Shown piece after piece: positions 1 to 64,000 of a stretch of DNA of 64,000 bases. The notes under the pieces are model-generated. The model did no database searches and was not told the DNA's origin. It worked only from the letters and a program-made list of their open reading frames with translations. Each line of letters begins with the position of its first letter. The first letter of the stretch is position 1. The stretch comes from Blepharisma stoltei ATCC 30299 (Eukaryota; Protista; Ciliophora): the NCBI GenBank assembly GCA_965603825.1, contig CBFDEM010000054.1, positions 372,001-436,000 of the forward strand. Direction: 5' to 3'. Both the position numbers and the translations under genes were made by a program.

Positions 1-2
1 TA

Positions 3-1889
3 GAAAGAACGGAGCCAGGGAGGCTTGCTTTACCAAAGCAAACAACTTCAGCTGCAGCCAAAACTCTTGAAGCTACAAAGCCAGAACAAATTGAGCAGAA
101 CATAGAGGTTAGACAAGTCGCTGTTAAAAGCATGGATAAAAATCTTCGTGCAGCAAAAGCACTAGTGTTTAATAAGCCTGATCAGTCTGTAGCAAAAACT
201 CAGCAGGACTCCTCAAAGCAGAACACTCAGCATGATCTGAATTTGCTATTTAAGCCTGTTTTGGAAATAATGAGCGAAATTTTCTTGGAAATTATGCATC
301 AGCCCCAGTTCAAAAGTGTAAGAATTATGGATTTCAGAGATGTAGAGCACGGAGAAGACCTCACGAGAGAATTTTATGCGAAGATGGATAAGCTGAATAT
401 TGATTTTGTGGTTGGGTGCTTGGAGAATATTCAAAGAAGAGCTAGCTCGGTAGCTGACGTTCTGATTAAGATGGAGCAAGAATTCGAGCTTTATAGTGAA
501 CTGATTTTGAGTGCTATTGAAAAAATTAAAGCTGATGCTCCCTATTTTAAATTATTTATTGATAGCTTGAACTCAATAGCTGAAACCATGTCTTCTATAG
601 ATGAAGGCGTAACTGAAGAACTTTTTAATGATTTCTTGATTACTCCTTTAGCAAAACTGTCTCTGAAAAACCCTCATAAATCAGTTGTTCTGGTCAACTT
701 ATTAAACAGCTTTTCCAAAAAAAGCCCAGCCATTAGATATCGCTATTTGTGCAGACTGATGGATATACTGCCAAATTATGCAGAATTAGTCAAAATTATT
801 GCTCCACTGGTGAAGTTTGACAAAGAATACTATGAAGAGCTTCATACATATTATAAGCATTATGCAATTTTAGCATTATCACACTCTTCTCCTGTAGTAA
901 GGACTGCTGGGATAGCTATTTTAGGCTCAATTGGGGACTTGAATCCTGAAATGATACTAGAAGAAGTCCATCAAGTTGAAAGACTCGGCAATGATACATG
1001 GTGGGAGGTAAAAGCACAAATTTTACGACTCTCTGGAATTATGCTTCCTCTAATCCCAAGAGAAAAAACAGAAACTCTATATAGTCTTATCACCTCAATA
1101 TTTGTCCCATCAGCTAGTAAAAATATTATCAGAATAGGCTTAATCTATCTAGCTCCTGTGCTGCATACATTTCCAGAGCTTTGTGAGATATACGTTGAAT
1201 GCTTATTGTCTCTTTCAAGTGAAGAAAGAGGGAAAATTCTAGATACTGAACAAGTTGTTAGAGGCAGCTGTGTGTTTGGAAGCAGCACACAAAGCTATAA
1301 GCTCTCTGGAGTTCCTTTAAGCTGGAATGCTTTAGGGATTGCATCAAGCTTAGCTAAATCAGTTATATATAGAAATTTAGACAACTTGGAATATGCACAT
1401 GTAGATGTTCTTTGGGCTTGCTTATACAAGCCACCAAATCAACATGAATGGATTAACGTATTTGACCAGCTGAAAAATTATATATATGTTGGCTTATGTG
1501 ACCCAGATATAAGTGAAGGAGTCATAGCTATTGCAAAGCACTTCTTAACAGCCCCAGGGATTATGACAGAAATCATTAAACGATCCAAAGATACCTTAAT
1601 AAGGAGCTTAAATCTCCTGTTAACCACTGATGTGGATAGGAAGTGTGTAGCTCAAGGATATGGGTTTATAAAATCATTGTACTGGGAATATGAGCTGCCA
1701 GAGCTACAGGAATTTGTATTTGTAGTGCTCAAAACTTTTGCTGAGAAGTACCCAGTGATTTTTGAGCGATCTGAGCTATTAGAAATTATCAACGAAATAA
1801 TCAGACATAGAAGAGGTGATATTTTTGGCGAAGATAAAGGGGAAATTGGCGCATCTTCTAAGAAAGGCTCAGAAAAAGAGATTAAATAA
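3..1889 (+). CDS. ARM/HEAT-repeat alpha-solenoid protein, 5'-partial
   Basis: Frame is open from position 3 through the 132..1889 ORF to TAA. Leu-rich helical repeats with HEAT-like motifs (LSHSSPVVRTAGIAILG; NDTWWEVKAQILRL). Confidence 0.7.
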   Translation, partial: ERTEPGRLALPKQTTSAAAKTLEATKPEQIEQNIEVRQVAVKSMDKNLRAAKALVFNKPDQSVAKTQQDSSKQNTQHDLNLLFKPVLEIMSEIFLEIMHQPQFKSVRIMDFRDVEHGEDLTREFYAKMDKLNIDFVVGCLENIQRRASSVADVLIKMEQEFELYSELILSAIEKIKADAPYFKLFIDSLNSIAETMSSIDEGVTEELFNDFLITPLAKLSLKNPHKSVVLVNLLNSFSKKSPAIRYRYLCRLMDILPNYAELVKIIAPLVKFDKEYYEELHTYYKHYAILALSHSSPVVRTAGIAILGSIGDLNPEMILEEVHQVERLGNDTWWEVKAQILRLSGIMLPLIPREKTETLYSLITSIFVPSASKNIIRIGLIYLAPVLHTFPELCEIYVECLLSLSSEERGKILDTEQVVRGSCVFGSSTQSYKLSGVPLSWNALGIASSLAKSVIYRNLDNLEYAHVDVLWACLYKPPNQHEWINVFDQLKNYIYVGLCDPDISEGVIAIAKHFLTAPGIMTEIIKRSKDTLIRSLNLLLTTDVDRKCVAQGYGFIKSLYWEYELPELQEFVFVVLKTFAEKYPVIFERSELLEIINEIIRHRRGDIFGEDKGEIGASSKKGSEKEIK

Positions 1890-1909
1890 GTATTTACTTT
1901 ATGAATTGC

Positions 1910-3031
1910 TCAGTCTATGTAAGTAAAACTGTTTGTAGCGGTGTCTAAACCACCTATTTGTTTAAGATATTCACTTCTTACAACTAAAATTCCAACATCT
2001 GTTGAAATGGAAATCCAAATCCCGCTTGCTTTGAGGCAGTAAGGATAACCCATTCCAAATAATCTTTCTCGGGATTCTACAATTAGGCCGTCAAGATCAC
2101 ATAGATCTATCATTTCTCGAATGTTTCCGTTTTCTCATAGGTAAATCAAACCTCGCTTGTCAACAGAAACTACTAGGCCTTTAGCTGCAGAAACATTCAT
2201 TTGGTGGTCTTCAGCTTCGTTTTCACTGAGATGTTGAGTTTGGATTAATGCTGGAAAAATAGCTACAATATCTGCTGGATGGACTCCAAGAGTTGAGGTG
2301 GATTCGCCTGTAGAAATGTCAATAGACCGTATTTCTCGATAATTATGAACGTAAATTATAGACTCCTGAGCTAGATACGCGCACGATAAGTGGCCAAAAT
2401 TTTTGTCTAAATCCTTAACTTTTTTATGAAACTGTTGGCTGATATTCAAAATTTTTAATTCCCTCAGTCCATTTTGGTGTTTTTCAATTCAAAGCAGCTT
2501 TTCTCCATTAAAATCCATCGGTGCAGAGTGTTTTGGCAGCATCATATCTTGATATTCATGAACTTCAGTCGTCGCCAAGTTATGAACGATCAGTTTGCCT
2601 TTGCCTTCTGCTCTCAGGTTTTCAAAAACTTCTCCTTCTTCCTCAATTATAACGATACAGATTTTTGGCCGAGCCTGAAAAACATGTGTCATGGCACATA
2701 TCATTGGAGAATGTTCCCTTCCTTGATGGTTCAACTCTTCCATATGTCATTCTCCTTTATCGTTTCTATATAGCACTAATACGTACAAGTCTCCTATAGT
2801 AGCATATAAGGTGCTTTCTTCACTGAGGTAAACCCCTTTTACACATTCTTCAGTCATTTCTGTCAAAAGAACTTGCTCTTTATTAGAAAGGTTCAAATAG
2901 CCAATCTGTCCAAGCGCTGTTCCATAAACCAACTGCGAACCTGCCATGTCGATGCATAAAATTGGGTCCCCAAAGCGAGTTTCTATTACAAATTCAAGTA
3001 CTCCTTTATTTGCAGGTGCGATTTTATTCAT
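1910..3031 (-). CDS. Divergent WD40-like beta-propeller protein (3' end uncertain, see findings)
   Basis: Track ORFs 2747-3031, 2489-2743, 2135-2449 and 1910-2113 are all in one frame and are joined by TGA codons. Propeller-like motifs: LVYGTALGQIGYLNL, GVHPADIVAI, VVSVDKRGLIYL-W(TGA)-E. Confidence 0.75.
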
Positions 3032-3046
3032 CTTTAATATAACTGA

Positions 3047-4480
3047 TTAATTATTTAATTCTATTTTCGGCCCTTCTTCATTAGCGAAAAACATATGCAA
3101 GTCTTTGTTAGGGATACTTTCTATACTATCTGGAACCCATTCAGGAGCTGTCGCTGATTTTTGGATCAGCTTATGTCTTACAGCGATTTCAAAATTAAGG
3201 CTTTTGTGGAGGTAAAGCTGGTTTTGCAAGTTGTAGCCTTGAACTAGGCAGTCTTTTTCTGAAAGCTTTCTGCATTTAAGAAGGTGTTTCATGCAAATCT
3301 AAATAAAAATTACTTTAAGTGATAAAGGACATTGCTGTTTAATAAGTCTGATTGCGCCTTTTATGAATTTTACAACAACTGATTCTTCATCGTTTTCTAG
3401 CTTTAAAGCAGAGGATAAATTTTCTTTTAATTTTTCAATGCTGTTAGATTTCCCAAAGGTGTTTTCTAAGACTTGGGTTGCCTGATGTAATATATTATTG
3501 GTAAGCTGAGGGGCACTGTGATATTTATCAGCTGTTTGCCATGGGTTTGTGCTAGTTTTTAGTTCGTTGAGCAGCTTATTTACAGCGTTCTCCGATGGCA
3601 GATAATGTGTGGCAATTCCTAAAAGAAAAACATCAGCACCAGTAATAGTGTCACCAGTTAATGATAAATATAAGCCCAATGGAAATTTCAAAACATTTGC
3701 AAAAAAATTCGCTGTGCTCCCATCTTGGCAAGTCCCGAAGGTATTTTCTGGAACAGAAAATACAGTAGTAGGAGTAGCAATCCTTATTTTGCAGCTCAAT
3801 GCTAAACCTGTTCCTGAACCCATTACAGTCCCTTGCATTATACATACAGATTTTTGCTGTCTCTTTAAGAAATGGAGAGCTCTGGCTTTATTTTCACAGA
3901 ATGATGATATAGATCTTGGGTTCAATGAAAGCCATAGCATATCGTCACCTATGCTAAATTCATCTTTCTGTCCGCATAGAATAAGAGTGATATCATCGTT
4001 TTTCAATTGCAATATTTTTACAAGGCTTTCAACCATTTCAAAATTAAGAGCATTAGAGTTGCTTGCTCGGTTTAATGTAAGGATGCTATAATTTTGACCA
4101 AGCTCAATATCAATTAAAGGGCTTAGTCCTCGTTCTGTACTGTTTTCTTTGAAATACCAATGAAAATACCCTTGCCTATGCATAAAATTTGTGAAATTTA
4201 CATTTTTGCATGACTGCCTGAATTCAGCTGATTGAAGCAGCTTTAAAAAATGCAAGCAGCGGGGAAATCTTAATAATAGTTACATAATGAATTTCGAGTA
4301 TTCTGGCTGAGTTCAATAATTAAGGTATTCCAAATATTCAATAAACATTGGATCATCAAAATATCCCATGCCCGCTAAATCTAAGTCACTGTTACAATTG
4401 AGATAGCCCATATGAGAAAGACATTGTATAAACTCAAGCTCCATTTGGAACCTTAAAAACTCAGATTGCTCATCTTGCAT
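3047..4480 (-). CDS. MED31: Mediator subunit MED31/SOH1 domain in frame with a 3-hydroxyisobutyryl-CoA hydrolase (crotonase-fold) domain; 3 tiny introns
   Basis: Spliced N-terminus MQDEQSEFLRFQMELEFIQCLSHMGYLNYLAGMGYFDDPMFIEYLEYLNYW(TGA)TQPEYSKFIIFPRCLHFLKLLQ matches MED31. It continues without a stop into ILTLNRASNSNALNFEMV, GTVMGSGTGL, FSVPENTFGTCQDG, CPLSLK (HIBCH-like) and ends at TAA 3047-3049. Confidence 0.85.
3299..3313 (-). other. 15-nt spliceosomal intron (HIBCH-like domain)
   Basis: GTAATTTTTATTTAG, A at position 10. Removal deletes an in-frame TAG and joins CPLSLK to ICMKHLL. Confidence 0.9.
4269..4283 (-). other. 15-nt spliceosomal intron (MED31)
   Basis: GTAACTATTATTAAG. Removal deletes an in-frame TAA and restores MED31-like SKFIIFPRCL. 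Confidence 0.9.
4381..4395 (-). other. 15-nt spliceosomal intron (MED31)
   Basis: GTAACAGTGACTTAG. Removal deletes a 5-aa insertion and restores YLNYLA, colinear with MED31 YLNFLA. Confidence 0.8.
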
Positions 4481-4540
4481 TATTTGTAAATATTTATTTC
4501 ATTTTTCAAGATAAAGAAATTATGAAGGCATTTATAAAAG

Positions 4541-6958
4541 ATGTCTGACTCAAATATGACGATGCAGTGCAAAGTAAAAGAGTTCGAAAATATTTCATCA
4601 TTTATCTGTGTGTGCTCGCTAAATGGATTTTTGAGTTGTAAAGCTCATTTGATGGAACATATTGACAAATCTATAAATACTATCAATCATTATGCTGAAC
4701 TAATTGCATGGGCTTGGCATCAGCCGAAAAGAAAAAGCGACGCAGATATCTTAAAGAGCTTAGATTCACAGACTTCAGCTTTTAAGACTCAATTTCGATT
4801 TTTGAATCCAAACAAATTCTCTTTTAATCCTATCTTGCACAATATAAATAATAAAATCTCCAAACTGCTAGCTAAAACTATTCTTCAAATAAATGACAAT
4901 TCCTCACTTAATGCCAGCTACATTAACAAAATCAACTTTACCAGGAATCAAAAAATATTGAGGAATTTTAAAGATTTGATGACTGAGGATTTGCAAGATA
5001 AGTTATTTAGTATTATTTTGCAGTCTAGAGAAAATAAAAACCTAAAATATGCAGCCAGCAACGCAATAACTATTTTGAATTACAGCAAATATGAATTTAT
5101 TAATAAAGATCTGAGGGGAGTTGAAATTGAAGGCGCTAACCTTTCTGAAGCCCTTATAATAAATTCTAACTTTCAAGGTAGCAATTTGAAGAAGGTTGAT
5201 TTCTCATTTGCAAACATTTATGACTCAAATTTTTGTGATTGTGATTTAACAGATGCATGGTTTGGACAGTACCCTCCCATATTAGATAAATTTTCTGAAA
5301 ATGATACACTTTCATGATGTGGGGATTATTTAGCATATGCTTATGGCTCCACTGTAGTTTTACATAATATTCACAAGGGAACTGTGTTTAAAGAATTTAA
5401 ACATAATCAAGATATTAATGCAATTGGATTATCAAGGGATGGGCGTTTTCTTGCAGCTGCTGATTGGAACTATAAAATCCATCTATGAGATATTGATCTA
5501 CAAAAAGAGCTCATGGAATTAAAAAGGCACTCACAGACTATTAAATCAATTTCATTTTCTCCAAATGGTGAATTCTTTGCAACAGTGGGCAATGATTGTA
5601 GATTAAGATTATGAAATATTGCAGATCGCAGGGCAATTGATACACGAAAACTAAGCTGAGCCTTAACCTCAGTTTCATTTTCTTCTTGCAGTAAATATAT
5701 CGCTTTAGGATTTTGGCATTTGTCCACAGTGTTTTCTATAAGGAATATTGAATTAAACAAATGTGTATTTTATCACCCAAGTGATGTAATAAATGTGTCC
5801 TTTTCCTGCTTTTCAAGATATTTAATTACTTCATGCAATGATTTTATTATCAGGATTTGAGATACTGAATGTGGGCAGCTAATAAAATCAATTAAAATTT
5901 GAGCTTATAAAGAAAGGCCTTCAGGAAAAAACTTATTTAATCCAAATTCATTGATTAAGTTTTGAGCAAAATATTGCTTTTCAGAATTCAATGATGCATT
6001 TTCAAATGTTTTTCACCGTTGGGGAATAAATTTTTCTCCTGATCAAAAATACGCAGCTGTTCGAAATACTCAAAAGTCACTTAAAATTTGAGACGCAAAA
6101 GCTTTAGTGGATCATCCTTCTTTTTACAAGCAAATCACTTCTATATCTTTTTCTCATGATGAAAAATATATTGCGCTTACAAATGCTTCGAAATCAATAA
6201 AAATACACAATGTAATTGCAAAGAGAAAAGAATTTAAACTTAAAGGCAATCAAGGTATTGCTAAATTTGTAGCATTTTCAAGACTTGATTATTTTCTTGT
6301 TTCGCTATATGTGAATAATTATATAATTTTATGAGATGTAGTCCATCAATTTCCGATAAAACAATTTGAAATAGAAGATTGCCAAATTTCTGCTGTTGAT
6401 GTATCTTTTAATTGCAATTTTATAGGTACTGGGTTTTTAAAAGGCCATATCAAGATATGAAATATACTATCCCCTTCAGAAAATAATATTCTAAGGCAGG
6501 TAGGGAAAATTAATTGCATTAAATTTTCGCCTTCTGGAGAGTATATTGCTGCTTCAAGCTCTAATAGCGAATTTCGCTTATGAAGAATAAAGAAGAAAAA
6601 CTTTGTGAACTTCGGATATAAAGATTTGAAAAGAGTATTGTGCTTTTGCTTTACTTTATCTGGAAAATATTTAGTATTAGCCTATTCAGAAGGGCCTACA
6701 ATTCTTTGAGATATTCATAAAAGACAAAAACTTACAGTTATTCAAACAAATGAAGCGGTCACATCAATTTCTCCATGTGGAGACTTATTGATAACTGGAA
6801 GTCTTAATGACATAAAAGTATGAAATATTTGGCAAGGAAATATGATAAAAAAGTATAATTATCACTCTGAAATCATCAGTTCAATTCAATATATTAATAA
6901 AAAGTCAATGCTTGTTGCAGCAGGCACTGATGATACAATTAAATTCTTCAGCATTTAA
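4541..6958 (+). CDS. Pentapeptide-repeat + WD40-repeat protein, copy 1 (~805 aa)
   Basis: Single frame from ATG 4541 to TAA 6956-6958 with about 13 in-frame TGA, mostly at the W of WD motifs (IHLWD, LRLWN, IRIWD, LKIWD). Pentapeptide region AASNAITILN..DLRGVEIEGANLSEA..FQGSNLKKVDFSFANI. Confidence 0.88.
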
Positions 6959-7287
6959 GAATTTATTGAATATTTAAAAACATAGTTAATATTATTAAAT
7001 CAGCAACTTTAACAAATTTCTTTTATTGCTGCTATCATTAAAAAGAAATTGTGATAAATTAGATTTAATTATGGAATGCATTATTCATGAAGTAAATTAA
7101 AATCAAAAACGTTTCATCTTAAAATTCTAAAAAAAGTCCTTTTGGGATTTTTAGTATAAACTTGTATCTAAAAAAATTAATCGAGCAATTAGTACTAGAG
7201 TTTGAGGCTCTATTAGTTAGAGCATTCTTCTATGGCTTTTGAGATATTAACATTAAAAATGTAAATTTATAAGAATTGGCATCAATA

Positions 7288-9672
7288 ATGAATTACCAAT
7301 ATAATGATTATAGATCTCACAGAAAACAAATTCTTGATATTTCATTAGAGCACAAAAATTCACTCATTTTATCATCAAGTCCTCAGTGAAGCTTTTTCTC
7401 TTTAATCTCTGCTTGTTCTAATCTTACTAAAAGTGCAATCAACTCTAAAATTGCAAGTACTCTTGCTGCTCACATCCTTCAAATATATGACTATTCCACT
7501 CTAAATAGAAGTTATATGAATAAAATTAATTTTGCAGACTATAAAGAAATCTTAAGGGCTTGCAAGGTTTTAATAACCGAAGAGCATCAAATTAAACTAT
7601 TTAGCATTATTTTGCAATCTAGAGAACATAAAAATCTAAAATTTGCTGCTAGCAACGCAATGACTGTCTTGAATTACTCCAAATATGAATTTATCAATAA
7701 AGATCTAAGCAGCATTGAAATTGAAGGCGCAGACCTCTCTGAAGCACTCATAATTAACTCAAACTTTCAGGGAAGCAATTTGAGAAAAGTAGACTTTTCC
7801 TATGCTAATATTTATTGTTCTAGTTTCCGCAATTGCGATTTAACTGATGCTTGGTTCGGTCAGCATCCTCCAATTATAAATGAATCTCTTGATTATAAAG
7901 CAAGATTTTCATGGAATGGGGATTATTTAGCTTATAGTTTTAACAATGCTGTTCTTTTGCATGATATTAAGCATGGCATAACATATAAAGAGCTCAAGCA
8001 CAATGCAGAAATAACAGAAATTGCCTTTTCTAAAGATGGACTTTTGCTTGCAATAAGCGATAAAAATAGCATTCTGCATCTTTGAGATTCTGAACTTAAT
8101 AAAAAAATTGGGGAATTTGATGAGCAAAAAAGAACAATAACTTCAATTGCGTTTTCTCCCGATAGCAATTTTATTGCTGTTGGAAGTCGAGAACATTTCT
8201 TAGTAATATGAAATATTAAAGCAAGTCAAATTAAGAGCCTTATAACTCTTGATGTACCTGTAAACTCTGTTACATATTCTCCTTGCGGTATATATATTGC
8301 TATTGGAGTATTTGACTTTTATCAGTTAATCGTGTACGCTGAAAGTCCGCTTATAAATAAATTCAAATTTGATCTCCCTGAAATTCCATATAATGCCTCT
8401 TTTTCTCCATGTTCGAAATATTTTATAAATGATTGTGATGATTCCACTATTAATGTGTGAGATATGGAAAACGGTCAATTTATTAAGACAATCAATTGAT
8501 ATTTTGATTGTTGGACCTTATTTAAGCTTTCTTTTCATTATTTAGCATTCTCATTAAACCCTGTACCTCCAATTAAACATTTTACAAAAAATGGGCATTT
8601 AGAAGCAAAGTGGCTAAGTGAATCCTTACTAAATTCATTAGAATTTTCATTTTCTCCTAATGAAAAATACTCAGCTATCAAGCTAAAAGATAAATCAATA
8701 GAAATTTGAGACACTAAATCTCTAGAAAGCCATATTTCAGAATATAAAGCTATTACTTCTATATCTGTTTCATATGATGGAAAATATATAGCTCTTACCA
8801 ACAACTCAAAATCAATAAAAATACAAATAATTGAAATAAAAGGAAGCCAATTTAAACTGAGAGGTCATCAGCATATAGTTACGTTTGCCACATTTTCAAA
8901 ACATGGATATTTTCTTGTGTCTTTATGCAGAAGAAATACTATAATCTTTTGAGATGTTTTTCATCAAGATGTTTTAAAGAGATATAGCGTGGGGTTAAAT
9001 TTACTTACAGCGCTTGATATATCTTTTGATGGAAATTTAATTGGTGTAGGACATCATTCTGGTGATATAAAGGTTTGAAGTATAATGCCTATGTCTGATG
9101 GGACAGAATCCATAATATGCAAAAAAGAAGGACAAAAACCTGAAACTTTAAATAATTTTTCGTCACTTGAAAATGAATATTCTTTAACCCAATCAGGATG
9201 TGTTACCTGTATTAAGTTTTCACCTTGTGGACATTTTATTGCGGCAGCAAGCATCAATAAAAAAATTATATTATGGGAAATTGATAGTAAAACGTCATTG
9301 GAGTTAAATGGCCACCAAGGTAACATAACCTGCATGTGCTTTATTCAATGTAAGAATTATTTGGTTTCAGCTGATGCAAATGGATTAGCAATGATTTGGG
9401 ATATTAGCAACACACAAGATAAAATCATGGAAATTCACATTCTTGATCAAATTATCGTATCGCTTGCTGTTTCTTGTTGTGGGAATTATTTAGCAGCAGG
9501 AGGAATTCATGGATCTATAAAATTATACGATTTTCAGCATAAAAAAATGCTAAAAGAAGCCATTTCTCATTCTAAGGCTGTTAATTCAATTCAATTTTTC
9601 AACAACAAAACGCCAATCCTTGTTACAGCCAGTATGGATGCAACACTTAAATTTTTTAAAATTAATAAATAA
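7288..9672 (+). CDS. Pentapeptide-repeat + WD40-repeat protein, copy 2 (~794 aa), tandem paralog
   Basis: ATG 7288 is in frame with track ORFs 7516 and 9085 via TGA codons. Near-identical pentapeptide block (KLFSIILQSRE.KNLK.AASNA.T.LNYSKYEFINKDL) and WD40 repeats (GHQGNITCM..LVSADANGLAMIWD). Confidence 0.88.
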
Positions 9673-10189
9673 TGGCATTCAAAATTATTATTTTTAAATT
9701 CGATACCTTTAAAAACACTTCCAGACATTAGGATAACTGAAAATTAAATCTTATCTAGGAGCTATACAAGCAATCATTTTGAAGATTTTTCATTTTGTAG
9801 ATTAGATATGCTCAGCTCTCGGATTATCAGATTTGTCTCAGGAAAAGATAGTTGCAAGGTCTATTAATTTAAAAGAGTAGTATTTAAGAAAGAAAATATT
9901 GTGATTTCTTTTTAAATAAACACTCTTATTACTCAAAGCTCAAGGAAAATATTTAGTGGCTTTGCCATTCCAAAATTATTAAAAGATGAAATTATAAAAT
10001 GATGAGTAAGAGCAATACTAAATCCATCAAAAAAATATTCCTGAAAATTTTTCACATTCTTGAATTTTATTCATTTTATCTTCAAGATCTCAATTAGGCT
10101 GGTTTTCTCTAAGCTTCTTCTCATAAAAATGGGGTAATAATTATATGAAACATTAGCACACTCATAAAGTAAAAAGATTTAGAGCTGAT

Positions 10190-10378
10190 AATTGCAAGAT
10201 CTCAGCAATAGCAGCTTCCAATTTAGCTACTGGAAGCATTAATGGCTCAATAAAAATTATGGTCCAAGTCTTTTTACTCAATTTCATGGCAATAAATTCA
10301 ATTCAGTTTCCCAATAATAAAGCACTTATGATTGCTTCTGCTAGCTCTGATGATACGATTAAATATTTTCACATTTAA
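10190..10378 (+). pseudogene. Decayed 3' fragment of a third pentapeptide-WD40 paralog
   Basis: aattcaattcagtttcccaataataaagcacttatgattgcttctgctagctctgatgatacgattaaatattttcacatttaa closely resembles the last WD blade and stop of copies 1 and 2. Upstream sequence is broken by stops and frameshifts, and the 5' boundary is approximate. Confidence 0.65.
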
Positions 10379-10711
10379 ATAATTATCTAAATAATAATAA
10401 TAAATATATTTTATCAATGTAAAATCTTATAGCAATTTAAGCAAAAAATATTTAAGAAATGAGAATCTGCTGTTGAGCAAGTCTAATGTAAAGATAAAAT
10501 TTAACAACATTAATTTTAAAATCCTTTTCCACTGTTGAATTATTTAAGAAAAAAAATTAATCACCATAAAAATTAGCACACCAAGCCTCAATTAAGAATT
10601 ACATATGATGCCCATAACCCTAAAAGACTTCTCTTGCAATTCATCTATCTAAATTAATAATCGTAATTTCTCCTAATATATTTAAAAACGGAATCGCAAA
10701 CTCAACCAAGT

Positions 10712-11734
10712 ATGGAAGCAGCCTCTACTATCGAGTTGACTCGTGTAGGGCTTCTCCCAAATGTCCAATATTTTCTTCCGCCTGACCCCATTTCTGAAGA
10801 AACTAATCCATTACTTTTACCTTTGCATTGTCCACAATGTTCTTGTAACAGGAAAGCCAAAAATTTATTGAAGCGAACATACACTTCATTATTCCCTAGA
10901 AAAGAAATTTCTGATTCTTGTGTTCGTGCGCAGAAATGATGCCAAACTGCTGGGGTTTCTGAGAATTCAGAGGCTTTATATATAGAAATTTTGTCAAATT
11001 CAATTGAATCAGAGTATTCGGAGCAAATAGAAAGAGATATAGACAGATCATTTCCAGACTTATATTATTTCACACTTGGAGAAGGGAAAATTGCTTTAAA
11101 GAGAGTGCTAAGTTCATTTTCAAGATTTTTACCAAATATTGGATATGTGCAAGGAATGAATTATTTGGTTGGAACACTACTGTGACACGCCTCAGAAGCT
11201 GACACTTTTTGGCTCCTTGTTAATCTAATGCAAAATTATAAGCTATACGAAAATTATATAGAAAATTTCCCAGGGTTAGAAAAGCATTGCCATATCATTG
11301 ATTTTTTAATCAGTAACTACCAACCCAAACTATATCAGCATTTCCTTCAATATGGATTAATCACACAGATGTACGCAACTGACTGATGCTTTACAATTTT
11401 TACTTGCTTACTGCCGATTAATTATAGTTATTTTGTGCTTGGGAAGTTTTTTAAAAGCGGGTGAATTTATTTTTATAAGCTTGTGTTGGAAATTTTGGAT
11501 AGATTAGAAGAGCAAATTCTGGGATGTGACAACATTGCCAAAATTTTGGCATCTTTAAAGCCCTATACTACAGGAAAGAAGCATTCAAAAAAGTTTGTAA
11601 AGAATCTTGCAAAAGGTGGTGAAAGATTAAATTGAAAAAAACTTGCAAAGCAGGCTCAGTTAAGGGAAATTGATGAAAATGTAATTTCATGTTTGGATCG
11701 GAATGCAGAAAACTTGCATACAGCTGGCTTATAA
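10712..11734 (+). CDS. Rab-GAP TBC domain protein
   Basis: One frame through TGA codons. IERDIDRSFP (Arg finger), GYVQGMNY (Gln finger), YATDW(TGA)CFTIF, KSGW(TGA)IYFYK. TAA at 11732-11734. Confidence 0.9.
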
Positions 11735-12002
11735 TAAATACGACTTAGCAATTTAATTTTTTTTGCTGTTCAACTTGGCTATTATTATGTCTTTCACTTG
11801 ATAATTATCTCTATTAATTTTAAATCGAAATATGTTGTAGATCTTTATTTTCGATAGAATTACCCTTAGCTTAATATAAAATTCTGGCTTAACGCTATTA
11901 AAGTTAAGCTTTGTTTTAACTTTTTATCCCATAAAATATCTGGGAAACTAAATTTCCTTTAAAATACCTAATTGCAAATTTTGCCATTGACTAGATAATA
12001 AA

Positions 12003-12473
12003 ATGCCTCACCATAAGGGATACAGAGCTAAGACAAGAGATTTATTCTCAAAGCCTTTCAGAAGACATGGCCCAGTCCCTCTATCTAGAACTATGGTGAC
12101 TTTCCAAAGAGGCGACTTCGTTGATATCAAAGTTGATGGTTCAGTTCACAAAGGCATGCCATATAAGTTCTATCATGGCAAGACAGGCAAAGTTTTCAAT
12201 GTTAGCGTCCATGGAATCGGTGTAATCGTTAACAAACAAGTAAGAAACCGAATTATCAAGAAAAGAATCAATGTAAGACCAGAACACTTGACAAAGAGCA
12301 GATGCAGAGAAGAGTTTTTAGCAAGGGTTATTGATAATGAAAAAGCGAGAAGCGAAGGGAAATTAAATGATTTGAAGAGAGAGCCAGTAGCACCAGCTGA
12401 AGGACACTTTGTTGTTACCAAAGGGACAGAGGTGATTGACCAACATCCTCCAGTTTATAAGTTCATTATCTAA
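12003..12473 (+). CDS. RPL21: 60S ribosomal protein L21 (eL21)
   Basis: MPHHKGYRAKTRDLFSKPFR..GDFVDIK..VHKGMPYKFYHGKTGKVFNV..KRINVRPEH. Confidence 0.97.
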   Translation: MPHHKGYRAKTRDLFSKPFRRHGPVPLSRTMVTFQRGDFVDIKVDGSVHKGMPYKFYHGKTGKVFNVSVHGIGVIVNKQVRNRIIKKRINVRPEHLTKSRCREEFLARVIDNEKARSEGKLNDLKREPVAPAEGHFVVTKGTEVIDQHPPVYKFII

Positions 12474-12556
12474 CTTATCACTTCAGATTATTAAGCCTTA
12501 ATTATTGATAAGTAATATAAGGATAGAAAAAGGTTTATTGTGATATTTAGCTTGAA

Positions 12557-12700
12557 TTATCGGGCTTTAAGCTTCACTAATCTCCTTTGTCTTTTTTTTG
12601 CTAATATGTGATATCCGCAATGCTTGCATCTAATTTTTTCTGTTGGTGTGAACTCTGTCTCTCTTCCACACTGCACACAAATAAACTTAGGGTTATCCAT
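12557..12700 (-). CDS. RPB12: RNA polymerase I/II/III shared subunit RPB12/RPABC4 (47 aa; absent from ORF track)
   Basis: MDNPKFICVQCGRETEFTPTEKIRCKHCGYHILAKKRQRRLVKLKAR* has the CxxC..IRCxxCG.RI..KKR...AR zinc-ribbon signature. Confidence 0.9.
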   Translation of the reverse strand: MDNPKFICVQCGRETEFTPTEKIRCKHCGYHILAKKRQRRLVKLKAR

Positions 12701-13138
12701 TTTATTTATATAATTGGCCTTATTTTTATGGTAAGACTGCCGATATAAATTTATTTTTTTTGATTATATATATTGATTTAAAGAAACTAAAAGAAATCTA
12801 ACTTTATTGTTGATTGTATAAAATTTTATAAATTTTTAAAAATATATTCTTTATGAAACTATTAAGAATATAAATTGTTAGAAGATTATTTACACTAGAG
12901 CAAATTAATTTGAGATCTTGCTGGTATTAGTAATTTCAAAGTATTTATAGACCTTATTTTTTATTTGACTATAAAATCAAAACACTTATAAGCTAAATTC
13001 TGCATATTCTTTATTTAAAAAATTATAAAACTTAGGCAATTCTTAAATAGTAAACTTATCATTTATAAAAGAATTAAAAATGATTTCTTGGAATTCAGCT
13101 TAAAATTTAAATAAATAAAGGAACCAAAATATTAAAAA

Positions 13139-14266
13139 ATGGGATATAAACCTTCAATACAAGGGCAATATTCAAGGTTTGTTTCAGCAAACCTTCCCCT
13201 TTTGAAATCTCATGTAGACGCAGAGCGGATTATCAATTCAAGAACACAGACGTTTTCTAAAGATTTACTAATTGAAGTATGAAGAGATATTCCTACGGAT
13301 CAAAAGCCAGATTTCCCAAAATATATTTCTTCAGAATTTGAAGATGAGCCTCACCAAACAAAAAAAGAAATTTCTACAATGAGACTGAAACTTTATAAGA
13401 CCAATTTTCTCAAGATAGCAACACCAAAAGGCAGCTTTAATTCAAATATATTAACTGGAAGATCTACATCGAGAGCAGCCACACCTTCACTTGCTCAGAG
13501 CTTATCTACAAAAAGAATTAATCGGCTAAAATTACGCACACCTCTTCCATCAGCATCATCTAAGCGTGAATCGCCAGAACTAATACAAATTTTCACTGAA
13601 TTTCAAACCCCTACTGAGTCTTCAAGAAAGCTTACCTTAAAATCTTCGTCACCTGATACAACTCGAGTGAAAGAAAAAGTGAGAATTTTGAAGCAAAAAA
13701 TAAAATTCCCTAATGAAAACGCAGTTAAATATATTTCTAAATTTTTTGAAAGCGATGAAGGAAAGCAGCGGCTAAAGCCAGAATCCCAACAATATTTTGG
13801 CATCATTTCTGAAATTCCTTATAAATTATATTTAGGGCTCCCAGAAAGGCATGGGTCTCTTTATATAACAGACATCAAAGGTGCTAACGATTTGAGTCAA
13901 CTAAGAAAGCTACATATATATGCCATTCTTACACTAGGACTCTCCAATGCTCCTTATGTTTATACATTTATTAAAGGTGGCTACATGACTATTAATATAG
14001 AAGACGATGAAGTATATGAGCTTCCAAATGTTCTTCCGAAGGCAACCAAATTTTTAGACCATCATTTGAAAAATGGAAATGTGTTGGTCCATGATTATTA
14101 TGGAATGAACCGATCCTGTGCTGTTGTGGTATTATATTTGATGAAAAAATACTCGATGAAAATGTATATGGCAATTAAAGCAGTAACTGAAGGAAGGCCA
14201 TGCTGTGATATAAGACCTGAGTTTAAGTCTTTGATTGAAAGGTTCCAAATTAGAGGAGAGCTATAA
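13139..14266 (+). CDS. Dual-specificity phosphatase-fold protein, probable pseudophosphatase
   Basis: ATG 13139 is in frame with ORF 13379 through one TGA. C-terminal DUSP fold (GSLYITD..A.DLSQL..LHI.AIL; INIEDD; GNVLVHDYYGMNRSCAVVVLYLM). Confidence 0.8.
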
Positions 14267-14356
14267 ATGCAAAGCATTTTTATTATTTTTTGAGATTTAA
14301 TTTATATTAAAATTTAATTATTTTTTAAATTAAATCGAAGGGGCTTTGAATTTTTT

Positions 14357-15460
14357 ATGGAACCGAGAGAAATAGGACTTTGTGCAATATTTAAAGGTGC
14401 GAAGCAAACAGCAGTTTTTCTTAACCAATCTCAAGAAGAAGTCAAAAATTATAAATCTCTAGTTCTTCATCAGCAATCAGATTTTTTTGTAAAATTGAAA
14501 GCTATGATCTCTGATGTAGCAAAGGATATTGGGCTGAGAAAATGCGCTGAGATGATCAATGTTCCTGAATGCGTTTTAAAGCTATTAATATGAGATCCTC
14601 CTGAACTTAAAGAAGCTAGTCCCAGTCTTGTCTCTAAAAGCATTATAAAGATTTCAAAAAGAAAAAAATCAGATAAAAAGTTCGAAAAAACAGAGCATCC
14701 AAATCAGCTTGAACAACTAGAGCAGCAAGAACAATCTGAAGACCAAAGCCAGTCAGAGTTTCCTTCTGAATCCCCAAATCATTTAGAGCAACCTGAACAA
14801 TCAAATAAGACAAAATCTGTTTCTGATTTAACCTTTGAAGACATAAAACAAAAAGTGATAGAAATGTATCACAGTGGCGGCAATATACGCGCAATCCAAT
14901 CTCTCTATGACATCCCCAATGCTGGTGTAATCCACAGCTGAGGAGACTTCTTAAGATGCAAACCAGGAATTACTGATCAGCTCAGAAACATAAAATCAAG
15001 TATAATAAACCTAAGAAAGCAGGGCAAATCTGACTTAGAAATAGCTGATTTATTCTCAGTCAGGCTATTTCGTGTATCAGAAATTGCAGGTGAATACTCT
15101 AGAAGTAAAGCATTTTTTTCTTCTCAAGATATTGTGGATGAAATCAAAAATTTTAAAGAGGCACAAAATAAAGAAGAATCTTTAAAAAGATTGGGAGCAA
15201 GCGAAAAAATGTTTGATAGGTACCTTGAGCAGTATGAAGCTGGAAATATGAAATTTGACAGGGTTTTTGAAAGTGATAATGAAGGAAGCTCATATGAAAA
15301 ATTGTCTGTAGTGGAAACCTATTATATGAATAAACAAAAAAGTCTGGATAAGGCATTAAAATCAACAGAGGCACATGGGGAACTTGTCAAAAAATGGATA
15401 CTGACGATTGAAGAAAAAACAAAAGACCTTTATGGGATGAAAACCAAAGAGCAGGAATAG
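14357..15460 (+). CDS. Protein with several helix-turn-helix-like repeats (putative DNA binding)
   Basis: ORFs 14357 and 15134 are joined in frame via two TGA and end at TAG. HTH-like units such as FEDIKQKVIEMYHSGGNIRAIQSLYDIPNAGVIHSW and IINLRKQGKSDLEIADLFSV. Confidence 0.65.
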
Positions 15461-15567
15461 TTGTATTAAAATAAGTTTTTAATTTCCTATCAATATATTT
15501 TTTATAAAATTGTTAATAAAAACGGATATTACACTAACAAAACAAGAATTACTATGGCTAATTATAA

Positions 15568-16680
15568 ATGCTATGGCTAATAATTCCATTAGCTTATGCA
15601 CTGGAAATAAAATCGAAATCATTTAAAATCGTTCAATTCACAGACTTGCATTATGGTGAAGGCGATACACAAAATAAGCAGAATATGAAATTGCAAAGTA
15701 CGATATTAGGATTCGAAAAACCTGACATGGTTGTTATTACTGGAGACATGGTAAGCGGATACTCGTGGAATGGGGAGTTGGGCTGATATAAGGAATACCA
15801 CAAGATGGTCATCCAGCCTATGAAAGATCATAATATTCCTTGGGCTATAGCACTAGGAAATCATGACATAGAAGCTGATCTGAATGGAGAACAGATTATC
15901 GAACTAGAAAAGCAGGAGCCCTTAAGCTTAGCAAAGCAGGGACCAAGCTATATTAGTCATTATGGCAATTATGTTGTCCCAATCACTTACAAAGGAAAAT
16001 TAGAATTTCTTATATGAATTTTAGACTCAGGAGATAAGCATCACTGTGGGATGCTATTTGGGTATGACTGCGTGCATGAAGACCAACTAGAATGAGTTAA
16101 AAACACACAGAAAGTTATTAATGATATCCACCAAAAGGAAATTCCTGGGTTGATGTTTATGCATATTCCACCACCTGAGTATATGAAGCTTTGGGATAAT
16201 TATAATGCAAGAGGAAATAAATATGAGCCTGTTTCTTGTTGGGGAAATCATACAGAATATTTTATAGAAGCATTATCAGGAATCCTTGGAATATCTGTAG
16301 GCCATGATCACTATAATGACTATGAAGGAATAATAAATGGGGTCAAAATGTTCTATGGAAGAAAAAGTGGGTATGCAGGTAACGGACCTGAACCTTTTTA
16401 TCCAAAAGGCGCAAGAGTTTTTGAAGTTATTCCAGAATCTAAGACAGTGAATTCTTGAATAAGAGAAGAATCAGGAAATGTAGTTGTGCATTCTGGTAGA
16501 GCAGGGAATTTTGAAAAACAATCTGTTTGTGTAGAAAGCTCAAGACTAGGCTTAAATTTGATAATTGGAGCCAAATTTTTGCTTGGAATTTTAGGACTGG
16601 CTATGACTATAACTGGTTGCTATTGCTATGTGAAAAGGCATTTTAGAATAAAATATAAGGATGAACATTTTTCAGTATAA
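15568..16680 (+). CDS. Calcineurin-like metallophosphoesterase (DCR2/PAP29-like), signal peptide and C-terminal TM anchor
   Basis: Four track ORFs in one frame via TGA. Motifs KIVQFTDLHYGE, VVITGDMV, LGNHD, FMHIP, VGHDHYND. Hydrophobic N- and C-termini. Confidence 0.9.
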
Positions 16681-16830
16681 AATAATTGTTTCAAATATTA
16701 AATTTTGTTATTTTTAATCAATTTCAAAGCTTAATTATATTATAATTTGTATGCATCACAATATAATTTAGTTTATACTCTGAAATTCTTTGAAATTATT
16801 CTTTAAGTCTTAACTTGAATTTCTAATAAA

Positions 16831-18051
16831 ATGTCTTTCAGAGAAATACGAAACTTCTGTGAAATCATGCGTTCTTTAGGATACTCGCGCATCATTTCAA
16901 TGGAAAATTTTCGAACCCCTAACTTTGAGCTAGTAGCAGATATCCTTGATTGACTTCTCTTAAGGTAAACATTACATAGAGTGGACCCGGAATGTGATAT
17001 ATTAGGCGATATTGAAGAAGAGAGACAAAGAATAAATTTTATCACGAACGTCGCCAAGTTTTTCTTATCAAAAACCAGAATAAAACTGAATCTTAAGAAA
17101 CTTTATCAAGCAGATGGGTATGCTGTCCGTGAACTTTTAAAAATTGCTTCAATGCTATATAAAGCTCAATCATCGTCGACAAAAAATGACGAAGAATCAT
17201 GTAAGATCTAGGTAGCGGTGGACATTACAATGAGCTCAAAACTTCAGAATCTGAAAACTGCGCGTGGTTTAGCTACAGAAATTACTGAAACTGGCGCCAA
17301 ACTGTTTGATTTATTAGGAAAAGAAAAGGATCTAAGAGAGGCCAGAGATAAGGCATTGGGATTTTTGGACAATATCTCAAGAAATCTCGATTCTAATGCT
17401 GAACAAGAATACATCAGAAAGTGTATTAGGGATATCATACAAGGCCAGACTGGCAATCTTTCTCAGATGGAAAAAATGCTTGAAGAACTCGAGAATGACG
17501 AGAAAACACTTGAAGCAAAAATCAAAAAGAGAACTGGAGAGCTGGAAAGAGCAGAAAAGCGCATGAAATCATTGCAAACTGTCAGACCAGGATATATGGA
17601 CGAGTATGAAAGACTGGAACAGGAACTTGAGAAACTCTACGAAGTCTATGTTGTCAGATTTAGAAACGTAGCCTATTTAGAGCACGATTTAGACGAGTAC
17701 AGCAAAAAAGAGGAAGAAAAATCCAAATTGATTTCAGATTCATTAGCTCAGCAAAGAAATGAAATCCAAGAAGACCAAAAAAGGAGGCTAATTGGAGAAG
17801 CTGAGCTTGAGGAAGCTACAATTGATTCCAATGTTCCTAAAGGAAAAGCATCCAATAATAACGCATCAAACAATCGAGATAGGCCTATGGAGGCAAGACA
17901 AAATGGTAGAAGACAATATAAGCAAGAAGAAAGTGAAGAAAGCGATTTAATTGAAGAAGATGAAGAAAGTGGGTCACTTGAAGTAGATGAAGAAGGTTCT
18001 GAAGAAGAACTGGAAGAGGAAGAAAGTGAGTCACTTGATAACGATTTTTAA
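16831..18051 (+). CDS. CLUAP1: Intraflagellar transport protein IFT38/CLUAP1; 2 tiny introns
   Basis: [41 protein letters not shown](TGA)L; [18 protein letters not shown]; [16 protein letters not shown]; acidic tail. Confidence 0.95.
16965..16979 (+). other. 15-nt spliceosomal intron (IFT38)
   Basis: GTAAACATTACATAG. Removes an in-frame TAA and gives LLRVDP. Confidence 0.9.
17201..17215 (+). other. 15-nt spliceosomal intron (IFT38)
   Basis: GTAAGATCTAGGTAG. Removes an in-frame TAG. Confidence 0.88.
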
Positions 18052-18071
18052 TTCTTCTTATTTATAAAATG

Positions 18072-18079
18072 AAAAAAAA
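18072..18079 (-). terminator. RNA polymerase III oligo(T) terminator of tRNA-Tyr
   Basis: T8 run on the minus strand immediately after the discriminator base. Confidence 0.75.
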
Positions 18080-18162
18080 TCCGATCACCCGGATTCGAAC
18101 CGGGGACCCTGGGATGACTATTTTTCTACAGTCCCATGCTCTACCAACTGAGCTATAATCGG
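18080..18162 (-). tRNA. trnY: tRNA-Tyr(GUA) with a 10-nt intron (18116-18125)
   Basis: CCGATTA-TAGCTCAGTTGGTAGAGC-A-TGGGA-CTGTAG-[AAAAATAGTC]-A-TCCCA-GGGTC-CCCGG-TTCGAAT-CCGGG-TGATCGG-A. Full cloverleaf, eukaryotic Tyr identity C1:G72 and A73, intron at the canonical 37/38 site. Confidence 0.95.
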
Positions 18163-18275
18163 ATATGCTTTTACTTTTAGCTAAGAGTATATATACCCAT
18201 AATAAATAATTTATTAGTATCATTTTGAAGCTTCGCATAAACTTTCTCATTTAATTAATATAAAGTCATAGTTAA

Positions 18276-20942
18276 TTAATTTTGCATTTCCTTACTATGC
18301 GCTCTCAATTTTAAGTTTTCATACTCTGACTCCAAGTCTCTGAGAAGCCTATTGGAAATATTTACATCGCGAATTTTTGATATAAAGTCTTCATTAAACA
18401 CTTCTTTGAAGCTGCTTGAAACTTGAACATTGGTTAGTCTAAACATAATATCCTCAAATCTGGCTCCATAAATATCACCAGAAACTGCATCTAAAATGGT
18501 AATAGCAGTTTTAAAAACAATTTTTCATCCTTCTAGCAAAAATAAATCCCAAAGCGGGAACAAAATATTTGCCCTCTCTTGCAAAATACTTGAAAAGATG
18601 GTAATAAATCAAGGAGCACTAAAATGGGCTGATGATAATCCAACTTCTTTAAAAGCCTCGTTTACTTCTGGCAGTAAAATACCTACCAATCTATCTAATT
18701 GATAGAAAAATTGTTTTAGCTTAGGTAAAGAATGTATAAATAATTCACTCATTTCAAACCTCTCAATCATGGATACAAGGCATTTAAAAGCAATTTCTTC
18801 ATTTTGAACTTGTAAGTATAAAGTCCCAGCAATATAATTCATACCTTGGCAATATCCTATTTCAGGATTATAAAGAGCATAGGTTTTTAGAATGTTTTTT
18901 AAAACTTGGTCAGAAATTTGTGGATGATGCTGATACGATCTTGATACATCCATATTGATAATATCATCAAGCTCTCCTAAAAACGAGAGATCAGATTTTA
19001 CTCTATATAAATACTCATAGTAGTTTATATAAGGAAAAGTTTCTTTCAATAGCTCTATCCAAGCTCGGGTCCTTAGTCTATTTTTTCTATCTTCGTCAAC
19101 AGTTCATTCTACTAGTCATTTCTTTAAAATTTTATGATAAATAATTTCCTTCCAACTTTTGCATACAAAAAGCAAAGAATAGCAGTCCTTTGGTGCTAAA
19201 AATGCGATTGCTAATCCAATAGGTAATAGATTTCCATATCGAACCATATCTTTATTTCTTGCAGTAAGAGAAGCAATAGATTTTGACTCTCCATGATATC
19301 CGTTATGCTGTGTTCCTTGGACTTCAGCAAGCAGCATGCAAGTTCTTTCTGAGTCTAAATTAACTTTTTTTGATACATTCAATATCACTGCATTGGCAAG
19401 ATCATGAGGCAATCCCATATGAATCATGTGATAATTAAACTGGCTGATAATCATAAATGCTGCTGATTTTATGGCTCGCTCTTCTGGAACATCTTTTTTT
19501 AGTGCATTATTGGCCAGCTTTTTCAGAGAGTTAAAAAGCCCTTTCCTTTTCCTTTTTCTTGACTTTTCGAGTGATGCTTTGTCAGCTTCAAGTTTTGTTT
19601 GAATCGCACAGCCAATTGCTTGAATCCATCGACTAGCTTCGTTCCAAATGGTATGGGAATTAATAAATTGTGATAAATATTTGCGCTTCTTACCAGAGTC
19701 TTCAGTATAATACTCGTGAGAAAGGACTACGATTTTCCAAAAAGTGATTGGATCTTCATCATCGTCAGTCATCATAGAAGTCAGCATACTTTTAATTAGT
19801 GCTGCAAGCTGAGTTATTTTTCGGGATTGGAGGAAGCCATTTGATTTCCAACTGTCAAGCATATCGCAAAAAAGATCTCTTCCATTGCAAGTGTGTAAAA
19901 GCTCAGACAGCTTTACATAATAGTTTGAGTCAATATTGGAGTCCTCAGAAAGAGAGGACCTTGCTGGAGATTCTCGAGAATTCTGAGGGATTAGATGGCT
20001 GAGGACAATTTTGACGAGTTCATTGTCTTGAATTTGATCAGTTTCGTCTATGGCTAGCTGATATTCAGGCTTATTTATGTCCGTATTTTGGTTAATTTTT
20101 TTCCAAGCTTCATAAGATAAAAATTCCTCTCTTTTGTTAATCTCGTCTTTAGATCTATTTGCTTCTACGAAAACTCTTATATCCATTTCACTATTAATAT
20201 TCCCAACCACAGCATTGAGCTCTTCAATTGTTTCCCATACCCCATTCTCATATTTTGCATACTGTTTTGAATACCTCTCAAGCGTGGATTTTACAAAAAT
20301 GATTCTGCTTTCTTCGCTTTGCTGCAAAGCTTCCATAATGGAAGGCATAACATTTTCATATTCATCTAAACACTCATTCATTTCAATGACTGATTTCTCA
20401 TATGATTCTGTTACTTTGTGGGCAACTCCATTGTAATAATTAGCTTGCTTAAAAGCCTTTTCTTGCTTTTCCTTCACCTCCTCTTTCATACTTAGTGCTT
20501 CAGCTTTTTCAGCAGTTTCAGCACATTTCAAATGCTTTTCTTTCAGTTTATCTAATTTTTCTTTTGATTTTGATAGCAGATTATTTGAAGACATGCCTTG
20601 ATTTGATAGAGATGAGTTTGTAGTATTGAATTGGTTGACGAAAAGCTCAAGCGGCTCAATAATTTCTAATTGAATATTCCGGGAAAACAGCATCTCCTGT
20701 TGACAAAGCTTCTGAAAATGCTGAGTAAACGAAGAAAGACCCGTTGACAGAGTGTCCATGTTTTCGTCCCCACGCAAATCAAGAATAAGGTTTTCCGTCA
20801 ATTTTTGAACCTGCGAAGCATAAGAATCTATCGCTTTCCTGTAATTTTTAAAAAAATAGCAAAGACTTGTGACTTTATTTGACCCTGTTCTCATGTGTGA
20901 ATTTACAAGGTCGAATTTGTCATAGATTTCTGAATAACTCAT
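18276..20942 (-). CDS. F-BAR + TBC RabGAP multidomain protein (~888 aa)
   Basis: ORFs 19116-20942 and 18609-19049 are joined via TGA codons and run to TAA 18276-18278. N-terminal FCH/F-BAR-like coiled coil (LQQSEESRIIFVKSTL). C-terminal TBC (IINMDVSRS, IGYCQGMNY, APW(TGA)FITIF, LWDLFLLEGW(TGA)KIVFK). Confidence 0.85.
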
Positions 20943-21193
20943 CCTTTTCTTAATAGGATTTAAAAATAATACAAAAGTGTGGTGAAAAAATTTAAGATTT
21001 TTGAATAAATAGAATGGATAAATAGCTGATTCTATTTTATCTTAAAGTATGGACGAATAATTAAAATAATAAATTATCCCAATAGTAGCTATTAGCTTTG
21101 TCAAGCAAAATATCATTTATAGTTAAACTTAGTTGTTAAGCGCTAACTTATATAAACTTCTGCTTTTTAGTCATTTTGTGGAACTCAAGTCTG

Positions 21194-21526
21194 CTACCTC
21201 TTCTTGAATCCATACTTTTTTCTTTCATAGAACATATCTGTCCTTGCAGTCCCCAAATTTATAATTTTCGGGCATCCATCCCTATCTTTTTCCAGCCTAA
21301 CACATTCAAAGCAATAATACGCATCTGAAATCCCTGGATTTCCGCACACAATGCACCTGCCTTGATTACTTCCAAAATTACACTCATCACAAATCCTAAC
21401 CAAGCTGCACTGCCTCACCAAGCTATCACAAATGACACATTTCCCATCACAGTTATCACAGACTCTTCCAATCGCAATTCCTGGCTGTTTCCTGCACATA
21501 ATTAAATCAGGGTGATGCTTTGCCAT
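21194..21526 (-). CDS. PHF5A: SF3b splicing factor PHF5A/Rds3
   Basis: [60 protein letters not shown]. Confidence 0.97.
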
Positions 21527-21592
21527 TTTATATCTAAATCCTCATACAAAAATTTAAATAAAATTGGGGGCATTTTCACTTATAATCAATAA

Positions 21593-22006
21593 ATGGCAAG
21601 AACTAAACAAACAGCTCGCAAGACCCCAGCTGGAAAGACTCCTAAAAAACACCTCGCAACCAAGGCAGCCAAAAAAGTCTCAGCAGTCACCACATCAGGG
21701 GTAAAAAAGCCTCACAGATTTCGTCCAGGCACCGTGGCTTTAAGAGAAATCAGGAAATATCAAAAAAGCACTGAGCTACTAGTAAGAAAACTCCCTTTCC
21801 AAAGACTTGTCAGAGAAATCGCCCAAGAATTCAAAACTGACCTTAGATTCCAGTCATCTGCAGTTCTGGCGCTACAAGAAGCGGCTGAAGCTTATCTCGT
21901 TGGTCTATTTGAAGATACCAATTTATGTGCGATCCATGGGAAAAGAGTCACAATCATGCCAAGAGATATGCAGCTCGCCCGCAGAATCCGAGGAGAAAGG
22001 ACTTAA
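21593..22006 (+). CDS. H3: Histone H3 with a divergent N-terminal tail
   Basis: [55 protein letters not shown]. Confidence 0.97.
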
Positions 22007-22044
22007 TAAGGTTAATTCATGATACTTTAAAATTTTTATATAAA

Positions 22045-23721
22045 ATGTCGTATTCTAGTCATAATAAACCCAAAGTACGACGGTTCAAATTAGTCGTGCA
22101 AGTGGCAGGGGTGTTTAAACAATTGACGATTTTTCAATGGATGTCAGTTTCTGAGCTGAAACAAGAAATCTACAGGCTTTTTGGAGTCCCAGTGCAGCAA
22201 CAAAGATTGTTTAATGGACATTTGGAACTTTCGAGCAGCAGGATGTTGGAGGACTATCACATTTTTAATCAGGATAAGAAAAATAGAATAATTGTGGTCG
22301 AGTTTAGGCAGCTTGCAGGGTCGTTTATTAGAATTTGCCCGGGATCTGAAGTAAATTCGGCGCTATCGCAGCTAGTAGCAGAAATACAGCATGGATTGGC
22401 GATTGGACTGGCTCCAAATTTGACGATGGATGGGACTGGAGGGACTTATTTTTTGAAAAATACTTATAAAAAGATCAGGGCAGTTTTTAAACCCCTTGAT
22501 GAAGAAGCTTTTGCTCCGTTTAACCCGAGAGGCCATGTCGGGAAATTTGGAAGCCCAGGATTTCGACCAGGAGTTTTGTCAGGAGAAGCTGGGTATAGAG
22601 AAGTTGCCGCGTATTTATTAGACCATCAAAGGTTTTCAGGCGTTCCCAATACTACTCTTGTTGAATGCCAACATGATAATTTTTATCATGGAACCGACAG
22701 AAATGCAGAAAAAAACCCAAAAAAAGGGTCACTGCAAGAATTTATAAAAAGTCAAGGATGTATTGAAGATTTCTCGTCTTCACTATTTACCAAGCAAGAA
22801 GTTCAAAAAATTGCTATATTAGATATAAGAATATTGAATATGGACCGAAATGAAGCAAATATTTTAGTTCAGGATAATTTCCATTTAGTGCCCATTGATC
22901 ATGGGCTTTCGATCCCTGATTGTTTGGATATTTCTGAATATGACTTGTGCTGGATGTCTTGGCCACAAGTAAAGAGCCCAATTGAGCCAGAATGTTATGA
23001 TTATATTGAAACTATTGACCCTGTAGCTGATATAAGCTTGCTGAGAGATACAATGCCATTTAGAGATAAATGTCTCAGGAACATTAGAGTATCAAGCTTA
23101 TTATTAAAAAAAGGTGCGGAAGCTGGCCTCAGTCTTTTTCATATCGGCTCAATGTTGTATCGTGAAGGATACGAAGACAACCCATCTATAATAGAAAACA
23201 TTATCGATAAATCTCGAAATATGTATTATACCCTCAACGAGCACCTCCATACTCGACTTATGATTGAGCGATCTTTAAGCCCTCGAATAAAAAACAATCG
23301 TCAGCGTGCCTTTTCTTCAGGCGAGGAGTCTTTCCTAGACACTTTAGCCAGACTTTCCCCCAAGAATCAAAGTTCTCCACAGAACACTGAGACAGATACG
23401 TCTGATAATGCTTATGATGTAGTCATGATGATTTCTGAATTATCTGAAGAAGACGAAGAAGACCATGAAAATTTCCCCCATCTGGACTCTCTAGGGAGGA
23501 GCCTCTCACTGCCTTCTTTAATGGATGATCATTCTATTAAGAAGAAAGTCAAGAAAAAGCGTGATGAAGACGAAGCGTTCAATCAAAAATTATTTTATTA
23601 TATAGAAGCCTTCATGGAGCAAGCTATCGAAATGAAGGTCAAAGATCTTAGAAGTAATTCTTACTTAGAAAATGAAACCCCTGAAGGGCGTATCAGATCC
23701 TGCAGTTATGCACTTGGCTAA
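22045..23721 (+). CDS. Type II PI4-kinase gamma-like protein with N-terminal ubiquitin-like domain
   Basis: UBL (VSELKQEIYRLFGVPVQQQRLF..LEDYHI) plus DGTGGTYF, AVFKPLDEE, GEAGYREVAAYLLD, GSLQEF, LDIRILNMDRNEANIL, LVPIDHGL. Start taken at ATG 22045 after AT-rich spacer. Confidence 0.88.
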   Translation: MSYSSHNKPKVRRFKLVVQVAGVFKQLTIFQWMSVSELKQEIYRLFGVPVQQQRLFNGHLELSSSRMLEDYHIFNQDKKNRIIVVEFRQLAGSFIRICPGSEVNSALSQLVAEIQHGLAIGLAPNLTMDGTGGTYFLKNTYKKIRAVFKPLDEEAFAPFNPRGHVGKFGSPGFRPGVLSGEAGYREVAAYLLDHQRFSGVPNTTLVECQHDNFYHGTDRNAEKNPKKGSLQEFIKSQGCIEDFSSSLFTKQEVQKIAILDIRILNMDRNEANILVQDNFHLVPIDHGLSIPDCLDISEYDLCWMSWPQVKSPIEPECYDYIETIDPVADISLLRDTMPFRDKCLRNIRVSSLLLKKGAEAGLSLFHIGSMLYREGYEDNPSIIENIIDKSRNMYYTLNEHLHTRLMIERSLSPRIKNNRQRAFSSGEESFLDTLARLSPKNQSSPQNTETDTSDNAYDVVMMISELSEEDEEDHENFPHLDSLGRSLSLPSLMDDHSIKKKVKKKRDEDEAFNQKLFYYIEAFMEQAIEMKVKDLRSNSYLENETPEGRIRSCSYALG

Positions 23722-23748
23722 TTTTAACATTTACTTTAAGTTAAATGT

Positions 23749-24555
23749 TTATACGTGCGCATCTGGTAGGATTTTTTGGAAGTTATGATACAGCTGCTCA
23801 GCTGTCTCCTCTTCTGAGGAGTTTTTTATTCTACAGAGCTGAGAAAATACGAGAGGTAAGTATTTCGGGAAATTCTGCGGCTTCTCCTCTTCTAATGGCT
23901 CAGGTATCATTTCTTTAATAATTTGTGAGGGTGAGTCTGTTTCTATTAAAATGTTTGTGAGAGGGATTCTTTCAATTACAGACTGATGTTTGGCTTTTCA
24001 TACAGAAACCATGCTCAGACTGAACATCACTTCATTGGGAAAGTGAGCCAAAAGCTCTTGTGTCATCTCTCATGGCCCTTCATAAGAATGCATAATAAAA
24101 GGGACCCTTGAGTTTTTCATTTCCTGTCTTAAGATTTTTATGACTTTTCCAAATGCAGAAACACAGTGGATGCTCATCAATCTTCTGTATTTTAAAGCAA
24201 TCCTGATCTGGCGTCTAAAAAAGTCTTCTTGGAGCATTTTAGGAGCTAATTTACTTTTATAGTGGTCAAGCCCAATTTCTCCAACATATATTTTATTGGA
24301 TGAAGCTAATAAAGCTTCCATTCTTTCTTCTCAGCCATCAATTGCACTATTAATATACCAAGGATGAATTCCTATGCAAGGAATTATTCTAGAGTTAATT
24401 ATGTTTAATTCGAGCACTTGATTTCAGTCATTTTCTTGGATTCCGTTACAAATAAAATCAGTGACTCCTGCTCTATTCGCTTCTTCTAGAACTCTTTCAA
24501 TAATATTTATTTCTTGAAGGTGGCAGTGAGCATCTAATAAAGTTCTAGCTCTCAT
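23749..24555 (-). CDS. TatD-family DNase
   Basis: LLDAHCHL, IGIHPWY, VGEIGLD, SIHCV, MHSYEG, ILIETDSP in one frame through TGA codons. TAA at 23749-23751. Confidence 0.92.
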
Positions 24556-24558
24556 TAA

Positions 24559-25314
24559 TTAAATATTAGTCAAAGAATTTAATTTCGTACAAGTCTCTTC
24601 CAAAAGTCCTAACAGCGTTTCTTCTGAGCTTTCTCTCTCATTTCTCTCCTGCTCAATTTCACTTTTAATTTTTGCAATTAAATCTTGCAGCATAAACAGC
24701 ATAGCTTCTTCGGTTTCTTCTCTTGCTTTTCTTTCTACCTCTAGTGCTTCCTGCGTTTTCTGGATATTTTCGTTAATTTTTTCTGATAATTCTTCGCTAG
24801 TTTTCTCAATCTCAATTTTTTCACTTGTCATCATTTCTTCAATTTTATTGATTTTTTCTTCAAGGAAGCTTTTCACTGATTTTATGGAGTCAGATCTGGC
24901 TTGGCTTTCTCTCGATAAATCAGATTTTAAGGAGTTTAAACGGTCGTCGAATATTTTTTGGAATTTTAAATCTGAGTCTCTTTTGTCAATGGAAGATTGC
25001 TGCAACAAATTTGTAAGAACTTGCTCTTGATCCAATAGCTCTTTAGATTTAGAATCAAAGAAGTCTTCACGGGTTTCTTTTAGTTGGGATAATGAATCTG
25101 AGATCGAGTCTAACTGAGCTTTATGTGCTGTGAATTTTTTTGAGTTTTGCTCTTCAAATTCTGCTAAATTTAATTCAAGTTCTTTACATTTTCGCTCGAG
25201 CTGGTCAACCCTTGTTCCTCTCTCAGAGTCAATCCCAGTTTGAATTGTAGAAAGGCAGCTTGAAATTTGAAAAATCCTATCTTGATTAAGAGAAGAAAAA
25301 CTACTAAAACTCAT
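24559..25314 (-). CDS. SF-assemblin/beta-giardin-like coiled-coil cytoskeletal protein
   Basis: All coiled coil, with the C-terminal ERKAREETEEAMLFML..EIEQERNERESSEETLLGLLEETC pattern typical of striated-fibre assemblin-like proteins. Confidence 0.65.
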   Translation of the reverse strand: MSFSSFSSLNQDRIFQISSCLSTIQTGIDSERGTRVDQLERKCKELELNLAEFEEQNSKKFTAHKAQLDSISDSLSQLKETREDFFDSKSKELLDQEQVLTNLLQQSSIDKRDSDLKFQKIFDDRLNSLKSDLSRESQARSDSIKSVKSFLEEKINKIEEMMTSEKIEIEKTSEELSEKINENIQKTQEALEVERKAREETEEAMLFMLQDLIAKIKSEIEQERNERESSEETLLGLLEETCTKLNSLTNI

Positions 25315-25359
25315 ATAAAATATAAGAAATAAATAAGAGATATTATATTTAATTCACAA

Positions 25360-26511
25360 ATGAACTATAAGGAGTTGATTTTTGTTTGGATTGGAATTAC
25401 AAGCTTTTTTTATATTCCAATTGGAATTATGCTGCATAAGAGATCTAAAAGAAAAGCTATCAGAAACAGATCGCCTGTGCTAGTTCTGATAATACATTGA
25501 TCAAATTATTTGCAATGCTGCCTATTTCTTACAACTTTGTACTTATCGGTTAAAAACACTGAGCCCAGCTTATTTGATGGAATATACCGAGCATTGTCAA
25601 TAGTTTTGCATTACTCAAAGTTTTTCCCATTCTTACAAAGATGCTATAGGGTTTATTTTATTTTTAAACTTGACTGCAATATTGACGAAGCGGACAGTAC
25701 TTTTAGGAAAAATATTCATAGAGCGAGCCAAAATTGACAGGTAAAAATTTATTTACTAAGTCTTTTACCTATTTTACTAATTGCGGGTGGAATTTCATAT
25801 TTTGATATCACAGAAAAAGCTTTTCCTATCGCTTTTTATGATGTTAACTCTCAAAGTATTACAGAAATTGTATATTTATTAGCGCTATTTTTAGAAGAAA
25901 TTTCTTTTGTATTTGCAGTCTATGCACTACGAAATGTAAATGATGATTATAATATGACAAAGGAACTCACTTTGATATGCACATTATGAATTCTGACTGG
26001 GCTAGTATCAATTTATCCAAACGATACAGTATGAAGAATTTGTGAAATATGCAAAGACCATATAATTATGATAATTTGTTCTTGCTACCCTCTATATAAC
26101 AGTTTTAAAGAAAGTTCATTTGAAGAAGTCCTGACATTAGAAATGCTGCAGTCTCTCGATTTAATTTTGCAATGCAGAACCACACTTGAAGCGTTTGAAG
26201 ACTCATTGCGAAGCTATAATGTCAAAATTAAAGAGCATAGTTGTTCTGAGTATTTACAGTTGTGATTGAAATGTGAATATTCTAAGTATAACCCTGATAA
26301 TGATATGATCCAAAATGAAGCAGTGATTTCAGCATCAAATTTACAGCTCCAAGATAACTCTAGTATAAATAGTATTCAGTCAGAAGTATATAATATTTTA
26401 AACGACATCTGCTTTCCTCATTTCAAGAAATCCCAAGTTTATTTAGACTTAATGCGATATATTACCAAGCAGCAAATTTATATAAACCGACTCTTGCAAA
26501 CCTCATTCTAA
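25360..26511 (+). CDS. 7TM-RGS protein (seven hydrophobic helices + RGS domain)
   Basis: One frame from ATG 25360 to TAA 26511 via TGA codons. IRNRSP after TM1, seven hydrophobic segments, RGS-like C-terminus (LDLILQ..LEAFEDSL..SEYLQLW..EVYNILNDICFPHFKKSQVY). Confidence 0.75.
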
Positions 26512-26635
26512 TTCTTCATTATAATAACTTCTCAGTATAGTTCTGATTAAATGGCAGCAGTCATGATAATTAATTTTAGTAGTTAAATTAATATCTGCAA
26601 ATTTTAGCTTCATTAATTATTCATTAATTAAATAC

Positions 26636-29600
26636 TTATTTGTGTTGTTGATTTTTGAGTTTCATATCTTTGAATAGTGAATTTCTTGTTTGTAAGCTTT
26701 GAGGCGTGTCAATTTCTTTACATTTTCCATCATGCATAACAATAATTAAGTTGCTATTCATAATTGTTCCGATTCTATGAGCAATCATAAGCACAGTGCA
26801 TCCAAAAAATTTTGTTTGAATAAGTCTTTGGATTTGACTGTCAGTTTCATGATCAATTCCAGCAGTTGCTTCATCAAATAAAATAATTTTTGTGTGGCTT
26901 AGCATTGCTCTTCCTAAGCTTATTAATTGACGTTCACCCACTGACAAATTAAGCCCATCATTTTTTACTTGGAAATCAATTAAAAATCTTGACAAGCCGA
27001 CATTGTCTAATGCTTGAGAAATTTCTGCATCAGTTTTTGCATGTGTAGGGTCGAGATTGTCTTTGAGAGTCCCAGAAAATACAAGCGGATCTTGTGGGAC
27101 TAAGGTTAAAGCTGACCTTAACTTTTGTAAACTTATTTGAGCTATATTGATTCCATCTATAAAAATAGAGCCTGAAGATATTTCTACAAGTCTAAGCAGG
27201 CATAAGAAAATTGATGATTTTCCACTTCCTGTTCTGCCAATTAATCCTATTTTTTGGCCACCTGAAATAGAAAAGGAAAGATCTTTAAGTACTATTGGAG
27301 AGTTTGGGCGATATCTCATTTCAACATTCCTAAACTCTATAGAGGGATTATTTGGCCAATTTTGCAATTTTATGTCAGTTTGAAAGCTACTTTCCTTAGC
27401 AATATTTATATACTGAGCTGCTCTTTCCACAGAAATTGCACTATTTTCAGTGTCTGCAAGCATTCCAATAAAATATGTGACTCCTTCTGACAGAGAAAAT
27501 ATATAAGTTAGGGTAATTCCAATTACTCCAGGCGATATATCATCTCACACAACAATAAGTACAGCCACGATACAAGTAACAAGAGAACTCAAAATCCCTA
27601 AACTTACAGTCATTCAGCATTTGCAAGCCCCCAAAGAGTACTGAACCCTTGAATTTTGATTCAGCAGCTTATAATTTTTTGCAAGAAAATTTTCTTTTTG
27701 TTTAAAAGTTCTGATTATTTTTGCACCTGTGATAGTTTCTCCAAAATGATTTAAAATAGGAGACCTTGAGTTCGCCTCAAGTCTTGTTAATTCAATAGCA
27801 ATACCTAAAAATTCATTTTTCACTTTATTTGAAAAATAAATTAATGGTGCCATTAAAGGAATAGTAATTGGAAAATAGATGATAATCAATACCAATTTTG
27901 AGACAGCACTGCATATTTCTGCAATTAGGCTGCCTATGTTTCTAGCTATAGCTTCATCTATAATATTCATATCTTTACTAAGCCTATTTAGCAGCCTACC
28001 CAATGGAGTTACATCATAAAACAGGTTCACCGGCGCTTTTATAAAGGAAATTATCATTTTCTCATGAATTTTCTTAGATGCTCTAATTCCAAGAAAAACC
28101 AGCATAGAAAGCGATCTGACATAGACAAAAAGACTCCCGCCGACTCGCAATAAAAGATACCAGTAAAGATATTTAGAAGCATCTAAAGATTCAGTTGTCC
28201 AATTTTTTAAGACGATGTCTGCTATCATTTTTGTGGATGCCCATAATGACATTGCTATAAATGCTGTTATCAGCATGCAATATCCACCAGAAAAATTAAA
28301 ATAAGTTTTGTAAATTTTAGGGTCAACCCTACCAATTTCTTTTTTTTCTTCTGCTATCAGTCTGTTTTGAGAGTTGGAAATTTCTTCTAAAGACACTTCA
28401 GAGCGATTAACGAAGCTCTCAGTGAATTGCAACTTTTCTGTAGTAACAATTTGCTTTACAGTTCCATTTTCGAGCATAGCTATTCTATCTACTTTATTGA
28501 GAATATCCAAACGATGCGTTATTAAAATTCTTGTTTTTGAGGAAAGCAGGCCTAAGAAACATTTATTCATAATGCTCTCAGCTACATCAGAGTCCACAGA
28601 ACTTAAAGGGTCATCTAATAAGTACACTTCTTTATCCGCATACACAGCTCTAGCAAGACAAATTCTCGCTTTTTGCCCACCACTTAAGTTGATTCCTTTC
28701 CCTCCTATTTCTGTAAGATCTTTATCTGGTAACGAATTTATATCCTGGACTAGAGAGCAAGCTTCAATCACAGATTTATACCATTTTTCTATATAAGTTT
28801 TCCCAAATAAAATATTATTTTTAAGGGAGTCATTTTGAAGCCAAGAATCAAGAGAAGGGACAAAAGCGATATTATCAGACACTGTAATTTCTCCTGCATT
28901 TATCTTCATTTCTCCCATCAAACTATTTAGAAATGAAGATTTCCCACTTCCGACTGCTCCGATAACTGCCAAAAATTCTCCTTTGTTTATTTCTAAATTC
29001 ATATTATTCAAAACATTTGCTTCACCATATGAGAATGAGCAGTTCTTCATAGTTATTGTATTTCCAATTGGCAAATCTTCTAAGTCTGGAACATCTAGTA
29101 ATTTTTGCATTCTTTTAATACTCACAAAGCACATTAACAGTTCTGCTATTAAATAAGGGACATCTTGTAAAGAATCCTGCAGAATAGTCAGTGTGATTAG
29201 AGTCACAAACGCTTCTTCAGATGTTAAAGTTTTCCCCATAATTTCTGTATAATATACAAAAACAGAGCCCGTTGTCAAGCTTGGAATAGTCCAATAAAAG
29301 AAATAAGCAGTTGCATATAAAAACATTAAAAACCTTAAAAATGATAGCTCCTTGTTTCTTATCCCACGAATTTGCCCTTGAAAGTATTTTTCTCAACAGT
29401 AAGCTTTAATCATTTTTATATTGCTCAGCAGTTGTGTCGACATTTCAATTCTTTTATCTCTTATAGTCATTATGCTTGCGGAATACTTTTTTAGTTTTGA
29501 AGCTATGATGTAGTTGAGTAAAACACATATAATAAGAGTTATAAGAGCAGCATAAACTGCTTCACCTACTTGTTTTTGTATTAAATATATAGAAAGTGCC

Positions 29601-30229
29601 ATTTGTAGCGGACTAACTATTAGGACACTTAAATGAGGAAGACATTCAAAAATCTTTTTTGTGTCAATTTGTAAGAGATTTACCCCCAAGCCTTCAGGAA
29701 CAGATGAAACTTTTAAGACCTTTTGATAAACCACACTGCAAATAGAATTTTTCACTCGAATTTCAAGAATTTTACAAAGCCAAGTATATTTTACTACTAA
29801 AATTCTAGTAGAAAGCACAATGATTGAAAAAAATAATGCTAAAAATAAACCATAAGATAAAGATTTATCGTTCGATAGGATATAAGCAATTAATAGTTGA
29901 ATAAATATAGGGCCAGCAAATTCAAAGGAAGAGATAATAAGCCTTAAGAAAATTGTTTTAAAAATCAAGCCTAAATGAGCAGTAAATAAGGCTCTAGCAA
30001 GCTTATGCTTTTTTAATAAATCTGAAAGTGTTTCCCTTTCGGAGTATTCCTCATCTGGCAATGGATACGTATCTTCAATTTTTATATTAGATTTATCTTT
30101 TCATGCAAGAATAGGCTTTACTCAAGTAAAAAATAAGCTCGACAGAAAAGAGTGCTCTAAAGAATAAAGAGGGAAATATGACGAGGTATTCGTTGTATGA
30201 GAAAACTTGATGTCCTGAAGTTCCATCAT
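26636..30229 (-). CDS. ABCC/MRP-type full ABC transporter (~1197 aa)
   Basis: TMD-NBD-TMD-NBD in one frame via TGA. GAVGSGKSS, NLSGGQKARI, LLDDPLS, TPLGRLLNRLSKD, GRTGSGKSS, NLSVGERQL, IAHR. Confidence 0.95.
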
Positions 30230-30289
30230 TTTATTAGAAAATGAGGATATTTTAATGATAAAAATTCTGATTAATTTTAAGAAAATTTA

Positions 30290-32212
30290 TTAAGAGCTAT
30301 CAATTTCGTCATTAACTTCGACATATGTGTATCTTTTCAGCGAGATTCCAGTTTTATATACATGAGAATTGACTCAGTTTTTAGGACAAATATATGGAGT
30401 AGTGAGCTTTATTATATATCGGCAGGGAGAAACTTCATCAGCCTCGACCATTTCGTATTCTTCTCCACATAGATACTCTACTTTGGTTGTTCTTTTGCAT
30501 GTTTCATCTGAATCACCGTCTTCTAAATGCTCATAAAAAGATGAAAAATGGTCTAGTGTTGGTATTAAGTTCAGTTCATCAAACAACTCCTGAACGAAAT
30601 ACTCTACATCCATAACCTTCATGTTTTTGACTGTTGCCTCTCCTTTAACTCCAAGCAAAAAACTGTTTATATTTTTAAGGCTTGAATGCTTATATCTTAT
30701 TTTCAAGCCAGACCCTAATTTTTTCCCAGTTCCGAAATAAAAGTTTTCGTTATATATAACAATCCAAAAATGTGTCAGAGAAGTGTATATTTTTTTATTA
30801 AAAGCTGCTATATCTTGATTTATTTCAGATGATAATGCATTTAAGGAGCCGTTATTTAATCCTAAGTATAAGTGAAATAATATTTCATACTCGCTGGAAA
30901 GAAAACTTAACGAAATTGTTGGTATGTATATATCAGCATCTGGAATTTCAAATAAAATTACCCCACTGCCTTCAGTTAATAAAGTAAAGCAAGAAGAAAT
31001 TTCTGGAAATTTAATCCTTTCTTCTTCACTATCAAAAAATATCATTTTACTTGGGCAATATGGATTTCAAAATGTCAGCCCTAAAAGTGGCTCTTCATAT
31101 TTTGCACTTTCTAAATAATAAAGTTTGAATTCTTCATTTGGAGAATACTCAAGTGGGTAAACTGGATATTCCAATATAATTGCATCATTAGAAACCACTT
31201 TTAAAACAAATGATATCGCTGATATCGAGTCTTCTTCCAAAATTTCCTGTTTTGGTTTTACTATAAAGTCATCATTTGCGATACTTTTTGGCAAAATAAA
31301 TACAATATTTAAATCTCCTATTCTTGAGAACTCAGTATTTTCTCCATATAATAAGGATCCTTGAATAATTATTTTTCCAGGCATTTTGGTGAAGTGCAAT
31401 TTTTCTGATTTTTCAGTAAGCTGGTATATTTGATCATACTCAATTTCAGTGCCTATCAATTCTCTATCAATTTCAATTAAAGTTTCATCCAAAAACCTTT
31501 TAATTCTCCTAAGTTCTAGCCCGTAATCTGTTAAGATATATAAAGGCAATCTTTTTGAAAAACTGCTTATAAATGCGCAGTCATCGCAATAAATAAACTT
31601 TCCAACAATATTACTTCATTTCTGAGACTGAATTTTGCTATCACCTTCTATTAGCTTATAGGGAAAATTCCCAGGGGAGCTTAAAGGAGAATATTGAAGT
31701 AAAAATAAATTGTCACTGGCTTTTAAAATAATTTCATATTTTTTATTGCCAATAGCAATTTTTCAATCTTTTAAAAAGCCATTTCGGACATTTGTGACAG
31801 GAATAAGAGACCGAGCAATTCTGCCATCAATGTGCAACTCTTTTTTCAATTTATTGCTCATATCAGGGAAAATGCTTTCTGCGCATCTTTTAGGATTTCA
31901 TGAGCCAAGAGTATTAATTTGTGTGCTTTTCTCAGAGTTCTCTTCTTCTTTTTCTTGATTTTTTACATGTAGTTGTGATATCTCTATTCCTGGACGAGCA
32001 ATATATGATCATCGTTCTTTATTGTCTAAAATTAATGCATTCCCACATAAGGTCTTTGCGATGATTTTTCCAGTCTCCTCAGCAATTTGCACTGGCTTAT
32101 ATTTAGATACTTCGTCTCAAAAATCTTTCGTTTTTATGCTTTTTCCTAGGAGAGAGGTAAGCTTTAAAATGCATAAAAGTATGAATAATCTTCTAAGCAT
32201 CCTATTTATCAT
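30290..32212 (-). CDS. Secreted/ER protein with OS-9/PRKCSH-type MRH domain elements (~640 aa)
   Basis: ATG 32212 with a signal-like segment (RRLFILLCILKLTSLLG). One frame via TGA through ORFs 31067 and 30374 to TAA 30290-30292. C-terminal KRTTKVEYLC..DEVSPCRYIIKLTTPYIC. Confidence 0.7.
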
Positions 32213-32380
32213 GCTGAATTAACTATTTTTACTATAAATCATAAAACTAATAGTTTAGCATTTTATAAGGCTTAAGTATTCAATCTATAGGTTTAAGAAA
32301 TAAAGATATAATACTTATGCCTATTTATTTCTTGGATAAACTTATCATATTTTGCCAACACGTGTGAAATTAGTTAATAT

Positions 32381-33302
32381 ATGCTTAGTTGGCATTTTAT
32401 TGTTTTCATAGCTATTTTAGTTGGAATGTGGCTTTTTAGACTCTTTAAAAGTAGACCACGCGCGCTAGGTATTCGCTATTGTAGTTCCTCCAGGCATACT
32501 AAAAGGCCCTGACACTTTTATACCAGTGAAGCTATCTGAAGTTTTCCCAATATCTGATAACACTAAGGTTTTCAGATTTGAGCTGCCAGATGACAGCCTG
32601 CCTCTCGGCCTCCCTTTGTGTCAGCATATCTTATTCAGAGCTAAAATTCCTACCAAAAATAGCCCAGAAGGTGAAGAAATAATAAGAAAATATACCCCGA
32701 CATCAAGATTGAATGACGTCGGGTTTTTCGAAGTTCCAATCAAAATTTACTCAAAAAGCACTCACCCTGAATTTCCTGATGGTGGAATTATGACACAATA
32801 TCTAGACTCTCTAAGGATCGGAGATAAAATCGACATTTCTGGACCAAGAGGAAGGATTATTTATAATGGCGGTGGAGAATTTTCAATTGAAAACTTAAAC
32901 GGAAAAACAGAGAAAAAAGCGAGAAATATTGGTTTTATTGCAGGTGGGACTGGAATAACACCGTGCCTTCAGCTTATCCAGTATGCAGCTACTAATTCAA
33001 ACGAAAATCTGTATATGTCATTGATTTTTGCTAATCAAACAGAAAATGACATATTGCTTAGACCTTTAATAGAAGAATTTGTGGCTGAGCAGAAGCTATT
33101 TGTTTATTATATTTTAACCAAGGCTCCTGAAGGGTGGCCAATGGGCACAGGATATATTTCTGAAAGCCATATAAAAGAAAATATGCCACCTCCAGGTCCA
33201 GAAACTTTGATTTTCCATTGTGGTCCAAAACCATTCAATATTCTTACGAGACAGCTTTTGGAGAAATTAGGCTACACAGACGACATGATTTGCAAGTTTT
33301 AA
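32381..33302 (+). CDS. NADH-cytochrome b5 reductase with N-terminal membrane anchor; one 16-nt intron
   Basis: LGLPLCQH, RKYTP, IKIY..HPEFPDGGIMTQYL, GPRG, IAGGTGITP, FANQTENDILL, CGP. Hydrophobic exon 1 from ATG 32381. Confidence 0.93.
32469..32484 (+). other. 16-nt spliceosomal intron (cytochrome b5 reductase)
   Basis: GTATTCGCTATTGTAG. Its removal supplies exactly the frame change that links the anchor exon to the catalytic ORF. Confidence 0.85.
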
Positions 33303-33705
33303 CTAGTAAATTACAAATAAATTCGCGAAATCTATTAATTAAATGTAAAACTCAAAGCTAATTAGAAGACCTGATGGCTGGTGCTATCATCAATTAATAC
33401 TAAAAATATATAATGAACTTCATTTATAAATAATCATTGCAAGATTAAAATAATCAAGGATGTAATTTAACTATCGCTATGTTTTAAGCACCAATTTTAT
33501 ATCAATAATTACATGGAATTTTCAATTTAATATATCAAAATTAAAAACACAAAATCAAATATGCAATAATCTTTTATTAATCTAGTTAATACTTATTTTA
33601 AATATGCTCAACTTCTACTAAGGTCTTTAAATTTTAGCTTTGCCTTTAACCAATAACTCAATGTTAATTTTAATTAATTTCTTTACTTTTAAATTAATTT
33701 CCATT

Positions 33706-36700
33706 ATGCTTGGAGCAGCACCCAGTATTCAAACCAAATATATTTTTGGGCAAAAAGCTGACACAAACGGAAGCGTTTTTCACATTGACGAGCAGAAAAT
33801 CATCTATACAGCTGGCCACAACGTTGTCATTTACAACACAGAAGATAAACTGATGCAGTTCTTCCCAGGCCTTGATATTTCTCTTGGCATAACTTCAATT
33901 GCATTAAGTCCTTTGCGCCGCCATTTAGCAGTTGCAGAGCGAGCAGAGCCAGCAGTTGTAATAGTCTATGACACTCATACACAGCGTAAAAAACGTATGA
34001 TGAGCACTCCGGACTGTTTGAGCAACGAGTATGTGAGCATGGCTTTTGCTCCAGGCCAAGAAAACAAATATTTAATTACGATGGGAGGAGCTCCTGACTG
34101 AATGCTCGTATATTGGCAATGGGAAAGACCAAGAGTCCTAACATTTATTCAAGTCTCCTCTGGAAATCCTGTGTACCAGATCAGCTTCAATCTGCTTGAT
34201 CATAATAACGGAATTATCGTAACTGGCCAAGATGTCTTTCGATGGTATAAGATACAAGAAAACGTGTTTAAACCCCAAGCTACAGATATACACAGCAAGC
34301 CAGAAATGCTAGGAACCAATTACCTGTGCCACGCATGGCTAAAAGATGGGAGACTTGTTGTCGGCAATGAAACAGGGGAAATTTTAATTTTAGATGCCAA
34401 TTGTGAATACTTAGGCTATATCAAAATTGCCCTTGAAGGATTCGAAGTCACGAGCATTCTCTACAGCGAGCGTGGCTTTGTAGTAGGCGGCACAAAAGGG
34501 AGAATTTTAATTTTCGACTCACTTGGTGATGAAAGAAAGCCTGACTACAAGCAGCGACCAAGAATAATCCAAACAGAGAAAAAGACCAACGCCAAAGTAA
34601 AAGGCATGAGCTTGTCTTTCCAGACAGAAGAATTCTTGGTGATTACTCTAGACAATTCCCAAATTTATTCAATTGAATTCAATTCACTTAATGAAGAAGC
34701 TGATTATTTAAGCCAGCCTTTCCACTCAGGTGCTATTACTGGGATGGACGTGTGTGTTAGGAAACCTCTTGTAGTCACTTGCGGAACTGATAATTATGTA
34801 AGAATTTGGAATTATTTAGAAAGAACTTTAGAAGTTTATGCGCATTATGCAGAAGAGCCATTCAGTGTAGCTTTCCACCCTAGTGGGTTTCATATCGTTG
34901 TGGGATTTGCAGATAAGCTTAGAATGATGATCGTGTTTCATAATTATATCAAGCCATATCAAGATATTTCAATCCGCGCATGTGCTGAAGTCAGGTTTAG
35001 CAATGGTGGTCACTTATTTGCAGCAACTAATGGAAGCTATATAAAAGTGTACAATTTTTATACTGGAGAAAATCCACCAAACATGGAATTTAAAGGCCAT
35101 TCAGGTAAAGTAAGGTCGATTGCCTGGAATGAAGATGATACCAGCTTTGTCAGTGCAGGGATGGACGGAACTGTCTACGAATGGAAAATAAACCCAAAAA
35201 ATGGAGTTACCCACCCAAACCACCAAAAAGGTGTCAACTATTCCAGTGTAATTATGACTTCCGAATCCTCAACTGGAGAAGGAAAATCAATATATGCAGT
35301 TGGAAATGATAAGTATTTAAAAGAAATCTGTGAAGGCAACGAAATTCGGAGGCTCGAAACAAGGTCTATAATTGGACAAATCGCCTTAACTCACTCAGGA
35401 AAGCTTCTTTTTGCAGGAGTTAATGACCCTACTAAGACAGGAGCTGTATGGTGCTACAAATTTTCACCTTTGACAGGAGACTATACAGAATATCAGGCCC
35501 ATTCTTCAGGAATTGAAAGGATAAGAGTTTCCCATGATGACTGCTTTTTGTTCACTGCTGGACAAGATGGCTGTCTTATTATATGGGAAATCAAAGATAA
35601 AGATATTCGAGCACTTAGAAGAGAAAAAGAGGCATTAGGACTGCCATATGCTGAAGAAGTTCTTATGACCAAGGTAGACATTGATGACTTAAACCAGCAA
35701 ATAGAGTCCTTGAGAACTCAAAATCGTGACATGGTGACCAACTCAAAAATGCAGTATGAGCTGAATTTACAAGACAGGGCTGATTTAATAGAAAAATTAA
35801 GAGAGCAGCTTGTGAATGATGCCCAGCAAGACAAAAACCGCTATGATTCTTTAGCAGAAAGCAAGAGAGAAATGGAGCAGCAATACGATGAAAGAATTAG
35901 AGGGATAAAAGAGCAATATGAACTTGAACGTCAAGAGCTTGAAACAAAGCAGCAACAAGATTTCATGCTGGAAGTTGGCAGATATCAAGAGCTGTCCCGT
36001 GATAAAGACATGGAAACCAAAGCAGCAGAAGAAGCTATCAGAAATCTTGAAAAAAGACACCATGAAGAGCTCAATCATCAAAAAGATGACTTTGAACAAC
36101 AACTTAAAGAAGAAGACATTGAAGTCAAACGACTGGATAGAGAAAATGAAGAATTAAGGAAAAGACATCAATACATACTCAAGCAACTTCAAGAAGAAGA
36201 TAAGCAAGAAGTAACTGAACTTAGAATGCAAAATGAAGCAGATACTAAACAGATTAAAGAAGAAAGCCTTAAGGCTAAAGGAAAACTTTCTATGGCAAAA
36301 CGAAAAGAAACCATGCTGCAGGCAGAAAAAGACCGCCTTGAAGACGAAATTAAAGCGAAAAGAGAAGAAAAAGACCACCAAGATAAGCAGATAAACCAGC
36401 AAAGAGAGCAGTTAAATAAGATGAAAAACATCATTGCAGATAAAGAAAAAGAAATAGGTGAGCGTGAGAAGAAAATCTATGAGCTCAAGCAGAATAACCA
36501 GAATTTAGAAAAATTCAAATTTGTGCTTGATTATAAAATCCGAGAACTTAAACAAGAAATCGGTCCAAGAGAAAAAGAAATCGCAGAAATGAAAGAGCAA
36601 ACCAGCGATATGGACAAAAGATTGAAGTTCTTAAGTGGGCTCAACGAAAGCTTGGGAGGTTTCATGGACGAATTATGCCAAACTCAAGACAACATGCAGC

Positions 36701-37257
36701 ACGAAATCAGTGAGCAGCGAGACCGAATCAGAAAAAGTCAAAACAAAATCAAAGCAATCCGCGACGGAATCTATGACTGCGCACAAAATATTCAGGATTT
36801 CAGAAAGCTTAAAGAGTCCATACTAAAACTCTTCAGCAAATATGTAAAAACTGAAGGAAGAGGACAGGAACCTGACACTGAAAAAGAGTTTGCCAGGCAA
36901 TGCGAATATTTACAGAACAGCATTGACTCTTTGAGGAAAAAACTTAAAGAAGTCACAGAAAAGCATCAGCAAGAAAACATGAAAATGATGAAGGTCAACG
37001 CAGAACTCATTGAAGAAATTTATAAGCTGAGAGAAGAAAGGAAAAAGTTATCAGGAGTTAAGAGGCAGTATGAACTTTTAACTCAAAAAACACAGCCTAG
37101 GAGGTCTTCAAAAGAAGAGGAAAATATCAAAATAATGGAAAAACAAAAAGAGGAAATAAGAGAATTAAGAAAGAAAATTCAGGAAATTGAAAGTGGGAGG
37201 CCTCAGTCGCAGGGGAGATTGCCACCATTAGAAAACCCATCATGGGCTCAAGACTAA
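33706..37257 (+). CDS. CFAP57: Cilia- and flagella-associated protein 57 (WDR65)
   Basis: WD40 N-terminus (GAPDW(TGA)MLVYWQW; FHSGAITGMDVCVRKPLVVTC; AFHPSGFHIVVGFADKLR) and a long coiled coil with NQNLEKFKFVLDYKIRELK.EIGPRE. Confidence 0.93.
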
Positions 37258-37408
37258 TTATTTTAAATTTTAGAATGATATTATCTGTTTATATTTAAAC
37301 AACTCAGCAATAAAAATAATTACATTAATGAAGCTACCAGAATACCCAATGAAAAAATTTAATGCTCTACTAAAAGGTAGTTAGAATTGGTATAAAATTG
37401 ATAATAAA

Positions 37409-38470
37409 TTAACGGAATTTAAGATATGGCTTGGAATAAATATTTTCCTTTGTGGTTTTTGACAATTCCTTAATTTCATCGATTCCCTCTGGCTCTGGGC
37501 TAATACTTTTAATAATAGATGACAGCTCAGCAGTTGAGCTTGATATTGGATGGGGAGTCAAAGCTGGCATTGCTTGGATTTCTTGAACAACAGAAGTCAA
37601 AAATGTATTTGTATCAGACTCTCCATTATTGATTGCTATCCCTTTTTTATTGCTTTGGACTTGTCGTAAGACATTTTTCAGCTCTTTTATTTTTATTATT
37701 TTAAGCTGGACTTCTTGCTCTTTTTCATTCAATTTTCTCTTCAAGACTTCATCTTCTTCCTTAAGCCTTTGCAGCTTTACTTCTTGATCAATTATTATTC
37801 TTTTTGTTTTTATTTCATCTTGTGCAATTGCTTTATTGAAAATTTTTTGTTTTTTATTGAGCTCTTTCATTGCGTTTTCTTCAGCAGTTTCTTTTGGTTT
37901 TCCGTCTTTATTATTTTTTGAAGATTCAAATTCTTTAATTTTGCCATCTAAATTGACTCATTGCTCGTGAAGTTCTTTCCATTTATGCTGATCTTCAATT
38001 GCTTTAGCTCTGAAATCTCTGTATTCAGTTCTTGTGGTCTTGATTTCTTCTCTAACAGATTTTGCTTGAACTGTTAATTCATTGGGAATGGCCAGTTCTA
38101 CTAGTCTCGCTTCTTGCTTTTTTTTTACTTCTTGAAGTGTTTCCATCTCATTATCAATTATTTTCAGCTGATTCTTTAAAAATTTTACTTCATTTTCTAG
38201 CTTCGGAATATCTTCCGAATAATTAGCTGCAATTTCTGTCTTTAAAATAAAAGCTGTCTTCTTTAAATTATTTATATGAGTTATAATTGAATTATATTGG
38301 CTATCTTTTACATCTGCATTTATGAGTTTTCGTTCTGAATCTTTGATGATTAAAGCAGCTTTATGAAGCCTTGATTTCATATCACTAAGCTCTTTTTTCA
38401 AGTACTCATTCTGATCTTTTAGTTTTTTTACGGCTGTCGCTGTATCTACTTGCTGTGTAACTCCTTCCAT
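37409..38470 (-). CDS. Coiled-coil protein, function unknown
   Basis: ORFs 37958-38470 and 37409-37870 are joined in frame by one TGA. Heptad-rich K/E sequence. Confidence 0.75.
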
Positions 38471-38560
38471 TTTATTTATCTAGTCACTAAGATAAAATAT
38501 TACAAGAGAGATTGTAATGGTCTGCTTTTTTATTGAAAGTTTAATTATACTTATTTAAAA

Positions 38561-40120
38561 TTACTGGGAAGTTTGGCTTAACCCGATTCACTTAGAGCTA
38601 AAAGTAAAAGTTTTAGTGTTTTGAACACTACTTGCGATGTCTCTTTGCTCTTTCATTACTAGCACCATGTACTTATCAACAGTTTCTATACCAATGATAG
38701 CAGATAATAGCTCTCTGAGAGTTATCCTAAACCTAGACTCATAATTGTTGACACTGCATTCATGAGTTAGCCTTCTTATTTCTTGCTCCTGCTCTTGTTT
38801 GTATTCTTCTTTAAGAGCAGAAATTTTTTGCTCTAGAACCAATACATCCCCAAAATTTGTGGTCGAGTTAAGGCTTTTCATACTCGCTCTCCCTGAGTCA
38901 TAATCTTCTCATATAATGTTAACTTGTCTTGTTTTTCTGTCAATTTTGTATTCAGGTTTTTTAACTCTAACGTTTTGCGTGATTTTTGCGAGTCTCGTTT
39001 TCACATTATTTCACCTATCGTTAGATGATGCCCTACTAAGGCTTGGCCTCTTCCCTGTAGAGCTCATAAGTGTTTCCAAATAGCTGTCGATCTCTTTACT
39101 TTTTTCAGCCTGGTGCATTATAAATTTAACTGCATCAGAATCTAAAAATGATGGGAAATTTTCAATTGAAATTTTATATTGCAGTTTTCATAAAACTTTT
39201 ACAATTCACTGGAGACCTTCATTTCTTGTGTCTTTTCCTTCTAATAAAAGGTCTGTATAGTGCTGAATTTGGGCATTTTTTACCTGGAGGATTTTTTTCC
39301 TTAAGTCAGATGATGTTTCATCTAACTCTCTTAGCCAATTCATTCTTTTCGATATTTCTCCAGTTATAGACTCTATAATGATAGCTGCTTCAGATTCCCT
39401 TCTTACTGTGTCTTCCCTTAAATTCTGCTTTTTAGACAAAAATTGGGCCATTTCCATTTGTCGCCTCCTCAATTTCATTTTCTCTTTTTTCTCAGTTTCA
39501 GCGAGCTCCTTTTTCCAATTTTGTAATTCATCAGAAACTGCTTTCATTTCTTCCCTCATTTCAGAGCAATCTTTTCTATAAGTCTCTCTTTGCTCATTGC
39601 ATTTTTTTAGTTCGTTTTCAAGGTTTGTAGCAAGAGTTGATAAGTCTTCTTCATACAGTCTATAATATCTGCACCTTTCTTTGAATTGTTCGTCCTCTAT
39701 TTTTTTACTTTGCCTGAATTCGTGCAGATGAGAAGTCTGCTGGGTGCTTGGTCTGCTTGGGATTTTATCTTTTCCTTTTCTTATTGATAGATGCTGCTCT
39801 ACGACATCGCTATGATCCAGCCTTCGCTTTAGCATTTCCTGTGCCTCTGATAGTGTAGTTAAAGAGTCATTTCCTTTTCGTGTCTGCTCTCATTGCTCTA
39901 ATGAAGCCACAGCTTCTTTTTCAAGTTGATCATTTTTGGCATAACCAATGTTTCTTCTAGATGATGAGAACAGCGATAGTCTTGTAGATATTTTGTCAAT
40001 AGTGAACTTTGAATTATTATTGCTCGTGAAATTTGTATCAAAATAATTATCTTGCTTTCAATTCCTTGTCGATTTAGGAGATATTACAGTTTGAGCTCTA
40101 GGAGAAAATAACTTATTCAT
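38561..40120 (-). CDS. Coiled-coil protein, function unknown
   Basis: ATG 40120 is in frame with ORFs 39206-39835 and 38588-38881 via TGA (GKDTRNEGLQW(TGA)IVKVLW). First TAA is at 38561-38563. Confidence 0.72.
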
Positions 40121-40252
40121 TTATTAATAGAAAATTAGTTTTAGCATGATTAGAATTTGAGGATTATTAAAGCGTGCTTTATTTTAAATAAGTTTGGAAC
40201 TATTCCATCTTAGCTATTGATCTATTAATGTACGACTTATAATAAATACATA

Positions 40253-40501
40253 ATGGAGATCGACCTCCTACACCCTTCTGCATCTGATGAAAAAATTAGC
40301 CATAAGAAAAAGCGACTCGTTCAAAGTCCAAACAGCTATTTCATGGACATAAAGTGTCCAACATGCAAAAATGTGACGACAGCGTTCAGTCACAGCCAGA
40401 ATGTGATCCCTTGCCAAGGATGTCAGTTCGTGCTTGCTCGACCTGGAGGAGGAAAGTGCCAGCTGACGATAGGTTGCTCATTCCGAATTAAAGCCGATTA
40501 A
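40253..40501 (+). CDS. RPS27: 40S ribosomal protein S27 (eS27)
   Basis: [52 protein letters not shown]. Confidence 0.97.
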
Positions 40502-40712
40502 AATAGTTAAATGAGTAAATTCTATTAAAAACTTAGGCTCTATCAGTAAACAATAATTATGTAGGGAGTTAGCTAAATTATTCTGAGCTTATTAATCCTT
40601 AATTTTTATCGTTCTCTTTTGGTTTTATCAATTGGTACAGGCAATAATTACTTGGGTGCTCTTTCCATTTCTTTTTGTCATTTCTTTATGGTCTTTTTAT
40701 CAATACTCTAAT

Positions 40713-42644
40713 ATGGGATGCTGCTCCTCAGGAAGAAATAAGCCGCATAGAGATGATACTGCACTTAAGCTGGATGGCTCTAACAGCTCAATAGAAGCTT
40801 CCCCAACAAATGTGCAATGGGTAAAAGATTACCTAAAAATCGTTATAAAGGAAATCCACTTAACGAAAACAATTGAAAGAATCCTGAAAAAACCGAATGA
40901 AATTTATTTCAAAATAAAGGTCAAAAGTCTTGTACAAGACACTACACCTGCTACTATAGAAGGATTACATTATACGTGGCCTGAAGTTGAAGAGTTTAAA
41001 ATAAACTTAGACAAAGACCTTGGGCTGCTTGAAATTATCTTATGTGCTAAGAAAGATGAACTAGAAACAGAGCTCGGTTATGTATGTGTAGATATAGAAG
41101 TGTTCAAAAAGCATGTAAAGTTTTCTGGAAGTGCCCCAATTTACTACAGATGTTTAAAGACTGGAATGGTTCTTTGCGATATCTCGAAGTACAGCTCTGT
41201 GAATGATGTAAATTTTGTAACATTAGGCAATATCTCAGGAGAAAGTATGCAGTTTTTATATTTGCCAGCAAAAGACTACCCAATACAATATACATCTGTA
41301 ATTAATAGAACTCCTCAATTTGTATCAGGAAATTCCTCAAATTCGATAGAGAATGGAGTTGCTGTGGATGGGAGCAATATGAATATTATTACACATATAA
41401 AAGACCCTAAGGTGTCTTTTCAAGATTTATCGCAGTGTTTGAAAATTGAGTCTCCTGATGTAATCTATCACGCATGCGAAAAGTTAAGGTTTTTTGCATG
41501 CCAGTCTTCTTATGCAGCTATGTTGGTATCAAATGATCTTGATGTCATTCAACACATTTTATTCTCATACTCGCAAGACCCATATGTCTCTTTACAAACC
41601 CTTTGAGTCTTATATAGAATTACCGAAAACTCTTCTGAGGTATTCAAAATTTAGATTTATAACCGCTGAAACAAAGACAAGCACAGAATTATATCTACGA
41701 TTGTTAAAATCTGAAAAGAGTTTCACAGCTTAGAATGTGTTAGTCTATGCATCGAAATCGTTGTAAAGTACATCCCCGATAATATTATAAAAACGAAACT
41801 AGTAAAATCTATTTAGATTTATCTTTGCTCTCAAGAGCACATGATCCAGCTGATTTTTGAGACACTTAGAAGATATAACTCAACACAAATTATATCACCC
41901 TGCTTGTTAATATTGTCTGAGTGTTTGGAAATCCCAAACAAGCCTGAATATGTAACCATTATATAGTGGGACCTAATGGACCAGCATGGGTTGATAGAGC
42001 TTTTAGACAAATTTTTATATTTCCATATTCTGAATCATGAAATAGTAATTACAATTTTAAAAATCCTGCAAAGTTTTTCTAGCCAAACCTATCGAAATTT
42101 AGTCGCCTCCAAACTCCACTTTGAAAGGCTAAATTCGGTCTTGGATTATTATATAGACGACTTAAACAAAGTAAAGTCAGTGATCAATATTATTTCGGAA
42201 CTGATCACTCTAACACCTATCCTCAAATCTGAAGGTCAATTCATTCTAGGAGTCGAAATGCTTATAAAAATTCTTGAAAGGCATATAGATTCGAAAATAG
42301 CGATGGACACTGTTTTTATGTGCCTTACAAAGGTAGTTGCAGCAGTCCCAGGCATTCCTGAAGTATTGATTAACCCTGATTCCTTAGATCTCTATTGCCA
42401 ATCTTTAGCTCTAGCTGACCAGGATATTAAAATTTGTGGGGAAATACTAAAACTGCTGACGTTATTATCAGAAAAAAATAAAGAGGTTAAAGATTCTATA
42501 GTAAACAGCGAAGAATTCAAAGAGAAATTCAGATACTTGCTTAAGCTTCATTCAGTACCTTCGGCAGGATCACTCGTGGGGCAAGAAAAGCATATACAGC
42601 AGATAAGAAAATACGCAACAGACCTTTTAGGCGTTGCTGAATAA
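40713..42644 (+). CDS. N-acylated C2-like + ARM-repeat protein; 3 tiny introns
   Basis: Start MGCCSSG (myristoylation/palmitoylation-type motif). C2-like segment (YTWPEVEEFKI..LEIILC..LGYVCVDI) and helical ARM-like C-terminus. Continuous after TGA=Trp and removal of three 15-nt introns. Confidence 0.75.
41640..41654 (+). other. 15-nt spliceosomal intron
   Basis: GTATTCAAAATTTAG, phase 0, ends in an in-frame TAG. Confidence 0.85.
41802..41816 (+). other. 15-nt spliceosomal intron
   Basis: GTAAAATCTATTTAG, phase 0, ends in an in-frame TAG. Confidence 0.85.
41952..41966 (+). other. 15-nt spliceosomal intron
   Basis: GTAACCATTATATAG, phase 0, ends in an in-frame TAG. Confidence 0.85.
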
Positions 42645-42669
42645 TTATAATTTTAATAAGTAAAAAATT

Positions 42670-43965
42670 ATGTTTTCCATATTATCAAATCCAACCTTAT
42701 GCTGCTCAAATAGTTTTTGCTGTGCTTTCTTATGTGGATTATGCATGAGGCAATGCAATACGAAGACTTCACATCATGCTAAGTTGGGGTATATTGCTAT
42801 TACGCTCCTAGCGTGCTTTATGTCTTTGATAGCACTTATATGGGGCTCTTGATTGTTTGAAAAACTTGATTTGATTGGACTTGTGGACTGTTATGACGAT
42901 GATTCTAAGTGTATTGGTATCAGTGTGGTCTATAGAATAAGTTTTTCACTAGGAATGCTTTTTATTACTGCTACAATACTATCGCTTATTGGGGGAGAAA
43001 TTTTTGAGCTGTTTGAGAATAGCTGCTGGCTATTGAAGATTTTTGTATTTTTCACTGTTTTACTATTAACGTTTATGGTCCCGAACTATATTTTTGTAAA
43101 CATTATTTAGGACTGATACATCATCTTTTCAGTGATAGTCGGAATTATATTTTTAGTGTCACAGATTATTATCCTTATTGACTTTGCTTATCACTGAAAT
43201 GAGGCCTGGGTTGAAAACTATGAAAACTCCAACGAATCCCGCTTTTGGATGTTTTGACTATTTTTCTTTCCAATCTTGTCTTGGATTCTAATATTCACAA
43301 TGTCAATTTCAAGCTTTATTTATTTTCAATGCACAGGACCCATTGCATTGACTTCAGCAAGCCTTCTGTTTGGAATTGGGCTTACAGCAGTAAGCAGCTC
43401 GAAACTAATAGAGCATGGCTGTAATCTTTATTTAGCTTTGCTTACAAGCTCATTCATTTCGTTAATTTTCAATTACTGGACTTTTAGCGCTTTAGCTTCA
43501 AATCCAGTCGAAACTTGCAATTTATGAGAATCAAGGCAACACAATTTTTTATTAGTTGGGGCAGACTTATTTGTGTGCATGCTAACTTTGGCATATTTCG
43601 CTATGAAAATTGAAGGGAAGCCACATTATGAAGAAGTAAAAACTTCTGACGTCTCATCATTGGAAATGAAATCTATGAAAGAAATTACTACAACAGACGA
43701 AGAATATGTACATCAGCAAAATCCTACACAAAAGGTTAGCTTGCAGCAGAATTCAACTTATTTTCATTTATTGATGACTGTTTATTCGCTAACACTTGCG
43801 ATGATTTTGACTAATTGGGGGCTAGTTACAGGGTGGATGTAAGTTATATATAGGACTTCTATGAGTTTTTGGATTAGGATCTGCCAAGCAAGCTTGTGTA
43901 TGATTCTTTTCTTTTGAAGTGTTTTGGCTCCTTCATGCTGCCCAGATAGAGATTTCTCATTATAA
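42670..43965 (+). CDS. Serine incorporator (SERINC/TMS1 family) multipass protein; 3 tiny introns
   Basis: CIGISVVYRISFSL, QIIILIDFAYHW(TGA)NEAW, GSLLTSS, YFHLLM..AMILTNW, W(TGA)SVLAP..PDRDF. TAA at 43963-43965. Confidence 0.92.
43096..43110 (+). other. 15-nt spliceosomal intron (SERINC)
   Basis: GTAAACATTATTTAG. Removes an in-frame TAG. Confidence 0.9.
43421..43435 (+). other. 15-nt spliceosomal intron (SERINC)
   Basis: GTAATCTTTATTTAG. No internal stop, but removal restores the SERINC-like GSLLTSS. Confidence 0.75.
43839..43853 (+). other. 15-nt spliceosomal intron (SERINC)
   Basis: GTAAGTTATATATAG. Removes an in-frame TAA and restores the conserved C-terminus. Confidence 0.9.
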
Positions 43966-43988
43966 AATTAAAATTTCTAGTTTACATC

Positions 43989-45587
43989 TTAATTATTTGG
44001 TCTTGCTCTCGCAGATAAGGTAGCTCTTGATAGCTTTCTGACCCCTTCTCCTTTAATCCATTCGTGCTGTAGTCCTGATTCTGCAGTTATTCTTGAACTT
44101 GGATCCCAGTCAAGACATTTTTCTATAAAATCGATAAATTTTATATCAAAGCCCTCAAAATATTCACAGAGCAGCTTTGCGCTTGGTATATAGAAGAGTC
44201 TAGAAATAGTTATTGGTTCATTGTTTTCGTCGAAATATATGTGCTTGTTTCTTGATCTTGATAATAAATTCTCTGGAGGTCTTCCTTTAGCTGAAATTAT
44301 TCTTAAAAGCAAATCATGTTGAGATTCGGCCGGAAACAGAGGTCGCCCAAGTGCTAATTCTGCAAGAATGCAACCAAGAGACCACATATCAATTTGAGTG
44401 TTATAGCCGGCTCCAAGAATTACCTCAGGAGCTCTATAATATCTGCTCTGCAAGTAACTGTACAGTCGGTCACCTAATTTGCAAGCTGAGCCAAAATCTA
44501 TGATTTTGATACTTGACTTGTTTTCTTGTCGCAACAAAATATTTTCAGGCTTTAAGTCGCCATGGATAATTCTATTGGAATGGATGTATTTTAACCCAAT
44601 CAAAATTTGAGTTGCAATACGTTTTATCAATGACAACTCCAAGCCTTTTGAGTCTTTTTTCCTTAGTAATTCATATAAATTTAAGCTTAGTAGCTCGAAA
44701 ACTAGACATAAATGCCCTCTAAAAATGAATTTTTTTGTTTTTCGGACAATGCACATTGAATCTTCAGGGTCCCCACTAGCAAGCAGGTTTAAAACTCCAT
44801 CTTCATCTTCCCCAACTTTTCTGAACTCACTCATATTTTTCATCAACTTCACAGCGACTATTTCGCTACTTTTATGGTCAATGCATTTTAAAACTATCCC
44901 AAATGCGCCTCGTCCGAGCTCGCTTTGGATTTCGTATCTATAGGCAATATGATCTCCAATCGCCGGTACGAACATTCCGCTAGCATCAGCCGAATTTTTG
45001 ATCTCTTTATCAAAAATCGCACTTAAATAATAAATTTGGCTATATTTCGTAATTTCTTCTTTCTCTAGATCTGACAAAGCTGCACTATAAGAACTTAATG
45101 CTTGCTGTGGAGAAATAGGGAAAACCTTTGATTTTTGGCCATGGTCTAATGCAAAAAATAGACTTCGGGTAGGTGATGCACTTGACGTTCTTGATGGAGG
45201 CAGTCCATGGCTGAGGTTTGGAACAATTTTACGGCTTATTCTTTTAGGATTTGTTGGAGTAGCAGGATCCATGCATTTTAAGGTTTTTTTGGGAGACTCT
45301 GGCTGAAAGCTTTTCAGTGCAAAATTAAGCTGGCTATTAAAGGAATTTCCTCGGTTTGAAGGCGACGGAGACATTGTTGACGAAGTGCTTCCAGAAACTG
45401 CTTGGCTGTTTTGTTTGTAGTCTGGCCCTTCCAAGTCTTTTATAGGCTCCAAAGTATTTTCTTTAATAGGTGATAAAATTATAGGCATATTCAAGGTATG
45501 CAAGGAGAACTGGCGATGGCTTAAGGGCGCAGCTGTTGGGCTTAAAGGAACTCTGGTTTTCCCTGGGAAAACTCTTTGAGATCTCAT
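43989..45587 (-). CDS. DYRK-family (class II-like) protein kinase
   Basis: GDHIAYRYEI, LGRGAFG, VAVK, HGDLKPENILL, IDFGSAC, YSYLQSRYYRAPE (YxY activation loop), DMWSLGC. Confidence 0.93.
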   Translation of the reverse strand: MRSQRVFPGKTRVPLSPTAAPLSHRQFSLHTLNMPIILSPIKENTLEPIKDLEGPDYKQNSQAVSGSTSSTMSPSPSNRGNSFNSQLNFALKSFQPESPKKTLKCMDPATPTNPKRISRKIVPNLSHGLPPSRTSSASPTRSLFFALDHGQKSKVFPISPQQALSSYSAALSDLEKEEITKYSQIYYLSAIFDKEIKNSADASGMFVPAIGDHIAYRYEIQSELGRGAFGIVLKCIDHKSSEIVAVKLMKNMSEFRKVGEDEDGVLNLLASGDPEDSMCIVRKTKKFIFRGHLCLVFELLSLNLYELLRKKDSKGLELSLIKRIATQILIGLKYIHSNRIIHGDLKPENILLRQENKSSIKIIDFGSACKLGDRLYSYLQSRYYRAPEVILGAGYNTQIDMWSLGCILAELALGRPLFPAESQHDLLLRIISAKGRPPENLLSRSRNKHIYFDENNEPITISRLFYIPSAKLLCEYFEGFDIKFIDFIEKCLDWDPSSRITAESGLQHEWIKGEGVRKLSRATLSARARPNN

Positions 45588-45900
45588 AAAATAATATTTT
45601 AATGGATTTGATAGCCAATAATAATCAGTACAAAAGATGTTTGAAATTGCCCTGCTTTAAAATCAACTTTTATGGCAATATATCAATATTGAGTATCTTC
45701 TACTAATATAAAAAAAAGTTAAAAGAACTTGGCCAAGAATGGCCATTATTGGTATTTATAAGGCAGGTCAGCCAAAAAGCTCTTTTAACTAAAATAATTT
45801 GTGATTAATATTTGAGCTTAATTATTACTTTTCGAAAGACTTTATCGATTTTTAAAACAATTTATAGCAAACCCAATCTATATAATAATTTTTGATTAAC

Positions 45901-47250
45901 TTAAGCTGTGCTTTGGATTTCAGGTTGGGGTGCTTGCTCTTGAGGAGTGTACGAAATTTCTTGTTCTTTATCAAGTATTTTCTTAATCCTTTTGCAAAAC
46001 TTTCCATCTAAACTAAAGTAATACAGCCCAGGGCATGGATATTCATCGATTATAAAGTAGACATAATTCATAAAGCTTGCACGGTGACTTACCAAGTGCC
46101 AATTTGGAATATCAGAATTTTCTACTGGCTGCCAATCATAAGGATTTCCTATCCCACTTTCGTATATCTTCCCTTTAGTCTCAATCACAAAGGCTCTCCC
46201 AAGTCCTTCACATATAATCTTGGTGCTTCCTTCATCTGCAAATGTCAAAGTTTTATCATAGCTCATTGCTAATGGGTCATAAATAAACATAAAAGTAAGC
46301 CCTAGCCCAGAAATCAGCATTTTATTAGCAAACACACAAGTAGAGGCATAGTAAGTTGAATTTGGCAAGACAGGTAATTTTGTCCAGACATTTCTTTCCA
46401 AACTATATCTTTCAGCCAGGGTCATAGGCTGATTTCCATCGTTGCCGCCAAAGCAGTATACACATCCTTCAAAAAATGCAGCACTTGACGACCTGCAAGG
46501 AGTTCCAACTGCTAAAACTTGCACTTTATTATCGAAAGCCATAGTAAATGTCACTCCAGTTACTTTTGCATCTATCATACTACCAAAACAGAAGATTTTG
46601 CCGTCTGGGATCAGACACATGCAAGTCCTGAAGTCTACATTAAAAGGTAAAGACAGCTCATTATCTTCGATTTCCCAATCCCTAAAACTGATGCTTCTTA
46701 AATTTTTCGTATTGTGCTGGAATAAGCAAATATCAAAACCTACACATTTCGGAGTTTCTGGGGTGTGAAATTGTTCGTCACGGTCCAATAGTTCTTGGGA
46801 TTTTGGCACGAAATTTTTTAATTCTGATGAAAGTCCTTCTACTGTGCTTGTGCTTAATAATTTTTCGATTTCATTAGGGTTATCCTTAGGCACATCAATT
46901 CTATTTTGAACTTCTCCAAGAAAATATTTAAACCTCTCCAAGTCTTCTTCGATCATTGCAAAAATTTTATGTGCTGCTTCCTGCTCATTTGGCAGCTCGA
47001 GCAATTCTTCTTCTACTTGCTTTCTTAGTGAATTTAAGCTTCTTATTTTGTTTTTAAAGTAACTGAGGAGATATGCTTTGACATCTTCTGGAGGAGTTAG
47101 GTAGAGTGGTCTGTTATAATGAGGTCGAGGGCCAGGTACACTTATATGCTCTTTTAAGTGTCCTGCACAAACATAAGTCTGCTCTGGGGTCAAGCACATA
47201 CAAACGTGATCAGCTCTTTGTCCACACCCTTCATAATAGCAAAGGCTCAT
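45901..47250 (-). CDS. Kelch-repeat protein with N-terminal Cys/His module and coiled coil
   Basis: N-terminal C..C..CMC..C..H...H. Kelch blades (VYCFGGNDGNQPMTLAERYSLERNVWTKLP; FIYDP). Confidence 0.8.
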   Translation of the reverse strand: MSLCYYEGCGQRADHVCMCLTPEQTYVCAGHLKEHISVPGPRPHYNRPLYLTPPEDVKAYLLSYFKNKIRSLNSLRKQVEEELLELPNEQEAAHKIFAMIEEDLERFKYFLGEVQNRIDVPKDNPNEIEKLLSTSTVEGLSSELKNFVPKSQELLDRDEQFHTPETPKCVGFDICLFQHNTKNLRSISFRDWEIEDNELSLPFNVDFRTCMCLIPDGKIFCFGSMIDAKVTGVTFTMAFDNKVQVLAVGTPCRSSSAAFFEGCVYCFGGNDGNQPMTLAERYSLERNVWTKLPVLPNSTYYASTCVFANKMLISGLGLTFMFIYDPLAMSYDKTLTFADEGSTKIICEGLGRAFVIETKGKIYESGIGNPYDWQPVENSDIPNWHLVSHRASFMNYVYFIIDEYPCPGLYYFSLDGKFCKRIKKILDKEQEISYTPQEQAPQPEIQSTA

Positions 47251-47788
47251 ATTTATTACTATAATGCAACCTTCAATTGGGAAAATTCAATCTTGGAATT
47301 ATTAATTCTGGTAAATATTTTTACATTAGCATGAAAATAATTTAAGTTGTCATTAATTTCTTATAGATATCATTAGCTCCATAAAAATAAGCACTTATAA
47401 CTTATGAAGAGATATTAAAAAGGCTATGGGGATAATTTTAATTTGGAAAAATTATATTTGATCTTAAAGTTTGAATAATAAATACATTTTATATATTAGA
47501 GTTTATCTCATAGTAGTTCAAGAGAAGATGGTTAGCGACTTTATTTATTATTCACATAAATTCTAATAAAAATACAACTTATTAACGTTAATGAAAATTT
47601 AATTATTAAAATCTATTAAAGCTATCATTAGAAATATTTGTTAATATTTTATATTAAAATCTTTAATTTGTTTTAAGCACTTTTCATATGTTTAAAAAAT
47701 CATTTAAATTTAAATTGTTATATTATATTAAGCTAAAAATTGCAAAGAATTAGCTTATGCCAAAATTGTTTTATCAAAAAATCACTAT

Positions 47789-48940
47789 TTATACGTCTCT
47801 TATCTCTGAAAGAGCATTGAATACTGAATCTTCATTAAATTCCTTATAAGTAAAAATTTCCCCTACATCGCTACAATCCACACTCGGGGAATAAATAAAA
47901 TCAACTGTGCTCAAATGATCTGCTTCATTATTTGGGAGCTGATTCAAAAACGATTGGTTACTGAATGATATTTTCAAGTCAATCGAGTTTTCTTGTTTGT
48001 GTGCTTTGCTTTTCATGATTTGATTATAAATATCTTCAACGGGGTATCCATTTGATTTTACCGCATTGACTAGTTCTCTGAATAGTTTCAATCTCCCTTT
48101 CAACTCTTTTGCATAATCATTTGATTCCTTTAGTAGATCTTTTAGCGTGTGATTGTCATTTCGCAAGCTTTTCAGAGATTCTTTGCCATTTAGCTTCTCA
48201 TTTTTCAGCTGAAGTTTCAAGGATTCAATTTTTTCTTGAAAATAGCAGTTCTCCTTATTTTTGTCACTTAAATTTGAATTTAATTCCATGTTTTCAACTG
48301 CGAGCTTTTTGAATCTTTTCTTTAGAAGCTTCAAAGTATGAGTTGCTTCTTTTAATTTTCCATTTATTATCTCGATTTTCTGGCTTTTAGCTTTCATTTC
48401 TTTATCTAAAAAATTAATCCATTCATCATATCCATTTTTTATCTGTCTCAGAACTTTTGAATATGGGTTTTCAATTGTGATCAGCTCTTCCCACATTTTA
48501 TTATAAATTTTGAACTTATCTAAGCTGATTACACATTCTTCGCCTAATTTTTGCATTTGGTAATTAATTTTCGATTCCAGTGCATAAATGTCCAAATTTT
48601 TTTCAATTGTGGATTTAGTCGAAGGAGTCGTACAGTCGGAGCTCATTTGTTCGATTTCTGATATTGTTGTTGTGAAAAAGCTTTCAGGGCTTTTGGAATT
48701 TGATAAAGAGTTAAATATAAGCTTAGATTGTGAGTGCGATTTGGGTAAGGAGTTGTGGAAAAGTGTCCGTTCTAAATCTTTCGGATTATTCTGTAAATCG
48801 AGTTTTGACTGCAGGTTTATAGCGAATGAGATGTTTTGTTCTATCATTGGTGACCGTGATCTTTGGAAAGAGGATCGGCCTTGTGGAGTTCCTGATCTTA
48901 TTCTTATAGACTTATCATTCAGCTTTTTATCGTGGCTCAT
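47789..48940 (-). CDS. Coiled-coil protein, possibly with a TSNAXIP1_N-like segment
   Basis: 383-aa uninterrupted ORF. Ser-rich N-terminus, then KFKIYNKMWEELI..YSKVLRQIKNGYD and a coiled coil. The domain assignment is weak. Confidence 0.6.
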   Translation of the reverse strand: MSHDKKLNDKSIRIRSGTPQGRSSFQRSRSPMIEQNISFAINLQSKLDLQNNPKDLERTLFHNSLPKSHSQSKLIFNSLSNSKSPESFFTTTISEIEQMSSDCTTPSTKSTIEKNLDIYALESKINYQMQKLGEECVISLDKFKIYNKMWEELITIENPYSKVLRQIKNGYDEWINFLDKEMKAKSQKIEIINGKLKEATHTLKLLKKRFKKLAVENMELNSNLSDKNKENCYFQEKIESLKLQLKNEKLNGKESLKSLRNDNHTLKDLLKESNDYAKELKGRLKLFRELVNAVKSNGYPVEDIYNQIMKSKAHKQENSIDLKISFSNQSFLNQLPNNEADHLSTVDFIYSPSVDCSDVGEIFTYKEFNEDSVFNALSEIRDV

Positions 48941-49607
48941 TTTTATAATTTTGGAATTTATATTTAATAAATTTAAATTGAAAATTTTAAGATAAAAGCA
49001 TTTAAGACTATAAAATAATTCGCAAGGTAGAAAAAGAGTTTAAACTTTAGAAATAATTATTCACCTATATAGCATGATTTTTGAAAACGGCTGACACAGT
49101 GTTGACATATTTATGTATTATAGCCTTTAAATCTCATTTTTTTATTTTATTTAATTAGTTAATTATAAATTAGTCAATTATTGCAAAATAGAGTGGATAT
49201 AATTGAATTAAGATCGATATTTTCTTCCCAACTGCAGTTAGAGACCTTGCATTTCGAAAAATTTTGAATAATCTTGCCTTAGATTACAGCAAAACACTAT
49301 TCGAACTAAGCATAAAGCAAATAAAATATTTTTGATCCATATAAAATAATCTACTTTCTGCAAAATATGCACATTTTCATTGTTTTTAAGTTAAATTTAT
49401 AAATAATCTAAAATTTTTAAACACTTTAATTTTCTTGTGTTAGTTTTACAGATTCCAAGCTTTATCCATCATAAACACAATTTTTTATATTGCTATAAGC
49501 AATTAATTATAATCATCCTATGATCTCAATCTTTGAAGCATGGATCGATTGGACTAATAATTTGAATAATTATTATATCCAATTATTAATTTCAATAAGT
49601 AAATAAA

Positions 49608-50303
49608 CTACCTTATTCTTCTATCAATTTCATTTTCATCCAAAATTTGTACAGCTTTTGGCTTCTTTTTATTGCTTCTAATTTTCTTTGGCCTATTATA
49701 TACATCATAATCTTCAATTTCCACTTCCATATCTTCATATATCATTTCTTCCATAAGCTCTTCAGCATAAAGTCTATCAAAATCTTCCTTCCCAAAAGCA
49801 TGCCTACTTTTCGGCTTTTCTACCTTGAAATTCTCAACTGTTTGCCATTGATTGGATTTTTTTCTCTTAGAAGGACTAGGCTGATTCTTTTTTGGTACTC
49901 CAAAGTCTGAGAGAGAAGGCATGCATTCATTTTCCAAGTGCTCTTTCAAATCCTTCCTCATGACATATGCCAAACATTTATGGCATTGTTCTGTTCTGAT
50001 AGAGCAAAGGTCCTCATGATCAGTGGACTCAAATTCTGAAAATATGCACTCACAAAATGGGCATTGGAAGAAATTGTGAGGGCAGGAGTGGGTATTAAGC
50101 TCCCAAGCATCCATTTTGGCTTGGCAATACACACATTCAGTGCTTTTGTGTTTCAGCGCCATATGGGCTTCTGAGTCTTTAATGCTGACAGTATCCCCAC
50201 ATATGCACTGGAATATGAACCTTTCACAGTGGGCAATGTGAAGATCATACACACTTGGGCTAACTGATTTCCCACAATTACAGCAAAGCTGCTCTTTTTC
50301 CAT
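49608..50303 (-). CDS. TRAF-type zinc-finger protein (XAF1/TRAFD1-like)
   Basis: Repeated CxxC..H...C fingers (CCNCGKSV..DLHIAHCER; CPFC..HEDLCSIRTEQCHKC..LKEH). Confidence 0.8.
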   Translation of the reverse strand: MEKEQLCCNCGKSVSPSVYDLHIAHCERFIFQCICGDTVSIKDSEAHMALKHKSTECVYCQAKMDAWELNTHSCPHNFFQCPFCECIFSEFESTDHEDLCSIRTEQCHKCLAYVMRKDLKEHLENECMPSLSDFGVPKKNQPSPSKRKKSNQWQTVENFKVEKPKSRHAFGKEDFDRLYAEELMEEMIYEDMEVEIEDYDVYNRPKKIRSNKKKPKAVQILDENEIDRRIR

Positions 50304-51181
50304 TATAAGTATTCAAATAAAAAGGAAAGTCAGCTTTTGGAAATTTTAATATTAATTTCTCTTCAAAATCCTTGAAAAGTAAGATTGTCCTACACTTCTT
50401 AATTCAAAGATAAAATGATATTAATTATATTGTTAAAATGGATGATGTCAGTGATTTTGTTTTCCTAATAACAGGTTTAAAAATAAAGCATGATTTTACT
50501 GAGTCTACTTATAATCAAAGTAATAAAGGAAGGTTATTTAATTCAGCTTAATACCATTCTTTGCAACATAAATCAGCTTGTCCTTTTATTAGAAATACCA
50601 CAGTTTGGTAGATTAAAGGAAATTTTCTCCAATATTAAGAGGATACTCAAAATAGGATATAGTCTATAAAATAAACATCAATAAGACATTAATAAAAGAT
50701 ATGGAAAGTCTCATACATGACTGGTAGTAATAAAATACTTAATTAATAAATTATTACCTCTTTTAATCTTTTGATTTTTGCTATTTTTACCTAAATATTT
50801 TGATATGGAATAAAATAAATTGAAGCAAAAGCAAGTTTTACTTAAAAGGGAAAATGAACTTAGATCATAAACTCAGATTTGATATTTGTGTCTTATTAAT
50901 AAATCTTGTTACTTTCTTATTAAATATCACTATGATTCTCAATTGATCGCATTTTGCAACGCCGAATAGGGCTTTTCTAAAGCCAAAATATATTGAGAAG
51001 TAAAAGCATATACCATAAATAGATCGAGAATTAGAATAGGTAAGACTTTGCCGATCTATTTTAAAATAAATTTGTAAAAGCTAAATATCAATTCTTCATT
51101 AATCGGAGAGGAATAAAAAAATTATCGATTAGACTTTACTTATTTTAAAAGACTTCATTATAGCCAAATTAAATATAATAA

Positions 51182-54100
51182 ATGAAAAGACTTCTATTTC
51201 TTTGCTTAATCATCTTGAAAATATCATGAGCATCAATCTCTAGAATTGCAATCGTATCATCACGACAATATATTTCTAATTCACTAGTTACTCAAAGTTT
51301 ATCGACAATTCAAGCATCATCTTATTGATCTTTTTCCTGCTTTTATCATCAAATCACATCAATTACCTCCTCAACTTTCTATAACATTTATTCAATTCAT
51401 GTTACTGACTCAACAACAATCCTTATTCAGCTATCACGAAACAAGTCAGCCTTTCAGCACATAGTAGCTTTGGGTTCCGCTTCGCAGACATTAAGTGTGG
51501 ATGTAGCTGAAAATCTTGAAGATTGATTTTTAATAAATTTCGTTGTTTCTTGGACTGGGGTAGCGCAAAAGAATGATTTGCTACTTAAAGTAACTAGTCT
51601 AAGTACAGGCGATACATGGTATAATTCAATAACAGGACTTACAAATGGTGTGGTTACAAGCTTAAGTGGGAGCAACTACAAAATTGACTTTGGAGATTCT
51701 GATTTTACAAGCACAAATTGAGCGCTTATATATGATATGATGTATTTTAATGATTCATATTATACAAATCTTACTGGATCAAGTAATACTACTATATCTA
51801 CAACCAATTGCCCATCTGATTCAAGTCAATCTATATCTTTATCTAGTCCTTTATCGATAGCTATACAAAATAGTGAATATTCAGTTCAGCTTCCATTTTC
51901 TATATCAGACTATTCGTATGAACTTAGCTGCACAATTAGTTTAACTTCTCCAAGCGATGGCTCTGCAAGCTGTACGAATGGGCTTTTTACTATTAGTAAT
52001 CCTACTTCTGCTGGAACTTATACTTTCTCATCTAGCTGTAGCTCAGTGATTCGCTCTTCAGTTGTTTCAATAAGTATAGCATCAACTGCACTATTGGCAA
52101 TATCAGCTTTCACTACACATAGTTATAGCCTAAATAGCTTAGCAAAGATTCCGGTCGAGTTTACAGATTCTGTGTATGGCACAACTTCTGCTGCATATAC
52201 TTATCAATTGACTACAAGCTCGACATATATGTTTTTAGACACTTATTCTTCTACAACTCCATACATAGTATGGGCTATAATTAGTAGTGAGACTGCTGCT
52301 GTGACTATAAAAATAACTGATATAGGATCCCAAACAGTAAGTCTTTCTGATACCTTTAATACTGAAACAACAACAACAGCAAGTTCAGCCACTGTAACTG
52401 CTCCAGAGATTAACACTCAATACACTCCAATTTATTGTGTTACAAATAGAATCTGTCTTTCTGCTATTTCTGATCTAATTTCTAATCCAGATAATCTTGT
52501 GCTCACTATCACAGCTACTCATTTTAAAGTAACTAGCGAATATTTATATCTCGAATCAAGCACTTCTACGACTTTTACTGAAACTTTAAGTATTACTGAC
52601 AACTACGCAAATCAATATGCTTTTAGCATTGACGTAGCTATCAGTTCCCCATTATTAATTTCTCCAGTGCCTAGCCAATGATATTCTGATTCAACTAATA
52701 GCATTGATAATCAACTGATAGTTTATTATGAATCGACACTAATTACAAATTATGAAACACCAATAATTATAACCCCATACTCCAGTTCATACCTTTCATT
52801 TTCAAGCAGCAGCATAACAGGCACAGCTTTGGACTCATATAATGGGATTCTGCATGTAATTTACATAGAAAAATTAACCCCCAAAACCTATGGGTATATG
52901 TACTTCTCATATGCTTATCTTGCATGTCCATCGCTGCCAAGCAATTCAAGCCCATTTCAAGCTACTTATGGTGTCTTATTTACTTCTGGAAGCTTTTTTG
53001 CAGATAGCCAAGGGGCATATGATTATTCTATTTCTAGCACAGATTCGTCTATTAAAATAGAGGAATTCAGAGGAATTATAACGTGGCCTAGCCCTACATC
53101 ATCAATCTCTGTGACAGTATCAATTTCAGACAAAAGGTGCTCTGTGAGGAGTTTATCTTATCAAATAACAGTAAGTGGAGGCAATGTGGGGACCATTACA
53201 CTTCCATCAGCCGATACTTTTCTTCTGTATTATCATACAACTTTTTCAGCCCAGGCTGCTACAAGTTTGTCTAGTATTAGCTCAGTTACTATATCTCCAA
53301 ATGATATTACAGCAGCATCCTCAGGGTCAAATATAAATTTGTCAGATACATATGTAAATTATCAAACCAGCAAAAGTTTTACTCTTACAGCAACTGATGG
53401 TACAAATTCATGCAGTGCCGATTTCTATGTTACAATTTACATCCCTCCATCTCCTGCAATACAATCTTCGCTATGGCCTTCAGACTATTATTGTTTAACT
53501 GGTTCAACTTATACTCTTGATGTTAGCAAATGTAATTTATACTTAGATGTAACTTACTATATAAACCCATATGAAGGAAGCCTTGGGGTTTACCCACAAA
53601 TTAATATGCCTTTTACTATCAACAACATGCTCTTGACTTGGCCAAACCCTTCAGGCTCTCAATCCTTTGGTATAATAGCCTGCGTCAATCTGGAGTTTTG
53701 CATTCCACAGACATTAGCAACAATTGCTTGCCATAATTTGCAAATAATCATTCCATCAACTGCAAATTTATACGCCCATGTTAAATTTACGTTAAGCGTT
53801 ACGGCGACAGATAACAGCAATAGTATTTCAATATCAGGACTAACTAGCTTATATCTCACTGGTGAAAATCCTCCAGATATGACAGTTGACTCATCAACAG
53901 GAGTTATATCTTGGACTCCATCTGACTATTATGCTGGAAAGACTATAAGCGTTATAGTAAGTGCTAACTATACTGCTAATTCAGCTGTCTATACAGGTAA
54001 TTATTATTTAGACACGAAAACTATTGCTTTGACTATTAATGCTCACAGCTTACTTACTTTACAAACAAATTCAATCCCCGCAACTGAAACTTCTTGCTTC

Positions 54101-57100
54101 GTTACCACTTCTAATATAAGCCAAGACTGCGAGCTTACTGACAGCCTTGACACTATTTTAGGAATAAATTCCAGCCAAAGGCAGCCTTATACTTTACTAA
54201 CCTCACCAACAGACTCTTCATACTCAATTACAAGTGATAATAAAGTGAAATGGGGTCGATCATCAGAGACCACTACAGCACCATCAAAAGCTATTACAGT
54301 TGTTGTCACTGATACGCTTGGCGCCGTTATATATCTAACACCCTTCCAATTTTTCCCTAATTATCAGCCTATAATATCTTCATTGTCTCTAACATCATTT
54401 GAATCAAGCGCTCAAGTCGAAAATGCCTATTTAAATTCATACTGGGAAAGATCTTTCACCATAACTGATGGTCCATTAACATATCCAGGAAGTTTGCCTA
54501 TATCAAGTTTAGTTATATCAAATGACTGGAGCGAAGTTATTTATAATGATAACGGCGTCTTAAAGTGAACACCTATAAATAGTGCTCTGGTAGGGAAATA
54601 TGTGAAGATTACTTTAACTTATACTGACACTAGAACGCCACCTTCTATAGTATCCAAATCTTATAGCATTGATGTTTACAGCAACACTCCTCCATCCATG
54701 GCGCAGTCCATCCCTAACTCTGATCTAATTTGCATAATAGACGAACTCTATAGACTAAATCTGCAGAACTACATAGTTGACTCTGATTCAAATGATTGAG
54801 GATTTCAACTAGTCAGCCCCACTACCCTATCAATGCAGGTTACAGGATCAGTTTTTTCATGAACTCCTACAGCTGACTTGATTGGAACTTTCGTTGCAGT
54901 CAACATCACGTTTTGGGACATTCCCTCTTATGGATTTAATTCTAGAATCATCAATTTTAATGTTCAGCCTAAGCTTTGTTTAATCCTTACAAACTCTATT
55001 GCAGACTTTCAGAAATATTTTAGAGCACAAGTACAAATTTGTTCAGGCTCGACTTATTTTAAAATTTCTTGGTTAAAATTTGAACTTACTTCTCCAGATT
55101 TGCCATCAGATTTTAACATTGACCAGAATTATGGAGATATTATATGGCTAAGCCCTAATAGTGCTTTAAGTTTCAATGTGAAGGTTTCTTATATTAATTC
55201 AAATCTATTTTATGACAACAGTATTACTCAAACGTTTCAAATCACAATAAGGCCAACATCAATATACCCACAATTTGGGAGTAGTATTCCTATTGCTGAT
55301 AGTATAAAGACTGCTAATTCAGGAAGCTTATGAAGTTTAGATGTCACTTGCTGGCATCCATTAGAAGGTGTAAGCATTACTGTTTCTACAAATAAAATGG
55401 CATACTCTGTTAGCGGATCAGCTATTAGCTGCTCATCAACTGGCTGCTCATCTGCTACTCTTAACTGAACTCCAACTGATACTGATTTAGACTCGGGCTT
55501 GGTGGTGTTAAGCTGTACCACAGAAACAAGTAGCATAACTACAACATATGCATTTATTCTTGCTCCAATATATAGAACAAGAACCACTCCAAAGTGCACT
55601 GGCGCTACCTTAAGTCTTACAGAGTATTCAAACTATAACTATCAAATGATATGAACTGATCAGGATGCATTATTCCACGATATCACAATATATGAGACTT
55701 CTCCTAGTGGTCTTGCTAATTTTACACTTTATAAGTGAGGGTATTTTGAATGGCACCCAGTTGAGCCTCACAGTGATTTTCAAATGGGCTTGACTATTCA
55801 AGATAATTATACTACAGGCAATTGCTATTTGACATTAAATTTCGGATTTGACTATCAGGAACCTTGGATAACAAATGCAATTAATGCTAAATATTGCGAT
55901 GGTGATCAGCCAAGTCCTTGCGCCATTGATGTTAGTCTTCCAATAGCTGGAAACGTTAAAACATATAGTATAAATGATACAAATAATTTCATAAACTATG
56001 CCACTTCAAAGGCAACTTGGGGCCCAAGCATAGTTTTACCATACGTGTATATTGAGTATAGCGGATTTGGATATCATGGAACAAACGCTAAGACTACAAC
56101 AATGCTGTGCCAAGGAGTTCAATGCAGATTATGGCCTGTGATTCTTTATATTGACAGTCCTAGTGTTGGTACCTTGTGCACAAAGTCTGGTGATTCTTTA
56201 ACCTGCCAAGTGTTTTCTCCAGCTTCTCAGTTGATTCTTAATATTCTTGGTTATAACTTTGGAAATATTCCTCCTAGTGTTTGAGTTGGCAATAAGGATT
56301 GCTCAGTAATAACTTCCACAGATACTACTATTTCCTGTACTATCCCAATGCCAACTTTTGGATATGCGCAGAATTTGTTGATCATTGTAAAGAGAAATGA
56401 TAAAGACTATACTGGGTCGCCAAAAAAATGGTTTAATTATTATCAAAGCGCTCAGCCAATTTTATATCCCCCAGCTATATCGCCAATTTATATGTACCCA
56501 GACGATGATAGCAATATTATAGTGCCTCTGTGAGCAAATTTTATACTGCCTATATGTACTTGCCAAGCAGTTGGAGGAGGAAGCACTTTATATGGAATCT
56601 TTTCTTTTCAAGGCACATATTCTGAGTGCTCATTTTCTTCTTCCGTTTTTGTAGCTAATACAGATTATAATATACAGTTATGCTGTAGCTCATGCAGTTC
56701 TCAAAACTACCTTATTCAAATAGCAGACATAAATTTAAATATAGATAGTAACTCAAATTTCGGGCATAATCACGGCTTATATGACGTTACTACAACTATG
56801 ACTTTTGGGGGGACTTATACAGTGTCAAATATAATATATAAGCTTGGCAATAGATATTTTTCATTTAGCAGCCTAAATAGTGTCTCACAAAGTGAGTTTA
56901 CATTCCAAATGCCGCCTTACTCAGAAACCAGCTCTAACCCGTTCTTAAGGGTCTCACTTAATCATGGTCTAACCTTTTCTTCTGATTCTCAATCAAAAAT
57001 TTTTACTTTTGTAGGGCGTTGCACGCTTGGCCAATATATAGATGGTAACAATTGCGTTGCCTGTCCTGCAGGCTCAAAATGTACAAGCGTTTTTTCTTCA

Positions 57101-60100
57101 GCGACAATTTATTATTTTTCTCCTGAAGTGTGTGATCTTGGCTATTTCCAAGCCAACACTGGACAATCTTCCTGCACTATTTGTCCCAGAGGTCAGCAAT
57201 GCTATTGCAGAGGAATGGTCGCTTCAGTTAATTGTGATGCAGGATTTATGTGCGCCGCTGCAGGAACAGTAAAGAGATATAAGCCATGCGTTGATGGCAG
57301 CTGGTGTGATGCAGCAATTACCAATGAAACAGAATCGTTTTACCAAAATGACATGCCCACTGAAATGAATCCAATCAAATGTGATAAACAAAGCTACTGC
57401 CTGTATGGAGTTTATTCACACGTGATTGATACCACTGATCTTTATAAAGCTCAGCCTTGTGCTGATGGATACACTTGTGATATAGGCAGTAAAAATAAAT
57501 ACGGGATTCTAATGTGCCAATCTGGGTATTTTTGTATTGATACTTCTGGAACAATAACAGATCCAGATCTTTTAAAATTAGACTTGAGTAACTGTTATGG
57601 AGCTTTCTGCCCATGCCCAAAGGGCTATTTTTGTCCATCAACGACAGAGAGAAAGCCTACAATGTGCAATTTAGGATATTATCAGGATAAAATAGCTCAA
57701 GCTAGTTGCGATCCATGCCCTGCTGGCTACTATTGCCCACAATCAACAAGCTCACCACCAAGTGCAACAGTGTTATGCCCTAAGGGCTATAAATGCCCAG
57801 CGCTAAGTTCAAAATATATAGCGTGCGTAGTAGGGACTTATCAAGATCAAGCAGGAGAAAGCGACTGCGCTCTTTGCCCTATAGGAGCCTATATCAATCA
57901 AATTGCTCAAACAAGCTGCAAGATATGTGATAAAGGCTATATATGCCCAGTAACAGGAATATCTACAAATAAGGTTGATTGCCCCATCGGGTATTATTGT
58001 GTTGCTGGAACAAATCATATGGAAAACGGTTGTGACCCTACTTTTATATCAAAATCTACTGATACTTTAGTTTATCCGAATGCATGTGATGAGGGATATT
58101 ATTGCCCTAAAAATTCATATAATGCAAAGCCATGTGGCGTCAGAACTTATAATGGTGACACTTGCAAAGCAGCTTGTGTAAGCTGCCCGAATGGATATAT
58201 GTGCAGCGAGGCAGGCATGTCAGCACCTACTCCATGCCCAGCAGGGTATACATGTGTAACCTTCACTCAAGCTCTTTGCCCTCCTGGATATTACTGCTTA
58301 ACAAAAACTGAAACAACTGATCCAACATCTTCTCTTGAGAATAGACCTTTACCTTGTGCTGCCGGGCACTATTGTGTAGGAGGTAACACCTGAGGAGTTT
58401 ATCTGCCAAGTGATGATAACTCTGCATCAGTTTGTAGCATTGGACAATTTATGAACCACACTGCTGCTTCTTCATGCTATACTTGCCCAGGAGGCTATGA
58501 GTGCCAATCGAATGCTTTAACAGAGCCTTCTTTGTGTCCAGGTGGAACATACCGTCCTGAAGGGCTAACTCCAATAAACTGTGTTCAATGCGCTGAAGGG
58601 ACTTATAATAACAATACAGGGTCATCAGATCCAGGTGACTGCATAAATTGTCCTGCAGGTATAGTATGCACTTCATCAGGAATTTCCTGGCTTAATAGCT
58701 CAAATACAGAAGAATGCTCTGGTGGCTATTATTGCCCGGCTGGTACAAGTCGTGGGACAAAAAACAGCAATAGATGTAGTGAAGGGTATTATTGTTTCAG
58801 TGGCACCAAATCATATGAAGAATCATTAAACAATGTATGCCCTGCTGGGAGATATTGTGCAGCTGGAACAGCAGCAACTGAAGAAGCATACGAGAAATGT
58901 CAAACCTCAAGCGATTGCAGCATTGGTGTTGCCTGCACTCCAGGATATTATTGCCCTTATGGAGTCACAACCATGCAAAAATGCCCAGTAGGAACGACTT
59001 CTAGCTCTGGAGCTATTAGCATAAAAAAATGCTACAGAGATACTTCGAACTTTTACGATGTGTCTATATTAAAAACAGCTGATGCATATCCAGTGTATAC
59101 TATTGAGCCTAACACTTATCAAGAATTCATACTGAATTATACAAGCTACTACAATGGAGCTGTCGTACCAGTTGATCTACAACAAACGACTATTATAACT
59201 CCTGTTGACTCTAGCGGAAGAAGGTTATCTGATGACAAATCCACAAGAGTCCTAATTATAAGTCACCAGAACTATGGGACGAAACAAAGTATTCCTATAA
59301 ACAACGTTGAGGAATACGTTCTAAATGGAGATAGAACACTTGTTTTAGGAATCCACTCTAATATTAGAGCTGAGGTAAAGTTTGAATTGGAATTTTTAGA
59401 CGGAGAATATAACTCAAAGTCCAGTTGGATAACGACTGACACGAGTGTAAGCACAATGAACCAAATATCTTCAGTTACTTATAGCGCTGGATTTTTGTGT
59501 GTGATTACAAGAAATATTGGTTCTCTAATGAGTGATCCAATAAATTTGTATAAGATATTTCAACTAAATTCAAGCTATAAACCTGTCGATACATACATGA
59601 ATTGGGAAAATCGCTTTTACCTTACGCTAATAACGAATGATGCTGAAAATGCTGACTGAGTCAAAAACTCTACTAGTCAATATTCTTATTCGATATGGGA
59701 TAACTTAACTGTAAGTTCATATCCTACATCCTATATTCCTTATGTAACAGATTGCTATCCAAGATATGGCTCAACTCTTTCTATTGTAAACCTAATCAAC
59801 GATCAAATGTGCACTAAAGTTGCAAATCCAGTCCCTGTTGACCTTTATGGGTTTTTTACTGAAGTTGTAGGGGACAGCTGCTCTTACAAGCTATCATGTG
59901 ACTATGGACTAGATCTATCAAACTTAAATAGACAAGCTCGTTGGTATGAAGCAGAAACCGCTAAAAATAATGCAAAAGGATCTTCTAAGCAAAAATATCC
60001 ACCTTTTTATATAACGAGGCAAATGGTTTCAAGTGACGATATACCAAGCTTAACAGATTTGTCTTCAAATAATACAGATTTAATTCCTATAAGAGTATCC

Positions 60101-62227
60101 TGGGAACTTGGGGGAACTGCATGGGTAGCTGGAGATGTGCCGAGCTCTATAAGACTTGAGCTAGGATATTACTTAAAAGGAAGGCACTCCAAAGAAATTC
60201 TCGTAGGGAGCATGATTTTTTCAGATTTTATCGCAGGAAAATCATTTACAGATAACACAGTTTATTCGTTTACTTTTAAATTTTCAGCATTATCATGGAT
60301 AGATACATTTGATTATAACGGATTTGCAGCTAATGAATATGTATGGCTGCTGTTTTTGGCCACACTAGGCGTTCTCTCTTCTATTTCTGTGCTCTTACTA
60401 TTACCATCACTAATATGATGTCCAGCATCTCGCAAAAATCGTGGAATTATATATATAAAACAGCAAATATTAAACTCGCTGGCTGGGTTTGCTGTGATTG
60501 CAGCCCCGCTGTCTATAGAGATGTTTGGGCTATGGTCGTTTTTTGTATGGGGAGGAGTTTTGAACTATGAACTCGGCAGTTTTCAAGATAAAATTCCTAT
60601 CACAAATTCAGATGATGATCGAATTACAACTTACCAAGCAGGGAGACTTGGAACTTGCTTTATATTGCTAGGACTTGCACTTGTTAAATGGGGAACCGAT
60701 TTTTTAGTTCCTCCAAATATCCAAACAGGCTTTTCTTATCAAGAAGAAATACAGAAATACAAAGAAGTCGAAGAACTATCAAGAAGACAAGGACAAATTG
60801 TTGGCTACACTGTCCTTACAGCTATTATTGGGGTAATTTTAGTTTCTATCTCAGACAGTCCAGTTTTTCAAAATTATTATTTTTTAATACTCCCTGCTTT
60901 AAAAATAGTCGAATATTTGTTTGGGCTAATGGCTTTGAGAAGCGTAAAAGAGCAGCTTTATTCAATGCCAATTAGGCTTGGAATGAAAATCTCAATCTAC
61001 ACTATGATGCTTGGTCTTGATAAGCTTTCTGAAATGATAATAGCATTTGTAATCATTTTTGTGATGAGAATACTTGAAGAAAGCATTTTTGTTAAATATC
61101 ACCATATGTACATACTAAGTTTTATAAGCAAAGGGTTTGAGAAAAGTAGCGAATTAAGACCAAAAGATAAAAGGTCAAGAAGGAAGTATATTAACGCGAT
61201 AGCAGAAGTAGGCGACAAATGTATGAATATTATGAATTCCTGGATATTCCCATATTCTGTTTTGTTTATATATGCGTTTTACCAGTTTACTGCTTATTCT
61301 ATGATACAAATCCACTACCTTTATTTTTTTATTTTTGTTATGTTTTTTGCAGCCTTGGAGCCAGTAATACAGATCTTGATTAATTATTTGAGAATTTTAT
61401 CAGATAGAACATATTTTTGTCCTGACATACATGAATATGCTGATGTCAATTTTAGGCAAAGGATGTCCACTTGGTCTTTAAGCTTGATAAAAATCCATGA
61501 CGAATCCTTAGATCTGTCTAAGCAAGTAGAAAAATTATTCTGCACTGGGTTTAGTGGCCAATTGTATATAATTCTTGCTATTTTTAGCCTTGGTATTTTC
61601 ATGTTTACTATTGGGCTTAAATTTATAAGTTTCAACAGTTTTTCTCCATTTCTTGACTACTGGATGTTCTTATATGGATTATTTGCGTACGTCACAAGCT
61701 TTATCCTAAAGACTTTTGTTCATCAATTAGGAACCAGATTTGTCTGGAAAATATCCAAATTAAATAGACTCTACCAAAAGGATGCAAGAGGGGAAATCAT
61801 AAGATCAAGAGAAGATTATATTCAAGATAGATTTATGAAAGCCTCTTTGGACAATAATCTAAAAGAAGAATATACCGATCAAGAAATAGGAATTGGAGAA
61901 ACCAGTGAAGAGATCATTAAACTTATTAAGGATTGCTCAAATCGGTCATTAATAAGCTACAAAATAGGTGAGAGAATGAATAAATTTGATTTTATAAATA
62001 GAGTTGACAAGGAAAGAATTTTTGGCAGCTTTATGAGAAGAGCAGATGCATTTTCATCAGCCTTTTTGAGAGATAGAATTAACAATGTCTCAGATCCAGT
62101 TTATAAGATCTCATTGATAACAGCTCAAAGGTTAAAAGAAAACAAAAGCCTCCCTAAGTTTCCTGTAGAGTTAGTATATGATTGGAAACAAGCAGACGAT
62201 TATAGCAATCAAGAAATATTAACATAA
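51182..62227 (+). CDS. Giant (~3680 aa) cell-surface protein: signal peptide, Ig/cadherin-like repeats, IPT-like segments, Cys-rich GCC2/GCC3-type repeats, multipass TM C-terminus
   Basis: All large + ORFs from 51737 to 62227 share the frame of ATG 51182 and are separated only by TGA in the gaps read. MKRLLFLCLIILKISW signal; PPDMTVDSSTGVISWTP repeats; many CPxGYYC units; about 10 hydrophobic helices. Confidence 0.85.
57020..59040 (+). repeat. Tandem Cys-rich CPxG(Y/F)YC protein repeats within the giant surface protein
   Basis: Roughly 25-30 recurring units such as CPAGYYCP, CPKGYKCP, CPIGYYC, CPPGYYC, CTPGYYCP. Confidence 0.85.
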
Positions 62228-62454
62228 TGCCTTCATATCTTTTCTCTGATCTTTGATAGAAAAATAATTTCTGTTCTCTATAAATAGTTAAAAATAGTCA
62301 GAGGAGTTTTTTTAATAAATGGATTGTTTAATCATCTTTGGGAGAAATAAATTAATGACGTTTTATTTTTGTCTGAGAGTAAAGAGAATTAAAAGACTTA
62401 TATCTGAGACGTTAATTATTAAAGGATTTTTAAATGAGATATAAATAGTAAGGA

Positions 62455-63000
62455 ATGCAGGAATATAAGATAATTAATGGAGTCAGAGGAAGAAATTTTA
62501 AGAGGTGCCAGCTTGAGCCAATAAAAACTAGACCAAGCTATAATTCCTACTTATCAGCACAAAACTCATCAAAGTTTTTTATGTATGACAGTCAAAGTTC
62601 TGATGAAATGGAAGGAAATGAAACAATAGCCCATGGAATCAAGGTTGTCATTAGAACTCCTACAGAGTTTTCTGTTAATTCTAGTTATAACGACTTGAGT
62701 TTGAAAAATCCTGCAAATTACTCAGTAAAGCATACTAGTAAAAGTCTTGAGAGATTTACAAATAATTTCAGCAGGATAAAAAAGGGAAAAATAATTTCGG
62801 TATATAGTCAAAAAAATCTAACAAAAGAAAATAAGATAAAATTGCCTCCAATCCACATAGAACATAATTTCCTCAAACACTCCAAAAGAGCAAAGAAAAA
62901 AACTTTAAAAGCTAGTGTTGTGAATATGCAAGAGTTATTTTCAGCTGCCTCAATGCAAAATCATAAAAGTAGGGGACATAATAACGAGATTTTTATGTAA
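62455..63000 (+). CDS. Hypothetical basic, low-complexity protein
   Basis: 181-aa ATG..TAA ORF flanked by very AT-rich spacers. No recognisable motif. Confidence 0.6.
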   Translation: MQEYKIINGVRGRNFKRCQLEPIKTRPSYNSYLSAQNSSKFFMYDSQSSDEMEGNETIAHGIKVVIRTPTEFSVNSSYNDLSLKNPANYSVKHTSKSLERFTNNFSRIKKGKIISVYSQKNLTKENKIKLPPIHIEHNFLKHSKRAKKKTLKASVVNMQELFSAASMQNHKSRGHNNEIFM

Positions 63001-63375
63001 TATTTTATAATTTTCTTTTACTTATGTGATATAAAAAATAAAAATTTTATAATATTTCCTATAAGGATATTTTCTTAAAACTCATTTCAGAATTAAATTA
63101 TGCAGCAAATTTCTTCTAATGCTAGTTTAACCTTTACATTTAATAATTTTATTTTTTTATTGAAAATACCGCGATTGCTTATATTGAAATCTGTACCATT
63201 ATAATTCTTTTAAAAATGTTTTTTAGTCCGTTTTTTTATTTAAATACTTGAGATAACAATATTCTTACTACTCAAGGTTTGAGCACCTTTCTGTTTCAAA
63301 TTGTTTATTTTATTATAAAATAACTGACTGAAAAATGAGTGTGAAACGTAATCTTATTAAATTATTAAATCCACC

Positions 63376-64000
63376 ATGCAGAACAACTTCCCAGCCCCTT
63401 TAGGTGAAATGGTAAACTTTAGAATCGACACCTCCAAACTTCAATCGAATTTAGATTATTTGCATAATTCAATTGCAAGCACGAAAAAAGATATTGACAA
63501 TGCGAACACTCATTTTCAATCAGATTTAGCTGGTATTCACTCAGAAATTGATGAATTGAAAAAGCTTGAACCGAAAGTTGCTAGTTTTAGCGATCATATT
63601 AATGAATCTGAAAATTTAAAGAGAAAAATTGATGCCTGAGATGACAGATTTAAGAGCTTAGACGAAAAGATCTTTAATGTCCAGTACGAGGCCAATGCAA
63701 ATTTAAAAGAATTATCAAATACGATAGAAATTACTATAAATAGTACCAAGAATGATTTGGAAAATACAATAAACGATATCAGGCAAGATTTTGAAGAATG
63801 TTTTTCAAAGCAGTTAGGATTAATAGAAAAAACAAATTCTGAAAAATTCGAAAGGCTAGAAAATATTCTCAACTATGAGCTTAAGAGGAGATGCACTCTA
63901 AAGAAAGTAAAAAAACTTATAAAAACAGAATTACTTAAAAATCCACAAACAGTGCAAAGTTCTATTATGAACAATAAAGAAAATGAAGAAGATGGGAAAA
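63376..64000 (+). CDS. Coiled-coil protein, 3'-partial
   Basis: ATG 63376. Frame continues through TGA 63637-63639 to the window end with heptad-rich sequence. Confidence 0.7.

What the first reader, a model, noticed from the sequence alone, without database searches (positions are those of the whole stretch)
1886..1930. Candidate context-dependent UGA: one gene reads TGA as Trp three times, then appears to stop at TGA
Seen: the minus-strand WD40-like gene has internal TGAs at 2747, 2489 and 2135 and another at 1910-1912, just after its propeller region. If that last TGA is Trp, the next in-frame TAA is at 1478-1480. That would add about 144 residues running 412 nt antisense through the convergent HEAT-repeat gene. 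If it is a stop, the two convergent stops are 20 nt apart, matching other convergent pairs here (27 nt at 23721/23749, 23 nt at 43965/43989). A possible 15-nt intron at 1915-1929 does not change the frame. Known: position-dependent stop/sense decoding near mRNA 3' ends occurs in Condylostoma and karyorelict ciliates, whereas the Blepharisma code is usually treated as UGA=Trp only. Inference: UGA may still terminate when very close to the poly(A) tail, which would be an ambiguous code in this lineage. Alternatives are a stop completed by polyadenylation (T/TA + A tail near 1888), an atypical 28-nt intron (GTAAGAAG..AAATAG) giving ILVVV*, or an assembly error. This rests on a single gene.
Basis: partly seen in the sequence, partly recalled or inferred. 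Interest (0 to 1): 0.85.

Follow-up and report, generated by a model that had tools for sequence, protein, structure and literature searches.

The report
Fossil UGA before poly(A)-completed stop
In this Blepharisma gene a UGA (normally tryptophan here) sits where related genes stop, but the mRNA ends 34 bases later and its poly(A) tail creates an ordinary in-frame UAA, so the gene does not show that UGA still terminates, though it is a good place to test that.

Summary
The minus-strand WD40-like gene (ATG 3031) has in-frame TGAs at 2747-49, 2489-91, 2135-37 and 1910-12, and the next in-frame TAA is at 1478-80. The three internal TGAs align with conserved Trp in paralogues and orthologues.

Spliced RNA contigs from four runs change the picture:
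- Neither proposed intron is removed.
- The TGA is confirmed in RNA.
- The mRNA is polyadenylated right after T1876, 34 nt past the TGA. That T plus two tail A's gives an in-frame UAA.

So under plain UGA=Trp the ORF closes after 12 more residues (WAIHKVNTYLIS). It does not run to 1478.

Seven orthologues from standard-code ciliates stop (TGA or TAA) within one codon of this TGA. The closest paralogue ends TGA-GCA-TAA at the same position. The TGA therefore looks like a fossil of the family's stop codon.

Whether some ribosomes still stop there is untested. It lies 35-37 nt from the tail, in the zone where UGA is depleted. Published work already raised eRF1/tRNA competition in B. stoltei. Other first-stage notes in this genome flag similar loci, none of them checked.

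The parts
1913..3031 (-). Conserved coding region (373 codons) of an uncharacterised WD40-like beta-propeller gene, with three internal UGA=Trp codons (2747-49, 2489-91, 2135-37)
   Evidence: translation; the internal TGAs align with conserved W (TGG or TGA in paralogues); unspliced RNA contigs cover 1876-3027; the paralogue folds as a beta-propeller.
1910..1912 (-). Terminal in-frame TGA, sitting at the family's ancestral stop position
   Evidence: present in RNA contigs; seven orthologues stop with TGA or TAA within one codon of this position; paralogue L002 has TGA-GCA-TAA at the same position.
1877..1909 (-). Eleven codons (AIHKVNTYLIS) between the TGA and the poly(A) site. This is either a C-terminal tail or a 34-nt 3' UTR (with 1876). 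It is 21% GC against 38% in the CDS, and it overlaps the plus gene's last codons and 3' UTR.
1876..1876 (-). Last templated base (T) of the minus-strand mRNA. Poly(A) addition here makes an in-frame UAA (T1876 + AA).
   Evidence: table 7: the run X1 contig covering 1876-2018 carries 9 untemplated T before 1876 on the plus strand. The run X2 contig (1876-2964) ends at the same base. The genome continues TTTCT on the minus strand, so the junction is unambiguous. 1912-1876 = 36, so the codon is in frame.
132..1889 (+). Convergent plus-strand gene (helical-repeat protein with a weak HEAT hit), ending in TAA at 1887-1889
   Evidence: RNA contigs cover 1-1905.
1890..1905 (+). 3' UTR of the plus-strand gene. 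Poly(A) is added after 1903-1905, so the two mRNAs overlap antisense by about 28-30 nt (1876-1905).
   Evidence: table 7: the run X2 contig 1-1905 carries 11 untemplated A behind 1905.
1915..1929 (-). 15-nt GT..AG candidate intron, not spliced in any contig
   Evidence: records 2, 9, 13 and 19 cover it with 0 gaps. True 15-nt introns at 3299, 4269 and 4381 are left out in the same runs.
1954..1981 (-). 28-nt GT..AG candidate intron that would give ...ILVVV-TAG, not spliced in any contig
   Evidence: records 2, 9, 13 and 19 cover it with 0 gaps.

Best explanation
The TGA at 1910-1912 is a real, unspliced codon at the position where this protein family has always ended. It is a fossil of the ancestral stop codon in a lineage that now reads UGA as Trp. 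The mRNA is cleaved 34 nt further on, after T1876, and the poly(A) tail completes an in-frame UAA there. The reading frame is therefore closed in the orthodox way. Ribosomes that read the UGA as Trp add 12 residues (W + AIHKVNTYLIS) to a disordered tail and stop at the tail-made UAA. Any ribosomes that stop at the UGA give the ancestral C-terminus. Both products should work, which would explain why a UGA is tolerated here, in the 3'-proximal zone where UGA is otherwise depleted. Shown: the codon, the lack of splicing, the poly(A) junction, the in-frame UAA, and the coincidence with orthologue stops. Inferred: that read-through to the tail-made UAA is the main route, and that termination at the UGA is at most partial.
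For:: there are no gaps or joints anywhere in 1876-3027 in four runs. The same runs omit the true 15-nt introns at 3299, 4269 and 4381, so they are RNA. Nine untemplated T precede 1876 in run X1, and a second run's contig ends at the same base. and arithmetic: the codon starting at 1876 is in frame with the TGA; the three internal TGAs of the same gene align with conserved Trp, so this mRNA's UGAs are decoded as Trp; orthologues P0020-22 and P0167-170 all end ...IGGIDPLNN(F/Y)TN(T/A)x. Where DNA was held, the next codon is a stop: TGA (L006, L012/13) or TAA (L007-L011). Their neighbouring genes use all three stops; the paralogue on C22 ends TGA-GCA-TAA, with the same 12 codons between the GG motif and the TGA. 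TGAGCA is a 6/6 identical island after 45 nt with only 19/45 identity. This implies constraint on both codons, and conservation of GCA is more easily explained if W-A is translated. If a downstream UAR were not needed, a tail-made in-frame UAA would arise by chance only about 1 time in 6 (my estimate). Both paralogues have an in-frame UAA after the TGA. In my sample, G at +4 follows 27% of sense TGAs but only 13% of stops. [quoted passage not shown] Transcripts without a 3' UTR, whose poly(A) starts right after the stop, are known in the heterotrich Condylostoma (PMC4967479).
Against: The poly(A) junction rests on assembled contigs (one with the T-run, one ending at the same base), not on counted raw reads, so heterogeneity of the cleavage site is unknown. 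Cleavage one base away would leave no stop. A zero-length 3' UTR is atypical, whereas 34 nt fits the heterotrich norm of a 21-26 nt median (10.1101/2022.04.12.488043). The 11-codon tail is 21% GC and looks like UTR. The UGA sits 35-37 nt from the tail, inside the zone where UGA acts as a stop in Condylostoma (PMC4967479). B. japonicum eRF1 recognises UGA weakly in vitro, and UGA is depleted 25-30 codons before B. stoltei stops (10.1101/2023.10.09.561518; my 264-kb sample). There is no protein-level or ribosome-level evidence either way.
Confidence: 0.55

Rival explanations
1. Position-dependent termination. This UGA is recognised by eRF1 efficiently because it lies about 35 nt from the poly(A) tail. 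The protein ends at ...FTYID as in the orthologues, 1876-1909 is an ordinary 34-nt 3' UTR, and the tail-made UAA is a coincidence or only a back-stop. Blepharisma would then have a weakly ambiguous code like Condylostoma's.
For: The orthologue stops coincide with the TGA. The paralogue's TGA-GCA-TAA looks like a tandem stop. A 34-nt UTR is typical and the tail is UTR-like at 21% GC. TGA is depleted in the last 60 codons (0.19% against 0.49%, p=3e-5) while TGG is not. Literature supports eRF1 activity on UGA, UGA depletion before stops, and a -39 nt boundary in Condylostoma (10.1101/2023.10.09.561518; PMC4967479).
Against: Termination at UGA has never been observed in B. stoltei (10.1101/2023.10.09.561518). 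An orthodox in-frame UAA exists at the tail, so nothing forces this reading. If the codon were selected purely as a terminator, a single G-to-A change to TAA would be expected over the divergence between the two paralogues (47.5% identity), as is seen among the much closer orthologues. Conservation of GCA after the TGA is unexpected for UTR sequence.
Confidence: 0.3
2. A spliced form supplies the stop. Removing the 28-nt GT..AG element (1954-1981) would bring a TAG into frame (...ILVVV*). The 15-nt element (1915-1929) might also be removed.
For: GT..AG boundaries exist in the sequence.
Against: All contigs of four runs cover both elements without gaps, while three true 15-nt introns nearby are removed in the same runs. 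The 28-nt splice would delete the C-terminal segment conserved in all orthologues. The 15-nt splice would not change the frame or remove the TGA.
Confidence: 0.03
3. The ORF really continues to TAA 1478-1480 (517 aa), antisense through the neighbouring gene, on a longer transcript.
For: One contig of run X4 spans 1524-2978.
Against: That contig starts at an allelic bubble of the plus-strand gene. It can be a merge of the two convergent transcripts across their 30-nt overlap (k-1 for k=31, if the contigs were built with that word size). Two other runs end at 1876, one with a poly(A) run. The 144-codon extension has no homologue, and all relatives end at the TGA position.
Confidence: 0.02
4. The UGA encodes selenocysteine.
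For: B. stoltei has a tRNA-Sec(UCA) (10.1101/2023.10.09.561518).
Against: No SECIS or any other Rfam match was found in 1300-2300. The transcript ends 34 nt after the codon, which on general knowledge is too short for a eukaryotic SECIS. Orthologues have a stop there, not Cys or Sec.
Confidence: 0.01

Closest known systems
Context-dependent stop/sense UGA of Condylostoma magnum and karyorelict ciliates (Swart et al. 2016, PMC4967479; Seah et al. 2022, 10.1101/2022.04.12.488043)
   Same: It occurs in a heterotrich ciliate. UGA is Trp inside the gene. A UGA sits at the conserved protein end about 35 nt from the poly(A) tail. UTRs are very short, and UGA is depleted before stops.
   Different: In those species the terminal UGA is the only stop available and termination is shown by ribosome profiling. 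Here an in-frame UAA follows at the poly(A) junction, and termination at the UGA has not been shown.
Stop codons completed by polyadenylation (Blastocystis nuclear genes, PMC4159000; animal mitochondrial mRNAs) and UTR-less transcripts of Condylostoma (PMC4967479)
   Same: The genome encodes only the U of the stop codon, and the two A's come from the tail. There is no 3' UTR after that stop.
   Different: In Blastocystis it affects a large share of genes. Here it is one mapped case, and it lies downstream of a fossil UGA that may itself stop some ribosomes.
eRF1/tRNA-Trp competition signal in B. stoltei (Swart et al. 2023, bioRxiv 10.1101/2023.10.09.561518)
   Same: The organism and the idea are the same: residual UGA recognition near mRNA 3' ends, inferred from UGA depletion 25-30 codons before stops.
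   Different: That work is a genome-wide statistic and reports no individual UGA stop. This is a single locus where the UGA coincides with the ancestral stop position.
Tandem or back-up stop codons in ciliates with reassigned stops (PMC6879139)
   Same: An in-frame UAR shortly after the primary stop position limits the cost of read-through. The paralogue's TGA-GCA-TAA has that form.
   Different: Here the first 'stop' is a reassigned codon, and the back-up stop is made by the tail rather than encoded.

Membership tests
Ambiguous (context-dependent) stop/sense UGA | The same codon is decoded as an amino acid inside coding sequence | tested here: met
   TGAs at codons 95, 181 and 299 align with conserved Trp in paralogues and orthologues.
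Ambiguous (context-dependent) stop/sense UGA | The codon is the terminator at the gene end, with no other in-frame stop before the poly(A) tail or with direct evidence of termination | tested here: not met
   An in-frame UAA is formed at the poly(A) junction 12 codons later. No ribosome or peptide data are available.
Ambiguous (context-dependent) stop/sense UGA | The terminating codon lies close to the poly(A) tail (within about 39 nt in Condylostoma) | tested here: met
   The UGA occupies -37 to -35 relative to the first tail A (PMC4967479).
Ambiguous (context-dependent) stop/sense UGA | Genome-wide depletion of the sense 'stop' codon upstream of true stops | tested here: met
   In a 264-kb sample, TGA is 0.19% in the last 60 codons against 0.49% in the interior (Fisher p=3e-5), and TGG is unchanged. 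This agrees with 10.1101/2023.10.09.561518.
Polyadenylation-completed stop codon | No genome-encoded in-frame stop (under the organism's code) between the conserved CDS and the cleavage site | tested here: met
   Under UGA=Trp, the next encoded TAA is at 1478-80, far beyond the cleavage site at 1876.
Polyadenylation-completed stop codon | Cleavage directly after an in-frame U or UA, so that tail A's complete UAA | tested here: met
   An untemplated T9 run (plus strand) abuts 1876 in run X1, and the X2 contig ends at 1876. 1912-1876 = 36, so the codon is in frame. The support is from contigs only.
Polyadenylation-completed stop codon | Recurrence across many genes, or a conserved cleavage-guiding motif | not tested
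   The reads tool was limited to one 6-kb stretch. Two unchecked first-stage notes (s1-646815, s1-673650) suggest further loci.
Blepharisma tiny (15-16 nt) spliceosomal intron | The element is removed from the mRNA | tested here: not met
   1915-1929 and 1954-1981 are retained in all contigs. True introns at 3299, 4269 and 4381 are removed.
Selenocysteine UGA | A SECIS element in the 3' UTR | tested here: not met
   No Rfam match. Only 34 nt remain before the tail.
WD40 beta-propeller | Propeller fold or a Pfam WD40 match | tested here: inconclusive
   The AlphaFold2 model of paralogue P0023 has pLDDT 86 and is an all-beta propeller. Foldseek finds only generic WD40 propellers (TM about 0.5). 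Pfam hits are all below the curated cut-offs. So the fold is met, but no named family is.

The most novel reading that the evidence does not exclude
Blepharisma stoltei retains Condylostoma-like, poly(A)-proximity-dependent UGA termination and uses it at a small set of genes whose UGA survives at the ancestral stop position. Candidates are this gene, its C22 paralogue (TGA-GCA-TAA), and a kinesin ending TGA-TAG. The 'unambiguous' Blepharisma code would then be weakly ambiguous. The reassignment would have passed through an ambiguous intermediate rather than through codon capture.
Probability: 0.3. Interest if true: 0.75.

Novelty: new member of a known kind. Interest (0 to 1): 0.5.

Why it matters
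Blepharisma is treated as the clean UGA=Trp relative of the ambiguous-code ciliates. Whether its release factor still competes for UGA near mRNA ends is an open question, so far supported only by a codon-depletion statistic and an in vitro assay. This locus gives a concrete natural test case. The UGA sits at the position where orthologues stop, 35-37 nt from a mapped poly(A) site, and the two outcomes differ by a 12-residue tail that mass spectrometry or ribosome profiling could tell apart. It also shows that gene models in this genome can need the poly(A) tail to close the frame. A code-4 annotation without that would either run 144 codons antisense into the neighbouring gene or truncate arbitrarily. 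A UGA surviving at an ancestral stop position in two old paralogues bears on how the reassignment happened (ambiguous intermediate or codon capture). However, a later TAA-to-TGA change cannot be excluded.

Tried and rejected
- **Word-index homologue search with the last 74-aa piece:** no candidates.
- **Exact look-up of the 67-aa terminal ORF in public assemblies:** not on record.
- **Pfam on the four TGA-free pieces and on relatives:** only sub-threshold propeller hits.
- **The gene's own annotated protein:** it never appeared in the homologue lists, so I could not see how the depositors ended the model.
- **Metagenome scan for orthologues from other Blepharisma species:** these would show TGG, TAA or TGA at the site. 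The scan gave only standard-code or distant ciliate relatives.
- **Genome-wide sampling:** Near-terminal TGA counts are therefore small, and the apparent uptick in the last 10 codons is not significant (p=0.3).
- **Survey of Rab C-termini as a natural stop-codon test set:** loci could not be cut out for the same reason.
- **Rejected readings:** the 28-nt and 15-nt introns, extension to 1478, assembly error and selenocysteine.
- **Handling of the read-through protein:** it was never sent to a search tool, and pieces were searched apart. It was translated with the organism's own code only inside my scripts, for the alignment and the tree.
Full report
**Organism and locus.** The window is G000:C54:372001-436000 of a 41.46-Mb, 64-contig assembly. 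Proteins encoded by paralogous loci in the same genome are named Blepharisma stoltei by NCBI and UniRef. The size fits the published 41-Mb B. stoltei ATCC 30299 macronuclear genome, which has 15/16-nt introns, tiny UTRs and UGA=Trp (10.1101/2021.12.14.471607).

**Observation.** Translating the minus strand from ATG 3031 gives in-frame TGA at 2747-49, 2489-91, 2135-37 and 1910-12. The first in-frame TAA is at 1478-80. The convergent plus-strand ORF ends with TAA at 1887-89, so the two stops are 20 nt apart.

**UGA is Trp inside this gene.** The genome holds four paralogues. The closest is on C22 (L002 = P0023, 377 aa). Metagenomes and Logan assemblies hold seven orthologues of the same subfamily (P0020-22, P0167-170). 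In the alignment, codons 95, 181 and 299 fall on Trp columns that are invariant or nearly invariant in the subfamily. The paralogues use TGA or TGG interchangeably at these columns.

**Transcript evidence.** Four runs of one study hold the locus as contigs. They are RNA: in the neighbouring gene they lack exactly 15 nt at 3299, 4269 and 4381 (table 4).
- Within 1876-3027 there is no gap, joint or differing letter. Neither the 15-nt element (1915-29) nor the 28-nt element (1954-81) is spliced, and the TGA is real.
- Run X1 has a contig covering 1876-2018 with nine untemplated T before 1876. Run X2 has a contig ending at the same base.
- The genome continues TTTCT on the minus strand, so this is a clean poly(A) junction after T1876.
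- The plus-strand gene's contig carries eleven untemplated A behind 1905. The two mRNAs therefore overlap tail to tail by about 30 nt.
- The one contig crossing both genes (X4, 1524-2978) starts at an allelic bubble of the plus-strand gene. It is best read as a merge across that overlap.

**Consequence for the frame.** 1912-1876 = 36, so the codon that starts at T1876 is in frame with the TGA. With two tail A's it reads UAA. Under plain UGA=Trp the protein would be 385 aa and end W-AIHKVNTYLIS. It does not run on to 1478. By my estimate, a tail-made in-frame stop would arise by chance about one time in six. Its presence therefore mildly favours the view that a downstream UAR is needed, meaning the UGA is read through at a meaningful rate.

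**The TGA sits at the family's stop position.** All seven orthologues end ...IGGIDPLNN(F/Y)TN(T/A)x.
- Where DNA was available, the next codon is TGA (L006, L012/13) or TAA (L007-L011).
- Their neighbouring genes use TAA, TAG and TGA as stops and have no internal TGA. These are standard-code ciliates.
- Our gene reads ...IGGLDTATNSFTYID-TGA, and the orthologue stops fall within one codon of it.
- The C22 paralogue reads ...NGGIESTAPSLGSKS-TGA-GCA-TAA, with the same 12 codons between GG and TGA.
- The two paralogues are only 47.5% identical and sit unresolved outside the orthologue clade.
- TGAGCA is nonetheless a 6/6 identical island after 45 nt with 19/45 identity. In our gene a small indel appears to have pushed the following TAA out of frame.

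The TGA therefore looks like a conserved fossil of the ancestral stop. An early TAA-to-TGA change in the Blepharisma lineage cannot be excluded.

**Stop or sense?** The evidence points both ways.

For sense:
- The same mRNA decodes three other UGAs as Trp.
- The authors of the genome report only Trp decoding (10.1101/2023.10.09.561518).
- Both paralogues keep an in-frame UAA after the TGA.
- A pure terminator should have drifted to TAA, as it does among the much closer orthologues.
- The GCA after the TGA is conserved.
- G at +4 is commoner after sense TGAs (27%) than after stops (13%) in my sample.

For (partial) termination:
- The orthologue ends coincide with the TGA.
- The 33-nt tail is 21% GC against 38% in the CDS.
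- A 34-nt UTR is typical of heterotrichs, whereas a zero-length one is unusual (10.1101/2022.04.12.488043).
- The UGA lies at -37 to -35 from the tail, just inside the -39 nt boundary where UGA is predominantly a stop in Condylostoma (PMC4967479).
- B. japonicum eRF1 recognises UGA weakly in vitro, and UGA is depleted 25-30 codons before B. stoltei stops (10.1101/2023.10.09.561518).
- I reproduced that depletion on 264 kb: TGA is 0.19% in the last 60 codons against 0.49% in the interior (p=3e-5), and TGG is unchanged.

The AlphaFold2 model of the paralogue is a confident beta-propeller (pLDDT 86) with a disordered tail from residue 367. A 12-residue difference at the end should therefore be harmless either way.

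**Verdict.** The gene does not require UGA termination. The best reading is a fossil stop that is now mostly read through to a poly(A)-completed UAA, with an unknown and possibly appreciable fraction of termination at the UGA. Selenocysteine is excluded: there is no SECIS and only a 34-nt remainder.

**What the gene is.** It encodes a member of an uncharacterised, mainly ciliate family of about 340-380-aa single beta-propellers. The family has conserved ETRFGDP and FGMGYPY motifs. No Pfam family reaches its cut-off.

**Limits.**
- The poly(A) site rests on contigs from one study, not on counted reads.
- No other Blepharisma species could be reached.
- The genome sample stopped at 200 kb.
- The read-through protein was not sent to any search tool. 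Pieces were searched apart, and the full translation was used only in my scripts.

**Related first-stage notes.** Other notes on this genome flag similar loci: UGA as a possible stop, stops made by polyadenylation, and UGA absent near 3' ends. They are unchecked leads. They suggest the pattern is worth a genome-wide look.

Noticed in passing
L029:1244-2971 (G000:C22:151244-152971, +): A 574-codon kinesin-like gene uses only TGG for Trp, and its single TGA is the very last codon before TAG (…LLQDM-TGA-TAG). It looks like another fossil or tandem stop.
   Followed up: partly
L025:963-2582 (G000:C22:110963-112582, +): The ORF ends …NFQS-TGA-Leu-TAA-TAA, with a TGA two codons before a double TAA.
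   Followed up: no
window 38561-40120 (-) and 40596-41654 (+): Two more long ORFs in the window have a TGA 9 and 16 codons before their TAA/TAG, inside the zone where TGA is depleted. Their poly(A) sites and orthologue ends were not checked.
   Followed up: no
window 1876-1905: The 3' ends of the two convergent mRNAs overlap antisense by about 28-30 nt (poly(A) after 1876 on the minus strand and after 1903-1905 on the plus strand).
   Followed up: yes
window 3031-3049: The upstream co-directional gene's TAA (3047-3049) lies only 15 nt before this gene's ATG (3031). RNA contigs of the two genes are separated by a gap at about 3028-3053.
   Followed up: partly
window 1418-1553, 3122, 3338, 5646-5684: Run X4 carries a second contig version with 6 differences in 136 nt of the plus-strand gene, plus a few single differences elsewhere. 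This is probably a second allele or strain in a mixed-mating sample.
   Followed up: no
L002:1615-1617 versus window codon 340: At shared Trp columns the two paralogues swap TGA and TGG in both directions (our codon 299 is TGA against TGG, and our codon 340 is TGG against TGA). This shows the two codons are synonymous in this family.
   Followed up: yes
264-kb sample (window + G000:C22:1-200000): Interior sense TGAs are followed by A in 49% of cases and by C in only 8%. For TGG the figures are 28% and 26%. This is a strong +4 context bias specific to TGA.
   Followed up: partly
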